NCBI GenBank assembly: GCA_965215015.1 | Contig: OZ244042.1 | Span: 4,832,001-4,896,000, forward strand | Source: Candidatus Poribacteria bacterium | GTDB lineage: Bacteria; Poribacteria; WGA-4E; PCPOR2b | Reading direction: 5' to 3' | DNA: 64,000 bases | Shown: positions 1 to 64,000 of the stretch, piece after piece | Layout of the letters: the number at the start of each line of letters is the position of its first letter | How positions within the stretch are numbered: position 1 is the first letter of the stretch | Translations under genes and position numbers: made by a program | The notes under the pieces: generated by a model | What the model saw: the letters and a program-made list of their open reading frames with translations, nothing else | Told to the model about the DNA's origin: nothing | The model's database searches: none

Positions 1-2
1 GC

Positions 3-539
3 GTAGCGAGCCAGAAGAACGAAGCATCGGCAGCATTACTATCTACCCTGGCACAAGCGTTAAAGGCCTACTCCACCACCGAATCACTCACAAAGGCATT
101 CGTCCATCTACTGCCGGAAGTTCTCCGTGTCTCCCACAGTCCATTCGGTTTCCTTGCCGAAGTCCGTTATAGCGCGATGAACAAGCCGTATTTATATTCA
201 CATGCGGTGACAGACATCTACAAGCCCGGTTTCGGCTTGTACGACATCGTCACCGACCTCCAGTTTCATAATCTGGACACATTGAATGGAGCAATCATGA
301 CCGGTCAACGCCCAGTGCTGACCAACGACCCACCAAATGACCCACGGAGCGGTGGACTCCCCTTCGGTCATGCAGGCCTCAAGGCGTTCCTAGGGCTGCC
401 CTTTCTCGTGGACGACGATTTGGTCGGTGCCACCTCGCTGGGTAATCGTCCGGGGGGTTACTCAGAGCAGGAGGTCGAATTGCTTGCGCCGCTATGCGAG
501 ATTGGTGGGCTGCTAATCACCACCGATCGCAACAAGTAA
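3..539 (+). CDS. GAF-domain protein, 5'-truncated by the window edge
   Basis: Frame is open from base 3 (VASQKNEAS...SPFGFLAEV...) into ORF 177..539. GAF-like motifs PVLTNDP.NDPRSGGLP.GH..LKAFLGLP and NRPGGYSEQEVELL. Confidence 0.7.
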   Translation, partial: VASQKNEASAALLSTLAQALKAYSTTESLTKAFVHLLPEVLRVSHSPFGFLAEVRYSAMNKPYLYSHAVTDIYKPGFGLYDIVTDLQFHNLDTLNGAIMTGQRPVLTNDPPNDPRSGGLPFGHAGLKAFLGLPFLVDDDLVGATSLGNRPGGYSEQEVELLAPLCEIGGLLITTDRNK

Positions 540-714
540 GTTTTGTCGACAGGTGTATAGCACTGTAGAGTACGTCGCAACTTGGGTAAGACTTACAGGG
601 TTGAACGTTCAAACCCTCTTAGGTCGGTGACTCATCAAATACTGGGTGTGTCCCTCGACAGGGTTTGGTGAACGGAGCCGGATGCTATTGCACGACAGTG
701 TTGGTATCTATACG

Positions 715-980
715 CCTCACGACGCCCGATGAATCAGGCAACTCCAGTTCAGCCGACAGGAGTGTTAGCACGTTCCGCGTCCCCTCCCCCTGCTTGCGTT
801 CTTTCCCCTCCGCTTACGGGGGGGTAGGGGTTTGGGGTAGGCTCAAAGAGCCACGAATTGACAGACACCCCACCGGGTTGCGCCTCCACTTGCACCCTTC
901 CCCCTGCTTGCGGGGGGTTAGGGGGGTAAGGGTTCGGGGTAGACTCAAAGTGCCACGAATTGACGGACACCCCACTAGGT
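715..980. repeat. Cluster of REP-like palindromes with a diverged tandem duplication
   Basis: cgcccgatgaatcaggc hairpin, followed by two copies of cccctgcttgcg...ggggtag(g/a)ctcaaag(a/t)gccacgaattgac(a/g)gacacccca. Confidence 0.75.
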
Positions 981-1043
981 ATTATTATGCCTCCCAGGGC
1001 TCGAGGCCATTGGGAGTTTGTCTATTGATCTGCTATCGAGAAT

Positions 1044-1072
1044 TTGACTCTCCGACGGTTTTATGATACCAT
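1044..1072 (+). promoter_or_regulatory. sigma70-like promoter
   Basis: TTGACT-17 bp-TACCAT with extended TGn, just upstream of the 1091/1124 gene. Confidence 0.5.
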
Positions 1073-1090
1073 CTGCAAAGATCTAAAATT

Positions 1091-1930
1091 ATGGCAACTC
1101 CAAACGGAAAGGAATCATTCTCGATGAAATACATCATGTTCACGAAACATTTGGAAGGCTTAAATGTCGCAGGTATTATGGAGGCCCTGAAATCGGTCGG
1201 CGTGGAAGGCGCAGATCTGTGCGTACGTCCCGGTTATCCGGTCAATCCCGAAAATGCCGCTAAACAGCTGCCAGCAGCTGCCAAGCGGTTCGCCGATGAA
1301 GGATTGTCAATTCCGCTTGTGACGACGCCCACCAGTTTTCTGGACCCGGAAGACTCCGATGTGCAGCGAGTATACGCAGCATGTGGAGAGGCAGAGGTCG
1401 CCAATCTCAAGGTCGGTTACTGGCACTGGTCGAAGGAAGATGGGGGGTATTGGGCGCAGGTCGATCGCATCCGCGAAGCCCTCGACGGATTCCAAGCCCT
1501 CTCCGCCAAACACGGCGTCCGCACCTGCCTTCACAACCATTCGGGGACTTCAATGGGGCTGAACTCATCCGCCGTGATGAACCTCGTCAAAGGATTCGAT
1601 CCGCAGCACGTGGGCGTATTCGCAGATACCGGGCACCTCTCGATTGTCGGAGAACCGATCGATATGGCACTCGACATCGTGAAGGACTACCTCGCAGTAG
1701 TCGCGTTTAAGGATATGATGCGACCCCCGGGCGGCGGCACACGGGTGGTCCGAATGGGATACGGTTTCGTCGATTGGGAAACCGCACTCAAAACCTTAAT
1801 GGAGAGAAACTTTGATGGGCCCGTCAGCTTCCACAGCGAATACAGCGGGGAACCAGTCGATACCGTCATTGATCTCGCACGCATTGATGTCCGATTTATC
1901 AACAACCTACCCGGAAAGAGCAAAGAATAA
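1091..1930 (+). CDS. Sugar phosphate isomerase/epimerase (xylose-isomerase-like TIM barrel); start may be 1124
   Basis: Metal motifs LHNH, ADTGH, FKD and FHSEY of the AP_endonuc_2 family. Confidence 0.8.
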   Translation: MATPNGKESFSMKYIMFTKHLEGLNVAGIMEALKSVGVEGADLCVRPGYPVNPENAAKQLPAAAKRFADEGLSIPLVTTPTSFLDPEDSDVQRVYAACGEAEVANLKVGYWHWSKEDGGYWAQVDRIREALDGFQALSAKHGVRTCLHNHSGTSMGLNSSAVMNLVKGFDPQHVGVFADTGHLSIVGEPIDMALDIVKDYLAVVAFKDMMRPPGGGTRVVRMGYGFVDWETALKTLMERNFDGPVSFHSEYSGEPVDTVIDLARIDVRFINNLPGKSKE

Positions 1931-1944
1931 AAGGAGGGGAACAG

Positions 1945-2757
1945 ATGAGCCAATTTACACTCGCACTAAATACCAGCACGATTCGTCCGGCAAGCCTAAT
2001 GGACAAGATTCAAATCGCCGGTGAAACAGGTTACGAAGCCATTGAACTCTGGAACGATGATCTCACTGCCTATGAAGAGCAAAACGGTTCACTATCAGAT
2101 GTGAAGCGTGCCCTCGATGACTACGGGCTTCCTGTGACAACCGTCATCGCCCTGCACGGTTGGTTGGATACCACCGGCGAAGCACATCAGCAGGCACTTG
2201 AAGAGGCAAAACGGCGCATGGCGCAAGCCGCCGCCGTGGGGTCAACCTATAGCGTCGCAAGCCCACCCCGTGGGGTCGCAGATTTGCAATTAGGCGGACA
2301 AAATTATCGTGAACTCCTCGAATTGGGACGTGAGTTTGGCGTTAAACCCGCGATGGAGTTTCTAGGCTTCGTGGACGGCATCAATCAGGTTAAGCACGCT
2401 TGGGAAGTCATGGAGATTGCCAACCACCCCAACAGCACCATCGTCCTAGACCCATTCCACATCTTTCGCGGCGGTGGCGAAACTGATGACATGCGTGGAA
2501 TCCCTGCGGATAAGATAGCGGTATTCCACTTCAACGATGCACCAGCCTCGCCACCCCGTGCAGAACAGACCGACGCCGATCGCGTCTACCCCGGTGATGG
2601 CATCCTCGATCTGAAAGGGATGATTGCGGCTCTAAAGGAAGCGGGCTATCAGGGCGTAATCTCCTTAGAGTTGTTTAACCCCAGCTATTGGGAAGAAGAT
2701 CCGCGGGAAGTTGCGCGCATCGGGTTGGAGAAGATGAAGGAATCAATCGGCGACTAG
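1945..2757 (+). CDS. Sugar phosphate isomerase/epimerase (IolI-like TIM barrel)
   Basis: GYEAIELW, AMEFLG, LDPFH, FHFND, RVYPGDG and SLELF motifs; strong RBS aggagg. Confidence 0.85.
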   Translation: MSQFTLALNTSTIRPASLMDKIQIAGETGYEAIELWNDDLTAYEEQNGSLSDVKRALDDYGLPVTTVIALHGWLDTTGEAHQQALEEAKRRMAQAAAVGSTYSVASPPRGVADLQLGGQNYRELLELGREFGVKPAMEFLGFVDGINQVKHAWEVMEIANHPNSTIVLDPFHIFRGGGETDDMRGIPADKIAVFHFNDAPASPPRAEQTDADRVYPGDGILDLKGMIAALKEAGYQGVISLELFNPSYWEEDPREVARIGLEKMKESIGD

Positions 2758-3079
2758 GGCATGTTGACATTTGACAGGACCTAGGTCGAGGACTCTCGGA
2801 ACGGAGTTGGGTTGAAGGTTAAAAAGAATCCCTATCAACCACAATAGAACCGAAGAATCACCAACTCATAGCGCAGTTACCACCACCACGTCAAACGATA
2901 GCAGAGCGCATCACAAGGCTATTCACCAAGTTTAGCGCAAATCACGATGTTTCATGATACAAAGCCTCATCGAAACGATCCCGGTAAATCGGGAATAAAT
3001 CGGCACGAGGGTTAAGAAAAGGGGTATCCTCGGATTTCCAAAGACACCCCTTGTAGGTTTGTCATGAGTGGAATTGTCG

Positions 3080-3421
3080 TTACGGCTCAGAAGGCGCATC
3101 ATCATCATGCTTTGAACGACGGAATAGACCACCAATCCTGCTTATCAACTTCTTCCAATTAACACTAGTAATCACCGTTATAGCGGTAATACATGCTACG
3201 CCCGTCCAAGGTTTATCCTGTAACAATATTCCCAACCACACCCCTCCACAAATAAGCATCAAAGGAGATCCAGTTTCCTTATAAAAACGTTGAGTCCTCG
3301 GAAACAAAGAAAGAGCCATGCAAAAAAAGATGACTCCCGCTGTTATCACAAACAAATCGGGAACAAACATTTCCTTCAGTGCCTCACTTTTCTTGTCTAA
3401 TTGTTTTGGCAGTGACACCAA
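3080..3421 (-). CDS. Small hypothetical membrane protein
   Basis: 113-aa ORF with about three hydrophobic segments, in an AT-rich patch. Start uncertain. Confidence 0.45.
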   Translation of the reverse strand: MVSLPKQLDKKSEALKEMFVPDLFVITAGVIFFCMALSLFPRTQRFYKETGSPLMLICGGVWLGILLQDKPWTGVACITAITVITSVNWKKLISRIGGLFRRSKHDDDAPSEP

Positions 3422-3611
3422 CCATTCCAGTTATTATACGAACAAGAACAAGAAGTTATATTCTGAGTATGAGCTCTTGAACACCCGCACTCGCGCTCAT
3501 CCCACGCTTCAGATGAATCTAAACTTGCAGATAGACTGGCCCTATAGCGCATACTACCGACGCTGGAGCGCAATGCAATGATTCCATAATTATGCACACC
3601 CCTTAGGTAAG

Positions 3612-6068
3612 TTACAACACGCTGATCGGGTCAATATCCACAATTAGGTCGATATTCGTAGGCGTTGTCGCGTCAAACGCACATCGAATCAGTTGGCGCA
3701 GTTCCTCCACATCCTCAGATCGTAACAGGAAATACCACCGAAATTTATTTCTGATTTTAGCAAGTGGCGCGGGCACGGGCCCCCGAATCTCAACGGAGGG
3801 AAAGCACTCCCCCTTGCAGATTTCGAGTTGGTCAAGTAGATGATTGGCGGTCTGGATCACCTCCGCCTCAACCTCGCCACGCAGCAGGATGGTTGCGGCG
3901 TGGCTCAACGGTGGATAGAGTAGTGCTTCTCGATGACTAATCTCCTCACGGTAAAAACGAAGATAGTCGTGCCCTTGTGCTGCCTGGATGCTATAGTGTT
4001 CCGGCATGTAGGTCTGGATAATGACGTTGCCCCCCGCCTCGCTACGTCCCGACCGCCCAGCGACCTGTGTTAGCAAATTAAACGCCCGCTCACCCGCCCG
4101 AAAGTCCGGCAGATTCAGGGCGGTATCTGCGGAAATCACGCCGACAAGGGTCACGTTGGGAAAGTCTAACCCTTTTGCAATCATCTGTGTCCCCACCAAA
4201 ATATCAATTTCCCCGCTCTTAAAGACATCCAAGATTTTCTGATGGGCGTTTTTGCGCGTCGTCGAATCAGCGTCCATCCGTCTAACCCTGGCTTCAGGGA
4301 ACGCCTTGATAACCTCCTGCTCAACCTGCTCGGTGCCGATCCCAAAATGGCGGATGTACATACTGCCACATTGCGGACAAACCTGGGGCGTTGGGCGTTC
4401 ATAGCCGCAGTGGTGACACCCCATCCGTTTGGTAGAAAAATGAAACGTCAGCGAGATTGAGCAATTATCGCACCGTTCAACATAGCCACAGGTTCTGCAA
4501 AAAACGTGGGTGGCGTACCCTCGCCGATTCAGGAACAAGATAACCTGCTGCCCTTTAGAAAGCCGTTCCTCGATTGCTGATCGGAGGGTTGTCGAAAAAA
4601 TCGTACGATTGCCCCTCTGTAACTCCAAACGCATATCCACAACCTCGACGGGTGGCATCTCAATATTAGATACGCGGGAAGGAAGCTGTAAGAGGGTATA
4701 CTCCCCCCGCTGGGCGTGATAAAAACTCTCCAACGATGGCGTGGCACTGCCGAGAATCAATGGACAGTCGACTAACGCAGATCGTTTCACTGCAACGTCT
4801 CGGGCATGATAGAATGGTAGCGCAGCGTCCTGTTTGTATGACGTTTCATGTTCTTCATCAATCACAATAAGTCCGAGATTTGGAAAGGGCGCGAAGATCG
4901 CAGATCTGGGACCCACAACGATGTCCGCCGCTCCGCCTTTAATCTGCTGCCACTGATCATATCGCTCACCATCCGAGAGATTGCTATGGAGAACAGCGAC
5001 TCGCCCCCCAAAACGCCCGACAAACCGAGAGACTGTTTGAGGGGTCAAGGAAATTTCGGGAACGAGCACAATCACCCGTTTGCTCCGATCCAAGACGGAA
5101 GCCATCGCTTGCATATAAACCTCCGTCTTGCCGCTGCCGGTGACGCCATGCAGCAGAAACCGTTCCCGCCTACCCGAATCGATCGCTCCTTGGATCGCCT
5201 GCAAAGCAGCCTGCTGATCGGGATTCAGGGTCAGCGGCTGCGTGGGAGCCACCGGATCCAAACTCAGCGGATTCCGCACAATTTGGACGGAATCAATGCG
5301 GATGAGCCCCTTTGCCTCAAGGGATTGTAGTGTTTTTAGTGATGTGTTGGCACGCTTGGTCAAATCCACCGTTGTCACCGTTTCACTGTCGCAGCCCTGG
5401 AGGATGCGAAGTACTTCTGCCTGTTTCAGAGCGCGGTTGGCTTCCAATTGGGGGATTTGTTCTTTAATCTCCACGACCGGCTTGGCGAGCGAAACAACCG
5501 AGATTGTTTGCGGCTTTGCTTTAGATTGGATGTTCGACCGCAGTTCAACGAGCCCCTTCTCTTGTAAAGCAGACAACGCCGGACGTAACTTTGAAACCCC
5601 AATCCCCAGACGTCGTGCAATCTGGTGAAGAGATAACCCATCATCTGCTGTAAGCACCGACAAGATCTGCGTTTGACGCGATTGGCGCATATTCGCAATC
5701 TGCTCATCGGTTGCTAGTGAATGCACGACCCTGTTTTGACGGGTTCTGATCGCTGCAGGGGCAGCACACCGCAACGCCTCCCCCCACGAAGACAGGTAAT
5801 ATTCCGACAGCCATTTTGTCAACCTAAGCAGTTCGTCGGAAAATGTGGGGGTATCATCCAAACAGTCGGTGAGATTTTTGATTCTTATTGAGTCATCAGG
5901 CAGGTCAGGCTCATCCATTAAATCAACGATGACCCCTTCGCGTGTCCCCTCTCCCAATGGGGCGAGGACACGGCTGCCACGCTGCACAACAGATTGAAGA
6001 CGGACCGGAATGGCGTAAGAGAAGGCGAGATCTTGGGGGAGTGGGAAAACGACGCGGGCGTATTCCAT
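3612..6068 (-). CDS. priA: Primosomal protein N' (replication restart helicase)
   Basis: GVTGSGKTEVY, DEEH, two CxxC...CxxC zinc knuckles, GTQMIAKGLDFP, QVAGRSGR. Confidence 0.97.
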   Translation of the reverse strand: MEYARVVFPLPQDLAFSYAIPVRLQSVVQRGSRVLAPLGEGTREGVIVDLMDEPDLPDDSIRIKNLTDCLDDTPTFSDELLRLTKWLSEYYLSSWGEALRCAAPAAIRTRQNRVVHSLATDEQIANMRQSRQTQILSVLTADDGLSLHQIARRLGIGVSKLRPALSALQEKGLVELRSNIQSKAKPQTISVVSLAKPVVEIKEQIPQLEANRALKQAEVLRILQGCDSETVTTVDLTKRANTSLKTLQSLEAKGLIRIDSVQIVRNPLSLDPVAPTQPLTLNPDQQAALQAIQGAIDSGRRERFLLHGVTGSGKTEVYMQAMASVLDRSKRVIVLVPEISLTPQTVSRFVGRFGGRVAVLHSNLSDGERYDQWQQIKGGAADIVVGPRSAIFAPFPNLGLIVIDEEHETSYKQDAALPFYHARDVAVKRSALVDCPLILGSATPSLESFYHAQRGEYTLLQLPSRVSNIEMPPVEVVDMRLELQRGNRTIFSTTLRSAIEERLSKGQQVILFLNRRGYATHVFCRTCGYVERCDNCSISLTFHFSTKRMGCHHCGYERPTPQVCPQCGSMYIRHFGIGTEQVEQEVIKAFPEARVRRMDADSTTRKNAHQKILDVFKSGEIDILVGTQMIAKGLDFPNVTLVGVISADTALNLPDFRAGERAFNLLTQVAGRSGRSEAGGNVIIQTYMPEHYSIQAAQGHDYLRFYREEISHREALLYPPLSHAATILLRGEVEAEVIQTANHLLDQLEICKGECFPSVEIRGPVPAPLAKIRNKFRWYFLLRSEDVEELRQLIRCAFDATTPTNIDLIVDIDPISVL

Positions 6069-6142
6069 GGCATGATAGATTAGTGATTCATTGGTTCACT
6101 AGAATATTGGTCCATCAATGAACGCATAAACGAATATTCTAA

Positions 6143-6820
6143 TTAAGTATTTAGTTCGGCCATTACCTTTTGCATATCTTCCCAGACATCTCGTTTGCCA
6201 TGCGGATTTCGGAGGAGGTAGGCGGGGTGGTAGGTTGCCATGAGTTTGCAGCCGTGATAATCATGGAAATGACCACGCAACGAAGAGATACTCTGCTTGG
6301 TGCGGAGCAGCGTCTGAGCGGCAAAGGTGCCAAGGGCACAAATAACCTTTGGCTTGATTAGATCAATCTGTCTGAGCAGGAAAGGTTCACAGGTTTCAAT
6401 CTCGATCGGCTTCGGGTTCCGATTGCCGGGCGGACGACACTTAATTACATTGGCGATATAGACCTCTTCGCGTCTCAACTCCATCGCTTCAATAATCCGC
6501 GTGAGCAGTTGACCTGCCCGTCCGACGAAGGGAATTCCTTGACGATCTTCATCCGCCCCGGGGGCTTCGCCAACAAACATGAGATCTGCATTTTCGTCCC
6601 CAGTTCCGAAGACCACTGTGTTGCGTCCCTGATGCAATTCGCACCGCTCACAGCCCATCGCTTCATCATGCAAACGCTCTATATCAAACTCGGCAAATTC
6701 GGGTTCCTCTTCTGGCTCAAGTAATTCTGTGAAGCCAAGTTGTATTTGTTCTTCCACGTATTCCCTCACTATTGCGACGACTTCTAAATACCCTTCGATA
6801 ACTTCATTCTGATCTGACAT
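6143..6820 (-). CDS. Uracil-DNA glycosylase, family 4 (Fe-S)
   Basis: CERCELH, GEAPG, PFVGRAG, KCRPPGNR, YHPAYLLR. Confidence 0.93.
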   Translation of the reverse strand: MSDQNEVIEGYLEVVAIVREYVEEQIQLGFTELLEPEEEPEFAEFDIERLHDEAMGCERCELHQGRNTVVFGTGDENADLMFVGEAPGADEDRQGIPFVGRAGQLLTRIIEAMELRREEVYIANVIKCRPPGNRNPKPIEIETCEPFLLRQIDLIKPKVICALGTFAAQTLLRTKQSISSLRGHFHDYHGCKLMATYHPAYLLRNPHGKRDVWEDMQKVMAELNT

Positions 6821-6847
6821 GAGGCATAACGCAAAACGCTTCGCGCT

Positions 6848-7909
6848 TCACGACTCCAATCGGCGTTTGAGCTCTTCAATTCGCCCGACAGGTGTTGGAT
6901 TTTGTTCGTATAAGACTGCCAGATAAAAGCTGGTCCAATCTCCAATCGCAACCAACGATAACAGGCGGGCGAGTAGTGATAGGCCCGCTGAATGCACCTG
7001 TGAAATGCCGGCGGTATGGGGTTGAATCAGTTCCGCTGTGATGTCCATCCGACGCCGCGTTTGAAACGGAGCAATCGGGTCACGGAGTTGGATGACGTAA
7101 CATCCCCGCGTCAACGCCGGTGGATGCTTCCAACCCTCAATCTCATTGTGATTCATCTCCGGATACACACTATAATAAGCGAGCGATTTGCTGTTTTCAT
7201 TCATCTGCCCCTTCCATCGCATCGCAATCGCCTCAAGTTCTTGAGGGACGTAGATGATAGGCAATTTCCCGTGCAACGCTTGTGCGAGCCGCTTGGGTTG
7301 ACTTTCTGGTACCTCCGGATGAAAATCTGCTGTCAGTGTCGCTAGCACGGCGATTGCCTCCTCCAGATTGTTCTGGAGATTGAGGTCTGAGCCAAATCCC
7401 AGTCGGGCAAGGATGGATAAAATCGGCATGAGCAGATAGCCGAGTGAGGCTCTAGGCGGTCGTCCGGCTGGAATTATCACACAGGGTAGACCATGTGCAT
7501 CTGCGAATGCCTTTAACTTCCCACCACTGGTAACCGCCAGAATTTTCGCCCCCTGTGCAAACGCCCTTTCGACAGATAAGAGGGTTTCTTCGGTATTACC
7601 GGAATAGCTGACAGCGATGAAGAGCGTTTGAGATGTAACAAACGCGGGAAGGGTATACCCCCGGTGGACAATAACCGGGGAGGGAAATTGCGCCCCGAGC
7701 ACCGTTTTCACAAGGTCTCCGCCAATTCCAGAACCGCCCATCCCTGCGATGACGATGTGGTTGGGTATACCCGCATCATCTCCGCCTAGTTTGAGTGCTT
7801 CGCCAATCTCCCAGCCACGCTCGCACTGCTCAGGGAAGGTGGACAACAGGTGAAGCATGTTCTCGGAATCATATTGTTTGATTTGAGCGGGATTCAACAT
7901 AGTCATCAT
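6848..7909 (-). CDS. Bifunctional phosphoglucose/phosphomannose isomerase (SIS domains)
   Basis: GMGGSGIGG, SYSGNTEET, RWKGQMNENSK, PEMNHNEI. Confidence 0.92.
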   Translation of the reverse strand: MMTMLNPAQIKQYDSENMLHLLSTFPEQCERGWEIGEALKLGGDDAGIPNHIVIAGMGGSGIGGDLVKTVLGAQFPSPVIVHRGYTLPAFVTSQTLFIAVSYSGNTEETLLSVERAFAQGAKILAVTSGGKLKAFADAHGLPCVIIPAGRPPRASLGYLLMPILSILARLGFGSDLNLQNNLEEAIAVLATLTADFHPEVPESQPKRLAQALHGKLPIIYVPQELEAIAMRWKGQMNENSKSLAYYSVYPEMNHNEIEGWKHPPALTRGCYVIQLRDPIAPFQTRRRMDITAELIQPHTAGISQVHSAGLSLLARLLSLVAIGDWTSFYLAVLYEQNPTPVGRIEELKRRLES

Positions 7910-7916
7910 ATTGAAT

Positions 7917-8064
7917 TAGGACTTACACACTTCAATTGCGAAAATCGGCTCCTATTTCCTATCGTAGGCACAGGTTTCCTAACCTGGGCTTGCCCGCAGA
8001 TTAGGAAATCTACGCTACGAAGGGGTTAGCCCAAGGTTCTGATTGCTCAACTGTGTAAGTCCTG
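7917..8064. mobile_element. MITE-like element, ~148 bp
   Basis: Terminal inverted repeats aggacttacacacttca / tcaactgtgtaagtcct; internal GTAG-type palindrome. Confidence 0.7.
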
Positions 8065-8129
8065 TTAATATTTCGTTCACCGGCTCATTGGTTCATTAAT
8101 GAACCAATGAACCCATCTAACTTTTGGGC

Positions 8130-9764
8130 TCAGACAAGAAAGACGCGCAAGATGTCATAAAATGTAATATATAAAAACAGACCCGCCAGCAAAACAATAC
8201 TGACTTGTTGAATAATAATCTGCTTACGGATGCTCAGGGGTCTACCCCGTAATTTCTCAAGGGCGAAGAAAAGAATTTGACCGCCATCTGCAATCGGAAT
8301 AGGCAATAAATTCACAATGGCGAGATTAACACTGATGAAGCCTACGAAAAATAGCAAGCTCCGTAGACCAAACTCCACAACGCGGCGGGTTGTATCTACA
8401 ATCCCAATCGGTCCGGTGAGGTATTTCGTTTTAACTTCGCGAGTGACGAGTCGCTTGAGCACCTTTGCAACCATCTCCAAAATTAACCAGTTCGTTTGAA
8501 TCCCTTCGCCTACAGCCGTAATGACGTTATATTTCGGAATTGGAACGGAAGGCCCGGCAAGCGCGAGTCCGTCCAACAACAGCTGCCAACGTAACCCATG
8601 GAGGTTGAGTCGATCCTCCTCCGCATCAAGGGCGGGGGTTAGCGTTGCGGTCAATTGTTCACCATTGCGGAATAAGCCAATTTCAACGGGTTGACCGGGA
8701 TTTGTTGCGGCTAATTCGTATAGTTTCGGGTATAACTCGAAGTTCTTGATAGATTCTCCGTTAATTAAAATAATTTCATCCCCGCTTTGGATACCTACTT
8801 TTTCTGCTTCGCTCCCCTCTGCAACGACAGCATTAACCACCCAATTGGTAGGGAAACTGACAGTTAAAGATTCGGAACCACGCCGAATCTCCAATGAGAC
8901 CTCGCCGTTTCGACTCTCGTTAACCTCCTTGTAAAATCTTCGATGCGCCGATCCAAAGGGGTGGGAAGGTTCCCAGATAACCGAACCAAATTCAGGCACA
9001 TGATAAATTTTTCTTCCATTGATGCTTTCAATCAGGTCTTTTGCTTGAATACCGGCTTGCGCCGCTGTACTTCCTTCGGTGATGCTTTCAACCATCGCTA
9101 CCTGTCGAGCAGAAACCCGAATCTGACCAATTCCCTTTTTGTCGAGATTTCTCGGTGTTACATAGAGCGTCTTGAATTGACCATTGCGAGAAACGATAAT
9201 TTTCAGTTCTTCGTCGGGATGGGTAAGGATTGTTGTGTTAAAATCCTGCCAATTTTTAATCTGCCGGTCATTGATTGATACAATAGTATCGCCCGGCTCA
9301 ATGCCTCCCTGCTTCGCAGGGCTATCATCAGCGACTAACCCAATTTGCGCCATCTGATCTGACTGTCCAATCAACATCTCCATCAACTGCATCGTACCAC
9401 GATCTAATCCCGCCAGATACACAAACGAAAAAAGTATAATACCCATCAAAAAGTTCATTGCGGGTCCCGCAATCGCCACAAAGATACGACAGCCCACAGG
9501 GGCTGAAGCAAATTCACCTTCTTCCCCTTTCTGTTCCTCGGGGCTTTCGCCCGCCATTTTCACAAACCCACCAAACGGCAAGGCAGACAAACAGTAGTCG
9601 GTGTCTCCCCACCGAAAACCGATGAGTCTCGGGCCGAAACCGATTGAAAATTTCTCCACCCGAATCCCACACCGCTTTGCCGCAAGGAAATGTCCGAGCT
9701 CATGAATAAAAATTAGAAAGCCGAGGGCGAGGATAGCGAGAATAATGGTAGCAGAAAAAATCAT
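8130..9764 (-). CDS. rseP: RIP (M50) metalloprotease RseP with multiple PDZ domains
   Basis: HELGH, FSIGFG, GPIGI, NLLPIPIADGG; lies downstream of dxr. Start placed at MIFSATII. Confidence 0.93.
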   Translation of the reverse strand: MIFSATIILAILALGFLIFIHELGHFLAAKRCGIRVEKFSIGFGPRLIGFRWGDTDYCLSALPFGGFVKMAGESPEEQKGEEGEFASAPVGCRIFVAIAGPAMNFLMGIILFSFVYLAGLDRGTMQLMEMLIGQSDQMAQIGLVADDSPAKQGGIEPGDTIVSINDRQIKNWQDFNTTILTHPDEELKIIVSRNGQFKTLYVTPRNLDKKGIGQIRVSARQVAMVESITEGSTAAQAGIQAKDLIESINGRKIYHVPEFGSVIWEPSHPFGSAHRRFYKEVNESRNGEVSLEIRRGSESLTVSFPTNWVVNAVVAEGSEAEKVGIQSGDEIILINGESIKNFELYPKLYELAATNPGQPVEIGLFRNGEQLTATLTPALDAEEDRLNLHGLRWQLLLDGLALAGPSVPIPKYNVITAVGEGIQTNWLILEMVAKVLKRLVTREVKTKYLTGPIGIVDTTRRVVEFGLRSLLFFVGFISVNLAIVNLLPIPIADGGQILFFALEKLRGRPLSIRKQIIIQQVSIVLLAGLFLYITFYDILRVFLV

Positions 9765-9769
9765 GAATA

Positions 9770-10945
9770 TCACCTTTTTGTTTCGATTAATTGATGCGCG
9801 ACCGATCTTGCCCATCGATCAGCGGCGAGAATATCATCAAGGGTTGGCTGAAATGTTACATCATGTTGGGTCATTACTTCCTCAAGGCAGTTCGGGATGT
9901 CCATAAACCCGATTTGTCGATTTAGGAATGCCTCTACAACCACTTCATCAGCACTACTGAGAACCGTCGGTAAAGTCCCACCAACCTTCGCAGCACTATA
10001 GGCGAACTCGAGGCAGGGAAACTTTTCAGAATCAACAGGCTTCATGTGGAGTGCACCAATTTGGGACAGGTCAAGCCGCGGCACGGAGGTAGGGAAACGG
10101 CACGGATAGGTCAAGGCGTATTGGATTGGCAGACGCATATCCGAAACACCCAATTGAGCAATCAACGAACCATCGACAAATTCAACCATCGAATGAATAA
10201 TACTTTCCGGGTGAATAACAACCTCGATTTGCGATAATTCCACATCAAAAAACCATTTCGACTCGATGACCTCAAACCCTTTGTTCATCATTGTTGCCGA
10301 GTCAATTGTAACTTTTGCCCCCATCTTCCAATTTGGGTGCTTCAAAGCCTGCTGCGGTGTCACCGATCGCAACTGATCCGAAGGGGTTTCACGGAAGGGA
10401 CCGCCAGAACCTGTGAGGATGAGTCGATGAATTTCGGCACGCGGGCAACCATCCCCATTAACGTTGGAGAGGCATTGGAAGATTGCACTGATTTCGCTGT
10501 CCACAGGTAAAAGGCGGATACCATTTTCCTTAGCCTTTTTCATAATCAGCGGACCACACATGACCAATGCCTCTTTGTTGACAAATGCGAGGTCTTTTCC
10601 GGCTTGAATTGCCTCGAGTGTTGGTAAGAGCCCGGCACCGCCGCCGATTGCCTCAAGGACAAGGTCAACCTCCCCCATCGTCGCAATTGCCGAAACCCCG
10701 TCGGGCCCTGAAAGAACTTCAACGGTTTTTACATCCTTTAGACGCTTTCTCAGTTGGTTAGCAGCTGCCCCATCGCTTAACGCCACAAGCCGCGGACGGA
10801 ATTGACGCACCTGCTGTTCAATCCGGTCAACTGATGTGTTGGCAGCAAGCCCGGCGACAGCAAATTCATCGGAATGGGTACCCACAACTGATAGCGCGTT
10901 TCGACCAATAGACCCCGTGGAACCAAGAATGGAGAGATGTTTCAT
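9770..10945 (-). CDS. dxr: 1-deoxy-D-xylulose-5-phosphate reductoisomerase
   Basis: LGSTGSIG, LPVDSE, HPNWKMG.K.TIDSATMMNKG. Confidence 0.97.
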   Translation of the reverse strand: MKHLSILGSTGSIGRNALSVVGTHSDEFAVAGLAANTSVDRIEQQVRQFRPRLVALSDGAAANQLRKRLKDVKTVEVLSGPDGVSAIATMGEVDLVLEAIGGGAGLLPTLEAIQAGKDLAFVNKEALVMCGPLIMKKAKENGIRLLPVDSEISAIFQCLSNVNGDGCPRAEIHRLILTGSGGPFRETPSDQLRSVTPQQALKHPNWKMGAKVTIDSATMMNKGFEVIESKWFFDVELSQIEVVIHPESIIHSMVEFVDGSLIAQLGVSDMRLPIQYALTYPCRFPTSVPRLDLSQIGALHMKPVDSEKFPCLEFAYSAAKVGGTLPTVLSSADEVVVEAFLNRQIGFMDIPNCLEEVMTQHDVTFQPTLDDILAADRWARSVAHQLIETKR

Positions 10946-10995
10946 AGCGAGTTCATGCCGGCACCGCTGACTTCACAATCAGCGCAATGCCCCTA

Positions 10996-11850
10996 TCACA
11001 TTGGACTTATCAGATACTTAAAATAGTAATAAAGCACCGGTGCCGAAAAAATCAAACTATCGCATCGATCCAATAATCCACCGTGACCCGGAATTAAATG
11101 CCCCGAATCTTTAACATCAGCACTCCGTTTGATAACAGATTCGCTCAAGTCGCTCAGTTGGCCAAAGATTCCTAACAGTGCCGTAAGAATCAGCGCATGT
11201 GGGAAACTCAGTGTGTCTTTCAATAAAAAAGACCAAACACCAAATCCACCGAATGCCCCAAAAACTAACCCTGCAATTGTTCCTTCAATCGTTTTGCCGG
11301 GACTAATCTTCGGACTCAGTTTGTGCGTCCCAAACCACTTACCAAAGAGATACGCTGCCGTATCACCTAGCCAAATAGTCACAGCCAAAAAGAAGATTAA
11401 GCCCCGACCAGGCCCGCTGATGTCGCGCAGCTGAATCAGATGAAACCCAAAAGCCCAACCGATATAGATAACTCCCAGTAGCGTAGTTGCAACAGAAAGG
11501 AAAGCAAGGTTGACCTGATCACGAAGAATCTGGTAGGAAAACGGGAGAAAGAGCGTCAAGGCAAGGACAAGTTCAACAGGGATTTTGAAACCGATTAAAT
11601 CAACTGCCGATAAACAGAACAGAACGCCACATACGACGGTGAAAGTTCGACCGGCTTTTACCCCAATTGACCGGGAAAGCTCCCAAAACTCAATCAGCAT
11701 CAGACCGGTAACCAGAACAATCAATGCTGCATAGGGATACCCTCCCCACCAAACGAGGAAGATAATCACAGGTATTAGGATGATCGCACTAATAGCTCGC
11801 TTCCAAAACATTGGCGACAGGGACGGACGAATTTTTTGGGTGAATACCAC
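10996..11850 (-). CDS. cdsA: Phosphatidate cytidylyltransferase
   Basis: DTAAY, ISPGKTIEG, KDSGHLIPGHGGLLDRCDS. Confidence 0.95.
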   Translation of the reverse strand: MVFTQKIRPSLSPMFWKRAISAIILIPVIIFLVWWGGYPYAALIVLVTGLMLIEFWELSRSIGVKAGRTFTVVCGVLFCLSAVDLIGFKIPVELVLALTLFLPFSYQILRDQVNLAFLSVATTLLGVIYIGWAFGFHLIQLRDISGPGRGLIFFLAVTIWLGDTAAYLFGKWFGTHKLSPKISPGKTIEGTIAGLVFGAFGGFGVWSFLLKDTLSFPHALILTALLGIFGQLSDLSESVIKRSADVKDSGHLIPGHGGLLDRCDSLIFSAPVLYYYFKYLISPM

Positions 11851-11864
11851 ACCTCAGTTGCTGA

Positions 11865-12422
11865 TTACAATTCGAGTAACTCTGCTTCCTTGGATCTTAA
11901 CAACTCATTGGCCTGTTCAGTACACTGATCCGTAACATCTTGAACCTGCGCCGCATAAGTATGACGCTCATCCTGAGAAATCTTTTTGGACCGCTCTAAC
12001 TTCTGCAACGAATCATTTGCAGCCCGCCGGATGTTTCTGATAGCGACGCGTCCCTCTTCAGCTAACTTAGCGACGTATCTAGTCAGTTCCTGTCGGCGTT
12101 CCGTTGTTAGTTCAGGGATTTGAATGCGAATCAGGTTTCCATCATTGTTCGGATTCAACCCCAAATCAGATTGGGCAATCGCCTTCTCAACATCCTTCAT
12201 AATCGTCTTATCCCACGGTTGGATGACAATCAGGCGAGGTTCAGGAATCGTAATCGTTGCAACTTGATTAATTGGGCTTTTAGTGCCGTAATAATCGACA
12301 TGAATATTATCCAATAGAGAAGCCGAGGCCCTCCCGGTGCGCACATGTGCAAAATCTCTGGCTGTTGCTTCCAGAGCCTTCTGCATTCGCGTCTGTGCAT
12401 CACGAAGAATTGTTTTAGGCAT
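11865..12422 (-). CDS. frr: Ribosome recycling factor
   Basis: RTGRAS, IQPWD, LGLNP, RVAIRNIRR. Start placed at MPKTIL behind an aaggag RBS. Confidence 0.96.
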   Translation of the reverse strand: MPKTILRDAQTRMQKALEATARDFAHVRTGRASASLLDNIHVDYYGTKSPINQVATITIPEPRLIVIQPWDKTIMKDVEKAIAQSDLGLNPNNDGNLIRIQIPELTTERRQELTRYVAKLAEEGRVAIRNIRRAANDSLQKLERSKKISQDERHTYAAQVQDVTDQCTEQANELLRSKEAELLEL

Positions 12423-12490
12423 TTTGAAAACTCCTTTAGATTGTCCAATCAATTATAGACAGCCATCTATCCAAATTCCTATCCTACAAT

Positions 12491-13087
12491 TTAGTCCTGT
12501 CCTAACACATAGAGCGAAAACCGTCTCACAACAATGTTTTCCCCAAGTTGAGCGATTGCATCTTGAATCAGTTGCTCAACCGTTTTATCCATCTCCCGAA
12601 TATAAGGTTGGTCAAGTAAACAAGCTTCGGTATAAAATTTAGAGAGTCTGCCATCAACGATTTTGTCAACGATATGCTCCGGTTTTCCTTCGTCAAGTGT
12701 TTGCCGCCTTAAAATCTCTCTTTCTGATTCTAAGACACTTGCGGGCACATCGCCTTGGCTAACGTATTTCGGTTTTGCGGCAGCGACCTGCATTGCAATT
12801 TCTTTAGTCAACTGTTCAAATTGTTCCGTCCGGGCGACGAAATCCGTTTCACAATTGACTTCAACCAACACGCCGATTCGGCTGCCGGGGTGAATATAGG
12901 AAGCAATCAACCCCTCAGAGGTGGTGCGTCCACCTTTGAGTTCCGAAGCCTTTAGCCCCTTTTCGCGCAAGAGTTGAATGGCTGCCTCTAAATCGCCATT
13001 CGATTCAGTAAGGGCTTTCTTACAGTCCATAATCCCGGCACTTGTGCGGGCGCGCAGCTCACTAACCATCTTCGCAGTAATTTGCAT
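12491..13087 (-). CDS. tsf: Elongation factor Ts (short form)
   Basis: ELRARTSAGIMDCKKAL, EVNCETDFVA. Confidence 0.97.
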   Translation of the reverse strand: MQITAKMVSELRARTSAGIMDCKKALTESNGDLEAAIQLLREKGLKASELKGGRTTSEGLIASYIHPGSRIGVLVEVNCETDFVARTEQFEQLTKEIAMQVAAAKPKYVSQGDVPASVLESEREILRRQTLDEGKPEHIVDKIVDGRLSKFYTEACLLDQPYIREMDKTVEQLIQDAIAQLGENIVVRRFSLYVLGQD

Positions 13088-13938
13088 TAACTGTTATCCT
13101 CCATCTCTACCACAGAATCCTTCTGATTTTCAGCTTGTGAATCCTCTGATTCCTGATTCTTGACATCATCTTCATCGGTTGTGGACTCTGGTTCCGACGC
13201 TTCCGATTCGCTAGCCGCCTCTAATGGGGGTTCCGAATCATCTGCCCCCTCTAGCGCACTCGCCCGCCCTTCGATAACGGCGGTTGCCAGGATGGAACAG
13301 ATAAGCTTAATCGCCCGGATTGCATCATCATTTGCAGGAATCGGATAATCAATCGGGTCCGGATCACAGTTAGTGTCAACGATTGCAACAACTGGAACAC
13401 CGAGCTTATTCGCCTCTTTTACGGCAATGTGCTCCTTGCGAGTATCTGTAATAATAACGGCTTCAGGAAGTGCCCCCATCGTCTTGATGCCCGCAAGATT
13501 ATTATTCAACTTCGTCTTCTCACGTCTGAGACTCATCACTTCCTTTTTCGGGAGCTGCTCAAAGACTCCGTTCGCTTCGTCTTCCTCTATTTTCATCAGG
13601 CGGTTGATGCTACGTTTAATCGTCTCGTAATTAGTCAACATGCCACCCAGCCAACGATGGTTCACATGAAACATTTGGCATCTGGCTGCTTCCTCTGCAA
13701 CCGTTTCTTGGGTCTGCTTTTTGGTTCCGACAAAGAGCACTGCCCCGCCTCGCGCCGCAACATCCTGCACAAATTCATACGCTGTCTGGAGTAGACGCAA
13801 CGTTTTCTGGAGATCTATGATGTAAATCCCATTTCGTTCCGCAAAGATATACGGTGCCATTTTCGGGTTCCAACGCCGCGACTGATGCCCGAAATGAACG
13901 CCTGTCTCCAGGAGCTCTTTCATTGTAACTGTTCTCAA
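13087..13938 (-). CDS. rpsB: 30S ribosomal protein S2, with acidic C-terminal tail
   Basis: [37 protein letters not shown]; TTG start with ggagg RBS. Confidence 0.98.
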
Positions 13939-14076
13939 AAGAACCTCCCTACCTAACCTTTAGGTTTTTGCTTCCACTTCCCTCACATTTACATCAGACT
14001 CTCAAAAGGTGAGAGAACCTTCTGTGTAAATCAAGAAGTGTGATTGATTCAACTAAGCTACCTTCAAAACGTGATA

Positions 14077-14106
14077 AATATAACATATCATCCGAAAGCA
14101 TGTCAA
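14077..14106 (-). promoter_or_regulatory. sigma70-like promoter of the rpsB operon
   Basis: TTGACA-18 bp-TATATT on the minus strand, ~140 nt upstream of rpsB. Confidence 0.5.
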
Positions 14107-14581
14107 GACTGTCTTGGTTTTCATTTCCCCAGAAATAATTCACGAGAAACTTTCGGAAAAACATCATCCCAATGAACAATTCCCCATTTTCCCCATATTA
14201 TCAATATAGAGAGGAGAGAATCGGTGTCAGATAGTGGGGAGCATGAACGCTTTGAGCAAGCAAGAGCGAGTAATTTCATAGCCTTCGATCGATTGCAGGA
14301 AACACTTATGAAATCTAAAGTATTACAGAGTTTGTTTTGCAGTGACACCCCCTTGTGTCATTTCCACCGTCAGACCCACGAGTTCCGAACAGGTTGGCCC
14401 GCAACGTTTCGTTGACCCGCATACCAACAACATCAAGCGCAGCCACGCCAGTCTCTAAATCGTTGGAAAATAGCGATTGCCAATGTGTCAGCAAAATGGG
14501 CAAACCACATGGAAACGATAAACGTGAATCAGTGGACAACACTCATCAACTATGAGGGAAATTGGTACTGGCATAGGCAAG

Positions 14582-15577
14582 TTACAGTGGTATTTCTATC
14601 TTCTGCGGACGCCCGGTGTGGATTGACTCCGTAATCTTTTCTATCAATAGAGTGGAAACGATGCCGGGACGTGCCGGAACGTAAGAATCCGTATCGTTAC
14701 GGATGGCTTCCACCAACAACGGCATCCGTTCGATAGGGGCCGGCTTCAGGGTTTCATCCCCACCAAACGTGACCTTGCTGAAATGCTCATATAAGACCGC
14801 GGACTGCTCGCCATCGAAGAATTCAAAAAACCACTTTGAAATGATAGTGTTGCTTCCAGCATCGCTCATCAGAAAGGTCGCCACCGAATCGTTGGCAAAA
14901 CGGATGGTCGCCGCAGCCGTGTCCACCATATCAGGGCTGCCCAACTCCCCATCGGGATGGGTAATCTGCCCCCCGGTTGCGTAAATCTCCACCGGATCTG
15001 CGCCGTGAATCCAACACAATAGATCTACAGCGTGGACACCGACATCATAGAGCGGACCACCCCCCTCTTCGGGGTGCCAACGCCATCGGTTCAGATCCGC
15101 CGGTCCCATCATGCACTGACCATGGCTCACCTTCGGCGAATGCAGCCGCTTCTTAATCTCTCGCGCCGCCCCAGAGAAACGGATAGAGAAGTTAACCATC
15201 AGTTTCCGATCAGCGGACTTCATCGCCTCATAGATGCGCAAGCAATCTGCTGTCGTCATTGCCATCGGTTTCTCTAGATAGAGGTGCTTTCCAGCATTGA
15301 AGGCAGCAACTGCCAAGTCGGCATGGGAACTGTGGGACGTGGCGATTGAGACAATATCCACCAATGGATCGGAGAAAACCCGCTCCGGATCAGTGGTGTA
15401 GTAATCACCGCCGTACTGTTCGTGAAAACCCTTTGCAGAGTCCGATCGGACATCACAGAAGCCGCGCACCTCAACGTCCGGCGTGCCCGAAGCACCCCGC
15501 GCGTGACCATTGCCTGCCCCTCCACACCCGATGAGTGCCCAACCGAGCGGGCGATTCGCGCTACTACTAGTTGCCAT
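14582..15577 (-). CDS. Gfo/Idh/MocA family oxidoreductase
   Basis: IGCGGAG, HLYLEKPMA, GGGPLYDVGVH. Confidence 0.9.
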   Translation of the reverse strand: MATSSSANRPLGWALIGCGGAGNGHARGASGTPDVEVRGFCDVRSDSAKGFHEQYGGDYYTTDPERVFSDPLVDIVSIATSHSSHADLAVAAFNAGKHLYLEKPMAMTTADCLRIYEAMKSADRKLMVNFSIRFSGAAREIKKRLHSPKVSHGQCMMGPADLNRWRWHPEEGGGPLYDVGVHAVDLLCWIHGADPVEIYATGGQITHPDGELGSPDMVDTAAATIRFANDSVATFLMSDAGSNTIISKWFFEFFDGEQSAVLYEHFSKVTFGGDETLKPAPIERMPLLVEAIRNDTDSYVPARPGIVSTLLIEKITESIHTGRPQKIEIPL

Positions 15578-15579
15578 TC

Positions 15580-16344
15580 TTATCCCTCCCTTGCGTCTCT
15601 CAACTGCCGACCCGCTTCGGCAGCCAAGAAACTCATATCATTGCTCAAGTCAAAGAACACAAACCCCTGTTCTTTCCGTTTTAGAAGCTCCGCGGCAGAA
15701 CCAACAGGAATGCCGCACGGTTTGCCAACCCGATTACAGGCTGTTAGAAAACGTTGGATTGCCTCCTCGTGTTCGACACTTCCAGCCGCGACACCCATTT
15801 CAATGGATAAATCCCCGGGGCCGAGGAAACCGATGTCAACGCCTTCGATCTCCATGATGGCATCCGCATTCCGAATCCCCTCCCGGTCCTCGATCTGCGG
15901 TATCACCACCATTTCACCATCAATCCACGTCCTGTAATCAGGTCCCCATGTCCCCGCTCGACCGGATCCCGAAGACCGTCTCCCTCGTGGTGGATAGCGG
16001 CAGGCTTGGGCGATTTCTGCCGCTTGCTCCGGGGTGCTGACATGCGGAGGAACAACCCCGAATGCGCCGGCATCTAACACACGCCCGATGGTCTCCGGCG
16101 CGTGGTCCCATACGCGCGCAATCGGCGTCGCTCCCCGCGATTCAATCGCTCGGAACATATTCGCAATTTCTGTGATTCCCACCGGCGAATGTTCCGCATC
16201 AACAGCAAGCCAATCAAACCCAGTGGACGCCATCACCTCTGCCGCCTGCGGCGAACCCAAATTCAGCCACGACCCAATTGATACCCTCCCACCTGACAAT
16301 TTCTCACGAATTCTATTTCGCATTGAGAACAATGGTACCCCCAT
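15580..16344 (-). CDS. HpcH/HpaI aldolase family protein (start may be 16323)
   Basis: GFDWLAVDAEH, LDAGA.G, RYPPRG.R, PQIE, FLGPGDLS. Confidence 0.9.
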   Translation of the reverse strand: MGVPLFSMRNRIREKLSGGRVSIGSWLNLGSPQAAEVMASTGFDWLAVDAEHSPVGITEIANMFRAIESRGATPIARVWDHAPETIGRVLDAGAFGVVPPHVSTPEQAAEIAQACRYPPRGRRSSGSGRAGTWGPDYRTWIDGEMVVIPQIEDREGIRNADAIMEIEGVDIGFLGPGDLSIEMGVAAGSVEHEEAIQRFLTACNRVGKPCGIPVGSAAELLKRKEQGFVFFDLSNDMSFLAAEAGRQLRDAREG

Positions 16345-16669
16345 CTGCTATTGAGGCACCACACCTCCTTATCGAAAGCTAAATCCAACGAAATCAACAA
16401 ATCACATCATATCAAAGTTTCATCGCTTCTACAATGAAAAAGTGTTCTGATTTACCTTGGCTTTTAATGAGAGAGTATTATTAGCAGGTTTTAAGAACAG
16501 GTGTGAAAAAGTGGTATCAGACGTGGTAAAATAGCTTCTGCTATGCTCCATTTTTCCATCTATCATTTTACGACTGAGATACTATTTCCGTTAAGACGTA
16601 TTGACATTTTGCTATCGCCAATTAGAAATCTGTAATATAAGATCTTAATGTATGTTCCGATCCTCAACG

Positions 16670-17809
16670 TTATTCTTCTATGTTTATATCTATAGCATCC
16701 TCAACGTTAACTAAACATTCTGGAGCGTGCTCAAAATCCAATTCCGGTTTATAAATGCTATCCTGCGGTTTCGCGGAATACATAACTTCATAGATATTCT
16801 CCTGGCATGTGCGAATTCCTGTTAAATCATTCAACAAAATAAACTGCTCTTGACCTGTCATAACGGGACAGCCATAATGTATGTTTGTATATTTCAAAGG
16901 TCGCGATTCTGCGATTCGATTTTGGATAAACTCAAAATGTCTTTGCAATCGGTCGTGCAAATAATCGTTTGAAAATTCGACAATATCGTCCGCAATCTGA
17001 CAAATTGTCTGTTGAAAACTCTCATCGATTTCAACACCGATACTATTGCGTCCCGAGGTCATTGCAGCTGCAATCGTGGTTCCCGTTCCCAAAAACGGAT
17101 CGAGCACCATATCCCCTTTTACGGAGTACATATTGATCAATCGATAAGCCAGATTGAAAGGAAATGCTGCACTCCGTAATCGTGAGGTCCCATTAGAAAG
17201 GCTCTGCTCTGTTCCTTTAACATCCGTCCAAATATCGGAATACCAAATATTTCTTTCCTCCCAAAACAGAGCACTTTCGCGTCTATTCCTTCTTTGGTCC
17301 TCTGTTTTAAATTCTCTCTTGGAGCCTTTCCTCACTATCAAAACGTACTCGTGTTCTAAAGTTACATAAGCACCGGCTGGCAGCATACCTGACCCCATAA
17401 ATTTATTGGGAGCATTAGTCTGTTTTCGCCAGAGAATATCAGGCAGCACTGAAAATCCGATATCTAAGAGAGCGTTCAGAATTCGCGCATGATTGGGATA
17501 CAAACAAAAATCATTTTTTATTTTCCTCGTCGCATCACCGATATTAATGCACGCAAATCGATCTTTTTTCAGAACCCTGAACAGTTCATCCCATACAGAA
17601 TCAAGAATCAGGTGCATCAACTCATAAGCCTGTCTACCATCACCACCGGCTAAGGCCCTCTCAATTTCTATGTTCTGGTTACTAAACATATCATCCCACA
17701 TATCAATCATAGGATAGGGCGGTGAGGTAACTACTAAATCAACACTCTCTGAAGGAACTTCCTTCAACTCTCTCGCGTCTTGAAAAAGAATCTTATGGTT
17801 AGTTTTCAT
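16670..17809 (-). CDS. Orphan beta-class DNA methyltransferase (probably N4-cytosine)
   Basis: Motif IV VVTSPPY at the N-terminus and motif I VLDPFLGTGTT near the C-terminus; AT-rich; no adjacent restriction gene. Confidence 0.9.
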   Translation of the reverse strand: MKTNHKILFQDARELKEVPSESVDLVVTSPPYPMIDMWDDMFSNQNIEIERALAGGDGRQAYELMHLILDSVWDELFRVLKKDRFACINIGDATRKIKNDFCLYPNHARILNALLDIGFSVLPDILWRKQTNAPNKFMGSGMLPAGAYVTLEHEYVLIVRKGSKREFKTEDQRRNRRESALFWEERNIWYSDIWTDVKGTEQSLSNGTSRLRSAAFPFNLAYRLINMYSVKGDMVLDPFLGTGTTIAAAMTSGRNSIGVEIDESFQQTICQIADDIVEFSNDYLHDRLQRHFEFIQNRIAESRPLKYTNIHYGCPVMTGQEQFILLNDLTGIRTCQENIYEVMYSAKPQDSIYKPELDFEHAPECLVNVEDAIDINIEE

Positions 17810-17864
17810 AGATAAACTCGTGTGAGATGCGTGAAAACCATTTGGACAAAGATGGCTAAATTGA

Positions 17865-17953
17865 TAGGATTGTTACCCGGCTTGTCAGGGCGAAGCTTGT
17901 TAGTGTGCCGCTAACAAGCGTTCAGGTTATTACCTGATGAGGTAACAATCCTA
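17865..17953. repeat. Long palindromic REP/MITE-like element
   Basis: Outer arms taggattgttacc...ggtaacaatccta; inner arms gcttgttag...ctaacaagc. A related half-site lies at ~20270-20307. Confidence 0.7.
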
Positions 17954-18214
17954 GCAGAAGGTTTAAAAATCCTTGTCACACACTGTTGGCAAGGGCAAGC
18001 CGCTCCGCTTGTGCTGTGTCTCCAGTCTCCCAAAAACTAGCAAAGGCAGCGGCTTCGGGGGAGGGATAGGTTTTCTTTCCTCACTGGAGAGGTCCGCCCA
18101 GAGCAATGCCGAGCATCCATCCTCGGCATTCCTTCCCGGATGGAATGATTTGGAGGGTGTACTTGTTGGCTGGCTCTCGATACCACCACCCCCATCTTCG
18201 GCAAAAAGCCAACA

Positions 18215-18493
18215 TCAACTATCGTTGGCTCTTGGTGTTGATTGCTCATGGTGTGTTAAGGGGTTGATATGGTTCTGGTTGAGTTTGCTGAGTTCTAATC
18301 GGACATCCCGGATTTCAGCGTGCATATCCGATAGCCGTTGATTCGTTTCATTTTTCACTTCATCAATGCGTTTGTCGAGTTGTCCAATCAACGCTTTGAT
18401 TTGTCCAAAAAGAAAAATGCCTTGCCCGATTATAACGGCGAGGGTAATGCCCGCTATAATCAGATGCGAGGGGCTCCATTGTGAAAAATCCAT
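18215..18493 (-). CDS. Small membrane-anchored coiled-coil protein
   Basis: N-terminal TM helix, heptad-like LDKRIDEVKNE...IRDVRLEL, RBS aggagg. Confidence 0.7.
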   Translation of the reverse strand: MDFSQWSPSHLIIAGITLAVIIGQGIFLFGQIKALIGQLDKRIDEVKNETNQRLSDMHAEIRDVRLELSKLNQNHINPLTHHEQSTPRANDS

Positions 18494-18576
18494 TGTCTGG
18501 CCCTCCTGTCCATGATTTTGTCCCTCTTGTGCTGTGCCTCGAAATCTACTCGTGGCGTGGTGTTAGGGCGAATTGA

Positions 18577-18771
18577 CTATGCAAGTGTCCTCCGTTGCGT
18601 CTTTTTCTTTTCTCGTTCGATTAACCGGGGCAAATCTCTTTCAACGCATTCGTTGATGACTTCGGCGATACTCCAATCGAGTTTCTCGGCAGTGACGTAA
18701 ATTTGCGCTGCAAGATTGGGGTGAAACCGTCCCGTCATCTGAATCTTTTTCCGTCGTCGTGTGCGTGGCAC
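18577..18771 (-). CDS. Ribbon-helix-helix (Arc/CopG-like) DNA-binding protein
   Basis: beta-alpha-alpha pattern IQMTGRF-HPNLAAQIYVTA-WSIAEVINECVE; GTG start with ggagg RBS. Confidence 0.6.
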   Translation of the reverse strand: MPRTRRRKKIQMTGRFHPNLAAQIYVTAEKLDWSIAEVINECVERDLPRLIEREKKKTQRRTLA

Positions 18772-18857
18772 GGTGCTTGGCCTCCTTTCGTTTTTTGGGA
18801 GGATCTATAACCTTCAGGTTAAAGATTTTTGGTGGTATTATACATCAAAGCTAAGGT

Positions 18858-20192
18858 CTCACTTACCCCCATTTTTTTTGCTGTGTAATGGTGGTTGTTT
18901 TAGCGCGGTCTAGATGTGAGCAAGGGTTGTCATATATGGTAAAATACCTCCCTGTATAAATTATCAATTGTCTTAAACAAGGAGGTATTATGAAAGGCAC
19001 CCACCGCCATAAGCCGGTGAATCCCACCGCTATGATAACCACTCTGACCGAGATTTTCAACCCCGTATTGAAAAGACCGGCGTTAAAGAACCTGATACTC
19101 ACGACCTTAGCCATTGTGTTGGCCAAGACGTTTCGGATAAACGAAATCGCCTCACGCTTGCCAGTAGCAGTCAAACATCAAAAGACGAAACAGAAACGCC
19201 TGCTGCGATTCTTAGCTCGTCGCTTTCCTATTGACGCGGTGATGGGGTGCTGGCTGGCCTTTGTGCTCAGCCAGGTCTGTGAACCTCACGCAACCCGCCG
19301 GTTGATTTTAGTGGATGAAACCCAGGTGTTTGGCGATTTCAAAGCGATTGTTGCCGCGGTGCCGTTCCGGCGCCGGGCGGTTCCTATCTACTGGCACCTC
19401 TACACCGATACTGAGATTCAACAGTTGACCTATACCAGCCATAATGAGATTATCCAACGCTTTTGTCTCACACCGTATCAAAAGACGCAAGCGATTTTAC
19501 CGGACCGGTGTGAACCCACGTTGATATTCGATAGAGGCTTTGCGCGTGCTAAATATGTGATAAAGTTTCTCAAGGCACAACAGATTCCATTTATCCTCCG
19601 CGTGCGTGGTAATGTTTGCATGACCGTCTGGGGAACTGTTAAAAAGGCACAACAGTTGGCAACGGGGTGCTATCCACAGATTCTCTATCACTTAACCGAG
19701 CGGATTCGACTCAACCTGTATGTCGTCAGAGAGGCGCGGTTTGCTGAACCGATGTATCTGATTTCCAGTCATCTGACGGGACGCCAAATATATCACTATT
19801 ATAAGCGAAGAATGCAGATTGAACACGGATTTCGGGACATCAAGACCGGTTTTGGCTTTGGCAGTTTGAGACTCAAAAAACCGTCAAAATCCCGCATCAA
19901 CCTGTTATGGCTCTTAGCTTGTGTCAGTTATGGCTTGCTGTTTATCACCTATCAAAAGTCAGGAGACCGATGGGCAAAAGCATTCAACACACGGACTAAA
20001 ATCTACTCACTCATTACCGTGATAAAGCGGGTGGTAGCGGAGGCATGGAGCAGGTGGTGTCTCAATCCCTACTTCACACTGCCACGGTGCCGGGGAGATA
20101 CCCGCAAACACCCTTAATCACAATTATTCTCACTATCTTAACTCAGAAAAATAACGCAAATCTATACTAGAAAAAAAGTGGGGGTAAGTGAG
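18858..20192 (+). mobile_element. Insertion sequence, IS4-like family
   Basis: Terminal inverted repeats ctcacttaccccca(t/c)ttttttt at both ends around one transposase. No clear target duplication. Confidence 0.9.
18990..20117 (+). CDS. DDE transposase (IS4-like)
   Basis: ILVDET, IFDRGF and Y..R.QIE..FRDIK (YREK-type signature). Confidence 0.92.
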   Translation: MKGTHRHKPVNPTAMITTLTEIFNPVLKRPALKNLILTTLAIVLAKTFRINEIASRLPVAVKHQKTKQKRLLRFLARRFPIDAVMGCWLAFVLSQVCEPHATRRLILVDETQVFGDFKAIVAAVPFRRRAVPIYWHLYTDTEIQQLTYTSHNEIIQRFCLTPYQKTQAILPDRCEPTLIFDRGFARAKYVIKFLKAQQIPFILRVRGNVCMTVWGTVKKAQQLATGCYPQILYHLTERIRLNLYVVREARFAEPMYLISSHLTGRQIYHYYKRRMQIEHGFRDIKTGFGFGSLRLKKPSKSRINLLWLLACVSYGLLFITYQKSGDRWAKAFNTRTKIYSLITVIKRVVAEAWSRWCLNPYFTLPRCRGDTRKHP

Positions 20193-20205
20193 ATAAAAAA
20201 AAGTG

Positions 20206-20235
20206 TTGACAGTTTTTTGCAGATGTGGCAATAAT
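20206..20235 (+). promoter_or_regulatory. sigma70-like promoter
   Basis: TTGACA followed 18 bp later by AATAAT, immediately outside the IS right end. Confidence 0.45.
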
Positions 20236-20344
20236 AGATAATTGCGGGAGCCCCAAGTGCTCATCTTCGTGATTGCTATCCCGATAGGTCGGAATAACAA
20301 TCCTACATAGTATAACCCTCTTAGCCATCAGAAGGGACGGTATT

Positions 20345-21355
20345 TTGATGCGAAAGCTTATTCTACTAATCTCAGTGATAGTCGTCCTAACAGCAGGCTG
20401 GATTTTCTACCTAAACCAGGAAAAAAAGAACTTTATAGAAAATCTACCTCAATCACCTGCGACTGTTAACCAACCGATTAACAATTCCTCCTACTTTGTT
20501 GAAGAGGATGGGGAGAAACAAGACATTCCTGATGCCCGCGTGCATGAGACACTTCCACAGGAACAGATCGGCCCCGCAGAAAAAACGTCTTCAGAACCGT
20601 CCACTCCAGACGAGAAAGCAGATTTTGTGAAGAGCCAATGGATTCAAATGTTTGGAGACGTTCCACAGGTTCATGGTGCCTCCGAATACATGCGAAAAAT
20701 ATACAAACAGGAACGTATGACAATTGATGAACAGATTGCTGGCTTAGAAGCGTTACATTACCTTTACCCAAACGGTGGACATGGAATACTCTTGGCAATG
20801 CGAAAGGCTCAGAAAGCACGGGGGATTGACGAGGGAGATTTTGAGATCATGTATGAGAAGGATTTTGAGAATGTAAGGTATGCGCCGGATCATAAGGTGA
20901 TTCATCTTGGGAATGTACCTGAGCATCTCCGGTCCGATGCCTCTGCGCCCGATAGCATTTCTTCAGGAAGTATTGATGAAGATATTGAAGATATAGATTT
21001 TCTGCCGGCTCGTTCTGAGAGGGCTCCTGTAATGCCGGAAGCTAAGCCCTCAGTCCCGTCTGACCATGTTCACCCCGAAGATGGGCATGGACATGAGGGC
21101 ATCACAGTCAAACCGCCTGCGCCGACAGCTGCAAAGGACGTTGAAGCGGCTGGTTGGGAGGGGTTATCGTCTGAACAACGTGCACAAGCAAAACAGTTAT
21201 TTGACGAATACGGTGCGGAGGAGGGGCTTCGTCGGTTGAGGGAGTTTGACCCTGAAGCGGCTCGACGCTTTGAGCGGCACCCCCCTCAATCCCCCCGCAA
21301 GCAGGGGGAGAATAGGGGACGTGATGTGCCTGAAGGCTCAGCCCCCTCTGATTAG
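20345..21355 (+). CDS. Hypothetical secreted or membrane-anchored protein
   Basis: N-terminal hydrophobic helix, His-rich linker, C-terminal helical FDEYGAEEGLRRL motif; followed by a terminator. Confidence 0.75.
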   Translation: MMRKLILLISVIVVLTAGWIFYLNQEKKNFIENLPQSPATVNQPINNSSYFVEEDGEKQDIPDARVHETLPQEQIGPAEKTSSEPSTPDEKADFVKSQWIQMFGDVPQVHGASEYMRKIYKQERMTIDEQIAGLEALHYLYPNGGHGILLAMRKAQKARGIDEGDFEIMYEKDFENVRYAPDHKVIHLGNVPEHLRSDASAPDSISSGSIDEDIEDIDFLPARSERAPVMPEAKPSVPSDHVHPEDGHGHEGITVKPPAPTAAKDVEAAGWEGLSSEQRAQAKQLFDEYGAEEGLRRLREFDPEAARRFERHPPQSPRKQGENRGRDVPEGSAPSD

Positions 21356-21373
21356 AGGGGGGTACGTATGATT

Positions 21374-21417
21374 AAAAAAAGGGGAGGCGGCGTTATCGTG
21401 CTGTCTCCCCTTTTTTT
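21374..21417. terminator. Bidirectional Rho-independent terminator
   Basis: A7-ggggaggcggc...gctgtctcccc-T7 between convergent genes. Confidence 0.85.
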
Positions 21418-21493
21418 GCACGACGGGGTGCCCTTGCCTTGGCCCGCCCTATAATTTCCGATAGGCTGTCTTTTTTACCGTTTCGCTAAATCC

Positions 21494-21814
21494 CTATTCC
21501 GATTTGAACATGCCAAATGCGAACGCCTCCGGCAATGTATCAAAAATGATGTTACCCGAATCATCTGTTGCGAGGTAGTTTCCCATATACTCTGACCACC
21601 GCTCCAGCGCAGGATCTTCGCGGCTCTTAAGCCAATCCGCCTCAGATGGCGCAACCGCGTGCAAGAATAGACGGTCCCCTAGGCGATAGATTGACATACT
21701 CACATTGTTGTCTTCCATACTTTTTGCAATATCGGGCCAAAGGTTATCGTGGGCGTCTTTGTATCCCTCGTAACTTCCGGGTTTTAGCTGCATAGATAAA
21801 CCGATTGAGTACAT
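21494..21814 (-). CDS. L-rhamnose mutarotase family protein
   Basis: MQLKPG..E.Y...H..LWP, SIY, W.EYM pattern of RhaM/DUF718. Confidence 0.8.
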   Translation of the reverse strand: MYSIGLSMQLKPGSYEGYKDAHDNLWPDIAKSMEDNNVSMSIYRLGDRLFLHAVAPSEADWLKSREDPALERWSEYMGNYLATDDSGNIIFDTLPEAFAFGMFKSE

Positions 21815-21847
21815 TTTGGTTCTCCTTTTTGTAAATTAAAGTGACTG

Positions 21848-22687
21848 TCAGTTAGCCAGCGACCGGACAAAGTCTCGAAACAGAATCGTCTCTGACAGAT
21901 TGTCACACGCGTTGCAGTTCTCCCATTCCGTCCAGACATACTCAATTCCGAACCAGCCGCCATATCCATTTGCCTGTGCGACTTCCAAAATCCGTTTGAA
22001 ATTGATTGTATTATTGGCAAAGGTCTCTTGAAGTCGCTCATTGCGAGCACCTCTGACGTGGAAGTGGCTTGCGTATTTGACCAATGGCTCCACAACCCAG
22101 TCCGGCAAGCCGATCCTTGTGAAGTGGGCGTAGTCTAAGGTCAGTGTCAAGTCGGGGACATACTGCACCAGCTTAGCCGCCGGTTCCGGTTGCGGGACAA
22201 TGGAACCGATGTGAGCTTCAACACCGTAGACGATGCCGTACGTCTTGGCTTGATCGACGCGCCAGCTCAGTTCGTCAACCGCACGGGCGAAGGAGTCATC
22301 GTATGACTCTACCTCGAAGTGGGCGCCCGGTAATCCAGTCACATGCTTACACTCACATTCAGCGGCGTAGTCAAGGGTTTTGATGAACCAGTCGCGAGCT
22401 TTCTCCCGATGCGATGTTTCAGGATGATTAACCGCGTAGGGCTTGAAATCTAGCCCGACTTGAAGAAATATATCGGCAGCCTCAAGCCCCCAAGCGTCCA
22501 ATTTCTGTTTTAATCGTCGCGCAGATTGGGGGACGTTCTCGAACTCGCGGGAGGGCCAAAGATGGGAACGATCCTCAAAGAGACCGATATCCACACCTTT
22601 GAAATCCAGCATGGCGATAAGTTGAAGTACATTCTCATGAGGTAACAGCGGAAAAGTAAAGTCGGCACAAGCAAGTTTAGGTGTCAT
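21848..22687 (-). CDS. Sugar phosphate isomerase/epimerase
   Basis: VEAHIGS, LDYAH, HFHVR, GIEY; ATGA overlap with the upstream SDR stop fixes the start. Confidence 0.8.
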   Translation of the reverse strand: MTPKLACADFTFPLLPHENVLQLIAMLDFKGVDIGLFEDRSHLWPSREFENVPQSARRLKQKLDAWGLEAADIFLQVGLDFKPYAVNHPETSHREKARDWFIKTLDYAAECECKHVTGLPGAHFEVESYDDSFARAVDELSWRVDQAKTYGIVYGVEAHIGSIVPQPEPAAKLVQYVPDLTLTLDYAHFTRIGLPDWVVEPLVKYASHFHVRGARNERLQETFANNTINFKRILEVAQANGYGGWFGIEYVWTEWENCNACDNLSETILFRDFVRSLAN

Positions 22688-23499
22688 GACGGCTCCATAA
22701 ATTTCGTTTGTCCTGTGGTTTCCCACTCAGCGGGCGTGATATATGCTCCATCTACCACCAACGATGTGCCGGTGACACCGGCGGAGTCCTCGCAGGAGAG
22801 GTAGCGTACCGCCCTGGCGATGTCCATCGGTGTGATGGCGACACCTGTGGGTACACGGCTGAGGCGATTCGCAAGCGTGGCTTCTGGATCGGGTGTAGTG
22901 CTGAGGTGGTAACGCAACATCGGGGTATCCGTAATTCCGGGGCAGATGCAGTTGCAACGCAGCCCATCGGCGGCATAGTCAACGGCAATCGATCGGCTCA
23001 ACCCGAGCACCGCGTGCTTAGAAGTGATGTAAGCCGGCGTTTGGGCTTGTCCGATGAAGCTGCCCACCGAACCGATGTTCACCATGTAGCTGCGTTGATT
23101 CTGAGTCAGGTGGGGATAGCCATGTTTGATGGAGAAGAAGATTGATTTGACATTAACACCCATCAGTTGGTCCCACGCTTGCTCCGAATATTCATGCAGT
23201 GAGACAACGTGGACAACCCCGGCGCAATTCACGATAATCTGCAAGCCACCGAAGTGTGCAACTGTTTTCTCGATCGATTGACGCACCTCATCCTCTCGGG
23301 CAACGTCGCATTCGTGGAAGATGGCTTCACCACCGTTAGCGGTGATACCTTCGACAACTTTCTGACCGCGCTCCGCTTGTATGTCCACGACAGCAATCTT
23401 CGCTCCCTCCGCTGCGAAGAGTTGGGCGGTGGCTTCACCCATGCCCGAAGCACCACCGCTGATCCAAGCAATTTGTCCTTCCAATCGTTTCGGGTTCAT
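22684..23499 (-). CDS. SDR family oxidoreductase
   Basis: SGGASGMG, NCAG, YITSK, CPG.TDT. Confidence 0.92.
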   Translation of the reverse strand: MNPKRLEGQIAWISGGASGMGEATAQLFAAEGAKIAVVDIQAERGQKVVEGITANGGEAIFHECDVAREDEVRQSIEKTVAHFGGLQIIVNCAGVVHVVSLHEYSEQAWDQLMGVNVKSIFFSIKHGYPHLTQNQRSYMVNIGSVGSFIGQAQTPAYITSKHAVLGLSRSIAVDYAADGLRCNCICPGITDTPMLRYHLSTTPDPEATLANRLSRVPTGVAITPMDIARAVRYLSCEDSAGVTGTSLVVDGAYITPAEWETTGQTKFMEPS

Positions 23500-23552
23500 A
23501 AGGTCTCCCCTGTTTGTGAATCTTCTACCGTTTTGAGGCGGTTCGCTTCAGA

Positions 23553-24311
23553 TTATCCGCGTCCAACGTAGGGCATCTTCGTCGCCATGATGGTCATGAA
23601 CAGCACATTTGCGTCCAACGGGAGGCTCGCCATCTGCACCACAGCATGTGCCACATCATCCACAGCCATTCTTGGTTCAACCGCGACGGCTCCATTTGGT
23701 TGTGGAACACCCACTTCCATTCTGTCCGTTCTCTCGGTTGCTGCATTACCGATGTCGATTTGGCCACACGCGATATCGTACTTACGTCCATCAAGCGATG
23801 TTGCCTTGGTGAGTCCCGTCAACCCATGCTTGGTGGCGGTATAGGGGGCGGAGTTGACGCGCGGCGCGTACGCTGATATAGAACCGTTATTGATGATACG
23901 TCCCCCTCTGGGTTCTTGGTCTTTCATAATCTTGAACGCTTCCTGTGTACAGAGGAATGCGCCTGTCAGGTTGGTATCTGCAACCATCGTCCACTGCTCG
24001 TAGGTCAAGTCCTCCAGCAGCACAGGCGGTGCGCCCGTACCCGCATTATTAAACAGTAGGTCAAGTCTGCCAAAGGTCCCCTTCGTTCGGGCAAACAGGT
24101 TTTGGATCGAGGCGTGATTTGTCACATCTGTCGGTACAACGAGCACTCGTGAACTATCTGTTCCCGTCTCCTTGGCAGTTGTCTCTAACGCCTCTACACG
24201 ACGCCCAGCCAAGACAACGGAATAGCCCTCCTGCGACAGAGCGATCGACGTTTGCCTACCAATGCCAGAACCTGCTCCTGTTACGATAGCAACCTTTGTA
24301 ATTGCACTCAT
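23553..24311 (-). CDS. SDR family oxidoreductase
   Basis: [17 protein letters not shown]. Confidence 0.92.
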
Positions 24312-24700
24312 CTATAATATCTCCTCACGATACATCTATAATAAAGGCTCATGTCAAAAGAAAGTGCAAAGCATGAAGTCAGGGGCCCCTTTCATCCCCC
24401 GCAAGCAGGGGAGGATTTACCCCCTGATAAATTGGGAGGCGCGCCCCTGCGGCTGCTGTTGCACTAATTCCTTACATGCCCGATAATAAAAAGAACGAAG
24501 CGGAGAATTTACCCCACCATTTTTTCACCTATAACGCTGTTGAATAGATCCCCAAAACCTGATACAATAAACACACTTTACCGAATCAGCCTTTATGTAT
24601 TAACGCTTTAGCTTTGGGAATATGTCAATATACCATTGCCAATGAAAAAACGTCAAGTGCAAAAATGGTAGATAAACTCGCACTATAGGAGCACTGTGCT

Positions 24701-25651
24701 ATGAAGTATTTTTCGGTGGAAAGTTCAGACATATCCCTTCCGAACGACTGGATGGATGATCCTGTTCGGCTTTTGAAGGTTAATTGGAAGGGCAAGCCTG
24801 TCACCGGCTTCAACCAATCTTCTCGCCGTTGTTACGTCTATCCAGTGATAACGCCATCGGGGGTTACTGTTACCAACGAAAGACCCACCAGCGACCACGC
24901 GTTTCACCAGTCGGTCACCGTCGGGAACGACTACTTCTTTACCTACCAAACATCCGCCTCCGGACGTTTTGAAGATTCCGGTATGTGCTTCTACACCAAC
25001 TCGCCCGATATGCGCGGGAGAGGAGAAGGGCGTATCGTGACGATGACGCACAACGAATGCACCGAGTTGAACGAGGAGCATCTGGAGTTCATCGTGAGGA
25101 TGCAATGGCAGGGCCCTGAACAGGGGTACGCGCCGAAGTATCGCCGCGTTGTTGCCGAGGAGATGCGTACCGTCAGCGTCTTTCCGGGCGAGATTGCCAA
25201 TGTCCTCGACGTGCGGTCACAGCTCCGGCCGACGGAGTGGGATATCCGTTTGGGACCGTCACGACACGGATATTTCACAATCCGGCTGGCTGATCACCTA
25301 AGAGTTGTAGACCCCAATGGGGTGAAACAGGGGGGCAGCATTGTAGATTCCGAAGGCAGACGGGACGACGAGGTCGGTTGGCAGTACGCGGATTGGATTG
25401 ACTACTACGGAACGGACGCCCAAGGGCGTACCGCTGGGGTTGCGGTTTTCCAGTTTCCCTCAATGGGGAACGTAGCATGGTATGCGGGGAGCTATGGAAC
25501 CATTCGGGTCAACCCGTTTCGCAAGGGAGCCACTTATGTGTCGCGCGGAGAAGAGATAGATTTAGCCATTCGGGTGGTCGCCCACGATGGGGCCCCCTAC
25601 GACGCGGGCGTTCCAGATCTGTACGAATCCTTCAAACAGGAAACCGGATAA
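24701..25651 (+). CDS. DUF6807 (PmoA-annotated) beta-rich protein
   Basis: YVYPV.TPSG..VT...P.DH..H motif, W.DY.G, G...NPF. Confidence 0.65.
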   Translation: MKYFSVESSDISLPNDWMDDPVRLLKVNWKGKPVTGFNQSSRRCYVYPVITPSGVTVTNERPTSDHAFHQSVTVGNDYFFTYQTSASGRFEDSGMCFYTNSPDMRGRGEGRIVTMTHNECTELNEEHLEFIVRMQWQGPEQGYAPKYRRVVAEEMRTVSVFPGEIANVLDVRSQLRPTEWDIRLGPSRHGYFTIRLADHLRVVDPNGVKQGGSIVDSEGRRDDEVGWQYADWIDYYGTDAQGRTAGVAVFQFPSMGNVAWYAGSYGTIRVNPFRKGATYVSRGEEIDLAIRVVAHDGAPYDAGVPDLYESFKQETG

Positions 25652-25673
25652 TTTCAGAAAAGGAGATTGAGCC

Positions 25674-26534
25674 ATGTCGGATGTATCTGTTTCAGTCGGG
25701 GCCCCGCGTATAGACGACCGCGATTGGAGCCAACTCACGCTCGGCCAACGCATTCAGCAGCTTGAGGTCGAAGGCTACGTAGTTATCCCAGATTTACTTG
25801 ATGCTGACCATATTGCGCGTCTTAAAAAACAGACATCACAGTTTGAAACAACCCACGTAGACTACAGTGTCCATCAACGCGGACGGTCAAGTATCCAGTT
25901 CTCCGGTGGTACAATCTCCGAACTAATCGCGTATCCACCGATGATCGAATTTCTCAAGGAGTTGTGCGGTGACCACATTGTTTTGATGTCCTACGACTAC
26001 TCTCGATCTGAACCGGGACACCCCGGCATCAGTCTGCACTGTGACGGTCAACCGTGGGGGTCACGAATTTTCAGCGCGGAATATACCTGTCCGAAAATCA
26101 TCCGCGTCCTCTACTACCTAGACGCCCTGATCCCCGAAGTTTCGCCTTTCCGCGTGGTGCCGCGATCTCATCTAAGTTTCCACAACGAGGCAAACCCGTA
26201 CCTGCGCTATGCGGAACACCCCGAAGAGATGATGGTGACATGCAAGGCTGGTGCTGCAGTACTGTTCAACAACTATGTCTTTCACGGCAACTATCCAAAC
26301 ATCGGAACGTATTCAAGAGAGGCACTGCAGCTCTCGTACCGACCTACTTGGGCAGGACCCGCCGGAGAGGTGGAGCCTTGGGACCGGGGCGAAGTTGCCA
26401 AACTCCCCCCAACCGTGCGTGAGTTGATGGGCGATCGCAACGCTCGCATTTGGGTATACGAGGGCGGCAACAAACCGCCCAATATGCCCCACCAAGCCCC
26501 CGGCATGAACCCAAGTCGGTGGGAACGCGAGTAG
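25674..26534 (+). CDS. Phytanoyl-CoA dioxygenase (PhyH) family protein
   Basis: EGYVVIPDLL, LHCD (HxD), VVPRSH, FHG...N..R. Confidence 0.88.
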   Translation: MSDVSVSVGAPRIDDRDWSQLTLGQRIQQLEVEGYVVIPDLLDADHIARLKKQTSQFETTHVDYSVHQRGRSSIQFSGGTISELIAYPPMIEFLKELCGDHIVLMSYDYSRSEPGHPGISLHCDGQPWGSRIFSAEYTCPKIIRVLYYLDALIPEVSPFRVVPRSHLSFHNEANPYLRYAEHPEEMMVTCKAGAAVLFNNYVFHGNYPNIGTYSREALQLSYRPTWAGPAGEVEPWDRGEVAKLPPTVRELMGDRNARIWVYEGGNKPPNMPHQAPGMNPSRWERE

Positions 26535-26550
26535 TACAGTGCACAGGCAC

Positions 26551-27270
26551 TCAACCTGCCATAATCAGGGAGCTGACCCACTCCTGATGCGGATTCAAAA
26601 TTTTGTAAGGTGTGCCGGCAGGAATGTGAATCATATCGCCTTCGGTTATTTCCTGCTCTTCGCCATCGGTCTGAAGCACACCCCGATTCTCTAGCACATA
26701 GTAGACCTGCTCGATATCCGTGCGACACCGTTCAATTGATTCATTACCGGGTTGCACTGACTCGCGGGCGATGAACTGCATCCCTCTCAGACAACTACTC
26801 TCACTGCTGCCTTCGGGTTCCAGTTGATACCATCGTACCGCACCGGCACCGTCGCCCTGTGGTGCTACCTGGGTCCAATTGCGGACGATAAATTTACCGC
26901 CGTTGTCCGCCACAGCCATACTGATAACATGATGCTCCAGCCAATCCTCGTTCATGGTATTGAACATCTGATGATGGATGCCGGAGGGCAAGTAAATCGC
27001 ATCACCATCCTCTACAGGATAACGCTCATCCTCAAACAGCACTTCTCCCTTTCCACTGAGAATATAGTAAACCTGCTCCAAACTCTCATGTTTGTGATAA
27101 TCGGAGGTCTTACGTCCTTGGAGCGCGTGTCGTGCAAAGCCCCCCAACCGATTCAGACGATTGCGGTCATCGCCACTGCCCTCGTCTAGGGAGCGTAGAC
27201 CTCCCCAGTGGACCGCACTTAAATGGGCGATGTTAGGCTGGACATCGCGCCAGTTTTTTATGTAAGCCAT
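26551..27270 (-). CDS. Bicupin protein
   Basis: Two cupin motifs (HKHE..EQVYYILSG.G...GD.IYLP.G..H and EQVYYVLE...GDMIHIPAG). Start MAYIK behind ggagg. Confidence 0.8.
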   Translation of the reverse strand: MAYIKNWRDVQPNIAHLSAVHWGGLRSLDEGSGDDRNRLNRLGGFARHALQGRKTSDYHKHESLEQVYYILSGKGEVLFEDERYPVEDGDAIYLPSGIHHQMFNTMNEDWLEHHVISMAVADNGGKFIVRNWTQVAPQGDGAGAVRWYQLEPEGSSESSCLRGMQFIARESVQPGNESIERCRTDIEQVYYVLENRGVLQTDGEEQEITEGDMIHIPAGTPYKILNPHQEWVSSLIMAG

Positions 27271-27414
27271 TTTTCCTCCTAGTGAGTCATTCACAGCTTG
27301 TAGTAGGGCAGTTCGTTACCCACTTTTTACCGAAATGGAAAACTATACAACTTGGCGTGCTTAGGGAAAATCCTTAATTTCACAGCTTTCCTTTGCAGAT
27401 GGTTGAGACCGGTA

Positions 27415-28185
27415 TTATTCCTCCACAAACGCTTTAAATAGCCCTACATACAACGCAAGCACCTTTTCCGGATCTGGACCCCGATACGCACATTCGTTGG
27501 AAATATAACCATCAAATCCGATGCGTTGAAGCCACTGAAACATCTGACGATAGAGTTCAAAGGTCTCCGAATCTTCGGCAGAGTGGGTATGCACAGCCGT
27601 GATGTGCGGCGCAACCCGTGAAAAGAGTGGCTCGATACTTCCCGCTTCACATCCAACGAACTGTGAGTTGAATACGAAGCCGACGTTAGGCAAATTGACG
27701 CCTTCAATGACCGCCATCGCAGGAACAGGATCTATGAAAGATCCGTGCATCTCGATGGATACGGTAATCCCCTTCGGATGAGCATATTCCCCAAGTTCCT
27801 TCAGTGCATCGGTGACATACCCGATAACGGCATCGCGGGTATTGTCGTTGAATCGGTCGCCGAGGACACGGACGTGATCGCAACCCATGAAGTCCGTCAT
27901 CTCAATGACCCGCTTGACACGGCGCACACTTTCAGCGCGATCTTCGGCGTCCGGTGAATGGAAATTTTGGCAACTTGTCAACGATGAAATCACCACACCA
28001 CTGGCATCAACCCGATCTTTGAGTTGATCCCACTGTACTTCAGGTGTGTCCCACTCGAAGCCATGCTCCTGCTTATAATCCATCAATAACTCGACACCAT
28101 GATACCCTGTGTCTTCAGCGATCTGGAGAATTTTGCTCAGTTCCCAATCTTGACAGGTTTGATATGTGTTCAGCGACCATTTCAT
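27415..28185 (-). CDS. Sugar phosphate isomerase/epimerase
   Basis: GYHGVEL, SIEMHG, VHTH, GYISNE. Confidence 0.8.
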   Translation of the reverse strand: MKWSLNTYQTCQDWELSKILQIAEDTGYHGVELLMDYKQEHGFEWDTPEVQWDQLKDRVDASGVVISSLTSCQNFHSPDAEDRAESVRRVKRVIEMTDFMGCDHVRVLGDRFNDNTRDAVIGYVTDALKELGEYAHPKGITVSIEMHGSFIDPVPAMAVIEGVNLPNVGFVFNSQFVGCEAGSIEPLFSRVAPHITAVHTHSAEDSETFELYRQMFQWLQRIGFDGYISNECAYRGPDPEKVLALYVGLFKAFVEE

Positions 28186-28269
28186 AATAATTCCTCCGAA
28201 TTTGAATTTGCAGCAGAGTGTAACATATGCACCGCATCAGGTCAACTCTAGAACGTGAAACTAAAGCCG

Positions 28270-29277
28270 CTATCCTTCTACACTCCTCAACTCTTCGACA
28301 AACCGTCCCATATCAGCCGGCATTGGGGCTAAAAAGGTCAGTCGCTCGTCCGTCTCCGGATGGGTGAATCCAAGTGTATGAGCGTGCAGAGCTTGGCGAT
28401 TGAGTGCCACCAGGGCTTCTTTGATAACAGGGGAAGGGGCATCGCGGGCAGCGCGAGCGTAGCCGCCCCCATAGACATGATCGCCGGCAACGGGATGTCC
28501 GATATGGCTGAGATGGACGCGGATCTGGTGGATACGTCCCGTTTCCAATGTCAGTTTAAGGAGGGAAAATCGGTCATACCGTTCGAGAAGGTAATATTGA
28601 GTAACTGCATGACGCCCACCTGTCCCTGTTACGGTCATTTTTCGCCCATCTCTTGAGCTTCGGATGATTCGGGCATTGACAGTTCCTGTTTCGTTAGGGA
28701 GGACGCCGCAAACAACAGCGTAGTAGTGGCGTGCGGTGGTATGTGCTTCAAACTGAGCCGAAAGGTGCCGATGGGCGTGATCCGTCTTAGCGGCGACAAT
28801 CACGCCGGAGGTATCTTTGTCGAGACGATGCACGATGCCGGGGCGTTGAACGCCGCCAATACCGGGGAGGGCCTCACAGTGGTGGAGCAGCGCATTGACA
28901 AGCGTACCGGATTGGGCTTCGCCGGCGGGGTGAACGGTCATACCAGCTGGCTTATTCACGACAATCAGAGCGGAATCTTCATACAAAATATCGAGCGGAA
29001 TGGGTTCAGGGACAATTGTCTGAAGGGGGCGCGGGGCGGGAAGTATGAGAGAAACCTGACTGCCGGTTCGGAGCTTGTAGCCGGGCTTGGACGGTTTGCC
29101 GTTTACGGTTATGGCACCCTCTCGAATCAGTTTTTGAATATATGTTCGGGACAGGGGAAAAGGGAACGACACATCTGCCTCTGTCTCCACCCGCTCTGAA
29201 AGTTGTGTCTCGATAAAGCGGTCAAGTCGAATACCTTGCCCATCCTGAGTAATGTGGAAGATTTGAGATTTTGACAT
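28270..29277 (-). CDS. rluD: RluA-family pseudouridine synthase with S4 domain (RluD-like)
   Basis: RLDRF S4 start, NKPAGM.VHP, HRLDKDTSG, GRIHQIRVH, QALHA. Start placed at MSKSQ. Confidence 0.88.
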   Translation of the reverse strand: MSKSQIFHITQDGQGIRLDRFIETQLSERVETEADVSFPFPLSRTYIQKLIREGAITVNGKPSKPGYKLRTGSQVSLILPAPRPLQTIVPEPIPLDILYEDSALIVVNKPAGMTVHPAGEAQSGTLVNALLHHCEALPGIGGVQRPGIVHRLDKDTSGVIVAAKTDHAHRHLSAQFEAHTTARHYYAVVCGVLPNETGTVNARIIRSSRDGRKMTVTGTGGRHAVTQYYLLERYDRFSLLKLTLETGRIHQIRVHLSHIGHPVAGDHVYGGGYARAARDAPSPVIKEALVALNRQALHAHTLGFTHPETDERLTFLAPMPADMGRFVEELRSVEG

Positions 29278-29462
29278 GAGAGGGATATGTTTGTCCAAGA
29301 CTACCCGAAGGTTCCAGTTAAATCGAAAATCATCGGGAACGCGTGAAACGTGATAGACGAAATTCGTCACACTATTTTTTCAAAAAAAACTCGGGAACCG
29401 TTGCGCGATTTCTTAACAGGAGCGTTTCACGAATATAGTAATAGAACATGCTATCGGACTAT

Positions 29463-30845
29463 CTACATAATATGAATGGCACGGTCATAGGCTGCTTCGG
29501 CGGATTCCTTAACGGTTTCAGCAAGGGTTGGATGGGCGTGGATTGTGTGCGCCAGATCTGCAACCGACGCCTCCAGACGGATAGCAACTGCGGCTTCATG
29601 GATCAGGTCTGAAGCGTGTGCCCCAAGGATATGGACGCCGAGAATATCGCCAAATTCCTCATCTGAGATAACCTTGACGAACCCATCTGACTCACGCATC
29701 CCTAGAGCCTTACCGCTGGCTGCATAAGGGAATCGACCAACCTTGACTGTGTAACCCTCTTCCCGGGCTTGCTCCTCTGTCATGCCACATCTGGCGATTT
29801 CGGGAATCGTGAAAACACACCACGGTATTGTGCCGTAATCCATCTCCGATTCTCTGCCCATGCAGTTTTGTGCAGCGATAATCCCCTCCGCCGATGCGAC
29901 ATGGGCCAATAGATACCGGCTCGCTACATCGCCGACCGCGTAGATGCCCGGCACATTGGTTTCCATCCGTTCATCGACCACAATCTTGCCCCTATCTGTA
30001 CGGACGCCAACGGTTTCTAGTCCAATGCCTTCGGAGTTGAAACTTCTGCCAATGGAAATCAACATTTTTTCTGCGTTGAAACTTTCGCCGGATTCCAGCG
30101 TCGCAGCCACACCAGATTCTGCTTTGTCTACACTCGCCACGTTGGCGTTTGTCTTGATTTCGATTCCTTTCCTTCTCATTAAAAGGCGAAGTTGTCGGAC
30201 AATCTGCGTATCCTCCGTAGCGAGAATTGTCGGCAACAGTTCAAGGATGGTAACATCGCAGCCCAATCCGTTGAAAATCGAAGCAAATTCACAACCGGCG
30301 ACACCACCGCCAACAATGATGAGACTCTTGGGAAGTTCCGTTAATTCGAGAATTCCTGTCGTCGTCAGCACCTGTTGTTCATCAATATCAAATAGGGGAA
30401 TATTCGCAGGCTCAGAACCGGTAGCGATAATAATCTGGTTCGCGTCAATCTGCTCTTGTGTGCCATCCCCTTTCGTCGTTTCTATCCTATTCCTCCCGAT
30501 GAGGACACCGGTTCCGTTAATTGTGTCAACCCCATTCCTTTTGAGTAGCTGTGCAATCCCACTGGTGAGTTTCTGGACGGTGGTATCCTTATGTCCTAGC
30601 ACCTGCGAATAATCGATCTCCGCACCACTAATCTTGACCCCGAATCCCTCTGCTTCCCGAACCTGCGTGACGAAGTGGGCCACCGAAAACAGTGTTTTGG
30701 TCGGAATACACCCTCGATTTAGACATGTGCCCCCCCATGCCCCTTTTTCGATTAAGCAAATTTTGCCCCCCAGCTGGGCAGCCTTAATCGCCGCGACATA
30801 GCCGCCCGGGCCGCCCCCAATAATACCAACATCGTAAGTAGACAT
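29463..30845 (-). CDS. lpdA: Dihydrolipoyl dehydrogenase
   Basis: GGGPGGYVAA, GGTCLNRGCIP, HAHPTLAE. Confidence 0.95.
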   Translation of the reverse strand: MSTYDVGIIGGGPGGYVAAIKAAQLGGKICLIEKGAWGGTCLNRGCIPTKTLFSVAHFVTQVREAEGFGVKISGAEIDYSQVLGHKDTTVQKLTSGIAQLLKRNGVDTINGTGVLIGRNRIETTKGDGTQEQIDANQIIIATGSEPANIPLFDIDEQQVLTTTGILELTELPKSLIIVGGGVAGCEFASIFNGLGCDVTILELLPTILATEDTQIVRQLRLLMRRKGIEIKTNANVASVDKAESGVAATLESGESFNAEKMLISIGRSFNSEGIGLETVGVRTDRGKIVVDERMETNVPGIYAVGDVASRYLLAHVASAEGIIAAQNCMGRESEMDYGTIPWCVFTIPEIARCGMTEEQAREEGYTVKVGRFPYAASGKALGMRESDGFVKVISDEEFGDILGVHILGAHASDLIHEAAVAIRLEASVADLAHTIHAHPTLAETVKESAEAAYDRAIHIM

Positions 30846-30866
30846 TGACCCCTCCCATGTAAGTTT

Positions 30867-31760
30867 TCACATCACAGCCGCTAGTTGCTCCCAGATCTCC
30901 TCCGGCACCGGCGTGGTTGCCGCAGCAAAATTCTGTTCAACCTCCGTCGCGTCTTTAGAACCTGTCAGGCTCATATGGATCAGCGGTTGACGCAAGCAGA
31001 ATTGGACTGCCAAATTGAGGAGGTTCTGATTATTTTCCGCCGCCCACTGCCAAAGTCGATGCGCTTGTTCCCCCTCCGGCGGTCGCGCTGTCACGTCCGG
31101 TTCAACGCCGGAGAGCAAGCCCATCGCAATGGGACTGCCGTTGATTACGCCGATATCGTGCTGTGCCGCAAAGGGCAACAAGCTATCAGCAGCGGTTTGA
31201 CTAAGCAGCGTGTAGTCGAGGAAGGTCAGAATCACATCCACAACGCCGGTTTCAATCGCGATACGGTGAAACTCATGTTCACGAACACCCAACCCAATAA
31301 AGCGTAACATGCCTTCTTCGCGCATCCGTTGGAGCTCCTCAAACGCTCCACCCTTTGCAATCACAGGGGCCATGCTGTCTGGATCGTGAACGAGGCACAC
31401 ATCCAGATAGTCTGTACCCAGCAAACGGAGACTATTTTCGACACTTCTGCGTGTCGTTGACGCCGAAAAGTCACCACGCCATTCCGGATGTGTCCCTATT
31501 TTCGTCGCCAAGTAAATTTTTGCTCGCCAGCCGCCAGCCAACGCGAGTCCAATCCGTCTCTCGCTTTCACAAGCCCCATACAATGGTGCCGTGTCGAGGT
31601 AGTTCATCCCCAATTCTATTGCCCGATGCACCGCTTCAATCGCTTCGTCGTCTGATACATTGTTCCGCCCAACACCTGCACCGCCCATGCTGAGGGCGGT
31701 TACCTCTAAGCCTGTGCGCCCCAACCGACGGCGGGGCAGGATTGCACCTTGATTTGCCAT
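30867..31760 (-). CDS. Aldo/keto reductase
   Basis: RRLGRTGL, DTAPLYG, ATK, SL..LGTDYLD..LVHD. Confidence 0.9.
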   Translation of the reverse strand: MANQGAILPRRRLGRTGLEVTALSMGGAGVGRNNVSDDEAIEAVHRAIELGMNYLDTAPLYGACESERRIGLALAGGWRAKIYLATKIGTHPEWRGDFSASTTRRSVENSLRLLGTDYLDVCLVHDPDSMAPVIAKGGAFEELQRMREEGMLRFIGLGVREHEFHRIAIETGVVDVILTFLDYTLLSQTAADSLLPFAAQHDIGVINGSPIAMGLLSGVEPDVTARPPEGEQAHRLWQWAAENNQNLLNLAVQFCLRQPLIHMSLTGSKDATEVEQNFAAATTPVPEEIWEQLAAVM

Positions 31761-31776
31761 GGTCCCTCCTTATCGA

Positions 31777-32142
31777 TTATAACTCCCGGTGTAAATGCCC
31801 GCGACGCCCATCCGGCGCAATGACACTGACCCACTGAATTCCTTTTACAGCGTCGTCGGGAACATGTCCATGCTCCACTCCCTTAGGGGTTACAACCAAA
31901 TCGCCCGGCCCAATCTGATACGATTGACTCGTGCCATCAGGGGTGCGTAAGGTGACAGTCGTTGTGCCTTCGGTGAAGTACCAATACTCATCGAAGTCAT
32001 GATAGTGTAGCTCTGTCGGCTGATCTCTGGATACCGCAAAGTGACCGATGCTTCCCATATCTACCGGATCGAGGAGGTGCTTTACCTCCTCTCCGATACG
32101 CGCCCCATCACTGAGTCTAACCACATAAATGTCTGTTTTCAT
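31777..32142 (-). CDS. Cupin domain protein
   Basis: HYHDFDEYWYF...GD.VV.PKGVEH. Confidence 0.85.
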   Translation of the reverse strand: MKTDIYVVRLSDGARIGEEVKHLLDPVDMGSIGHFAVSRDQPTELHYHDFDEYWYFTEGTTTVTLRTPDGTSQSYQIGPGDLVVTPKGVEHGHVPDDAVKGIQWVSVIAPDGRRGHLHREL

Positions 32143-32396
32143 TGCTATTTCCTCTGATTTTTAAATTGTTTTGTTGACCCTTAATTGCGTCGGTTACGCA
32201 ATCTGAGACAACCGGTCGAATTAAGAGGGCAGCGGGGATGTTATCACAAATAGGACGGGGAATGCTATCAAAAACGGTGAAATTTAAGGGACGTCTCCAT
32301 CTAAAACTGACGCATCTATTACCGCCTGCAAAATTATTCCAAATATGATATAATAAAGACGCAGCCAAACCCTACTACTGCATCACAATTTTAAGA

Positions 32397-33035
32397 ATGA
32401 AACTAAAAATCCCTAAACTTTTCAGAGGTTCAAAACAGAAAGTGACCGCTCCATCGGTTCCCGAGGAAGCACCAGCTATTGAACAACCGCAGCCGTTCAA
32501 TCCGGATAGTACCCGATATTGTCCGCAACGTCCTTTTCCTCCCTATCGGCATGTACCGGGAGTCACACCGCACCCGATCCGAGATCCACGCGGGCATAGC
32601 CACGGCTTGGAGGAGAACGATAGCCCGGTTTCCCTACCTGTGGATTGGCATCAAACCGAAGATTATCTATACGGGGTTGATCTCTATAATTTCGCCTATT
32701 GGTGGGAAGCCCATGAGGCGTGGGAGGGGCTTTGGAATAAAACAGAGGATGATTGTCGGCTGTTTCTGCAGGGGTTGATTCAAATTTCGGCGGCGTTGAT
32801 TAAGTACCATATGCGCCAACTCCGTGGGCTGCAGAGCCTTTCAACCAATGGGCGCAACAAAGTGCATCAGGTGCTAACCAACCTCGATGATTCAACTGGA
32901 ATGTACATGGGTATAAATCTGCCCGAATTTCTAGCTTGCCTTGACACTTTTTTCGAGCCATTCTTTTCCGATACAGTCTCGGAGCAAACCTACGCTCACG
33001 TGACAGTGAAACCGCTCATTCGTTTACATTTCTAA
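32397..33035 (+). CDS. DUF309 domain protein
   Basis: G.DLYN...WWEAHEAWE..W...LQGLIQ. Confidence 0.85.
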   Translation: MKLKIPKLFRGSKQKVTAPSVPEEAPAIEQPQPFNPDSTRYCPQRPFPPYRHVPGVTPHPIRDPRGHSHGLEENDSPVSLPVDWHQTEDYLYGVDLYNFAYWWEAHEAWEGLWNKTEDDCRLFLQGLIQISAALIKYHMRQLRGLQSLSTNGRNKVHQVLTNLDDSTGMYMGINLPEFLACLDTFFEPFFSDTVSEQTYAHVTVKPLIRLHF

Positions 33036-33101
33036 ACGTCAGTTGAAGTAAGGTGGAGTCACTTTTTAGTGACTTGCAGCATCTCATGAATCATGTTATA
33101 A

Positions 33102-34180
33102 TTACCCGAGTTACTAGTTGATAAACCAAGCTTTTTACACAGAAAGCACACGATTTAAGGAAAAATCCAACCCATTTTCCCAGTATCAGACGATATGCGG
33201 GCGAACAACAAAGAATGGGTTATCAAATGCAGAATTTAATTATAAAAGGCGATAATATCGAGGGACTTGAATACCTGCTGAGCAACAAGGGACTAAGAAG
33301 CAAAATTGATTTGGTCTATATCGACCCACCCTTTGCTACTAATGGTAATTTTACAATTACGGATGAAAGAGCGTCCACTATAAGTAATTCCCGATATGGT
33401 GATGTTGCCTATTCTGATAGACTCACCGGAAAAGAATTTATTGAATTTTTAAGAGATAGACTACTTTTGATTAAAGAACTACTGTCAGATAAAGGTTCTA
33501 TTTATCTGCATATAGATTATAAAATCGGGCATTATGTAAAGGTTATGATGGATGAAGTTTTTGGGATAAATAATTTCAGGAATGACATTACCAAAATAAA
33601 GTGTAATCCAAAGAATTTTAAGCGGGTAGGATACGGAAATATAAAGGACCTTATTTTATTCTAAATCGTCAAAACCTATATGGAATGAACCTAAAGAACC
33701 ATATACAACAGAAGACATAGAAAAGCTATACCCTAAAACCAAAAAAGGGAGAAGGTAACAGAAAAAAATCCGGACCTGTTAGACCGGATTATCAAAACGT
33801 CTTCTAATCCTGAAAGTATAGTTTTGGATTGTTTTTGTGGTTCAGGAACAACCTTAAAATCTGCACATCTACTAAATAGAAGCTGGATAGGTATAGACCA
33901 ATCAGAGCATGCTATCAAAGCAACAATTGGCAAATTGGATGCAATGGAAGATTTCTGCTTTACCCCTAAACCTAAATATGGATTCATAAATATCGAAAGC
34001 CACGCTTGAGGACCACAGACAAATGTAATGTAAATTGCTAGTCGCATAGAAAAACCGAGTTGTTCGCCCGCATATCGTTTGATATTGGGAAAATGGGTTG
34101 GATTTTTCCTTAAAGCGTCTCCTTTTCTCTAAAAGGCTCGGTTTTTGACGCCTGATTTATCAATGACCAACTGAGGTTAA
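33102..34180. mobile_element. Non-autonomous element with long inverted ends carrying a methyltransferase remnant
   Basis: 56-bp inverted repeat with 2 mismatches (33154-33209 vs 34059-34114). Weaker inverted similarity continues out to ~33102 and ~34180. Confidence 0.6.
33215..34009 (+). pseudogene. Beta-class N6-adenine DNA methyltransferase, frameshifted and probably internally deleted
   Basis: VYIDPPF in 33215..33664, then a stop/frameshift. EKNPDLLDRIIKTSSN..S.VLDCFCGSGTT resumes in another frame. The segment between the motifs looks too short to hold a full TRD. Confidence 0.85.
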
Positions 34181-34248
34181 GCTAGATGATTATATAAAGT
34201 CAAATCTCAACTAAATAGTGCACTTAATCAAACAACTAAGGAGGGGTC

Positions 34249-35742
34249 ATGGTTCACTATAGAAAACACACTTTGCCTATCGCTATTTTGGCTGCTGCTG
34301 TCATTGTTGCACTCTTTCTCGTACCGATCGGAGAAAAAACTGCGTTAAGCGATCGCGACGGTAGAAACAGTCTCACGCTGCAGAAGGCTTTAATAGAAGT
34401 GATTAGAAAAGCTGATGCACATTACTACATGCAAGTCGATCCGCAGGAGATGTTTGAAGGGGCAATCAAAGGGGCACTCGCCGCGCTGGATGATCCCTAT
34501 TCTTTCTACATGCCGCCGGTGGATCAGAAACGCGAAGCGGAGAACCTTTACCATGCAAAATTTGGTGGACTCGGTATCCGAATTTATGCAGATAAGGGCT
34601 TTATAAAAATTGCTCGACCCTTAGCCAATAGTCCAGCGATGCGAGCAGGATTGCAAGCCGGTGATTATATAACCAAAGTCAATAGCGAGGCGATTCATAT
34701 TGGTACGGGGGGCCAAACTCTTTTAGAGGTCGTTGATATTTTAAGAGGGGTGATTGGCACAGAGGTTACGATTACGGTACAGCGCCGAGGACATCCGGAC
34801 CCGTTTGATGTGACACTGACTCGCGAGGAGATTGAAATCGAGAGTGTCGAAAAAACAATGCTGGAGAATGGAATCGGTTATATTAAAATTCAGAACTTCA
34901 CCGGCAGAACGGTTGAAGAGTTCAAAGAAGCATTCAAGACCTTACGTGATGTTGAAGATGGGGCGATGAGGGCACTGATTTTGGATCTCCGAGACAATCC
35001 GGGGGGACTACTTAAAGCCGCCTACCACGTGGCAAATGCCTTTATCTCAGAGGGGTTAATTGTGTCAACACAAGGACGGCACCCTGAATTTAACCAAAAG
35101 TATCCGGCAACACCTGACACTCTCTGCCCACCGGAGGTCGAGTTAGTTGTGCTTGTGAATAAGTTTAGTGCAAGCGGTTCCGAAATCGTCGCAGGAGCTA
35201 TCAAGGATTCCAGACGAGGCGTCATCCTTGGCACGAAAACTTTCGGTAAAGGGGTTGTCCAGCAAAGGTTTCCTCTGAAGACCTTAAACAAAACAGGTGC
35301 AGTATCGCTCACAATCTCGACTTACTATACACCGAACGGCGTCTCGATTCACAAAAACGGAATCGATCCAAACGTTGTGGTTGAGATGAGCGAGTTTGAC
35401 GATGTAACGGCTTTGATGCGGCAAAGAATGCTTAGAGGGAAATATCTCAAAAACTTTGTCGAGGAGTGGATTGAAGTGACAGAAAAGGAGATGGGGGAAA
35501 CCCCCAAAGATTTTTCTAAGTTGGAGGCTGACCTTCCAGAGTTAATAGCGACCCTTGCCGAGAACGATATCACACTCGATATTGAGATTGTCAAAAATGA
35601 CGCCAATAAGCTCTTTAACGCAAATGTCGGCATCTATCAATTGATAGATCTTGCGAATGACAACCAGTTGCAGGACGCAATCCAACTTATCAGAACAGGT
35701 GGAGTTGAGGCAATCTTTACATCGTCCACAGTAGACCTCTAA
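34249..35742 (+). CDS. S41 carboxy-terminal processing protease (CtpA/Prc family)
   Basis: Signal/anchor helix, PDZ (FGGLGI), LDLRDNPGG, SASGSEI, TFGKG. Confidence 0.92.
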   Translation: MVHYRKHTLPIAILAAAVIVALFLVPIGEKTALSDRDGRNSLTLQKALIEVIRKADAHYYMQVDPQEMFEGAIKGALAALDDPYSFYMPPVDQKREAENLYHAKFGGLGIRIYADKGFIKIARPLANSPAMRAGLQAGDYITKVNSEAIHIGTGGQTLLEVVDILRGVIGTEVTITVQRRGHPDPFDVTLTREEIEIESVEKTMLENGIGYIKIQNFTGRTVEEFKEAFKTLRDVEDGAMRALILDLRDNPGGLLKAAYHVANAFISEGLIVSTQGRHPEFNQKYPATPDTLCPPEVELVVLVNKFSASGSEIVAGAIKDSRRGVILGTKTFGKGVVQQRFPLKTLNKTGAVSLTISTYYTPNGVSIHKNGIDPNVVVEMSEFDDVTALMRQRMLRGKYLKNFVEEWIEVTEKEMGETPKDFSKLEADLPELIATLAENDITLDIEIVKNDANKLFNANVGIYQLIDLANDNQLQDAIQLIRTGGVEAIFTSSTVDL

Positions 35743-35765
35743 AAAAGTCCTCAAATCTGCGGCGG

Positions 35766-36230
35766 TCACAGCTGCCGGATGTAGTGAACTTGTCGGGCGA
35801 TTTCGACAAAGCCCATCTTGGGATAAAATGCCGTTCCAATCTGATTCTGTTCCAGCGTCTCAATCCGTGCGTAAAGCATCCCTTCTTCTTTAAGATATGC
35901 CAACGCTGTGTCAATCAGTTGTGTCCCCAATCCCTGCTGTTGGGATTGGGGATGCACAGACAGGTTGGGGATGCCACCGATTTTCGTCCGATGGTTGAGG
36001 TAGGTGGTGATATAACCCACCACTGCCCCGTCAACCTCTGCGACGAACACGCCCGCCGCATTTGCTTCCACATCATCATTAATGTGCGGCATCTTGCGCT
36101 GCTTCCAATCCAATCCATTAATAACACCGAACTTATCTTCGATGTTCTTATCGATTGAAACCCCTTTGAAGCAAATTGCGGTAATTTGTCGTAGCGTTTC
36201 GAGGTCTGATGGTTGATATTTTCGTATCAC
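35766..36230 (-). CDS. GNAT N-acetyltransferase
   Basis: L.VHP..QQQGLG..L acetyl-CoA motif, FY.KMGF. Confidence 0.88.
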   Translation of the reverse strand: MIRKYQPSDLETLRQITAICFKGVSIDKNIEDKFGVINGLDWKQRKMPHINDDVEANAAGVFVAEVDGAVVGYITTYLNHRTKIGGIPNLSVHPQSQQQGLGTQLIDTALAYLKEEGMLYARIETLEQNQIGTAFYPKMGFVEIARQVHYIRQL

Positions 36231-36369
36231 AGTTTCTCCTTCCTGTGAATTGCCTCCAAAGATGTGCCTGTCGTGACGGTTTAAGCTGCTTTCTTTCTCC
36301 CAAGCTATCCCACGCTAATCAAGAATTTGTAAGATGTTCAGCAGCCAGTTGAGTGCTTGACGTTGCATC

Positions 36370-37161
36370 TCACGTCCAAAGCACACCAGAGATCAACTGT
36401 TTTAGATACTGTATTTCATGGGCTGCTGTCTCATAAGGCGGATGGTGACTTCCATGTTCGATAGAAATGTAACCATCAAAGCCCTTATCCTTCAATATCC
36501 GCGCAAACTTGGTAAAATCCTCATCCCCGGCATCCAAAAACGTCAGATTGGGCCAGCTTCCAATCCAATTATGGGCGTGGACATGAACAACATGGGGCCC
36601 CAGCTGCGTTGCTGTATCGAAGACCGACTCGCCTAACAGCGGTGTCTGGATGTTTACTTTTAGATTTTCCATGCCTACATCAGCTAGTAGCTTAAGCGTA
36701 GTTGGACTGGTGTCCGTTAGGTTTGGTCCTGAATGGATAACCTGATGGGTTTCAAGCGGAAACACGATGCCGTGCGACAGGCCCATCTCACAAATTCGCT
36801 GTAAGCCTTTTACGCAGTCATTCCACTGCTCTGCTGTTGCATCGGCACTACCGACATTGCCGGTATACGTCCGGATAAAGGGACCTCCCAATTGAATCGC
36901 ATACTCGATATATCGCTCTGCATCCCGGATACTCTGTTCCCATGTCTCTGCGCTTGTGGTGAAGTCAAAATATGGGCAAATCTGGACAATTTCGAGGTGG
37001 TGTGCGTCCATCAGCCCTTTGAGCCACTTTAAGTCTGCGCTGGAAAGATACTGTTCCCAAAACTCTAACCCATCATATCCCATCTGTGCTAACTTGGGGA
37101 TGGCTTGTTCAATAGCCTGCTGCGTGTTGCCAAAGGCGTTTGTGCAAAACGATGCTTTCAT
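36370..37161 (-). CDS. Sugar phosphate isomerase/epimerase
   Basis: GYDGLEFW, LETHQ, HVHAHN, GYISIEH. Start MKASF behind aggaaaggag. Confidence 0.8.
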   Translation of the reverse strand: MKASFCTNAFGNTQQAIEQAIPKLAQMGYDGLEFWEQYLSSADLKWLKGLMDAHHLEIVQICPYFDFTTSAETWEQSIRDAERYIEYAIQLGGPFIRTYTGNVGSADATAEQWNDCVKGLQRICEMGLSHGIVFPLETHQVIHSGPNLTDTSPTTLKLLADVGMENLKVNIQTPLLGESVFDTATQLGPHVVHVHAHNWIGSWPNLTFLDAGDEDFTKFARILKDKGFDGYISIEHGSHHPPYETAAHEIQYLKQLISGVLWT

Positions 37162-37233
37162 ACCGCTCTCCTTTCCTTCGTTTGTTGCCCGGTATAGCAC
37201 ACACAAGGATAAGATCTCGAATCTCAAGAGGCC

Positions 37234-40080
37234 TCATGTCGATTGTTCATTTCTATGCGCCCGACCTTTCGCTTGCAACAATCTTCCTATGTCCCCCGTC
37301 GTTGGAGGTTGTGGATTTGCCGATAGGTGTCTCTTCGATACCGAATCTGACGCGTTCTCACGCTGATACCCAAATTGAGATACCGAGGACGGCACGAAAT
37401 CACTGGAGGGCACCGCTGTCTCCTCCGTCAGGGTTGCTTTCTTTTGCCTCAAGCGCGAAAGTGTTGGCGAAGACGCGTGTTCCCCCCGACGGTGAAACGA
37501 CCCCAACTGTGTCTTGAGTTCCACGAGATAGCCGCTCGCAATGCTGAGACGGCGCAGAATCATCTCTAGCACGAATAAAATAAGGCTCGCTTTCAGCAGC
37601 GTAAACGAGAGCGGTTTCAAGTGTTCAATCGCTGGCCCGTCATGTTGGACAATCTGTTTAGGCGATGGTTCAAAAATTCCGTTGGTGCGACTGGCAAGCT
37701 GATTGAGCAGCTGGCGGTTCGTCTCAAATTCGGAAAACTCCGCGGGGTAGGGGAGAACAAGGCTTTCATAAACCGTACCTTCGACCTGTCCCTCCCGATT
37801 TTTCTGGGCAGTAACAAGATACGACCCGCGCTCACGGACGAGAAATTCTCCCGAATATTGCGTCGGTGTCACACGACGCAGTTCGACTACCTCTCCTTCA
37901 GCATTAGGACGGGCGAGACGCACATCGAATGTGAGTCCGTGTGTTGTTGTCGTCGGTGCTGTGTCTATGAGGACCTCTCCTCTGCCGCTCCGGTGAGTTA
38001 CTGTCAAATCGAAATCTGCGACTCCGATCGTTGATGGTAACACCCAATTGACGACCTGTCCCCAAAACTTTCCGAAGTTGTCCCACTCAATCCAAGCCCC
38101 CCCCCACCCCGACTTCACATCAGAGGTAAAAGCGATAGACCTGCCAAGCCCGTAATTCCATCCAGCCAGAATTGGGTGGTCTTCATGGGAACGGATATAG
38201 GTCTGTGCGAGTTCCTTTTCTGAGGTGGCAATGTAGCCGTAGAGTTTCGGCACCCGATCAATTCCCGCTAACATTGGATAATCGCTGTCATTGATGATTG
38301 GCTGAAATGGTTCTTGAACGGTATACTTCTGCGTCTGGCGCACCTCGTCAGCCATAATTTTTGGCAGTTCACTAATGTTCCGAACATCTCGGTATCCGCC
38401 CGCCTCGGCGATACCTTTCATCAGTGCCCGATCCGCATCACCGATGGCGATGGTCGAGAGGGTTATCTTGTCCGCTGCAATCCGTTTCGCCAGTGGAATA
38501 AAATCGCCCTCCGATTTACCATCGGACAGAAGCAAAATATGTTTCTGCTTTGCATCAATCGTCTGGAGTCGCTCGTAAGCCCTTTCTAGTGCGAGATACA
38601 TCTTCGTGCCGCTGCCGGGACGCAACTGTCCGACTCCGTGGAGTATTTTTTCGTGATCGGTTGTCGGCGCATAATCCTTTTTGATTTTCGCGGCGAAAGC
38701 AATCACCCCAACATGGTCTTCATCGTCGAGAGCCCGGATGGATGCGCGAACTCCCTCAAGTGCCAACTGGATTTTCTGATCTGGACCGATGTAGTTTGCC
38801 ATGCTTCCAGACGCGTCAACGACAAGCATCAACGCGAGGGATTCTTTTTTTTGTCGAGGTGTCATTTCAAGGGGAGACACCTGCTCCAGCGGTGTGTCGT
38901 GATAGCCGCCTCTGCCGAAAGCACTGTCCCCGCCGATTACGACCAACCCCTTCCCCAGATCTCGAACATAACTTTCAATATGTTCCATCTGAAGTGCGGA
39001 AAGTTCATCGGCGGATACATTGCTCAATATTATGGCATCGCTATTTTGGAGCGTGACAAGATCGGTCGGAAATTCGGAGGGCGGGAGGACTTTAACTGCC
39101 AAACTGTTCATTTCAAGGACGGTCTTTAAGGTATCTGTCTGTCCAGCATCTCCCTCGACATACAGGATGTGCGGTGTTCCATAGACGCGAGTGACGCCGT
39201 AACCTGTGTTGTTTTCCGCATTATCGCCAGCTAAGTTATCGACAGAGAGCTCAATTCGATATTCGTAGACATCTTCCTCAGAAATGCGTTGCGGAAATTC
39301 GATGGGCTGCTTTCCTTGCTTCAAGCTTATCGTTTCGGGTTCTGTCACAGGGCGGTCATTCCGATAAAGTCTGACTTGAGCCTCTGTATCCGTTACTGTT
39401 TCGACAATCGCACGGACCTGGAAGGTTTCGCCTGCCCGCACCTGGGATTCGGTTTCCAGCTCTCTCACCCAGACCTCGTATTCCCGCTCAGACGACAGTG
39501 GAAGCGTGAAAACTTCAATTTCACTTGCCCGGGCGAGATCGAGTAAGGCAACCGCTTCACCAACATTTTGGACGCCATCACTTAACAACACCAGTCGCTT
39601 TTGGCCTCCCTGCCCGCCGGGTAGATTCAACCCCAGTTGAATTGCCCCTGCGAGATTGGTAGCCTCCCGATCAATCTCTACTTCAAATAAGATGTCTTCT
39701 GTTAAATGGGGCTGCTCCGCCTTGGCCTGATTCAAGACACGCACCGCAGCCCTGCCCGCGAACAGAATCACGCTGAATACGTCGCTTGGCTTAAGTGCGT
39801 CAAGGGCTGTGTTAATCTGCTCGATCCCTGCTTTCTGTTGTACACTCGGAACGCTATCAGACACATCAAGGAGAAACACGACGGAAAGGACATCTTCTTG
39901 GTCTTTCTGCTGCAAGCCAACTAATGCCAAAATGAGGCAGATTGCCGCACCGAGACGCAATAGAAGGGTCCCAATCTTCCGCCACCGCGCCGCCTCCACG
40001 CGCGTATAACGGGCAATAATCAGCAAGATTGGAATGATGCCTAAAAGTAAAAAAAAGAGGGGGTTACTGATCTGGAACAT
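37234..40080 (-). CDS. Membrane-anchored double vWA plus glutamine-amidotransferase-like domain protein
   Basis: N-terminal BatA-like TM; two MIDAS motifs (DVSDS, DASGS); LSDG motifs; GLVVIGG GATase-like segment; C-terminal TM. Confidence 0.8.
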   Translation of the reverse strand: MFQISNPLFFLLLGIIPILLIIARYTRVEAARWRKIGTLLLRLGAAICLILALVGLQQKDQEDVLSVVFLLDVSDSVPSVQQKAGIEQINTALDALKPSDVFSVILFAGRAAVRVLNQAKAEQPHLTEDILFEVEIDREATNLAGAIQLGLNLPGGQGGQKRLVLLSDGVQNVGEAVALLDLARASEIEVFTLPLSSEREYEVWVRELETESQVRAGETFQVRAIVETVTDTEAQVRLYRNDRPVTEPETISLKQGKQPIEFPQRISEEDVYEYRIELSVDNLAGDNAENNTGYGVTRVYGTPHILYVEGDAGQTDTLKTVLEMNSLAVKVLPPSEFPTDLVTLQNSDAIILSNVSADELSALQMEHIESYVRDLGKGLVVIGGDSAFGRGGYHDTPLEQVSPLEMTPRQKKESLALMLVVDASGSMANYIGPDQKIQLALEGVRASIRALDDEDHVGVIAFAAKIKKDYAPTTDHEKILHGVGQLRPGSGTKMYLALERAYERLQTIDAKQKHILLLSDGKSEGDFIPLAKRIAADKITLSTIAIGDADRALMKGIAEAGGYRDVRNISELPKIMADEVRQTQKYTVQEPFQPIINDSDYPMLAGIDRVPKLYGYIATSEKELAQTYIRSHEDHPILAGWNYGLGRSIAFTSDVKSGWGGAWIEWDNFGKFWGQVVNWVLPSTIGVADFDLTVTHRSGRGEVLIDTAPTTTTHGLTFDVRLARPNAEGEVVELRRVTPTQYSGEFLVRERGSYLVTAQKNREGQVEGTVYESLVLPYPAEFSEFETNRQLLNQLASRTNGIFEPSPKQIVQHDGPAIEHLKPLSFTLLKASLILFVLEMILRRLSIASGYLVELKTQLGSFHRRGEHASSPTLSRLRQKKATLTEETAVPSSDFVPSSVSQFGYQRENASDSVSKRHLSANPQPPTTGDIGRLLQAKGRAHRNEQST

Positions 40081-40188
40081 AATCGAATGTAAAACTCGAT
40101 ACTGTTAATGGCAATAACATCGGGCGGGAAGTGGTCCCCCAAGATGGCGAGATCTTATTCCCGAAGACGCTATCTTCTGGAAATAACG

Positions 40189-40842
40189 TCACAAAGTCCT
40201 AAACTCTATAGGCCAGAAGGACTCTAGCTCCGCCACGAAGGTCATCTCTTCTTTCCGTGTTGGGTGACTGATAGTGAGTGAGCGGGCGTGTAAAGCCAAC
40301 GCTTTCTGTCCAAATTTGACTTTAGAACCGTACCGAAAATCACCAATCACTGGATAACCACGATGTGCAAATTGTACACGAATCTGATGGTGTCTGCCTG
40401 TTACAAGTTCGATTTCAATCCAAGACACGCCTTTGCGATACTGAAGCCGACGAAAGGATAATTCTGCGTGTTGATCGCCGGCCCTTTTGGTTACATGGCT
40501 AGTGGGGCCGTGGCGACGAATCCGATCCACCAACGTGCCCTCCGTAGGGGTTTTGCCTTCGACAAGAGCCCAGTAAATTTTTCGGACACTGCCTATCCGA
40601 AACTGCTCGGACAACCGCTTCGCCGCTTTGGAGGTCAAGGCAAATACAACGACGCCGGATGTCGGTCGGTCAAGACGATGGACAAGCCCCAGATAAACAT
40701 TGCCGGGCTTATTGAACTTATCTTTTATGTATTCTCGAGCACAATCCAAAAGTGACGTATCGCCGGTACGATCGCCTTGCACCAGCAGCCCCGCCGGTTT
40801 TCGGACGACAAGTAGATGATTGTCAGTGTAAAGGATTTTCAA
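40189..40842 (-). CDS. RluA-family pseudouridine synthase (no S4 domain)
   Basis: KPAGL, HRLDRPTSG, TGRHHQIRV, ALHA. Confidence 0.9.
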   Translation of the reverse strand: MKILYTDNHLLVVRKPAGLLVQGDRTGDTSLLDCAREYIKDKFNKPGNVYLGLVHRLDRPTSGVVVFALTSKAAKRLSEQFRIGSVRKIYWALVEGKTPTEGTLVDRIRRHGPTSHVTKRAGDQHAELSFRRLQYRKGVSWIEIELVTGRHHQIRVQFAHRGYPVIGDFRYGSKVKFGQKALALHARSLTISHPTRKEEMTFVAELESFWPIEFRTL

Positions 40843-40864
40843 TGTTTACCCTAATCTTTCGGGC

Positions 40865-40900
40865 AATGCCCCATCCCTTTAGGATGTGGGGGGATGTCAA
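40865..40900 (+). mobile_element. IS200/IS605-like end remnant
   Basis: aatgccccatccctttaggatgtgggggatgtcaa matches the typical hairpin plus GTCAA right end. Confidence 0.5.
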
Positions 40901-40967
40901 AAGGTAGATAAAACGCAAGTGCATAGCTTACAGAATCCCAATCTCGAATTGAGATGTGGGAGATCGC

Positions 40968-42107
40968 TTATTCTTTCAATCCTTTTAATCTTAATTGCGA
41001 TTCGGTAACGACCCGCCGTAACCGTCTTTTTAAGGATTCTGGATTCCTCGTGATTTCGAGTTCGATCTCTAACACAAAAAATTGTATGGATTCTAGGGAC
41101 AAAAACGCTGTTGTTGCTGCAAAGGCTTTTAGTTTCTGCGAATCCTTCTCGGTTGTCACAATTATATCTGCCCCGACCTCACCAACCCTTGCGCTGATGT
41201 CGCTGAGGTCTGCCGACGAGTAGTGGTGATGGTCGGGAAATGCGAGAAGCTCCACAGTCTTCGGTTCAAACTGACGAAGTGTTCCGACAAAGGCTTCGGG
41301 GTTACCGATTCCACACACAGCAAGGATGCACTGCCCTTTTAACAGATCTAACGCACATTCCTCGCCGGTACTCAATTGATATAATCTTATAGGTCGATGG
41401 CAGCTCTCGAAAATCTGCTTCCCTTGCACAAAACGTTCAAAGTTGATAGATTCTGCTGCAAGGTCTGTCCGCGTTAACAGCAGGATAGCTGTGCGTTTCA
41501 AAGCAGCTGTCGGTTCGCGTAGCGTTCCTGCTGGGAGCAATTTTCCTGTGCCAAAGGGCTGCGTGCTATCCATTGTGAGGATATCCAGATCCCGTGCCAA
41601 CTGTCGTCGTTGGAATCCATCGTCCAAGATGAGCACGCCTGCCGTGTGCCCCCAAAGCCGAATCACCTCAAGCCCCGCAGCATAGCGGTCACTCCCGACC
41701 ACGACGGGAACGCCCAGTAGCTTACTGGCTATCAGCCCAGCCTCATCGCCGCTTTCTGGCGCGGGCGTCAAAATCTGTTTCCCATCGGATACGACTGAGA
41801 CTGAACGCTGACCTTCTCGCCTATAGCCGCGCAGGAGTACCCCCACCTGAAACCCTTCGCTCTGCAGATATTTTGCTATCCAGATGACCGCGGGCGTTTT
41901 GCCTGTGCCCCCGGCGACGATGTTCCCGACACTAATCACGGTACAGGGGAGTTGTTTCTGTTTCAGAAGACCACAATCGTAGAGCCAACTATGTGTCTTG
42001 ACAACCACAGCGTAGAGATAACTCAATGGAATCAGCAAGCCGAGCAGGAGGGTCGGAATAACCCCCGTCCTTCTGCCTGTGATGATAGCGTACAGGTAAT
42101 CCTTCAT
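40968..42107 (-). CDS. lpxK: Tetraacyldisaccharide 4'-kinase
   Basis: VISVGNI.AGGTGKTP, RGY, GDE, LDDGFQ, LLPAG.LRE, TTEKD. Confidence 0.95.
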   Translation of the reverse strand: MKDYLYAIITGRRTGVIPTLLLGLLIPLSYLYAVVVKTHSWLYDCGLLKQKQLPCTVISVGNIVAGGTGKTPAVIWIAKYLQSEGFQVGVLLRGYRREGQRSVSVVSDGKQILTPAPESGDEAGLIASKLLGVPVVVGSDRYAAGLEVIRLWGHTAGVLILDDGFQRRQLARDLDILTMDSTQPFGTGKLLPAGTLREPTAALKRTAILLLTRTDLAAESINFERFVQGKQIFESCHRPIRLYQLSTGEECALDLLKGQCILAVCGIGNPEAFVGTLRQFEPKTVELLAFPDHHHYSSADLSDISARVGEVGADIIVTTEKDSQKLKAFAATTAFLSLESIQFFVLEIELEITRNPESLKRRLRRVVTESQLRLKGLKE

Positions 42108-42252
42108 GAGTGATTTCGCTTGAGACTCATATTAAGAAATCGTACAACAGAAACCGTAGGTACTTGTATCCCGATTTATCAGGGGAGGGATTACCCCGCT
42201 CATGCTTGTCAAAAACTTGGTTTTTCTGCGCGCTTTACACTTTCTTTTTCTA

Positions 42253-42554
42253 TTAGGAGTTATGCGGTTGAACCCTCGACGCCTTATCGGTCAAGATTTA
42301 TATCTCGACACAACACTGTCGATTTGCCAAAATTGACCTACCGCGCCACCGTTACAGATTCGGTGGACATGCCTCTCAACGCCCGATTCATCGGGCGGCT
42401 ACAGTGTGCTCTCCCCCCACTTGCGGGGGGTTAGGGGGGACAACCCACCGGGTATTTACGGGGGAAGAAGGGGTTACGGCATACGGCGTATGCCGCTTAC
42501 CTTAAAGACGCGGGTTGAATAGCACGACTCCAAACTCAAGTGCGTAACTCCTAA
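42253..42554. mobile_element. MITE-like element with nested REP palindromes
   Basis: TIRs ttaggagttatgcggttga / tcaagtgcgtaactcctaa; inner hairpins cgcccgattcatcgggcg, ccccccacttgcgggggg, ggcatacggcgtatgcc. Confidence 0.7.
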
Positions 42555-42563
42555 TAATGAACT

Positions 42564-43019
42564 TTACTTGATAATGCCAACAATCTTATCACGGTTCGTT
42601 TCTATCAGTTCTCGCTGTTCGGGCCAAAATATTGCAGGGAGTGCCCCGATTGGATACCACGCCAGTTCGTAGTGATGCTCTACATCGGTTGGAGTGCCTT
42701 CCACCTGCCCTGTGAGAAAAAGGAAATAGTGAGTTGTAATCCAGCAAACTTTGTCATACGAGAGTCGCGCTCGTATGCCGAGTTTTTCAATCAGCATTAG
42801 TGAGGATAAGCCTGCCTCCTCTTCGATTTCCCTACGAGCCGCCTCTTCTAAACTTTCGCCGGGTTCGACACCGCCCTTTGGTAAGACGCGCTCCGTAAGT
42901 CCAAATTCCCCAACAAGAGCGACATAAATTTGTCTATCCGCTACCCGCGCGACTACACCGCCCGCAGAGGTTCGATCACTAACGCCGGGCGGGCGTTTAT
43001 ACCAACTTTCATCAATCAT
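42564..43019 (-). CDS. Nudix hydrolase
   Basis: Nudix box GGVEPGESLEEAARREIEEEAGL; start overlaps the lpxB stop. Confidence 0.92.
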   Translation of the reverse strand: MIDESWYKRPPGVSDRTSAGGVVARVADRQIYVALVGEFGLTERVLPKGGVEPGESLEEAARREIEEEAGLSSLMLIEKLGIRARLSYDKVCWITTHYFLFLTGQVEGTPTDVEHHYELAWYPIGALPAIFWPEQRELIETNRDKIVGIIK

Positions 43020-44145
43020 TTAACTCTCCTCGTTTGATGTGGCTCAGTATCAACTGAGCGGTTCGCTTCGCTGCACCGGGCTTCCCCAGCTGTTCATACA
43101 CCCAACGGAGGCGTTCTTGCTGCGCTTCTCGCTTTCTGGGGTTCTGCAATAATTCAAGGGCGATCGGTGTGATCCGTTTTGCTGTCACCTGATCTTGGAG
43201 CAGTTCTGGAACAATTTCGCGCCCTGCGATGACATTGGGCAATCCGCTCAGTTCTAGCTTAACGAGGGCTCTGAGGATATGCCACGATAATCTTGACATC
43301 GTATAAACCACAATCATCGGAGTGCCTAAGCAAGCCGCTTCAAGGGTCGCCGTGCCTGACGCAATCAACATCAAATCTGATGCACGCATCGCTTCATATG
43401 CGCTGCCTTCTACAACGCTGACCAACGGCATCTCCGGCAGCGTCGCCGAATCAATACCGGACGCGAGTGGAAGGACAAATTGGCAGCCTGACACAACCTG
43501 ATGTATCTGATCTGCGACCTCCAACATTACCGGTAGAATGCGGTCAACCTCTCGACGGCGGCTGCCGGGCATTAGTCCAAGCACAGGACAATCTGTGTCC
43601 AAACCGAGTATACCACGTGCTTCCGCGCAACTCAGATCGGTTCGGGCAAAGTCCAACAACGGATGTCCAACAAACTCGACATTTGCCCCTGCCTCCCGAT
43701 AAAATTCTGCTGCAAACGGGAAGATTGACGCGACAGCAGTTGTTGTCTTGGCAATCTTTTTCGCACGGTTCGGGCGCCATGCCCACGCCTTGGGGGGAAT
43801 ATAGTAGATGACCGGAATCCCCAGACCATGTGCAAAGCGCGCCAAAGGCATATTGAAATCGCCGAAATCGACCAATACCACGGCGTCAGGACGCTCCACA
43901 CGAATCAGATATTTGAGATGTTTACGCTTTTTCAGGAACGCAGGGATGGCGGTAAACACTTCGCCAATTCCTATCACCGCAGAGTCGCGGATATGATAGG
44001 TGAGTTCGACCCCCACTTCCTCCATCAAATCGCCTCCCATGCCCACAATCTCTAAATCGGGGGCAATCTCTTTGAGTTCAGCAGCCACACGGGAGGCTTG
44101 GAGATCTCCGGACGGTTCGCCGGCGATAATCATAATTGTTGGCAT
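43012..44145 (-). CDS. lpxB: Lipid-A-disaccharide synthase
   Basis: AGEPSGD, WAWR..R, FVGHPL, PGSRR.E, ASGTATLE, LPN. Confidence 0.95.
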   Translation of the reverse strand: MPTIMIIAGEPSGDLQASRVAAELKEIAPDLEIVGMGGDLMEEVGVELTYHIRDSAVIGIGEVFTAIPAFLKKRKHLKYLIRVERPDAVVLVDFGDFNMPLARFAHGLGIPVIYYIPPKAWAWRPNRAKKIAKTTTAVASIFPFAAEFYREAGANVEFVGHPLLDFARTDLSCAEARGILGLDTDCPVLGLMPGSRRREVDRILPVMLEVADQIHQVVSGCQFVLPLASGIDSATLPEMPLVSVVEGSAYEAMRASDLMLIASGTATLEAACLGTPMIVVYTMSRLSWHILRALVKLELSGLPNVIAGREIVPELLQDQVTAKRITPIALELLQNPRKREAQQERLRWVYEQLGKPGAAKRTAQLILSHIKRGELND

Positions 44146-44281
44146 GGTAGTGAGTGAGGCGCGAAAGGTGAAAAAGAAGTATATCTTGAGGCATCGTTCC
44201 AGTCATACAATCAACGATTACCTTGTACGCAGGCGATATGCTCCTCCGGTAAGCCTCCTTTTCTCCAATTAACTCGTCAGT

Positions 44282-47032
44282 TCAGTCATCCAATTCGCAG
44301 ATATTATCAAAGATACGATTCCACTGTCCTCCATCAACGTGATACCGTGCGACCTCGTTGTCCAAATAGTCATAAAACCCAACTTCGATTCCATCGGCTG
44401 AATGACTCCACCTGGCTTGATTGGCGAATTCCGTTACTGAAAATCCCTCTGCGGTTTCAACAGATTCCCAAACCTTTTCTTCGTCGATCCAATCGTAGCC
44501 CTCGGCCCTGAGCAACTCTTTGATTGCATAAGTGCCATTTCCACGACCTCTCCTCTGCTTGCCTACCCTGATAGTTATTGACCATTCTAGTCTAGTGAGT
44601 CCCATACTCCTTTCTAAATCCTCAAGAAATGGTGAGAAATTATTTGTCTTAGTTAGGATGAACAAATTTTCCACAGCCCGGGTCAGTGCTACATAAAAGA
44701 GGCGACGTTCCTCATCGACAACACTCTCAACACTGTCGCCAAAAACGCGGGTAAAAATTAAATTGGGGTGTATTAACGGGTAACACCTAGAAACGGCATC
44801 AAGTACGATAACAACATCTTCCTGAAGCCCTTTGTACTTGTGGGTCGTTGATATAGTGACCCTCTCCGCTAGTTCGTTAGGAAGCCGAGCGCGTAATAAT
44901 TCAAGAAAACGATCAAGTCCACTTTCGCTTGATGAATTACCTTGATCGCTATAATTTATATCCCAGGGCAGACTCAGACTATTCGTCCGGCTGAGCAAGA
45001 CAACGCTTTTGTCATCTTTGATGACTTGGTTCACTAAGCGTAATACGGCAGGTGTTAAATTATCGCCGGGGTTTTCTTCTCTTTCTTGGCGGGTTGGTTT
45101 AAATGTGCCCAGGTCTGCAATCACGACTTTTCCTGCTTTATCTGTGTGGGCACGAGCGGGTTTACCCAATTCCCTCATCAATTTGTTGCCGACATTGACA
45201 ATCGCGCGAGTCGAGCGATAATTTGTAACGATGTGACGTTTGCGAGAATCCTCAAAATATTGTTCAAAGTTTTGGAAAAAGCGAAGATCGGAACCAGCAA
45301 AGCCGTTAATTGCCTGCCAGTCGTCACCAACGCAGAAAAAGCGTGCACGGGGGTTCTGTCCTCGAACGGCCTCCATCAAACGATAGAAAAGTTCCGAAAA
45401 ATCTTGATATTCATCAATGAGCACATACCGAATCTGTTCCAGGTTACCATACCGAATCTGTCCAGTGTCAGATCTATACCGACGAAATACAATTTTACCC
45501 TCCGCAACGCGTTCTGAAGCTTTTTGCATTAGTCCATCAAAATCATCGTCTCCTGTTGCTTGAAGACATTCCAAATAAGACCTATAAAAGACCTGTGCAA
45601 GACCCAAGAAATCCTGCTCGACATCGCTGTCACAATCGTGATTGTTTACCCTTTCAGAGAGTTGCCCTGAAGTCAGGGAGAGCTTTCGGCAGCGTTTTAT
45701 AAATCCCACAGTAACTTCGGTAAGGCGATCTATCGCACGGCCTTCGATCCGACGCCATATCTCCTCCTCGCTGAGCCGATTGCACGGAATTTCGCAAGCT
45801 TCGAGTTCTTGTCTCAGTAAAGTATAAAAACCCTCTACTCTATTACTTGTCAGGTGATTGGGAGAAAATTCAAGTAGTTTCCAGTTAGGTTCGTTTCGCC
45901 AATAGTTGCGCTTTTGCTCTGACATAGCATCGTAATCAGCGTCACCTTCGAGCCCAAAGTATTCAATAACTACCCCACGGTTGTCTCCAATCGTAAAGTC
46001 CGGACGGTAATTGATACCGTCCCGCCGAAAATTTCGCTCATATCTGTATTTGATGTCGTGCTCAAACAGGAAATCAGCGATGATTTTTTCTCCAAACGAT
46101 TTTACATATCTTCCATCAAGACTTTCCCGAGACAGTGAGCGGCGATAAGACAACATATCTTCGGGGGTTCTATCGTGCTCCCCTAAAACGATGCGGTCCC
46201 AATCGCCACGAAAGTATGCCACCATCAAGGCACGGATCCGATCGTAGTAATGAGGATCGCGCAGGTGTTGATCAATCACGGCCTGCACAGCGCGGCTTTG
46301 GCTTTGTTCACCCTCGGGCTCGTCGCGAAGAATTCTTCCAGGATGAACCAAGGCATAAGCCAATTTGTGAAAAGTCATTACGTGGGGAATAGAATTTCGT
46401 AAGTATGAGGCAAGGCGCGCTCCCATCTCCTCTGCCGCCTTACGGTTGAAGGCTAGAAGTAACATCTCATCAGGTGCTACGCCGCAGTGCTGCTGAAAGA
46501 ACAATGCACGATTGACCAAAGTGGCCGTTTTACCGCTACCGGCGCGCGCCACAACCTTCACGTTACCTTCAACAGTCCCAATCGCTGCCTCCTGTTCAGC
46601 GTCTGGCTTGGGGCCTTTGAGATCTAAACAATTTTCTGCCCAAGAATGTACATAATTGATTTTTTCAGTGTCATACTCTTCAGACGATATGTGATCAGTA
46701 CACCAGCCCTGGTAGAAGCTGTAAGCCTCGAGGAAGTTTTGTTCAAAAAGTTCCCGTAGCTTCTCAAGCCAGGATTGCCTTTCTCTTTCACTTTGAATTA
46801 GTTCTGGCAGATTTTGCCAACCTTCTGTACCAAGTTCCTTACGAAGTTCCCTTTTTGTCCGCGCGAGCAACGGCCATGACCAATTCGGAAAATCCTCTGG
46901 GATAAGTTCCTCTTCTATTTGAATGAGTGCCTTTCCCCTTAGTCTTGGTGCTAATTCTTCAAGCGTATCCCAACCGAAATGCCTTACGAGTTCCTCAAGA
47001 GGTTGTGCTGTCCTGGAGTCTAGGTTTATCAC
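44282..47032 (-). CDS. UvrD/HelD-like SF1 helicase with inserted PD-(D/E)xK-like domain
   Basis: ARAGSGKT, DEYQD, VGDDWQAI, NYRS, KGL, EERRLFYVALTRA. Insert S.GE..IADFL...YRPDF...IEYFG. Confidence 0.88.
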   Translation of the reverse strand: MINLDSRTAQPLEELVRHFGWDTLEELAPRLRGKALIQIEEELIPEDFPNWSWPLLARTKRELRKELGTEGWQNLPELIQSERERQSWLEKLRELFEQNFLEAYSFYQGWCTDHISSEEYDTEKINYVHSWAENCLDLKGPKPDAEQEAAIGTVEGNVKVVARAGSGKTATLVNRALFFQQHCGVAPDEMLLLAFNRKAAEEMGARLASYLRNSIPHVMTFHKLAYALVHPGRILRDEPEGEQSQSRAVQAVIDQHLRDPHYYDRIRALMVAYFRGDWDRIVLGEHDRTPEDMLSYRRSLSRESLDGRYVKSFGEKIIADFLFEHDIKYRYERNFRRDGINYRPDFTIGDNRGVVIEYFGLEGDADYDAMSEQKRNYWRNEPNWKLLEFSPNHLTSNRVEGFYTLLRQELEACEIPCNRLSEEEIWRRIEGRAIDRLTEVTVGFIKRCRKLSLTSGQLSERVNNHDCDSDVEQDFLGLAQVFYRSYLECLQATGDDDFDGLMQKASERVAEGKIVFRRYRSDTGQIRYGNLEQIRYVLIDEYQDFSELFYRLMEAVRGQNPRARFFCVGDDWQAINGFAGSDLRFFQNFEQYFEDSRKRHIVTNYRSTRAIVNVGNKLMRELGKPARAHTDKAGKVVIADLGTFKPTRQEREENPGDNLTPAVLRLVNQVIKDDKSVVLLSRTNSLSLPWDINYSDQGNSSSESGLDRFLELLRARLPNELAERVTISTTHKYKGLQEDVVIVLDAVSRCYPLIHPNLIFTRVFGDSVESVVDEERRLFYVALTRAVENLFILTKTNNFSPFLEDLERSMGLTRLEWSITIRVGKQRRGRGNGTYAIKELLRAEGYDWIDEEKVWESVETAEGFSVTEFANQARWSHSADGIEVGFYDYLDNEVARYHVDGGQWNRIFDNICELDD

Positions 47033-47272
47033 ATCAGTTTCCTTTCTATCGGCTTAGTATCTGAAAGATTGGTTATTGCTAATTCTGTTTTCATTGATTT
47101 GAGTTTCTGCAACACAACGCTGACAGAATGTCCACGGCCGTTGGAAAGTAACGAGCATGACTCTATAGCGGCCAGCGATTCAATCTCTTAACACTGTTAC
47201 GGCACTGTTAGCTAAGGGAGCAGCGATTGTTGCTTTTATCACATTGTGTTTAAGGTGTTCACACTGTTTTTT

Positions 47273-50200
47273 TCACTCATCAGCGGCGGTTTGCGTCAAA
47301 TATCCGTCAATAATCTTCTCCGGTATCTCCTGCCTGCTCCCAGTATGACCAAGGACCACGGGGGTATATTGAATTGGTACCGATACCTGCGGGATTGTTT
47401 CAACCGTCAGCAGGTAATCGCCGATCTCCATTTCCTGAACCATTACGGGACTAGATGCCAACTGCTTAAATTGGTTGTCGTAAAGCTTGGCATCCAATCG
47501 ATCGCTCTCCGTACGGATGCCGACGCCCACCTTTCCCTTCACCGTAACATTAAACGCGAAAACTTGGATCTCACCGGGACGAATTAACCGGGGACTGTCA
47601 AATGCGGTATCGAGCGGCTTTGGGAAAATCTTGAGCAAGCGGATATCTCCCGCCTGCGCTGTTCCTCTCAATGGTCGTGTCCAAAGCTGATAAGCTCCCG
47701 CTGGCAAAAAATAACGAAGCTGCCGACCTTTACTACTGCCAACGCTTGTAGTCAACACCTTTTGATCTAATAATAGTGCCGTTACCCCGGGTGCGTCGAC
47801 ATCAGCGATGATATAAGCAGGGCACTCCAAACCGAACCTCCAACGCTGCGAGCGGTTCGCTAATGTCGCGAGTCCATCCGAAAGCCCTTTCACTCTGCGG
47901 GGCTTCTTGCCCATAAAAGCCCAATCTTTCTCCTGCGGCTTGGCTTCCCAAACCTTGACATAACCGGGTCCGTATGAAAGTTCGAGTATCCCCCGTGCCC
48001 GGTTTGCTTGAAAACGCTCACCTTCACGGATAATCCCATCGTTTCCTACGAGTCGCCCCTTCACCATATCCCCTGCGACAAAGAGTTCTTTCTGATCTTT
48101 TACCTCCTTGATCAACAGCGACATGGTACCTGCTTCGGCGAAAACATCTTCAAAACCCTGTTTTGAGTCAAATTTCTGCACGGTCTCCGCAGATTCTCTC
48201 TGCTTCTCAATGCGGAATAACCCTGCTGCGTCGCCCCGGTTGACGATGAATAGCTCTCCACCGGGGACCGTGATTAGCCGCTGGGTATTGCCGTGTGCGG
48301 CAACGAGCGACACCGTCTGTTTCCCATCCCATACAAACGCAACCAAGCCTCTAGTAAGCAGTAGATTATAAGTTTGACGGGATTTATCCAGTACAAATGC
48401 CTTGGCACTGCCGGGTTGGAGTGGTCCCTCATAGGAGAGCGTTTTGCCAAACTTTATCCGTTCTTTCTGCTGAAAAGTGTGTGTGCTGAGATGTACTTTC
48501 TCCGTCTCGATCGTTTCGCGTGTTTGCCAGATTTTAGCGCGGTATTTTCCTTTGCTTGGCACCGCTGCCACTGTTTTCGATGGTGCCATCCCCATCCCAC
48601 CCCAGTGAAATTTTGACCTAAACCGATCTTCAGAGATATAAGTCATCGCACCAATCTGATCCCCGATAGAGTCTACTTCCAGCAACAAGGGGCCATCGGC
48701 ATCGTTTACCAAATCGAAGGCGAACGGCAGTTGCCCCAATTCAACCGTCCTAATCGTCCCGGTTGCCAGCGCAAAGGGTTCGAGGGTAAGGTGCTGAGTC
48801 TTCTCATAAGGACTTAAGATTAGCCAGCCGCGTCCATTATCCATCACTACCGGTGCGTCCATCACAGTTTCAAAGGGGTGCTCTAGTGTAGACGAGAACT
48901 GCAGCAGCGCACCAGTGCTCTCCCGTGCCCAATAACTGCTCTGATTAGCGTCGGTTAATTCCAATGCGATCGGTTCAGCGTACGGAGGCCACAGGAGTTC
49001 AGTTTGTCCACGCAAAACGGAGACAGGTTTGGGCATAACAGGAGCGACATCTAGCGTCACTTCCCCTGCAAAATCTCCCAATCTCCACACCAAAATCTGA
49101 TAAGAGGTCTCCGCTTGTAAAGGGATATAGAACCTTGAGGATTGAGTGGCATCGAATTTCCCTTCGTACAATGTGTGGGCGCCCTTCAGCAAAGCAACAC
49201 CCAATTTGCCCATCCCATTTCTGTCCGGGGACGGAAAGGCATTAACACTGACCCCTACAAGGATGTTAGCGTTATCAATCCTGAAGGGAACAGCTAACAC
49301 TTTCTCCCCAAGATTTTCCTCCACCGTAAACGGTGGAAAGCCGCGTTCAGGGAGAGCGTACTGCTCGCGGGATTTCATCGTGACGTGAACCGTGCCGTAA
49401 TTGCGCCCAACAGGTACTAACTTCAGGAGATAGCGTCCGGGAGCCAATCGTTGGGAGATACGGAAATTCCAATCGTTCGGCATATCATCATTCTGCGCCA
49501 AAAGCCGAGTGCCGGTTTCATCCCATAGACTAGCCTTCACATCGGTTGGACCAAAGCTGAAGATATCGACAATTCCGGGTTGTCCCAGACGGACGATTAG
49601 ATCGGCTGGTAGACTAACAGACTGGCGCAATCCGGGGATGAGCTGAGACGTTTCTACTCGCAGGGTGTAAGGTAAGAGATTATCTTCTCTAACACTCTTC
49701 ACTGCAATCTCATACTGGCCCGGTTGGAGCGTATCCTGCCATGTGCTGTCCCCTGCTATTATCCTTCCGTCATCCGCCCCCCCACGGAGGCGAATAATTC
49801 CCTCCATTCCACCGCTTAGGTTGATTGTCACATCAACGGGTGCTGTGATTTCTGTTGCGAATATGTCCGGCGGCCCGCCCTCCTCTTCCCGCCACATCAT
49901 TTTAACCGTTTCGTTGAAAGGGATAGGATGGGGACCCTTACCGACGCGTTCCTGTTTCTCAGTGATTCGCGTCAAGGTGGTAATTCGTGTAGATTCGACC
50001 GGCAATGGTAAGGAGTAGTAGTAGTAAACCCCCGGCTCGAAATGTTGGGCCGCTATTTTCTTACCTCCAGGCTTGGTCAGAGGCCACTCCTCTTTGTCCT
50101 CTAAGCGATTGGCGAAATTCTTACCAAGACCAAGGGTTCGTAGGTCGTATCGGCCGGATTCGTCAATTGTCAATGTGTATCGGAGGGCAACGTCCGGTTT

Positions 50201-52465
50201 TAGGTGTGCTTTTTTAACCGCTCCGGCTGTAAGTCCTTCCTCTAGGTGAAGGGGTATCCGACGTAGGTGGCTTCCTGCCCGTCCGCGGGACTGCCCTTGC
50301 GTTTGTACGGTGACCTGATACACACCGGGTCTAAGATACTGCTGTACCAAAGCGTTGCGTCCGATGCCATTCTGCTTGGCGGTAAACAATTCAGTAATAA
50401 GTGCTGTCCGCACCGTCAACTGAGTCGCGAGGCGTCCACTCGTCTCCAAACGGTAAAGGCTCGGCTTCTCTACGATAAGGGTGAAATGCTGCTTTTGCTT
50501 GCGCTCAAAATTGGCATATAGCGGTTTCTGTTCGGTGAGCTGTGGAAATGACTTGGGTTGCTTTAACCGATTCTTTAGGTCCTCCAATGTCAATTCTGAA
50601 GGCGGCTCGGCGGGAATCGTCTTTAAGGTAAAGAGCGTTGTATCTGTCCCTGCGTTTTCCAGGTTTAACCTATGCGAGCCGGGCGATAGAATCGAATTAG
50701 GGGACAACGTACGTCCTTCTGCGGTCAAAAGGATGGGGGTTTCTTTGTCCCTTTCAATAACAAGGGTGGACCGCTGACTGACACTAATAGAAACCGGGGC
50801 CGATTGCCCTGGGTTCAGGATTATAGGCAGTGGTTCGCTTAAATCCATTGGCAACGGGCGAATGATTATCCCTGTGGCGACATTGTGCCGATGATTCAGC
50901 CGGAGCGTATATTGTCCGCGGTATTGGGGTAGGGTGACTTCGGGCAGCAATAGGCTCTGTTTTCGAGCAGCTAAGGAAAGCGTCTGGAAATCAGTTGCCT
51001 CCGCATCCTTTTGGCGTAATATAAAAGAAAGAATCCCCTTCAATTCATCGGGTCGTATCGTGAGTTTATAGAAGCCTTGAGTGAGGGTCAAGGCTGTACC
51101 CGGCGACTGAAATGGCGGAGATTGGTAGTTTCTGGGATAGCTCACCATAAAGGGTTCTATCCGGTAACGCCCCCTTGCCCCAGAAGCCTCGTCCTCCTCA
51201 ATCACATAGGTGCCAGCGTCTTCTAACTTGAGAAACAAACTGGTTTCACTCAACAGATTGAATTTCCCCGTAACCAGAGGTGTGTTTAATCCAACGTGCA
51301 CTATCTGTGAATCCACCGGCGTCTGCTGCTCCGGATGGCTAAGAATTCCCGTAACATCGATAGCGTCGCGCCCCTCTACCGAATGCAGGGAGGAAATCCA
51401 GTAATCACCTCTTTTTTGAGAAAAAGAGAAGGTATCCCTTTGGGCGGGGAAATAGGTCAGAACGACTCGGTCGCCGGGAGTTCCCTGAACGGTGACCCAC
51501 TTTTTTTGTTTCCTATCTGATGTCCGAACAACCGCCGAAGGGGTTCGGGATTCCTTTGTAATGGATACCCAATCCCTACCACCATGCCGGTGGCTTACCC
51601 TATGGCTCCACCTCTTCACCGATAATGTTGTCGCTTTTTTATCTGCCCGCGAGATTTGGAAGAAGTCAGTTTTCGCCGGGGAGACATAAGCGTCCCGACC
51701 GAAAGGGGAAAGTGTGATAATCTGCTTGCCACTTGCGCCCAGTTCGCGGTATCCCATACGCAGAAAAAAGGGGTACGCCCCCGAATCATCAGTCCACGCC
51801 GGTGTTGCGCCACCATAAAATGTCAGCCGGTATATCCCCGGGTTGAGGTCATGATAAAATTCCGCGTAGCCCATCGGTTGACCGCTGACCGGCTCATAGG
51901 TTGAGAATCTAGGCTTTATATCCTCAAGCCAAATCCCGTCACGCCACAAACCGCAATCTTTGAGGTTTCGCCCGATTGCCTCCAGTCGCAGAACCCGCCG
52001 CTTTTTAAGATGCAGCCAGAACGACTGTTGTTGCAAATCTCCCAGCGAGCCGCTTTCAATCTGACGGGTATCAAGTGAGAGGAGTTTGTCGGACGATCCA
52101 ATCTCCACAAATGGGTGTGCAGCCAGTTTCAATGTGCCCACACCTTCTTTATGAGACTGCAAGCGGATTTTATAAATACCCTTGTCCAGTAGCAGGTCAA
52201 GGCGTCCATCCTGCTCACCCGCGCTTCCCGCGGTAGCGAAAGGGCCCGCCATCCGGTCCACAATTTCGATTTCCGTGCCCTGATTGCTTTGGGCTTGTAA
52301 ACTATAGCGGCCCGGAATAGTGATGTGAAGCAGTGTTTCGTTCAGCCCGTGGGCAGCAAATTCAGTTTGACCTAGATGCGGCAATCCCTCCTGTCCAAAA
52401 ACCGAAGCCGAAAGGGTCATACCGACAAAAATGAGCCCCAGTGTTCTCCACGTTTTCCCTAACAT
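47273..52465 (-). CDS. ~1730-aa secreted protein of tandem PPC-like beta-sandwich repeats
   Basis: Start moved to MLGKTWRTLG (GGAG RBS, signal peptide ending near SASVFG). Repeated F.L.I...G.Y.L...L.PG.Y.L.V units; no recognisable catalytic motif. Confidence 0.7.
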   Translation of the reverse strand: MLGKTWRTLGLIFVGMTLSASVFGQEGLPHLGQTEFAAHGLNETLLHITIPGRYSLQAQSNQGTEIEIVDRMAGPFATAGSAGEQDGRLDLLLDKGIYKIRLQSHKEGVGTLKLAAHPFVEIGSSDKLLSLDTRQIESGSLGDLQQQSFWLHLKKRRVLRLEAIGRNLKDCGLWRDGIWLEDIKPRFSTYEPVSGQPMGYAEFYHDLNPGIYRLTFYGGATPAWTDDSGAYPFFLRMGYRELGASGKQIITLSPFGRDAYVSPAKTDFFQISRADKKATTLSVKRWSHRVSHRHGGRDWVSITKESRTPSAVVRTSDRKQKKWVTVQGTPGDRVVLTYFPAQRDTFSFSQKRGDYWISSLHSVEGRDAIDVTGILSHPEQQTPVDSQIVHVGLNTPLVTGKFNLLSETSLFLKLEDAGTYVIEEDEASGARGRYRIEPFMVSYPRNYQSPPFQSPGTALTLTQGFYKLTIRPDELKGILSFILRQKDAEATDFQTLSLAARKQSLLLPEVTLPQYRGQYTLRLNHRHNVATGIIIRPLPMDLSEPLPIILNPGQSAPVSISVSQRSTLVIERDKETPILLTAEGRTLSPNSILSPGSHRLNLENAGTDTTLFTLKTIPAEPPSELTLEDLKNRLKQPKSFPQLTEQKPLYANFERKQKQHFTLIVEKPSLYRLETSGRLATQLTVRTALITELFTAKQNGIGRNALVQQYLRPGVYQVTVQTQGQSRGRAGSHLRRIPLHLEEGLTAGAVKKAHLKPDVALRYTLTIDESGRYDLRTLGLGKNFANRLEDKEEWPLTKPGGKKIAAQHFEPGVYYYYSLPLPVESTRITTLTRITEKQERVGKGPHPIPFNETVKMMWREEEGGPPDIFATEITAPVDVTINLSGGMEGIIRLRGGADDGRIIAGDSTWQDTLQPGQYEIAVKSVREDNLLPYTLRVETSQLIPGLRQSVSLPADLIVRLGQPGIVDIFSFGPTDVKASLWDETGTRLLAQNDDMPNDWNFRISQRLAPGRYLLKLVPVGRNYGTVHVTMKSREQYALPERGFPPFTVEENLGEKVLAVPFRIDNANILVGVSVNAFPSPDRNGMGKLGVALLKGAHTLYEGKFDATQSSRFYIPLQAETSYQILVWRLGDFAGEVTLDVAPVMPKPVSVLRGQTELLWPPYAEPIALELTDANQSSYWARESTGALLQFSSTLEHPFETVMDAPVVMDNGRGWLILSPYEKTQHLTLEPFALATGTIRTVELGQLPFAFDLVNDADGPLLLEVDSIGDQIGAMTYISEDRFRSKFHWGGMGMAPSKTVAAVPSKGKYRAKIWQTRETIETEKVHLSTHTFQQKERIKFGKTLSYEGPLQPGSAKAFVLDKSRQTYNLLLTRGLVAFVWDGKQTVSLVAAHGNTQRLITVPGGELFIVNRGDAAGLFRIEKQRESAETVQKFDSKQGFEDVFAEAGTMSLLIKEVKDQKELFVAGDMVKGRLVGNDGIIREGERFQANRARGILELSYGPGYVKVWEAKPQEKDWAFMGKKPRRVKGLSDGLATLANRSQRWRFGLECPAYIIADVDAPGVTALLLDQKVLTTSVGSSKGRQLRYFLPAGAYQLWTRPLRGTAQAGDIRLLKIFPKPLDTAFDSPRLIRPGEIQVFAFNVTVKGKVGVGIRTESDRLDAKLYDNQFKQLASSPVMVQEMEIGDYLLTVETIPQVSVPIQYTPVVLGHTGSRQEIPEKIIDGYLTQTAADE

Positions 52466-52474
52466 GTCGTTGCT

Positions 52475-52751
52475 CCAATTAACGGGTTCCATTGTTTGTG
52501 CATACGGTTTATCAAGGGTGGAGTCGCCTATGACCAAAACCCCTTGGTCCTTTTTGACATAAGGCGATGCTTTTTGCCACAACAGTTATCAATTAGGATT
52601 CAGTCGATACAGCAATTGATTTCAGCGAGTCATGAACGAGTGGGTTGTTGTTGGGAGTGCGGACTCTGGCTGCCTCTGTACAGCTGTAATATCTGGGCGT
52701 GGCAACCAGAAAGTTGATATAATCATAGGCAGTGCATTTAGCTGGATTCAT
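52475..52751 (-). pseudogene. IS701-family transposase 5' remnant
   Basis: MNPAKCTAYDYINFLVA.P..YSCTEAARV, then after a break GVLVIGDSTLDKPYA; truncated. Confidence 0.7.
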
Positions 52752-52757
52752 AGACTG

Positions 52758-52853
52758 TTAGGAGTTACACATTTCAGTTCATAGTAGCCCGTTCGTATGG
52801 TTCTCCCCTGCTTGCGGGGGAGTTAGAGGGGGTATAGTCAAGTGCCTAACTCC
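52758..52853. mobile_element. MITE-like element, same TIR family as 7917 and 42253; right end clipped by an IS
   Basis: ttaggagttacacatttca ... tcaagtgcctaactcc with internal cccctgcttgcggggg. Confidence 0.6.
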
Positions 52854-53153
52854 CTCACTTACCCCCATTTTTTTTTGGTGTGTCATGTTGGTTGTTTTTG
52901 CGGGGTATAGATGTGAGAAATTGTTGCCGCGGTGCCGTTCCGGCGCCGGGCGCTTCCTATCTACTGGCACCTCTACACCGATGCTGAGATTCAACAGTTG
53001 ACCTATACCCGCCATAATGAGATTATCCAACGCTTTTGTCTGACACTGTATCAAAAGACGCAAGCGATTTTACCGCCCCCGTGTGAACCGACGTTGATAT
53101 TCGATAGAGGCTTTGCGCGTGCTAAATATGTGATAAAGTTTCTCAAGGCATAA
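52854..53153 (+). mobile_element. Internally deleted, truncated copy of the IS4-like element at 18858
   Basis: Same left TIR, joined directly to a highly similar transposase segment (cf. ~19347-19578); no right end. Confidence 0.88.
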
Positions 53154-53162
53154 CCTAAAAAA

Positions 53163-53524
53163 TCTGAATCAGGATTTTCAGGATTTAAGGATTAACAGGA
53201 GGATATGAATCCAATTGATACCGACTACAAGGCTTCAATTTTTTCGTCTTGTGTACGTATGTCTTTTCGCTTTTGACGATTGAGCGAATCTTCTCAATGT
53301 CTGCTGCGGTCAGGGTGCTGAACGCGGGGACAGCAAAGAGATGAAGTCTGAATCAGGATTTTCAGGATTTAAGGATTAACAGGAGGATATGAATCCAATT
53401 GATACCGACTACAAGGCTTCAATTTTTTCGTCTTGTGTACGTATGTCTTTTCGCTTTTGACGATTGAGCGAATCTTCTCAATGTCTGCTGCGGTCCGGGT
53501 GCTGAACGCGGGGACAGCAAAGAG
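53163..53524. repeat. Direct repeat, 2 x 178 bp
   Basis: 53163-53340 and 53347-53524, one mismatch seen. Each unit is a fragment of the small gene plus a tctgaatcaggatt repeat. Confidence 0.9.
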
Positions 53525-53560
53525 TAGAGATGTTACGCTCAAAACTGTGATTAACTGCAT
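53369..53560 (-). pseudogene. Deleted and frameshifted paralog of the 142-aa gene
   Basis: Same N-terminus up to IRSIVK, then an out-of-frame join to RKDIRTQDEK-coding DNA. Confidence 0.7.
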
Positions 53561-53637
53561 TTTAGGCTACTTTGGTTGGGTCATTTTCCCAAATCCAGCC
53601 GGTATGTGAGGGCGTAGTTGATGGTCAAGTCTAAGCC

Positions 53638-54066
53638 CTAAGATCTAACAATGTGTTCTTGCTTGCGTATTTCGATCTCCTGCTGCAAGGCTTCAATCTG
53701 TTTTTGCTGCGCTTCGATTTTTTCGTCTTGTGTACGTATATCTTTTCGCTGCATGGCGACGATGATTTGTGGTATCCCGATGACCACGGCAATGAAAGCT
53801 ACCAAAGCCATGACCAGCATAAAAATGTGGTTTAATCGTTCCCCTAACGATTTGGTTTCGCCGGTCAGGCGTTTGTCCATCTCTTCAATTTTGATGTTGA
53901 CTTTTGCAATTTCTTGTGAGATGTACTCTTTCATTCGCGCTTCGGAGGCGGTGCCTTCCTCTTTGACGATTGAGCGAATCTTCTCAATGTCTGCTGCGGT
54001 CAGGTCGCTGAACGCGGGGACAGCAAAGAGTAAAGATATTACGCTCAAAACTGTGATTAATTTCAT
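53638..54066 (-). CDS. Signal peptide + coiled coil + TM + coiled coil protein (142 aa)
   Basis: Signal peptide ending PAFS, heptad segments, TM IFMLVMALVAFIAVVIGIP; RBS aggag. Confidence 0.75.
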   Translation of the reverse strand: MKLITVLSVISLLFAVPAFSDLTAADIEKIRSIVKEEGTASEARMKEYISQEIAKVNIKIEEMDKRLTGETKSLGERLNHIFMLVMALVAFIAVVIGIPQIIVAMQRKDIRTQDEKIEAQQKQIEALQQEIEIRKQEHIVRS

Positions 54067-54266
54067 TTTAGGCTCCTTATGTCTTTTCGCTGCATGGCGA
54101 CGATGATTTGTGGTATCCCGATGACTACGGCAATGAAAGCTACCAAAGCCATGACTAGCATTTTGACGATTGAGCGAATCTTCTCAATGTCTGCTGCGGT
54201 CCGGGTGCTGAACGCGGGGACAGCAAAGAGTAGAGATGTTACGCTCAAAACTGTGATTAACTGCAT
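54063..54266 (-). CDS. In-frame deletion paralog (67 aa) of the 142-aa gene
   Basis: IRSIVK joined in frame to MLVMAL; stop overlaps the next start (ATGA). Confidence 0.5.
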   Translation of the reverse strand: MQLITVLSVTSLLFAVPAFSTRTAADIEKIRSIVKMLVMALVAFIAVVIGIPQIIVAMQRKDIRSLK

Positions 54267-54286
54267 TTTAGGCTACTTTGGTTGGG

Positions 54287-57200
54287 TCAGTTTCCCAACC
54301 CCAGCCGGTATTTGATGTCGTAGTTGATGATGAAGTCTAATTCTTCGTCGGTGAAGCCGTAGTGCTGGGCGAGTACCCGGTCAATTTCGTCCATGATGGG
54401 CTTGGAATGACGCGGAGAAAATTCGTCATAGACGACGCGTCCGGTGGTTTGGTAATAAGTCTCCTTGCGCTGGGCGTGGCGTCTTAAATCTATCATCAGG
54501 TCAGCGGAAATTCCTGAAAGACTGTGCTTTATCGCCTTTGCTATTTTATCAACACCAATTGGGAAATGTCTAATCTCACGTAAATTCAAGTGGCGGCAGT
54601 CAGAGAGAAGAATAAACCACCAATAAAAGAGTGAACTATTCAAAGTCGCCATGGCTACGGCTGCATCTAATTCTGTTGTTACGTACAGAAGCTTGACCTG
54701 AGTCGATATACCCTCTCCATCCCGTTCGTTCTCAAAGTAAGGAGCAAAGTCCATTGCTCTAATCCAGTAGCGCGGTGAGTTATGGAAATATATTGTGTAA
54801 GAAGTTCGGTTCGTGGCAAGGCACGTACCTAAAACTGGGAATTGAGCTAATTTTTTCCAAATACTTTGTTCAATTCCACTGTATATTTTAGGTAAGGAAT
54901 TTTGAAACGATATTTGAGTAATATCTATATGTTCGATAACATCAAAAAGATGTGGGCGAAACTGTTCATGCCATCTATTATACCGAGAGGTGTATAATGC
55001 GGGAGACACCTGTGAGCCCTGTTGAACGATGTAAATCGCTAACCTTTGATTTGCTCCCACAAACAATTTTGTTGGCGCGGTACCGTATGTTTGCACCCAC
55101 CCAACTCGTCTAGAACGATGAAATAAATCTTGAAGAGATGACATCCTATCGGTACAGTAAGCTGAGTGTGGAATTATCATCGATTTCCAACCGTTTTGCT
55201 GAAGAAGATGGAAACTTCTTTCAAATATAAACGCATACAAGTTTCCACAACTCTCCGTGTCATACCCTCTAATCTTGTACTCCTGTTTCACCTTGCTATA
55301 TTCTACATACGGTGGATTGCCGATAATTACATCAAAGCCACCGTCCTTGAGAATGCCGTAAAACTCAATGAACCAGTGAAACGGTTTGTGGGAAGATAGC
55401 CACTTCTGGTAAGCAGCTTTCTTGTTCGCATCTACGCCGTACTCTCCAGAGAGGTATCGGTTGAGTTCATCTTCTAACACTTTAAGTTTATCGCGTAACG
55501 CCTGTTTATCATCAGGTGTCACCGCACCGCCCAATTCTGTCTGTTGCAGACGAAACTGTTCAAATAGGTGCTCGACATCCTCCGCCTTTTCTTGGAGGCT
55601 TTCCATGGTGTTGTCGAAGTCTATTCTATTTTCTGTGACCGCTTTTTCTACTTCGTCGTATGTCGCATAGCCGACGAGTGTATTCCCCGCTTGTATATTA
55701 AAGTCGATGTCGGGCAGCGGTTCAATCCGTTGCCCGTCCTCAATCTGTGCCACCATTTTGAGGAAGAGCCGCAACTTGCAGATTTCTATCGCCTCCTCCA
55801 TAATGTCTACACCGTAAAGGTTGTTGATAATAATTGACTTGAGGATGAAATAGCGGCGGTTGGGGTGTTGATCGATGCTTTTAAGGATTTTGCGGAAATC
55901 TCTACCCCCCCGCAAGGGGGGCGAGTGTTGTAGATCGTCAAGGAATATTTCCATCCGATCCAGACACGCTTCGTAGAGCGGTTCAAGGATATTGAGGGCG
56001 GCAAACAGGAACGCGCCGGAACCGCAGGTCGGATCGAGGATGGTCACCTGAGTGATGGCTTTCCAGAAGGCGCGCAGTAGCTCGGGCCCTTCACAATTTT
56101 CGATTACGTCCTGTGCGAATTGACGGATGTCGAGGTTATAGGTAATGAGTGCATTAACCTCATCTATTTCGCCGTTTGACAGCTGGGTGTGAACTGCTTC
56201 GTATCGGCTCCGCCGTGCGACGGTCTCTCGCCATGTTTCGGTCGGCAAAGCGTATTCATCGGGCGCAAGTGTGTTCCACCGTCCGCGTTTGGATACATCG
56301 TCAATCCCTGCCGCAATCTCCGGCGGCAGATCTCCTTTGACACCTGTTTTGACAGCATCGTAGATGTAACGGTCTGGGTTGTCTTGTAACAGTCCCCAGA
56401 CACTTGCTTCCCCCTCGAAAGCGATTTTACACTCCTTGCGTGCGGCATCAAACAGGAACGGAATCACCGTATTTTTGCTGATATACTCCGTGATGTCCTC
56501 TTTGGTGTAGTACGCACCCATCTGCTTCTGGTTGATATATTTTTCAAAGATGTAACCGAGGACATCGGGGTTAATCTCGTTATCGTTCCGTAATGGACGT
56601 TCATCGAGGTGCCATTGATAATCTTCAAAGAAGTTAAAAAGCTTCTCGAATGCAACATCAGCAATTTGAATCCTTTCCCCATAAAGTTCTTCAAGTTGGT
56701 GCCGTTGGAAGATGCCGCCGTTCAGGTAAGGCACTTTTCCGAGCAAGCGATGTATCTCTCTGCTCCGTTCCGTTTCTGGTTTTGCAAATCCCTCAAAGAA
56801 GAGTGGACAGAGAAAATCGGTGTAGTATTGATCATTACCGTTGACTTGGCTCCCTGTCAGCTTGGTCCTCAAATAGTCAGTATCGTCGTTCAGGAAGTGC
56901 TTCTTCTGAATAAAGTAGATGAACATCAAGCGATTCAACATCACCGAGGCGTACCAGCGTTCCATCTCTTGATCGGGAATCCCTTCGAGAAAATTGAGGA
57001 ACTGGGCGTGTTCCGTCTTGAAACGGTCATAAAATCGTTTGGTCACGCGTTCCACGTCAAAAGCTGCCCGAACGCGCCCGGTGACGTCCAGCAGTGTGAT
57101 GTCTTCTTCCTCGTCGAAGCTAACAGCAATCATTTTCAGTTTTTGAATTAGGGACTCACCGGACTGTTCAGAATCGTAACGGTGTTCAGGACATGCGATC

Positions 57201-57532
57201 GGTCTTCCCGGCTCCCGTTTGGCCAATTGCCAAATCTGTGTGGTTCTCTCAGTGTTAGTATAAATAATGAGGTGTTCGTGGACAGATTTGGCGACCTCCC
57301 GTTGAATTTTACGCCGGGTCGCATAATCTGGAATATTTCCATCGGTCCGTGCCGCGCAGTGAAAGACAACCATCCCACGTTTCTCGGCAATTGCGGTCAA
57401 TAGGTGTTCGCTTTCATCAATGGTAATGTTGAGACTTTGTGTGTGGTAATCCCAACCGAGCTCTTCAATCAGGAGCGTTTCAAATTCAAAGGCTCCAAGG
57501 AGTTGGCGGGTCTGGGCGCGATTAATTGGCAT
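54287..57532 (-). CDS. Large gamma-class N6-adenine DNA methyltransferase (Eco57I/Type IIG-like) with C-terminal TRD
   Basis: LNGGIF, GAYYT, ILDPTCGSGAFL, YGVDI, IGNPPY, then an AT-richer TRD and an LDFIINYDIKYRLG tail. Confidence 0.9.
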   Translation of the reverse strand: MPINRAQTRQLLGAFEFETLLIEELGWDYHTQSLNITIDESEHLLTAIAEKRGMVVFHCAARTDGNIPDYATRRKIQREVAKSVHEHLIIYTNTERTTQIWQLAKREPGRPIACPEHRYDSEQSGESLIQKLKMIAVSFDEEEDITLLDVTGRVRAAFDVERVTKRFYDRFKTEHAQFLNFLEGIPDQEMERWYASVMLNRLMFIYFIQKKHFLNDDTDYLRTKLTGSQVNGNDQYYTDFLCPLFFEGFAKPETERSREIHRLLGKVPYLNGGIFQRHQLEELYGERIQIADVAFEKLFNFFEDYQWHLDERPLRNDNEINPDVLGYIFEKYINQKQMGAYYTKEDITEYISKNTVIPFLFDAARKECKIAFEGEASVWGLLQDNPDRYIYDAVKTGVKGDLPPEIAAGIDDVSKRGRWNTLAPDEYALPTETWRETVARRSRYEAVHTQLSNGEIDEVNALITYNLDIRQFAQDVIENCEGPELLRAFWKAITQVTILDPTCGSGAFLFAALNILEPLYEACLDRMEIFLDDLQHSPPLRGGRDFRKILKSIDQHPNRRYFILKSIIINNLYGVDIMEEAIEICKLRLFLKMVAQIEDGQRIEPLPDIDFNIQAGNTLVGYATYDEVEKAVTENRIDFDNTMESLQEKAEDVEHLFEQFRLQQTELGGAVTPDDKQALRDKLKVLEDELNRYLSGEYGVDANKKAAYQKWLSSHKPFHWFIEFYGILKDGGFDVIIGNPPYVEYSKVKQEYKIRGYDTESCGNLYAFIFERSFHLLQQNGWKSMIIPHSAYCTDRMSSLQDLFHRSRRVGWVQTYGTAPTKLFVGANQRLAIYIVQQGSQVSPALYTSRYNRWHEQFRPHLFDVIEHIDITQISFQNSLPKIYSGIEQSIWKKLAQFPVLGTCLATNRTSYTIYFHNSPRYWIRAMDFAPYFENERDGEGISTQVKLLYVTTELDAAVAMATLNSSLFYWWFILLSDCRHLNLREIRHFPIGVDKIAKAIKHSLSGISADLMIDLRRHAQRKETYYQTTGRVVYDEFSPRHSKPIMDEIDRVLAQHYGFTDEELDFIINYDIKYRLGLGN

Positions 57533-57581
57533 CGGTGTTCTCTCCTTCGCTGGGGGTAAATGAACTAACTCCTACTTAAAA

Positions 57582-57610
57582 ATAATAGCATACTTATTAC
57601 TATTCGTCAA
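57582..57610 (-). promoter_or_regulatory. sigma70-like promoter of the methyltransferase
   Basis: TTGACG-17 bp-TATTAT with extended TGn. Confidence 0.6.
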
Positions 57611-58000
57611 ACCAGAGCATAAAAAGAAAGTTGTTGACAGATAGGTGATTTTCCGTTGCAGTTCTAGCGGTTAAATTCGTAAATAGACTTACGGCATAGT
57701 TTTGCTAACAGAAAGGAAGGGAGGTCAATTGGATGAGGGGTGCTTATAATAATTGTCAGAATCTAGGAAGGGTCAAGGAATGTGTGAAGTACTGTATACC
57801 GTTTTGGGGGCAGTCATCGGCACACAGACTAGCACTGGCAAATGAAATGCTGGGATGTGGGAAATTGGGCGGGAGATAGACCAATTCAGATCGATCGGAA
57901 GAGTGAAGGGGTTACACAGGATGGGGAGAGAAACCGGATTCGCGCTTTCCAAATCTGCCTCTATATGCTGGTTTCCCATTTGTTTGTTTATCTTGTTTGT

Positions 58001-58714
58001 TTATCGCTTTTTCAACGCGCCCCACGTCATCGCTAGTTTTCCCTTTGGCTCCACAGCGACCACAATTCCATCAATGGCGATGTTGTAGTCGATGAGTTCA
58101 AAAGTAACATCGTTGCTGCTGAGGGCTTTCACTATACCGATATCCGGAGCGAGCCACATGGTGCTTTGTTGAGAAAATCTGATGAGACCTGATGAAGAAA
58201 GGTGCTGCTCAATTTCCAAACAACCTTGAAAGGTTCCCGCTGGCACCGTGATAGGTTCAACATCGACAACCTTGGCGACGTTGGTCACTTCGATGGATAT
58301 GATGCCTAGGCTAGCTTCGCCGGTCACTGTCCATTCTGAACCCAATTCAACTGGAATAGGTAGAAAGGTCTCGGGCGGGGAATAGTCAATTGAAACATCA
58401 AACCCTGCGACCGTTGCGGTCGCTCGAGATATCAGAACACCATCCGGTTTGGATTTGATAAAGAACTTATTCGTATTGTCCCCTGTTCGATCTGAAATGA
58501 CTTTCAACGATTCAGCACCGATGGTTTCGGGCCCCTCAATTGTGATAATTCTCTCTGTGCCTCCGTCAGTGCTCTGTAAAACCCAAGTATTCCCGAATTC
58601 ATCTGGATAATAGTTCTGTGTATGACCGTCCGAAACCGGAGCGCACACAATTACAATTGATAAAAGGAAGATAAAACAGTAACGATAACTGGTAGTGAAA
58701 AATCGAGTTTTCAT
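58001..58714 (-). CDS. Secreted beta-rich protein with C-terminal AVEPKGKLAMTWGALK motif
   Basis: Signal peptide, YYP...G.TW, ITVPAGTF, W.APDIG.VK (DUF3108-like). Confidence 0.7.
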   Translation of the reverse strand: MKTRFFTTSYRYCFIFLLSIVIVCAPVSDGHTQNYYPDEFGNTWVLQSTDGGTERIITIEGPETIGAESLKVISDRTGDNTNKFFIKSKPDGVLISRATATVAGFDVSIDYSPPETFLPIPVELGSEWTVTGEASLGIISIEVTNVAKVVDVEPITVPAGTFQGCLEIEQHLSSSGLIRFSQQSTMWLAPDIGIVKALSSNDVTFELIDYNIAIDGIVVAVEPKGKLAMTWGALKKR

Positions 58715-58783
58715 GATATATAATCTTTTTCAGGTTTCAAGCGTAGAAATTCACCGCCGACCATGCCTTATCATACCCGTTGC

Positions 58784-59257
58784 TCACGGACTCACTTGCA
58801 TATTTACGTGCCGTTGCGGGATTTCAATTCTTTGCCCGGGGCGAATGAGATTTGGGTCTTTCAATTTGTTATGGGCTAGCAAAGTGTACAGGCCAATATT
58901 GTGTATTCTTGAAATTTTCCAGAGGGTATCCCCTTTGTGCACATAGTAGACCTTCACTGAACCCGCGGAAGTATTCTCAGGAGATAAGGAAAATTGCGGC
59001 AGTTTACCGGATTTCTCGGTCGTCGCCTCGCTGGATTGATCTTCGTATGATATCACTTCAATTTCTTCCTCACCAGCAGTAACAGCATCCGGTCCCAATA
59101 ACTCTGTGATGTCTATTTGTGTAAGTTCTAGTGGTGTGAGTTCTTCTAGCTGGGTTTTTGCGGTCGCTGCATTATCACGTAATTTAGCCAATAATACTAT
59201 ATTTAACACAAAAATAATAGAGGTCCATATTAACAACTGTTTACGAGCGTACATCAA
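58784..59257 (-). CDS. Membrane-anchored LysM peptidoglycan-binding protein
   Basis: N-terminal TM; Y.V.KGDTLWKIS...N.L.DPNLIRPGQ.I.IP. Confidence 0.88.
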   Translation of the reverse strand: MMYARKQLLIWTSIIFVLNIVLLAKLRDNAATAKTQLEELTPLELTQIDITELLGPDAVTAGEEEIEVISYEDQSSEATTEKSGKLPQFSLSPENTSAGSVKVYYVHKGDTLWKISRIHNIGLYTLLAHNKLKDPNLIRPGQRIEIPQRHVNMQVSP

Positions 59258-59344
59258 ATCCTCCGTTGAGCGAATAGGGTATTGGATTCAAGTTGAATAA
59301 CGTCAACAACTACACAATAGATTCATAAAATTTATCGAATCTTG

Positions 59345-59445
59345 CTGACAAGCCCCATGCCTTTAGGGTGGGAATGTGGTCAGTCGAAGTGCGTTGAGAT
59401 ATAAAATTAAGAAATCCCCATCATTTAGGGTGGGAAAGGGTCAAA
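59345..59445 (+). mobile_element. Two tandem IS200/IS605-like end remnants
   Basis: aagccccatgcctttagggtggga...gtcag and aaatccccatcatttagggtggga...gtcaa. Confidence 0.5.
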
Positions 59446-59453
59446 CATCGGAT

Positions 59454-60632
59454 TCACCTCATTTGATTCAACAATTCTACCGCCGCATCGGCGATTTGTT
59501 CACCGCAGCCGGGTTGAAAACGGGAAGAGTTGGCCTCATACCCGCCCTGTTTGTAGGCAATCTCGACAGGAATATAGCCGATACTTCCGTTGGTCATGCT
59601 CATGACGAACAGATTGTCCCGTTGCGCTCGATCCACAATGTCAAAGCCAATCTCGACGAAAATCTCCCCCGGCAATCCAATAAAATAAATAGATCCAACC
59701 GCGACACATTGCAGATCTATCTCCTCGGTTATTTTCCCATCAATCACTTCTTTCAGTTGCAATGAATGTTTTTGGTGCATCACCCGAACCTTTGCTCTAT
59801 CCGAGGTCTTGACCCATTGCAGTACCTTTATCGCCTCGCCCCCGATAGTTCTACCAATCATACGGGGGTATCTACCTTCACGCTGGATGGGGACGATATT
59901 GCCCGCACAGCCCAATCCGAACAAGCAGGTGCCCCCTTCTCCCTTTTCGACCATCTCCATTGCATACCCCGGATAATCCGCACTGATTGTGTACATCCGA
60001 TCTGTTGTAGTTACAGGGTGACAAGCGAAGTGGATAAGAGAAGCCGCTAGTGCCCCCGTTATACTTTCAACGCGGAGGACCCTCACTGTCGAATCGTAGG
60101 TGCCCAACGTCAAATCTGAATTGGGGTCAGGCAGACGAAAGCTGGTTTGTGCGCTCCCATCTGGACGAATTGTGTGCCGATTATAGCTGACCTGATCCGC
60201 GATGCCCTGACCGGCTCCAACCCGTGCGGGCTGGAGCCGCTGTTGAGCGAGTTGCGTTACTGTCGTTAGCTGCTGCACAAGCATATCAACATAGACGCGA
60301 TTCTTTGGATTATCGGGGGAGGTAGCGCGCGATGCACGGACTTCGGGACCAAAGTGCGTGTGGGAGCAGCTAACCATCACATTACTAGCCGGAATCCCTG
60401 TCCCCGCCTCAATTGTCTGGCGAACATGATCAACAAATATCGCCTCCACCCCAATCAAATCCGTGGTGATAATGACAACCTGTGTGTCTCCATCGTCAAA
60501 TACGAGGGCTTTCGCATAAAGTGCATCAGCGATAGTCTCGCTGCCACGATCTCGCCCCGAGTATCCTGCCATGTTGCAGCCGATCGGCGGTGTGATGTCG
60601 ATCTTCGCAGCACCAACTTTTAAGTTTCCCAT
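59454..60632 (-). CDS. Neutral/alkaline ceramidase-like hydrolase
   Basis: G.AKIDITP, SHTHFGP, FACHP, SADYPG, PGE.F, GYIP...GGYE. Confidence 0.8.
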   Translation of the reverse strand: MGNLKVGAAKIDITPPIGCNMAGYSGRDRGSETIADALYAKALVFDDGDTQVVIITTDLIGVEAIFVDHVRQTIEAGTGIPASNVMVSCSHTHFGPEVRASRATSPDNPKNRVYVDMLVQQLTTVTQLAQQRLQPARVGAGQGIADQVSYNRHTIRPDGSAQTSFRLPDPNSDLTLGTYDSTVRVLRVESITGALAASLIHFACHPVTTTDRMYTISADYPGYAMEMVEKGEGGTCLFGLGCAGNIVPIQREGRYPRMIGRTIGGEAIKVLQWVKTSDRAKVRVMHQKHSLQLKEVIDGKITEEIDLQCVAVGSIYFIGLPGEIFVEIGFDIVDRAQRDNLFVMSMTNGSIGYIPVEIAYKQGGYEANSSRFQPGCGEQIADAAVELLNQMR

Positions 60633-60634
60633 AT

Positions 60635-61264
60635 TTAATCCTCGTCTGCCACCGCAATTTTAATCAGAGCACCGCTCACAATCAAGAAGGCAAGTGCACG
60701 CAAGACGACATGGAGTTGAATACCGGCCCCAGGGATCCACCGCCCGATTGGGAATGCGAGAGCAGCAATCAAGAAAATGTATCCTGCCAACCGATTCCTG
60801 CCGCCAATGAGCGAGAGACCGTAACATAGAGCGGTGAGCGTGGCAAAGAATGTTCCGGTGAGCAGCAGTGCCTCCGCAAACTCTCCCGATACCTGGTAAA
60901 TTGCCATTGCATGGGTTGGGTGATCTGCGTGCAACTCACCCAAGGTGCGAAGCGGCGCAGTTTGAGAGAGATGCCCAACCATCTCTATGACCACCCACAT
61001 TACCGCAAAACCGAGCCCAAGGTAACTGCGCGCCGTCACGGCGGGCTTGAGCCATACAAATAACGCAATGACCGTCGGCACAATCAGGATGAGACTTACA
61101 ACACTTAATCCGTGTGTCACCCCCAATAATTTCAACTCCGGTGTCCCCAAAGCAGCAGCCTGGAGACGCATCACGATTAAGTAACTCGACACAAGCATCA
61201 ACACGCCGCTCAGAAAACCCGCGGCACCTCCAATTAGATACAGTTCAACAGGTTTATTGTTCAT
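60635..61264 (-). CDS. Multi-pass membrane protein
   Basis: About six hydrophobic helices; RBS aaggagg. Confidence 0.7.
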   Translation of the reverse strand: MNNKPVELYLIGGAAGFLSGVLMLVSSYLIVMRLQAAALGTPELKLLGVTHGLSVVSLILIVPTVIALFVWLKPAVTARSYLGLGFAVMWVVIEMVGHLSQTAPLRTLGELHADHPTHAMAIYQVSGEFAEALLLTGTFFATLTALCYGLSLIGGRNRLAGYIFLIAALAFPIGRWIPGAGIQLHVVLRALAFLIVSGALIKIAVADED

Positions 61265-61588
61265 GGGAAGCCCTCCTTGTATCAGATTAGGTTTCGCTGT
61301 ATAACCCCCATTATCTGATCAGATGGGGGAGATTAGAATGGGTGAGTCAACTTCAACTATTGTAATACAAGTTTCATAAAGTAGTAGGCATACTCCGTAT
61401 GCCATAACTATTAGCTATACAACGGTACAATGGAGCTTACCTACCGTGATTGCACCAATGAACTCATAATGAACTTCTTACGCATTAGGTTTCACGATTC
61501 AGACAGGCACCGGACAATAGGTAGCAACCCGTGCTAAATTATATTTCCCTAAAATTGTTTAGGACGAACCGTCCAGTCCGGGAATCGC

Positions 61589-61774
61589 TCATGTCGAACC
61601 TGTGTCACAGGCCGCGGCTTTCCCATTGCCGATCGATGCAAAGCTGGAAAAAACCTTTATCAGCTTTTCCGCACCACAATCGGGACATACGAGTTCACTG
61701 TTATCCGCATTGATGGATTGTAATATCTCAAATTTGGATTGACATGTCTTGCATTGATACTCATAAATTGGCAT
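61589..61774 (-). CDS. FmdB-family zinc-ribbon protein
   Basis: MPIYEYQCKTC...CPDCG. Confidence 0.88.
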   Translation of the reverse strand: MPIYEYQCKTCQSKFEILQSINADNSELVCPDCGAEKLIKVFSSFASIGNGKAAACDTGST

Positions 61775-61814
61775 TGTCTTTTCTCCGAATGGATTGGGTT
61801 TATGGGTTTAAATG

Positions 61815-63602
61815 TCAATTCATTGTTTCTGCCAACGCTTTTGCCTGCTCAACCTTTTCACGGATTAAATCGCAGCCCCCCTGCCAGAAGGTAGGCGAAG
61901 CGATGTCAATTCCCATGTCAGCAACCAATTGGTGCGGCGTGGCAGAGCAACCCGCGCTCAACAGATCGAAATAGCGCGGCACAAACGATTTGCCGTCACG
62001 TTGATACTGTGCATAGAGTGAAAGCACCAACAATTCGCCGAAAGCATAAGCATAGACGTAAAATGGCAGCTGGAAAACGTGCGGGATATAGAGCCACCAC
62101 CACTGATGGTCTTCACCCAACGATAGCGAGTCTCCAAACATCTCCTGCATCACCCGCTGCCAGAGTTCACAGTAGGCTTCTGTGGTTTGTTCACCCTTTT
62201 CGCGGCGCAGACGGTGTGCTTCCTGCTCAAAACGGTACATGGCGATTTGGCGAAACACGGTAGCAAAGATGTCTTCGATTTTGCCACACAGCAGTGCCAA
62301 GCGTTCCTCCGACGATTCTAACGTAGACTGCAACTGGTCAAATACCAACATCTCTCCGAAGGTGCTCGCTGTCTCCGCTAGTGGCAAGACTGGGTGATAG
62401 TTGAGCAAGCTCTGCTTACTAGCGAGTACATCGTGAATACCGTGTCCCAACTCATGTGCCAGAGTCATCACGTCACGCGGCTTGCCGGTGTAGTTCATGA
62501 AAACATAGGGATGCAAGTCAGGCGTGACTCCCGCGCAATAGGCACCGCCCCGTTTGCCCGCACGGAGTTCAGCGTCAATCCAGCGTTTACTAAAGAACGG
62601 TTCTGTTATTTCCGCTAACTCTGGTGAAAACCTGCCAAAAGCAGCCATCACCATGCCTTGTGCTTCATCGAACGGGATATTACCGCGGTCCCCAAGCAGC
62701 GGGGCATATCGGTCATAGTGAGTCAACTCTTTTAACCCCAACAACTGCCGCTTGAGGTGATAATAATCGGCGGCGATATGGTAGTTATCCGCGCATACAT
62801 CCGACACGGTGTTGACCACTGCTTCCTCCACTTCATTGTCGAGATGCCGTGCTGCTTCGGGCGACGAGTGCCCTCGCAAGCCGTCCAGAATCTGCTTTTC
62901 GTGGAGGAGTGTATTGAAGATGAAGGTCAACACATGCGCGTCCTGCTTGAGCGTATCTGTCAAGGCGGTAGCGGCGGCTTGACGCGTTTCGCGATCGGGG
63001 TTATAAAAATGCACCAACAACTCGCTTTGAGTCAGTTCTTCATCGCCCATCCGAAAGGTTTGGCGTGACGTGATTTCAGTAAACAGTCGTCCAAAAGCGC
63101 GCCCCCTTGTATTCGCTGTCTCCTCCAAAATCTTCTCTTCTGCTTCGCTCAAATGGTGCGCTGCCAATGCCCGTTCATGTTCGAGATAATGTCGGTAAGG
63201 TGCGAGTTGCGGGGCCTCAATGATGCTGTCAAAAGTGTCTTGTGGAATCTGGCCGATTTCGAGGTCGAAGAAAATCAAGTGAGTTGCCGCTGCTGAACCA
63301 ATCTCACGCGTTCTCTGTAACAACGCCCCCCGTCGGGCGTCCGCGGTGTCAGTCGAAAATAGCAGATTCGCATAAGACCCCGGCTTGTACTGTGCCGCCA
63401 TCAAGACTTCATAATCGCTAAGTGCGCTGCATAACAGATCCGCGGTTACATCTGCTGAGGCGATGCGTTCTTTATACTTCTCCTCAAACTTTGCCGCTTG
63501 ATCGACCATCGAATTTAAGTCGGTATCTAACCGCGAATCATCAATACCATCGTACAGATCCGACAAATCCCATGTCGGTAAACCGTTTGTATTTTCACTA
63601 CT
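61815..63602 (-). CDS. M3B oligoendopeptidase F family, exon 2 (start presumably upstream of the intron)
   Basis: LPTWDLSDLY N-terminal motif, KRGGAYC, TLAHELGHGIH, AETAS.F.E, FYVYAYAFG. The frame runs to the intron boundary at 63602 with no start codon before WDL. Confidence 0.88.
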   Translation of the reverse strand, partial: SSENTNGLPTWDLSDLYDGIDDSRLDTDLNSMVDQAAKFEEKYKERIASADVTADLLCSALSDYEVLMAAQYKPGSYANLLFSTDTADARRGALLQRTREIGSAAATHLIFFDLEIGQIPQDTFDSIIEAPQLAPYRHYLEHERALAAHHLSEAEEKILEETANTRGRAFGRLFTEITSRQTFRMGDEELTQSELLVHFYNPDRETRQAAATALTDTLKQDAHVLTFIFNTLLHEKQILDGLRGHSSPEAARHLDNEVEEAVVNTVSDVCADNYHIAADYYHLKRQLLGLKELTHYDRYAPLLGDRGNIPFDEAQGMVMAAFGRFSPELAEITEPFFSKRWIDAELRAGKRGGAYCAGVTPDLHPYVFMNYTGKPRDVMTLAHELGHGIHDVLASKQSLLNYHPVLPLAETASTFGEMLVFDQLQSTLESSEERLALLCGKIEDIFATVFRQIAMYRFEQEAHRLRREKGEQTTEAYCELWQRVMQEMFGDSLSLGEDHQWWWLYIPHVFQLPFYVYAYAFGELLVLSLYAQYQRDGKSFVPRYFDLLSAGCSATPHQLVADMGIDIASPTFWQGGCDLIREKVEQAKALAETMN

Positions 63603-64000
63603 GTAAGTATAGGTAGATTCCTCACGGAATTTTCCCTACTTCCAAACCGTGCGTGCGACTTTCACCGCACACGGCTTTCACCGTCAGTATACTGATTATC
63701 ATTGTAAACAGGTAAAGAGTTCGTAGGCAGACTAAGCTCTGGCAAATACCCTCAATGATAATCTCTGCCCTGCTTGCTTTTGATTCATGTCAACTAATAG
63801 GAAGGAGTTGTCATGGCAAAATATGGTTGACGCGCATCTGTCCTTAATTGCTTATGAATCAATTTCTGCATTCTGACTTGGACATGCTTGGGGATAATAC
63901 CCTACCTGTCCGCCTCTCCCGTATCTTCTCATGGGAATGAGATGACTTAGGGACTATCTTGTTCTCGCAATATGCACTTCACGAATGATTTAGGTGCTGA
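63603..64000 (-). ncRNA. Group II intron (IIB-like), 3' part; continues beyond the window
   Basis: Minus strand DV: AGC triad, CGTGT GCGGT-GAAA-GTCGC, AC bulge, GCACGGTT. DVI with GTGA tetraloop and bulged A 8 nt from the terminal AC. Confidence 0.9.

Follow-up and report, generated by a model that had tools for sequence, protein, structure and literature searches.

In bacteria, group II introns are for the most part selfish retroelements, found outside host genes and reliant on a reverse transcriptase (RT)/maturase of their own. Most are described as requiring their IEP for splicing in vivo (PMC12584367; PMC2882425), and ORF-less copies in genomes without an IEP were almost unknown as of a 2015 review, which presents C.te.I1 of Clostridium tetani as the sole known exception (PMC4424553). 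By published description, C.te.I1 lacks an ORF, lies within the gene for a surface-layer protein in a genome that has no IEP, and self-splices in vitro (PMC4424553; PMC3919590). In Thermosynechococcus elongatus, TeI4 IEPs are reported to drive both the mobility and the splicing of ORF-less TeI3 introns (Mohr et al., 2010; PMC2882425); TeI4h is classed there as CL/IIB1 (PMC2882425). The ORF-less introns in dnaN of Trichodesmium erythraeum are reportedly spliced by the maturase of the RIR intron (PMC12584367). Members of a specialised IIB1 lineage found at start and stop codons (Michel 2007; Avi.groEL, EcKTE56.groEL) are reported to encode an RT and to have 300-700 nt of extra sequence inserted at the base of DI, close to the 5' end (PMC12584367). 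The same source reports that Avi.groEL, a IIB1 intron, self-splices in vitro without its RT (PMC12584367).

The window analysed here is a 64,000-nt stretch of a Candidatus Poribacteria genome (G000; contig OZ244042.1, positions 4,832,001 to 4,896,000). At its edge, pepF is interrupted precisely at the boundary of codon 1 (ATG) and codon 2 by a structurally intact ORF-less group II intron. The first-pass annotation, limited to the window, had recognised canonical DV and DVI on the minus strand ending at 63603 and had placed the intron 5' end beyond 64000, after an RBS and ATG. Extension of the contig bears this out: past the window edge, AAGGAGATAATCATG supplies the RBS and ATG and is followed directly by the group II 5' end, so that GTGCG abuts AAGGAG-N6-ATG, 347 nt outside the window. 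The 3' terminus, ...CCTATACTTAC at 63603 (...TTAC, or ...UAC in RNA), completes the expected pair of boundaries (5' GUGYG, 3' AY), and the locus reads through as AAGGAGATAATCATG / GTGCG...CCTATACTTAC / AGTAGTGAA. The features are as follows; coordinates above 64000 are window-equivalent and lie outside the window.

64537: stop of pcm
64508-64361: MITE-like repeat
64360-64357, minus strand: Shine-Dalgarno (SD) sequence, GGAG
64350-64348, minus strand: start codon, ATG
64347..63603, minus strand: the whole ORF-less group II intron, 745 nt, ending at window 63603 (L003 3347..2603, equal to G000:C1:4896347..4895603, minus strand)
64134-64129, minus strand: EBS2, ATCTCC
64043-64037, minus strand: EBS1, CATGATT
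63603..64000, minus strand: intron nt 348-745, the 3' 398 nt, inside the window
63644..63677, minus strand: Domain V, the catalytic hairpin, intron nt 671-704 (RF00029, AGC triad, GAAA loop)
63605..63641, minus strand: Domain VI with a bulged branch-point A at 63610 (intron nt 738)
61815..63602, minus strand: pepF exon 2, codon 2 (AGT) to stop, 595 codons, M3B oligoendopeptidase F
63564..63566, minus strand: first in-frame alternative start, TTG, codon 14, the sole route to a truncated PepF if the RNA is unspliced

Comparison with group II models supports the identification of the 3' domains. The Rfam DV-DVI model RF00029 matches the minus strand at 63679..63603 over its whole length with 64 bits (E 4e-11), above its gathering score of 40, while the D1-D4 model RF02012 scores 31.8 bits, under its gathering score of 34. 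Every one of the 14 predicted DV pairs forms, and the bulged A of DVI (A738) lies 8 nt from the intron 3' end. Consensus folding used 16 copies aligned at full length, the pepF intron and 15 ORF-less siblings. The resulting six-domain secondary structure is a predicted one backed by covariation: 89 of its 180 pairs show compensatory change across the alignment, as in the DVI helix, where pair 783/813 is CG in nine copies, GC in six and UA in one. The pepF intron forms 166 of the 180 pairs, 32 of them changed on both sides. Thirteen are unformed; judged by eye, the three that lie in the EBS1 hairpin reflect shifts in the alignment, and the remaining ten fall at the base of DI (two), in DIc, DId and DII (one each) and in DIII (five). 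Over intron nt 1-125, the alignment with 23 ordinary family members holds in every column.

The intron carries no ORF of at least 60 aa anywhere in its 745 nt; one 64-aa plus-strand frame (L003 2422..2616) shares just its final 14 nt. The earlier reading had already found no ORF of 60 aa or more between the window edge and DV, and none of even 30 aa occurs there on the minus strand. Its suggestion that the peptide VRMQKLIHK... is a decayed IEP N-terminus finds no support, as these bases sit in conserved ribozyme sequence of J2/3-DIII. Nor did tblastn with a related IEP recover any remnant of one within the intron; its best match, at E 0.79, was on the wrong strand.

The helper enzyme also appears to be missing from the rest of the genome. 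The G000 assembly is one contig, 98% complete, and profile searches of it returned 0 matches for PF08388 (GIIM) and PF00078 (RVT_1). With a related IEP as query, tblastn reached a best E of 0.55 and found no RT or maturase, so the maturase in trans entertained by the first-pass annotation has no candidate in G000 by either search. From this we infer that splicing would have to be autonomous to the RNA or aided by a host factor. Of the 29 family genomes searched, 8 have GIIM; G000 is counted in the 29 and is among those without it. The IEPs of related genomes are 583-602 aa long and combine RVT_N, RVT_1, GIIM and HNH; P0001, the IEP of a related ORF-containing intron in the congener G002, has the TeI4h RT as its best PDB match (6me0_C, E 1e-91). 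The pepF copy itself has no IEP, so its presumed class, CL/IIB1, is read from that of a related intron and is a placement by kinship only. ORF-less siblings are multi-copy in IEP-bearing genomes such as G014 and G004. G005 holds six near-identical ORF-less copies and GIIM was not found in it, which indicates that IEP-free carriage recurs in the genus.

The interrupted gene is intact and under purifying selection (dN/dS about 0.05), along a branch that may partly predate the insertion. Its product matches Peptidase_M3 (E 1e-52) and Peptidase_M3_N (E 3e-16), it is single copy in G000 at a threshold of E<=1e-50, and its count of 595 codons is shared by 20 of 20 genus genomes. Pairwise dN/dS between G000 and 19 orthologues ranges from 0.034 to 0.066; comparisons among the other genomes give a median of 0.044. 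On the terminal branch, which may include time before insertion, the estimate is about 0.076 at a dS of about 0.2.

Intron-less orthologues define where the gene was split. In 26 of 27 such loci, GGAG-N6-7-GTG/ATG/TTG is contiguous with AGC ACT GAA, and these 26 fix the codon 1/2 boundary; the start-region pattern did not match the 27th. Exon 1 of pepF comprises the SD and ATG only, and the pepF-frame codons directly after the intron are SSENTNGLPTWDLS, giving a predicted spliced junction of ATG/AGTAGTGAA (ATG/AGT AGT GAA). The elements on which the earlier case for splicing was built hold on rereading: AGT AGT GAA runs in frame after 63603, an in-frame TAG lies in DVI, 11 codons 5' of the pepF codons, and the pepF frame contains no ATG, GTG or TTG between that TAG and the TTG at 63566. 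Direct reading of the bases 5' of this TTG, CCGACATGGGAT, reveals no GGAG- or AGGA-type SD at a usable distance. Unspliced RNA read from the pepF ATG yields only a 17-residue peptide, from a 17-codon ORF that runs into DI, and the first start that leads into pepF in frame is codon 14. Full-length PepF is thus predicted to be untranslatable without splicing, as had been claimed. Because an ORF-less intron splits the start codon from codon 2 in a genome without a helper enzyme, PepF is probably made only after RNA splicing. A promoter and terminator scan between pcm and pepF gave one promoter-like site, which overlaps the SD, against a chance expectation of 2.2, and no terminator.

The exon-binding sites of the intron fall on the translation signals of the gene. 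EBS2 (AUCUCC) is perfectly complementary to the SD (GGAGAU) and EBS1 (CAUGAUU) to the spacer plus start codon (AAUCAUG). Together they make 13 contiguous Watson-Crick pairs with the 5' exon, by a contiguous-run metric that is lenient in accepting any register and under which 13 bp is also attained at 97 of 20,000 random genome sites. Against the exons of the 15 siblings, the same EBS form only 5-10 pairs. The sibling cross-control (mean 7.6, maximum 14) is blurred by near-identical subfamily exons, and a fixed-column comparison is off by one register for siblings. Sibling loops at the EBS positions covary with their exons (TTAGG/CCTAA, TTGGG/CCCAA, CTAGCA/TGCTAG, CGCACTT/AAGTGCG). In the folded precursor, the EBS-IBS pairing would also cover the ribosome-binding site.

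The intron seems to persist at this site, and its relatives touch start codons elsewhere. Contigs of DNA or of unknown kind from four runs in four studies carry it at the pepF site, and no intron-less joint was seen among them. One such strain retains the intron at 33 differences in 942 nt (about 3.5% divergence); the strain differences listed for exon 2 amount to at least 8 synonymous and at least 6 non-synonymous codons. The sibling at another start codon that the first-pass annotation had proposed seeking exists in G000 as a broken second copy, 3' of AGGAGAAACCGTG, the SD and GTG of an IS200-like gene whose four intact copies in three other genomes read ...GTG/AAC with no intron. In another genus, an 812-nt ORF-less intron (G025:C640) lies 3' of AAGGAGAAAACAATG, an AAGGAG-N6-ATG, with EBS2 ATCTCC and EBS1 CATTGTT; the site precedes a 21-codon ORF only. 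Exon 2 position +1 is A at pepF, at the IS200-like site and at G025:C640, and T in most siblings. Across the wider family, intron 5' ends were called with a covariance model (R1). SD-like IBS2 sequences occur at 21 of 74 distinct family 5'-exon ends, mostly not at verified gene starts, and for other family members the targets include tRNA genes as well as further conserved sites.

Three further candidates were rejected. A general start-codon-targeting family is not indicated, as a start codon occupies -3..-1 in 5 of the 74 ends (6.8%) versus 5.2% of random positions. The second intron does not interrupt hyuB, which has an SD and ATG of its own, an arrangement shared by 17 orthologues. Two 20-nt matches to the 5' end of the pepF sub-lineage, one in genome_contigs and one in metagenome_contigs, are chance (an unrelated coding gene; similarity ends after 20 bases).

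We consider it likely that an intact ORF-less intron, kin to the CL/IIB1 introns of TeI4h type, sits at pepF codon 1/2 as a tolerated selfish insertion, with PepF predicted to appear only after its removal. The probable route of arrival is retrotransposition, out of a clade with an EBS2 matched to SD-like AGGAG sequences. Splicing would then join AUG to AGU AGU GAA, with PepF made only thereafter, and would proceed without an RT or maturase, by the RNA alone or through a host factor. The element would most likely be fixed and constitutively spliced, and is not a proven regulator. Alternatively, splicing may have been lost in vivo along with the maturase, leaving pepF silent or truncated from the codon-14 TTG, an incipient pseudogene. 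The lack of any RT or maturase in the genome would fit this outcome, as would the 13 of 180 unformed consensus pairs and the already wrecked second copy. Yet pepF retains 595 intact codons and a dN/dS of 0.03-0.07 (about 0.08 on the terminal branch), like its intron-less orthologues, and the codon-14 TTG has no SD. The ribozyme, too, looks maintained: its EBS-IBS match is perfect over 13 bp, DV, DVI and the 5' end are canonical, 32 pairs are preserved via double changes, and a strain about 3.5% diverged has kept the intron. Loss of splicing is accordingly rated unlikely, albeit the foremost of the alternatives.

Regulatory readings begin from the anatomy of the exon-binding sites. EBS2 and EBS1 might act as a mimic of an anti-SD and an anti-start codon that both guides DNA insertion and holds the SD and AUG until maturase-independent splicing, a protein-free switch that would couple PepF translation to self-splicing conditions or to ribosome traffic on the 17-codon leader; we regard this as improbable, ranking behind loss of splicing. 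Less probable again is a conditional switch, in which splicing or release of the SD and AUG responds to Mg2+, temperature, stress or ribosome occupancy of the 17-codon leader and so gates PepF. The geometry permits it, with IBS2 the SD, IBS1 the spacer plus AUG and a 17-codon ORF that opens at the ATG and enters DI; every strain sampled has the intron fixed at this site, and splicing-modulated host expression is reported for a few bacterial introns (PMC12584367). However, selfish target-site specificity gives the same anatomy, given that 21 of 74 family sites have an SD-like IBS2, and the site of the G025 relative precedes only a 21-codon ORF. The least probable reading is that a maturase reaches the intron in trans from DNA outside the assembly (a plasmid, a phage or a strain-variable island), as in TeI3/TeI4. 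It sits poorly with a single-contig assembly, 98% complete, that has zero RT matches, and with the six ORF-less copies of G005, also without GIIM, even though related genomes encode 583-602 aa IEPs with RVT_N, RVT_1, GIIM and HNH, GIIM occurs in 8 of 29 family genomes, and ORF-less siblings are multi-copy where IEPs are present (G014, G004).

A tolerated, spliced insertion at pepF would matter for what it combines. A conserved, selected, single-copy gene has its RBS and start codon split from its reading frame by an IEP-less intron, and the exon-binding sites of that intron are the exact complement of the translation signals of the gene. If the pepF intron splices, it would allow two questions to be studied in a natural setting: how group II splicing proceeds in a bacterium independently of protein or through a host factor, and how ribosome binding competes with intron folding over the same 13 bases. 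It would also exemplify the landing at gene starts of an intron clade with SD-like targets.

Among described systems, the first-pass annotation had pointed to the Azotobacter groEL lineage, a link that fails on one reported feature. Like members of the lineage of Michel 2007, the pepF intron is presumably IIB-type and sits precisely on a translation signal in a conserved chromosomal gene; insertion at the start codon is confirmed by the 26 intron-less orthologues. Unlike them, it is 745 nt in all, has no ORF and aligns end to end with ordinary ORF-less siblings, and it misses one reported defining feature of the lineage because it has no 300-700 nt 5' insertion. The T. elongatus introns, by the published account, provide a further parallel. 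The IEP of the related introns is nearest the TeI4h RT, ORF-less derivatives of about 700-800 nt have proliferated, and EBS have diverged to new targets, one T. elongatus family homing into an IS200-family element much as the broken G000 copy does. There, however, the driver IEPs are described in the same genome and the copies as mostly intergenic, whereas G000 has no IEP and a single intact copy that interrupts a conserved gene at its start codon. The dnaN introns of T. erythraeum, as reported, resemble the pepF case in that group II introns without an ORF interrupt an essential or conserved gene of a bacterium, whose expression would then depend on splicing; their maturase comes from a related ORF-carrying intron of the same genome, and none was found in G000. 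C.te.I1, as described, also lacks an ORF and lies in a protein-coding gene of a bacterium whose genome has no IEP; both of these features recur in G000. C.te.I1 is described as splicing alternatively inside its gene, whereas the pepF intron occupies the codon 1/2 boundary, with EBS2 and EBS1 lying over the SD and AUG.

The window (G000:C1:4832001-4896000 of a single-contig genome of 5.94 Mb) ends inside a group II intron at the start of pepF, a minus-strand M3B oligoendopeptidase gene. On the extended contig, the minus strand reads ...TTATTAAGGAGATAATCATG up to the 5' junction and GTGCGATCTTGTG... beyond it: a Shine-Dalgarno (SD) sequence, a 6-nt spacer, ATG, and then immediately the canonical, GTGCG-type group II 5' end. 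The Rfam DV-DVI model (RF00029) matches over its full length at window 63679..63603, minus strand (64 bits, gathering score 40, E 4e-11), while the D1-D4 model gives a weak match inside the intron, under its family threshold. Because the canonical 5' end directly follows SD, spacer and ATG, the intron is delimited at 745 nt. No ORF of at least 60 aa lies within it, and a 64-aa plus-strand frame shares only the last 14 nt of the intron. The first-pass annotation, made on the window alone, is borne out in placing DV and DVI on the minus strand with an end at 63603, in describing the intron as apparently ORF-less, and in predicting a 5' end after RBS and ATG beyond the window edge.

Features of the pepF locus (position in L003, the locus spanning intron and window edge, is window position minus 61000)
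Window-equivalent 64361-64508 (L003 3361-3508), minus strand: MITE-like repeat of ~148 nt, separating the stop of the upstream pcm gene from the pepF SD
Window 64347..63603 (L003 3347 to 2603), minus strand: group II intron, 745 nt, from the 5' junction to the DV-DVI end
Intron nt 214-219, minus strand: EBS2 ATCTCC, complementary to GGAGAT, the SD
Intron nt 305-311, minus strand: EBS1 CATGATT, complementary to AATCATG, spacer plus start codon
Intron nt 738 (window 63610), minus strand: DVI bulged A, 8 nt from the 3' end

Exon 2 opens AGT AGT GAA AAT ACA AAC GGT TTA CCG ACA TGG GAT, and the gene of 595 codons encodes an M3B oligoendopeptidase F (Pfam Peptidase_M3, E 1e-52; Peptidase_M3_N, E 3e-16). 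pepF is present in 28 of 29 genomes of the taxonomic family, G000 counted. The N-terminus pattern was located in 26 of the 27 other pepF loci (L068 was missed), and all 26 carry GGAG-N6-7-(GTG, ATG or TTG) followed directly by AGC/AAC ACT GAA..., with the intron absent. Judged against these orthologues, the intron lies at the exact boundary of codons 1 and 2, and their uninterrupted starts imply that splicing would restore the ancestral frame with the codon count unchanged. Once the MITE-like element is set aside, the 13 bases GGAGATAATCATG stand where orthologues have GGAGAATATTGTG-type sequence. The MITE-like repeat has matches in 20/20 genus genomes and 43 in G000; it begins GTGCGAG and is mistakable for an intron 5' end.

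The interrupted gene is single-copy in G000, and a stop-free 595-codon pepF occurs in all 20 genus genomes. Its dN/dS is 0.034-0.066 between G000 and the 19 others (median 0.044, range 0.022-0.107, among the other genus pairs), and a rough estimate for the G000 terminal branch is 0.076 at dS ~0.20; by these ratios pepF is under selection. The intron occupies the pepF site in contigs from four runs of four studies (none recorded as RNA). One run represents a strain showing 33 differences over 942 nt, whose contigs include one that spans the 5' junction. An exon 1-exon 2 joint without the intron is absent from the contigs of all four runs, among which the insertion is fixed.

The reading frame leaves no translational bypass of splicing. 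Unspliced RNA read from the exon-1 ATG would encode MVRSCVTMCNAGSIPAW only and then stop, and in the pepF frame a TAG precedes the 3' splice site by 11 codons. From that TAG to the codon-14 TTG (window 63566) the frame holds no start codon, in agreement with the earlier reading of an in-frame TAG and no start before WDL, and this TTG lacks an SD at usable spacing. The intron 3' tail GAGGAATCTACCTATACTTAC lacks ATG, GTG and TTG alike, and the ATA in it falls outside the frame.

EBS2 and EBS1 together form 13 contiguous, perfect Watson-Crick pairs with the 5' exon. In sibling subfamilies, covariation links these two loops to the 5' exon (TTAGG/CCTAA, TTGGG/CCCAA, CTAGCA/TGCTAG, CGCACTT/AAGTGCG), and the pepF intron forms only 5-10 pairs with 15 sibling exons. 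When any register is allowed, a lenient metric, 97 among 20,000 random genome sites likewise attain 13 pairs, so the argument rests on homologous loop positions and not on pair count.

The ribozyme looks intact. Intron DNA relatives occur in 27 of 61 genomes searched (G000 counted), seven of which hold full-length ORF-less copies of 711-765 nt at 65-69% identity. A consensus fold from 16 full-length copies has 180 pairs, 89 with compensatory changes; the pepF copy forms 166, 32 of them with both bases differing from the commonest pair, leaving 13 unformed and 1 gapped. Close siblings have 0-5 unformed pairs and two other divergent copies 12 and 15. Three of the 13 (EBS1 hairpin) are, by eye, alignment register shifts; the other ten fall in the DI base (two), DIc (one), DId (one), DII (one) and DIII (five). 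DV carries the AGC triad and a GAAA loop. One sibling, L010 (G016:C40), has a 16-nt tandem duplication of the DV 5' strand (CGGTGAAAGCCGTGTG; alignment A1 columns 722-737).

No helper protein is detected in G000. Neither GIIM nor RVT_1 domains turned up in six-frame HMM searches of this genome (the controls gave matches in 3 of 14 known genomes). In four congeners, related introns contain open frames 583-602 residues long; the sole frame scanned, P0001 from G002, has RVT_N, RVT_1, GIIM and HNH domains, and among solved structures its best match is the TeI4h RT (6me0_C, E 1e-91). tblastn of P0001 finds nothing in G000 (best E 0.55) or in the pepF intron (best E 0.79), where the supposed decayed IEP N-terminus is instead ribozyme sequence conserved among siblings. 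The trans-acting RT/maturase that the first-pass annotation envisaged was not found in G000. GIIM was found in 8 of 29 family genomes. Nor was it found in G005 (single contig, 97% complete), a genome with six near-identical full-length ORF-less copies (e.g. G005:C1:5481285-5482026); these have the look of introns that were mobile recently, with no maturase detected.

Broken intron pieces lie elsewhere in G000, in locus L006.
G000:C1:4711187-4711278 (L006 187-278): IS200-like leader, SD and GTG with flanking REP-like palindromes, then ~30 nt of a sibling-intron 5' end
G000:C1:4715769-4715853 (L006 4769-4853), plus strand: DV-DVI remnant, RF00029 46.7 bits, two mispaired DV positions

The DV-DVI remnant, the only additional RF00029 match in G000, lies upstream of an intact hyuB-like gene, ~210 nt away. 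About 4.5 kb further upstream, a 35-nt copy of the intron 5' end (89% identical) directly follows AAAGGAGAAACCGTG, whose 57-nt leader also opens an IS200-like Y1 transposase gene (Y1_Tnp, PF01797, E 4e-11). In three other genomes, four intact intron-less IS200-like copies have ...AGGA[G/A/T]AAACC[G/A]TG followed by AAC...; in G000 a deletion joins ~30 nt of intron to the transposase gene's C-terminal part. The search for sibling introns at other start codons thus yields, in G000, this broken piece after the SD and GTG of an IS200-like gene. The locus is rearranged. L006 329-613, between the two remnants, is a partial duplicate of the hyuB N-terminus, and in the same region a 1057-aa gene with a C-terminal sorting-type tail has its leader and N-terminus duplicated in tandem (L006 773-1106 compared with 1153-1404). 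In another genus, an 812-nt ORF-less intron (G025:C640) follows AAGGAGAAAACAATG; its EBS2 ATCTCC and EBS1 CATTGTT match its own exon, and its exon 2 is an ORF of 21 codons only. A quick tree unites the pepF intron, G025:C640 and two G022 copies in one clade (support 1.0).

A covariance model of the first 125 intron nt, built from 24 sequences, finds full-length 5' ends in 65 of 151 genomes of the order searched (G000 counted). The 95 junctions compared were hand-chosen, not random (30 covariance-model loci, 37 of 39 extra loci, 10 earlier-pattern junctions and 18 full-length siblings; two of the extra loci were dropped because the expected place held no canonical 5' end), and collapse to 74 distinct 5'-exon ends. 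GGAG, AGGA or GAGG starts at -15..-9 in 21 of the 74, versus 6.1% of random G000 positions; a start codon occupies -3..-1 in five (6.8% versus 5.2%); and both occur in two, the pepF intron and G025:C640 (0.32% at random). The binomial values, 2e-9 and 0.024, overstate the case because the copies are kin. Other members of the family target tRNA genes and further conserved sites. Thus an SD-like IBS2 belongs to a sub-clade, but insertion after the start codon is rejected as a family rule.

The junctions of L163, L164 and L170 (G105, G101, G111) follow ...GCGCCTGTAGCTCAGGGGA[T/C]AG, resembling a tRNA D-arm, and that of L168 follows ...GGTTCGACTCCCA, which looks like a T-arm, in a genome (G119) with at least 17 equal-scoring copies. 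L207 (G004:C1:2981106) is a twintron, its 5' end following ...CGTTATTGGGAAACGGGTGAATCTGCGTG, the EBS2 region of a same-family copy. In L206 (G003:C1:2952856) and L156 (G012:C102:133436), the 5' exons end AAGGAGGGATTATGA and AAAGGAAGGATATGG, each placing a candidate intron one base past an SD-led ATG.

The pcm-pepF transcript would fold with EBS2 and EBS1 holding the SD and AUG, and two transesterifications would join AUG to AGU, either RNA-autonomously or aided by a host factor; ribosomes could presumably make PepF only after exon joining. Read most simply, the intron is a selfish insertion, fixed and tolerated, with a target specificity that happens to be a translation-initiation region. The regulatory role proposed at first, a conditional switch, is possible but less likely.

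In the titles and abstract openings searched, no group II intron is described in which EBS2 and EBS1 pair with the interrupted gene's SD and start codon; such a report may still exist. The proposed link to the Azotobacter groEL-type lineage holds for position: IIB1 introns of the start/stop-codon lineage are similarly placed, but the pepF intron lacks their reported 5' insertion and an RT (PMC12584367). The pepF intron would work like the ORF-less introns of conserved cyanobacterial genes, but those have a trans maturase and none is detected here (PMC12584367; PMC2882425). Two precedents are reported for such splicing. Avi.groEL self-splices without its own RT (PMC12584367). C.te.I1, an ORF-less intron in an IEP-free genome, shows robust in vitro self-splicing and shares with the pepF intron the status of an independent ORF-less intron in such a genome; a 2015 review names C.te.I1 the sole known exception (PMC4424553).
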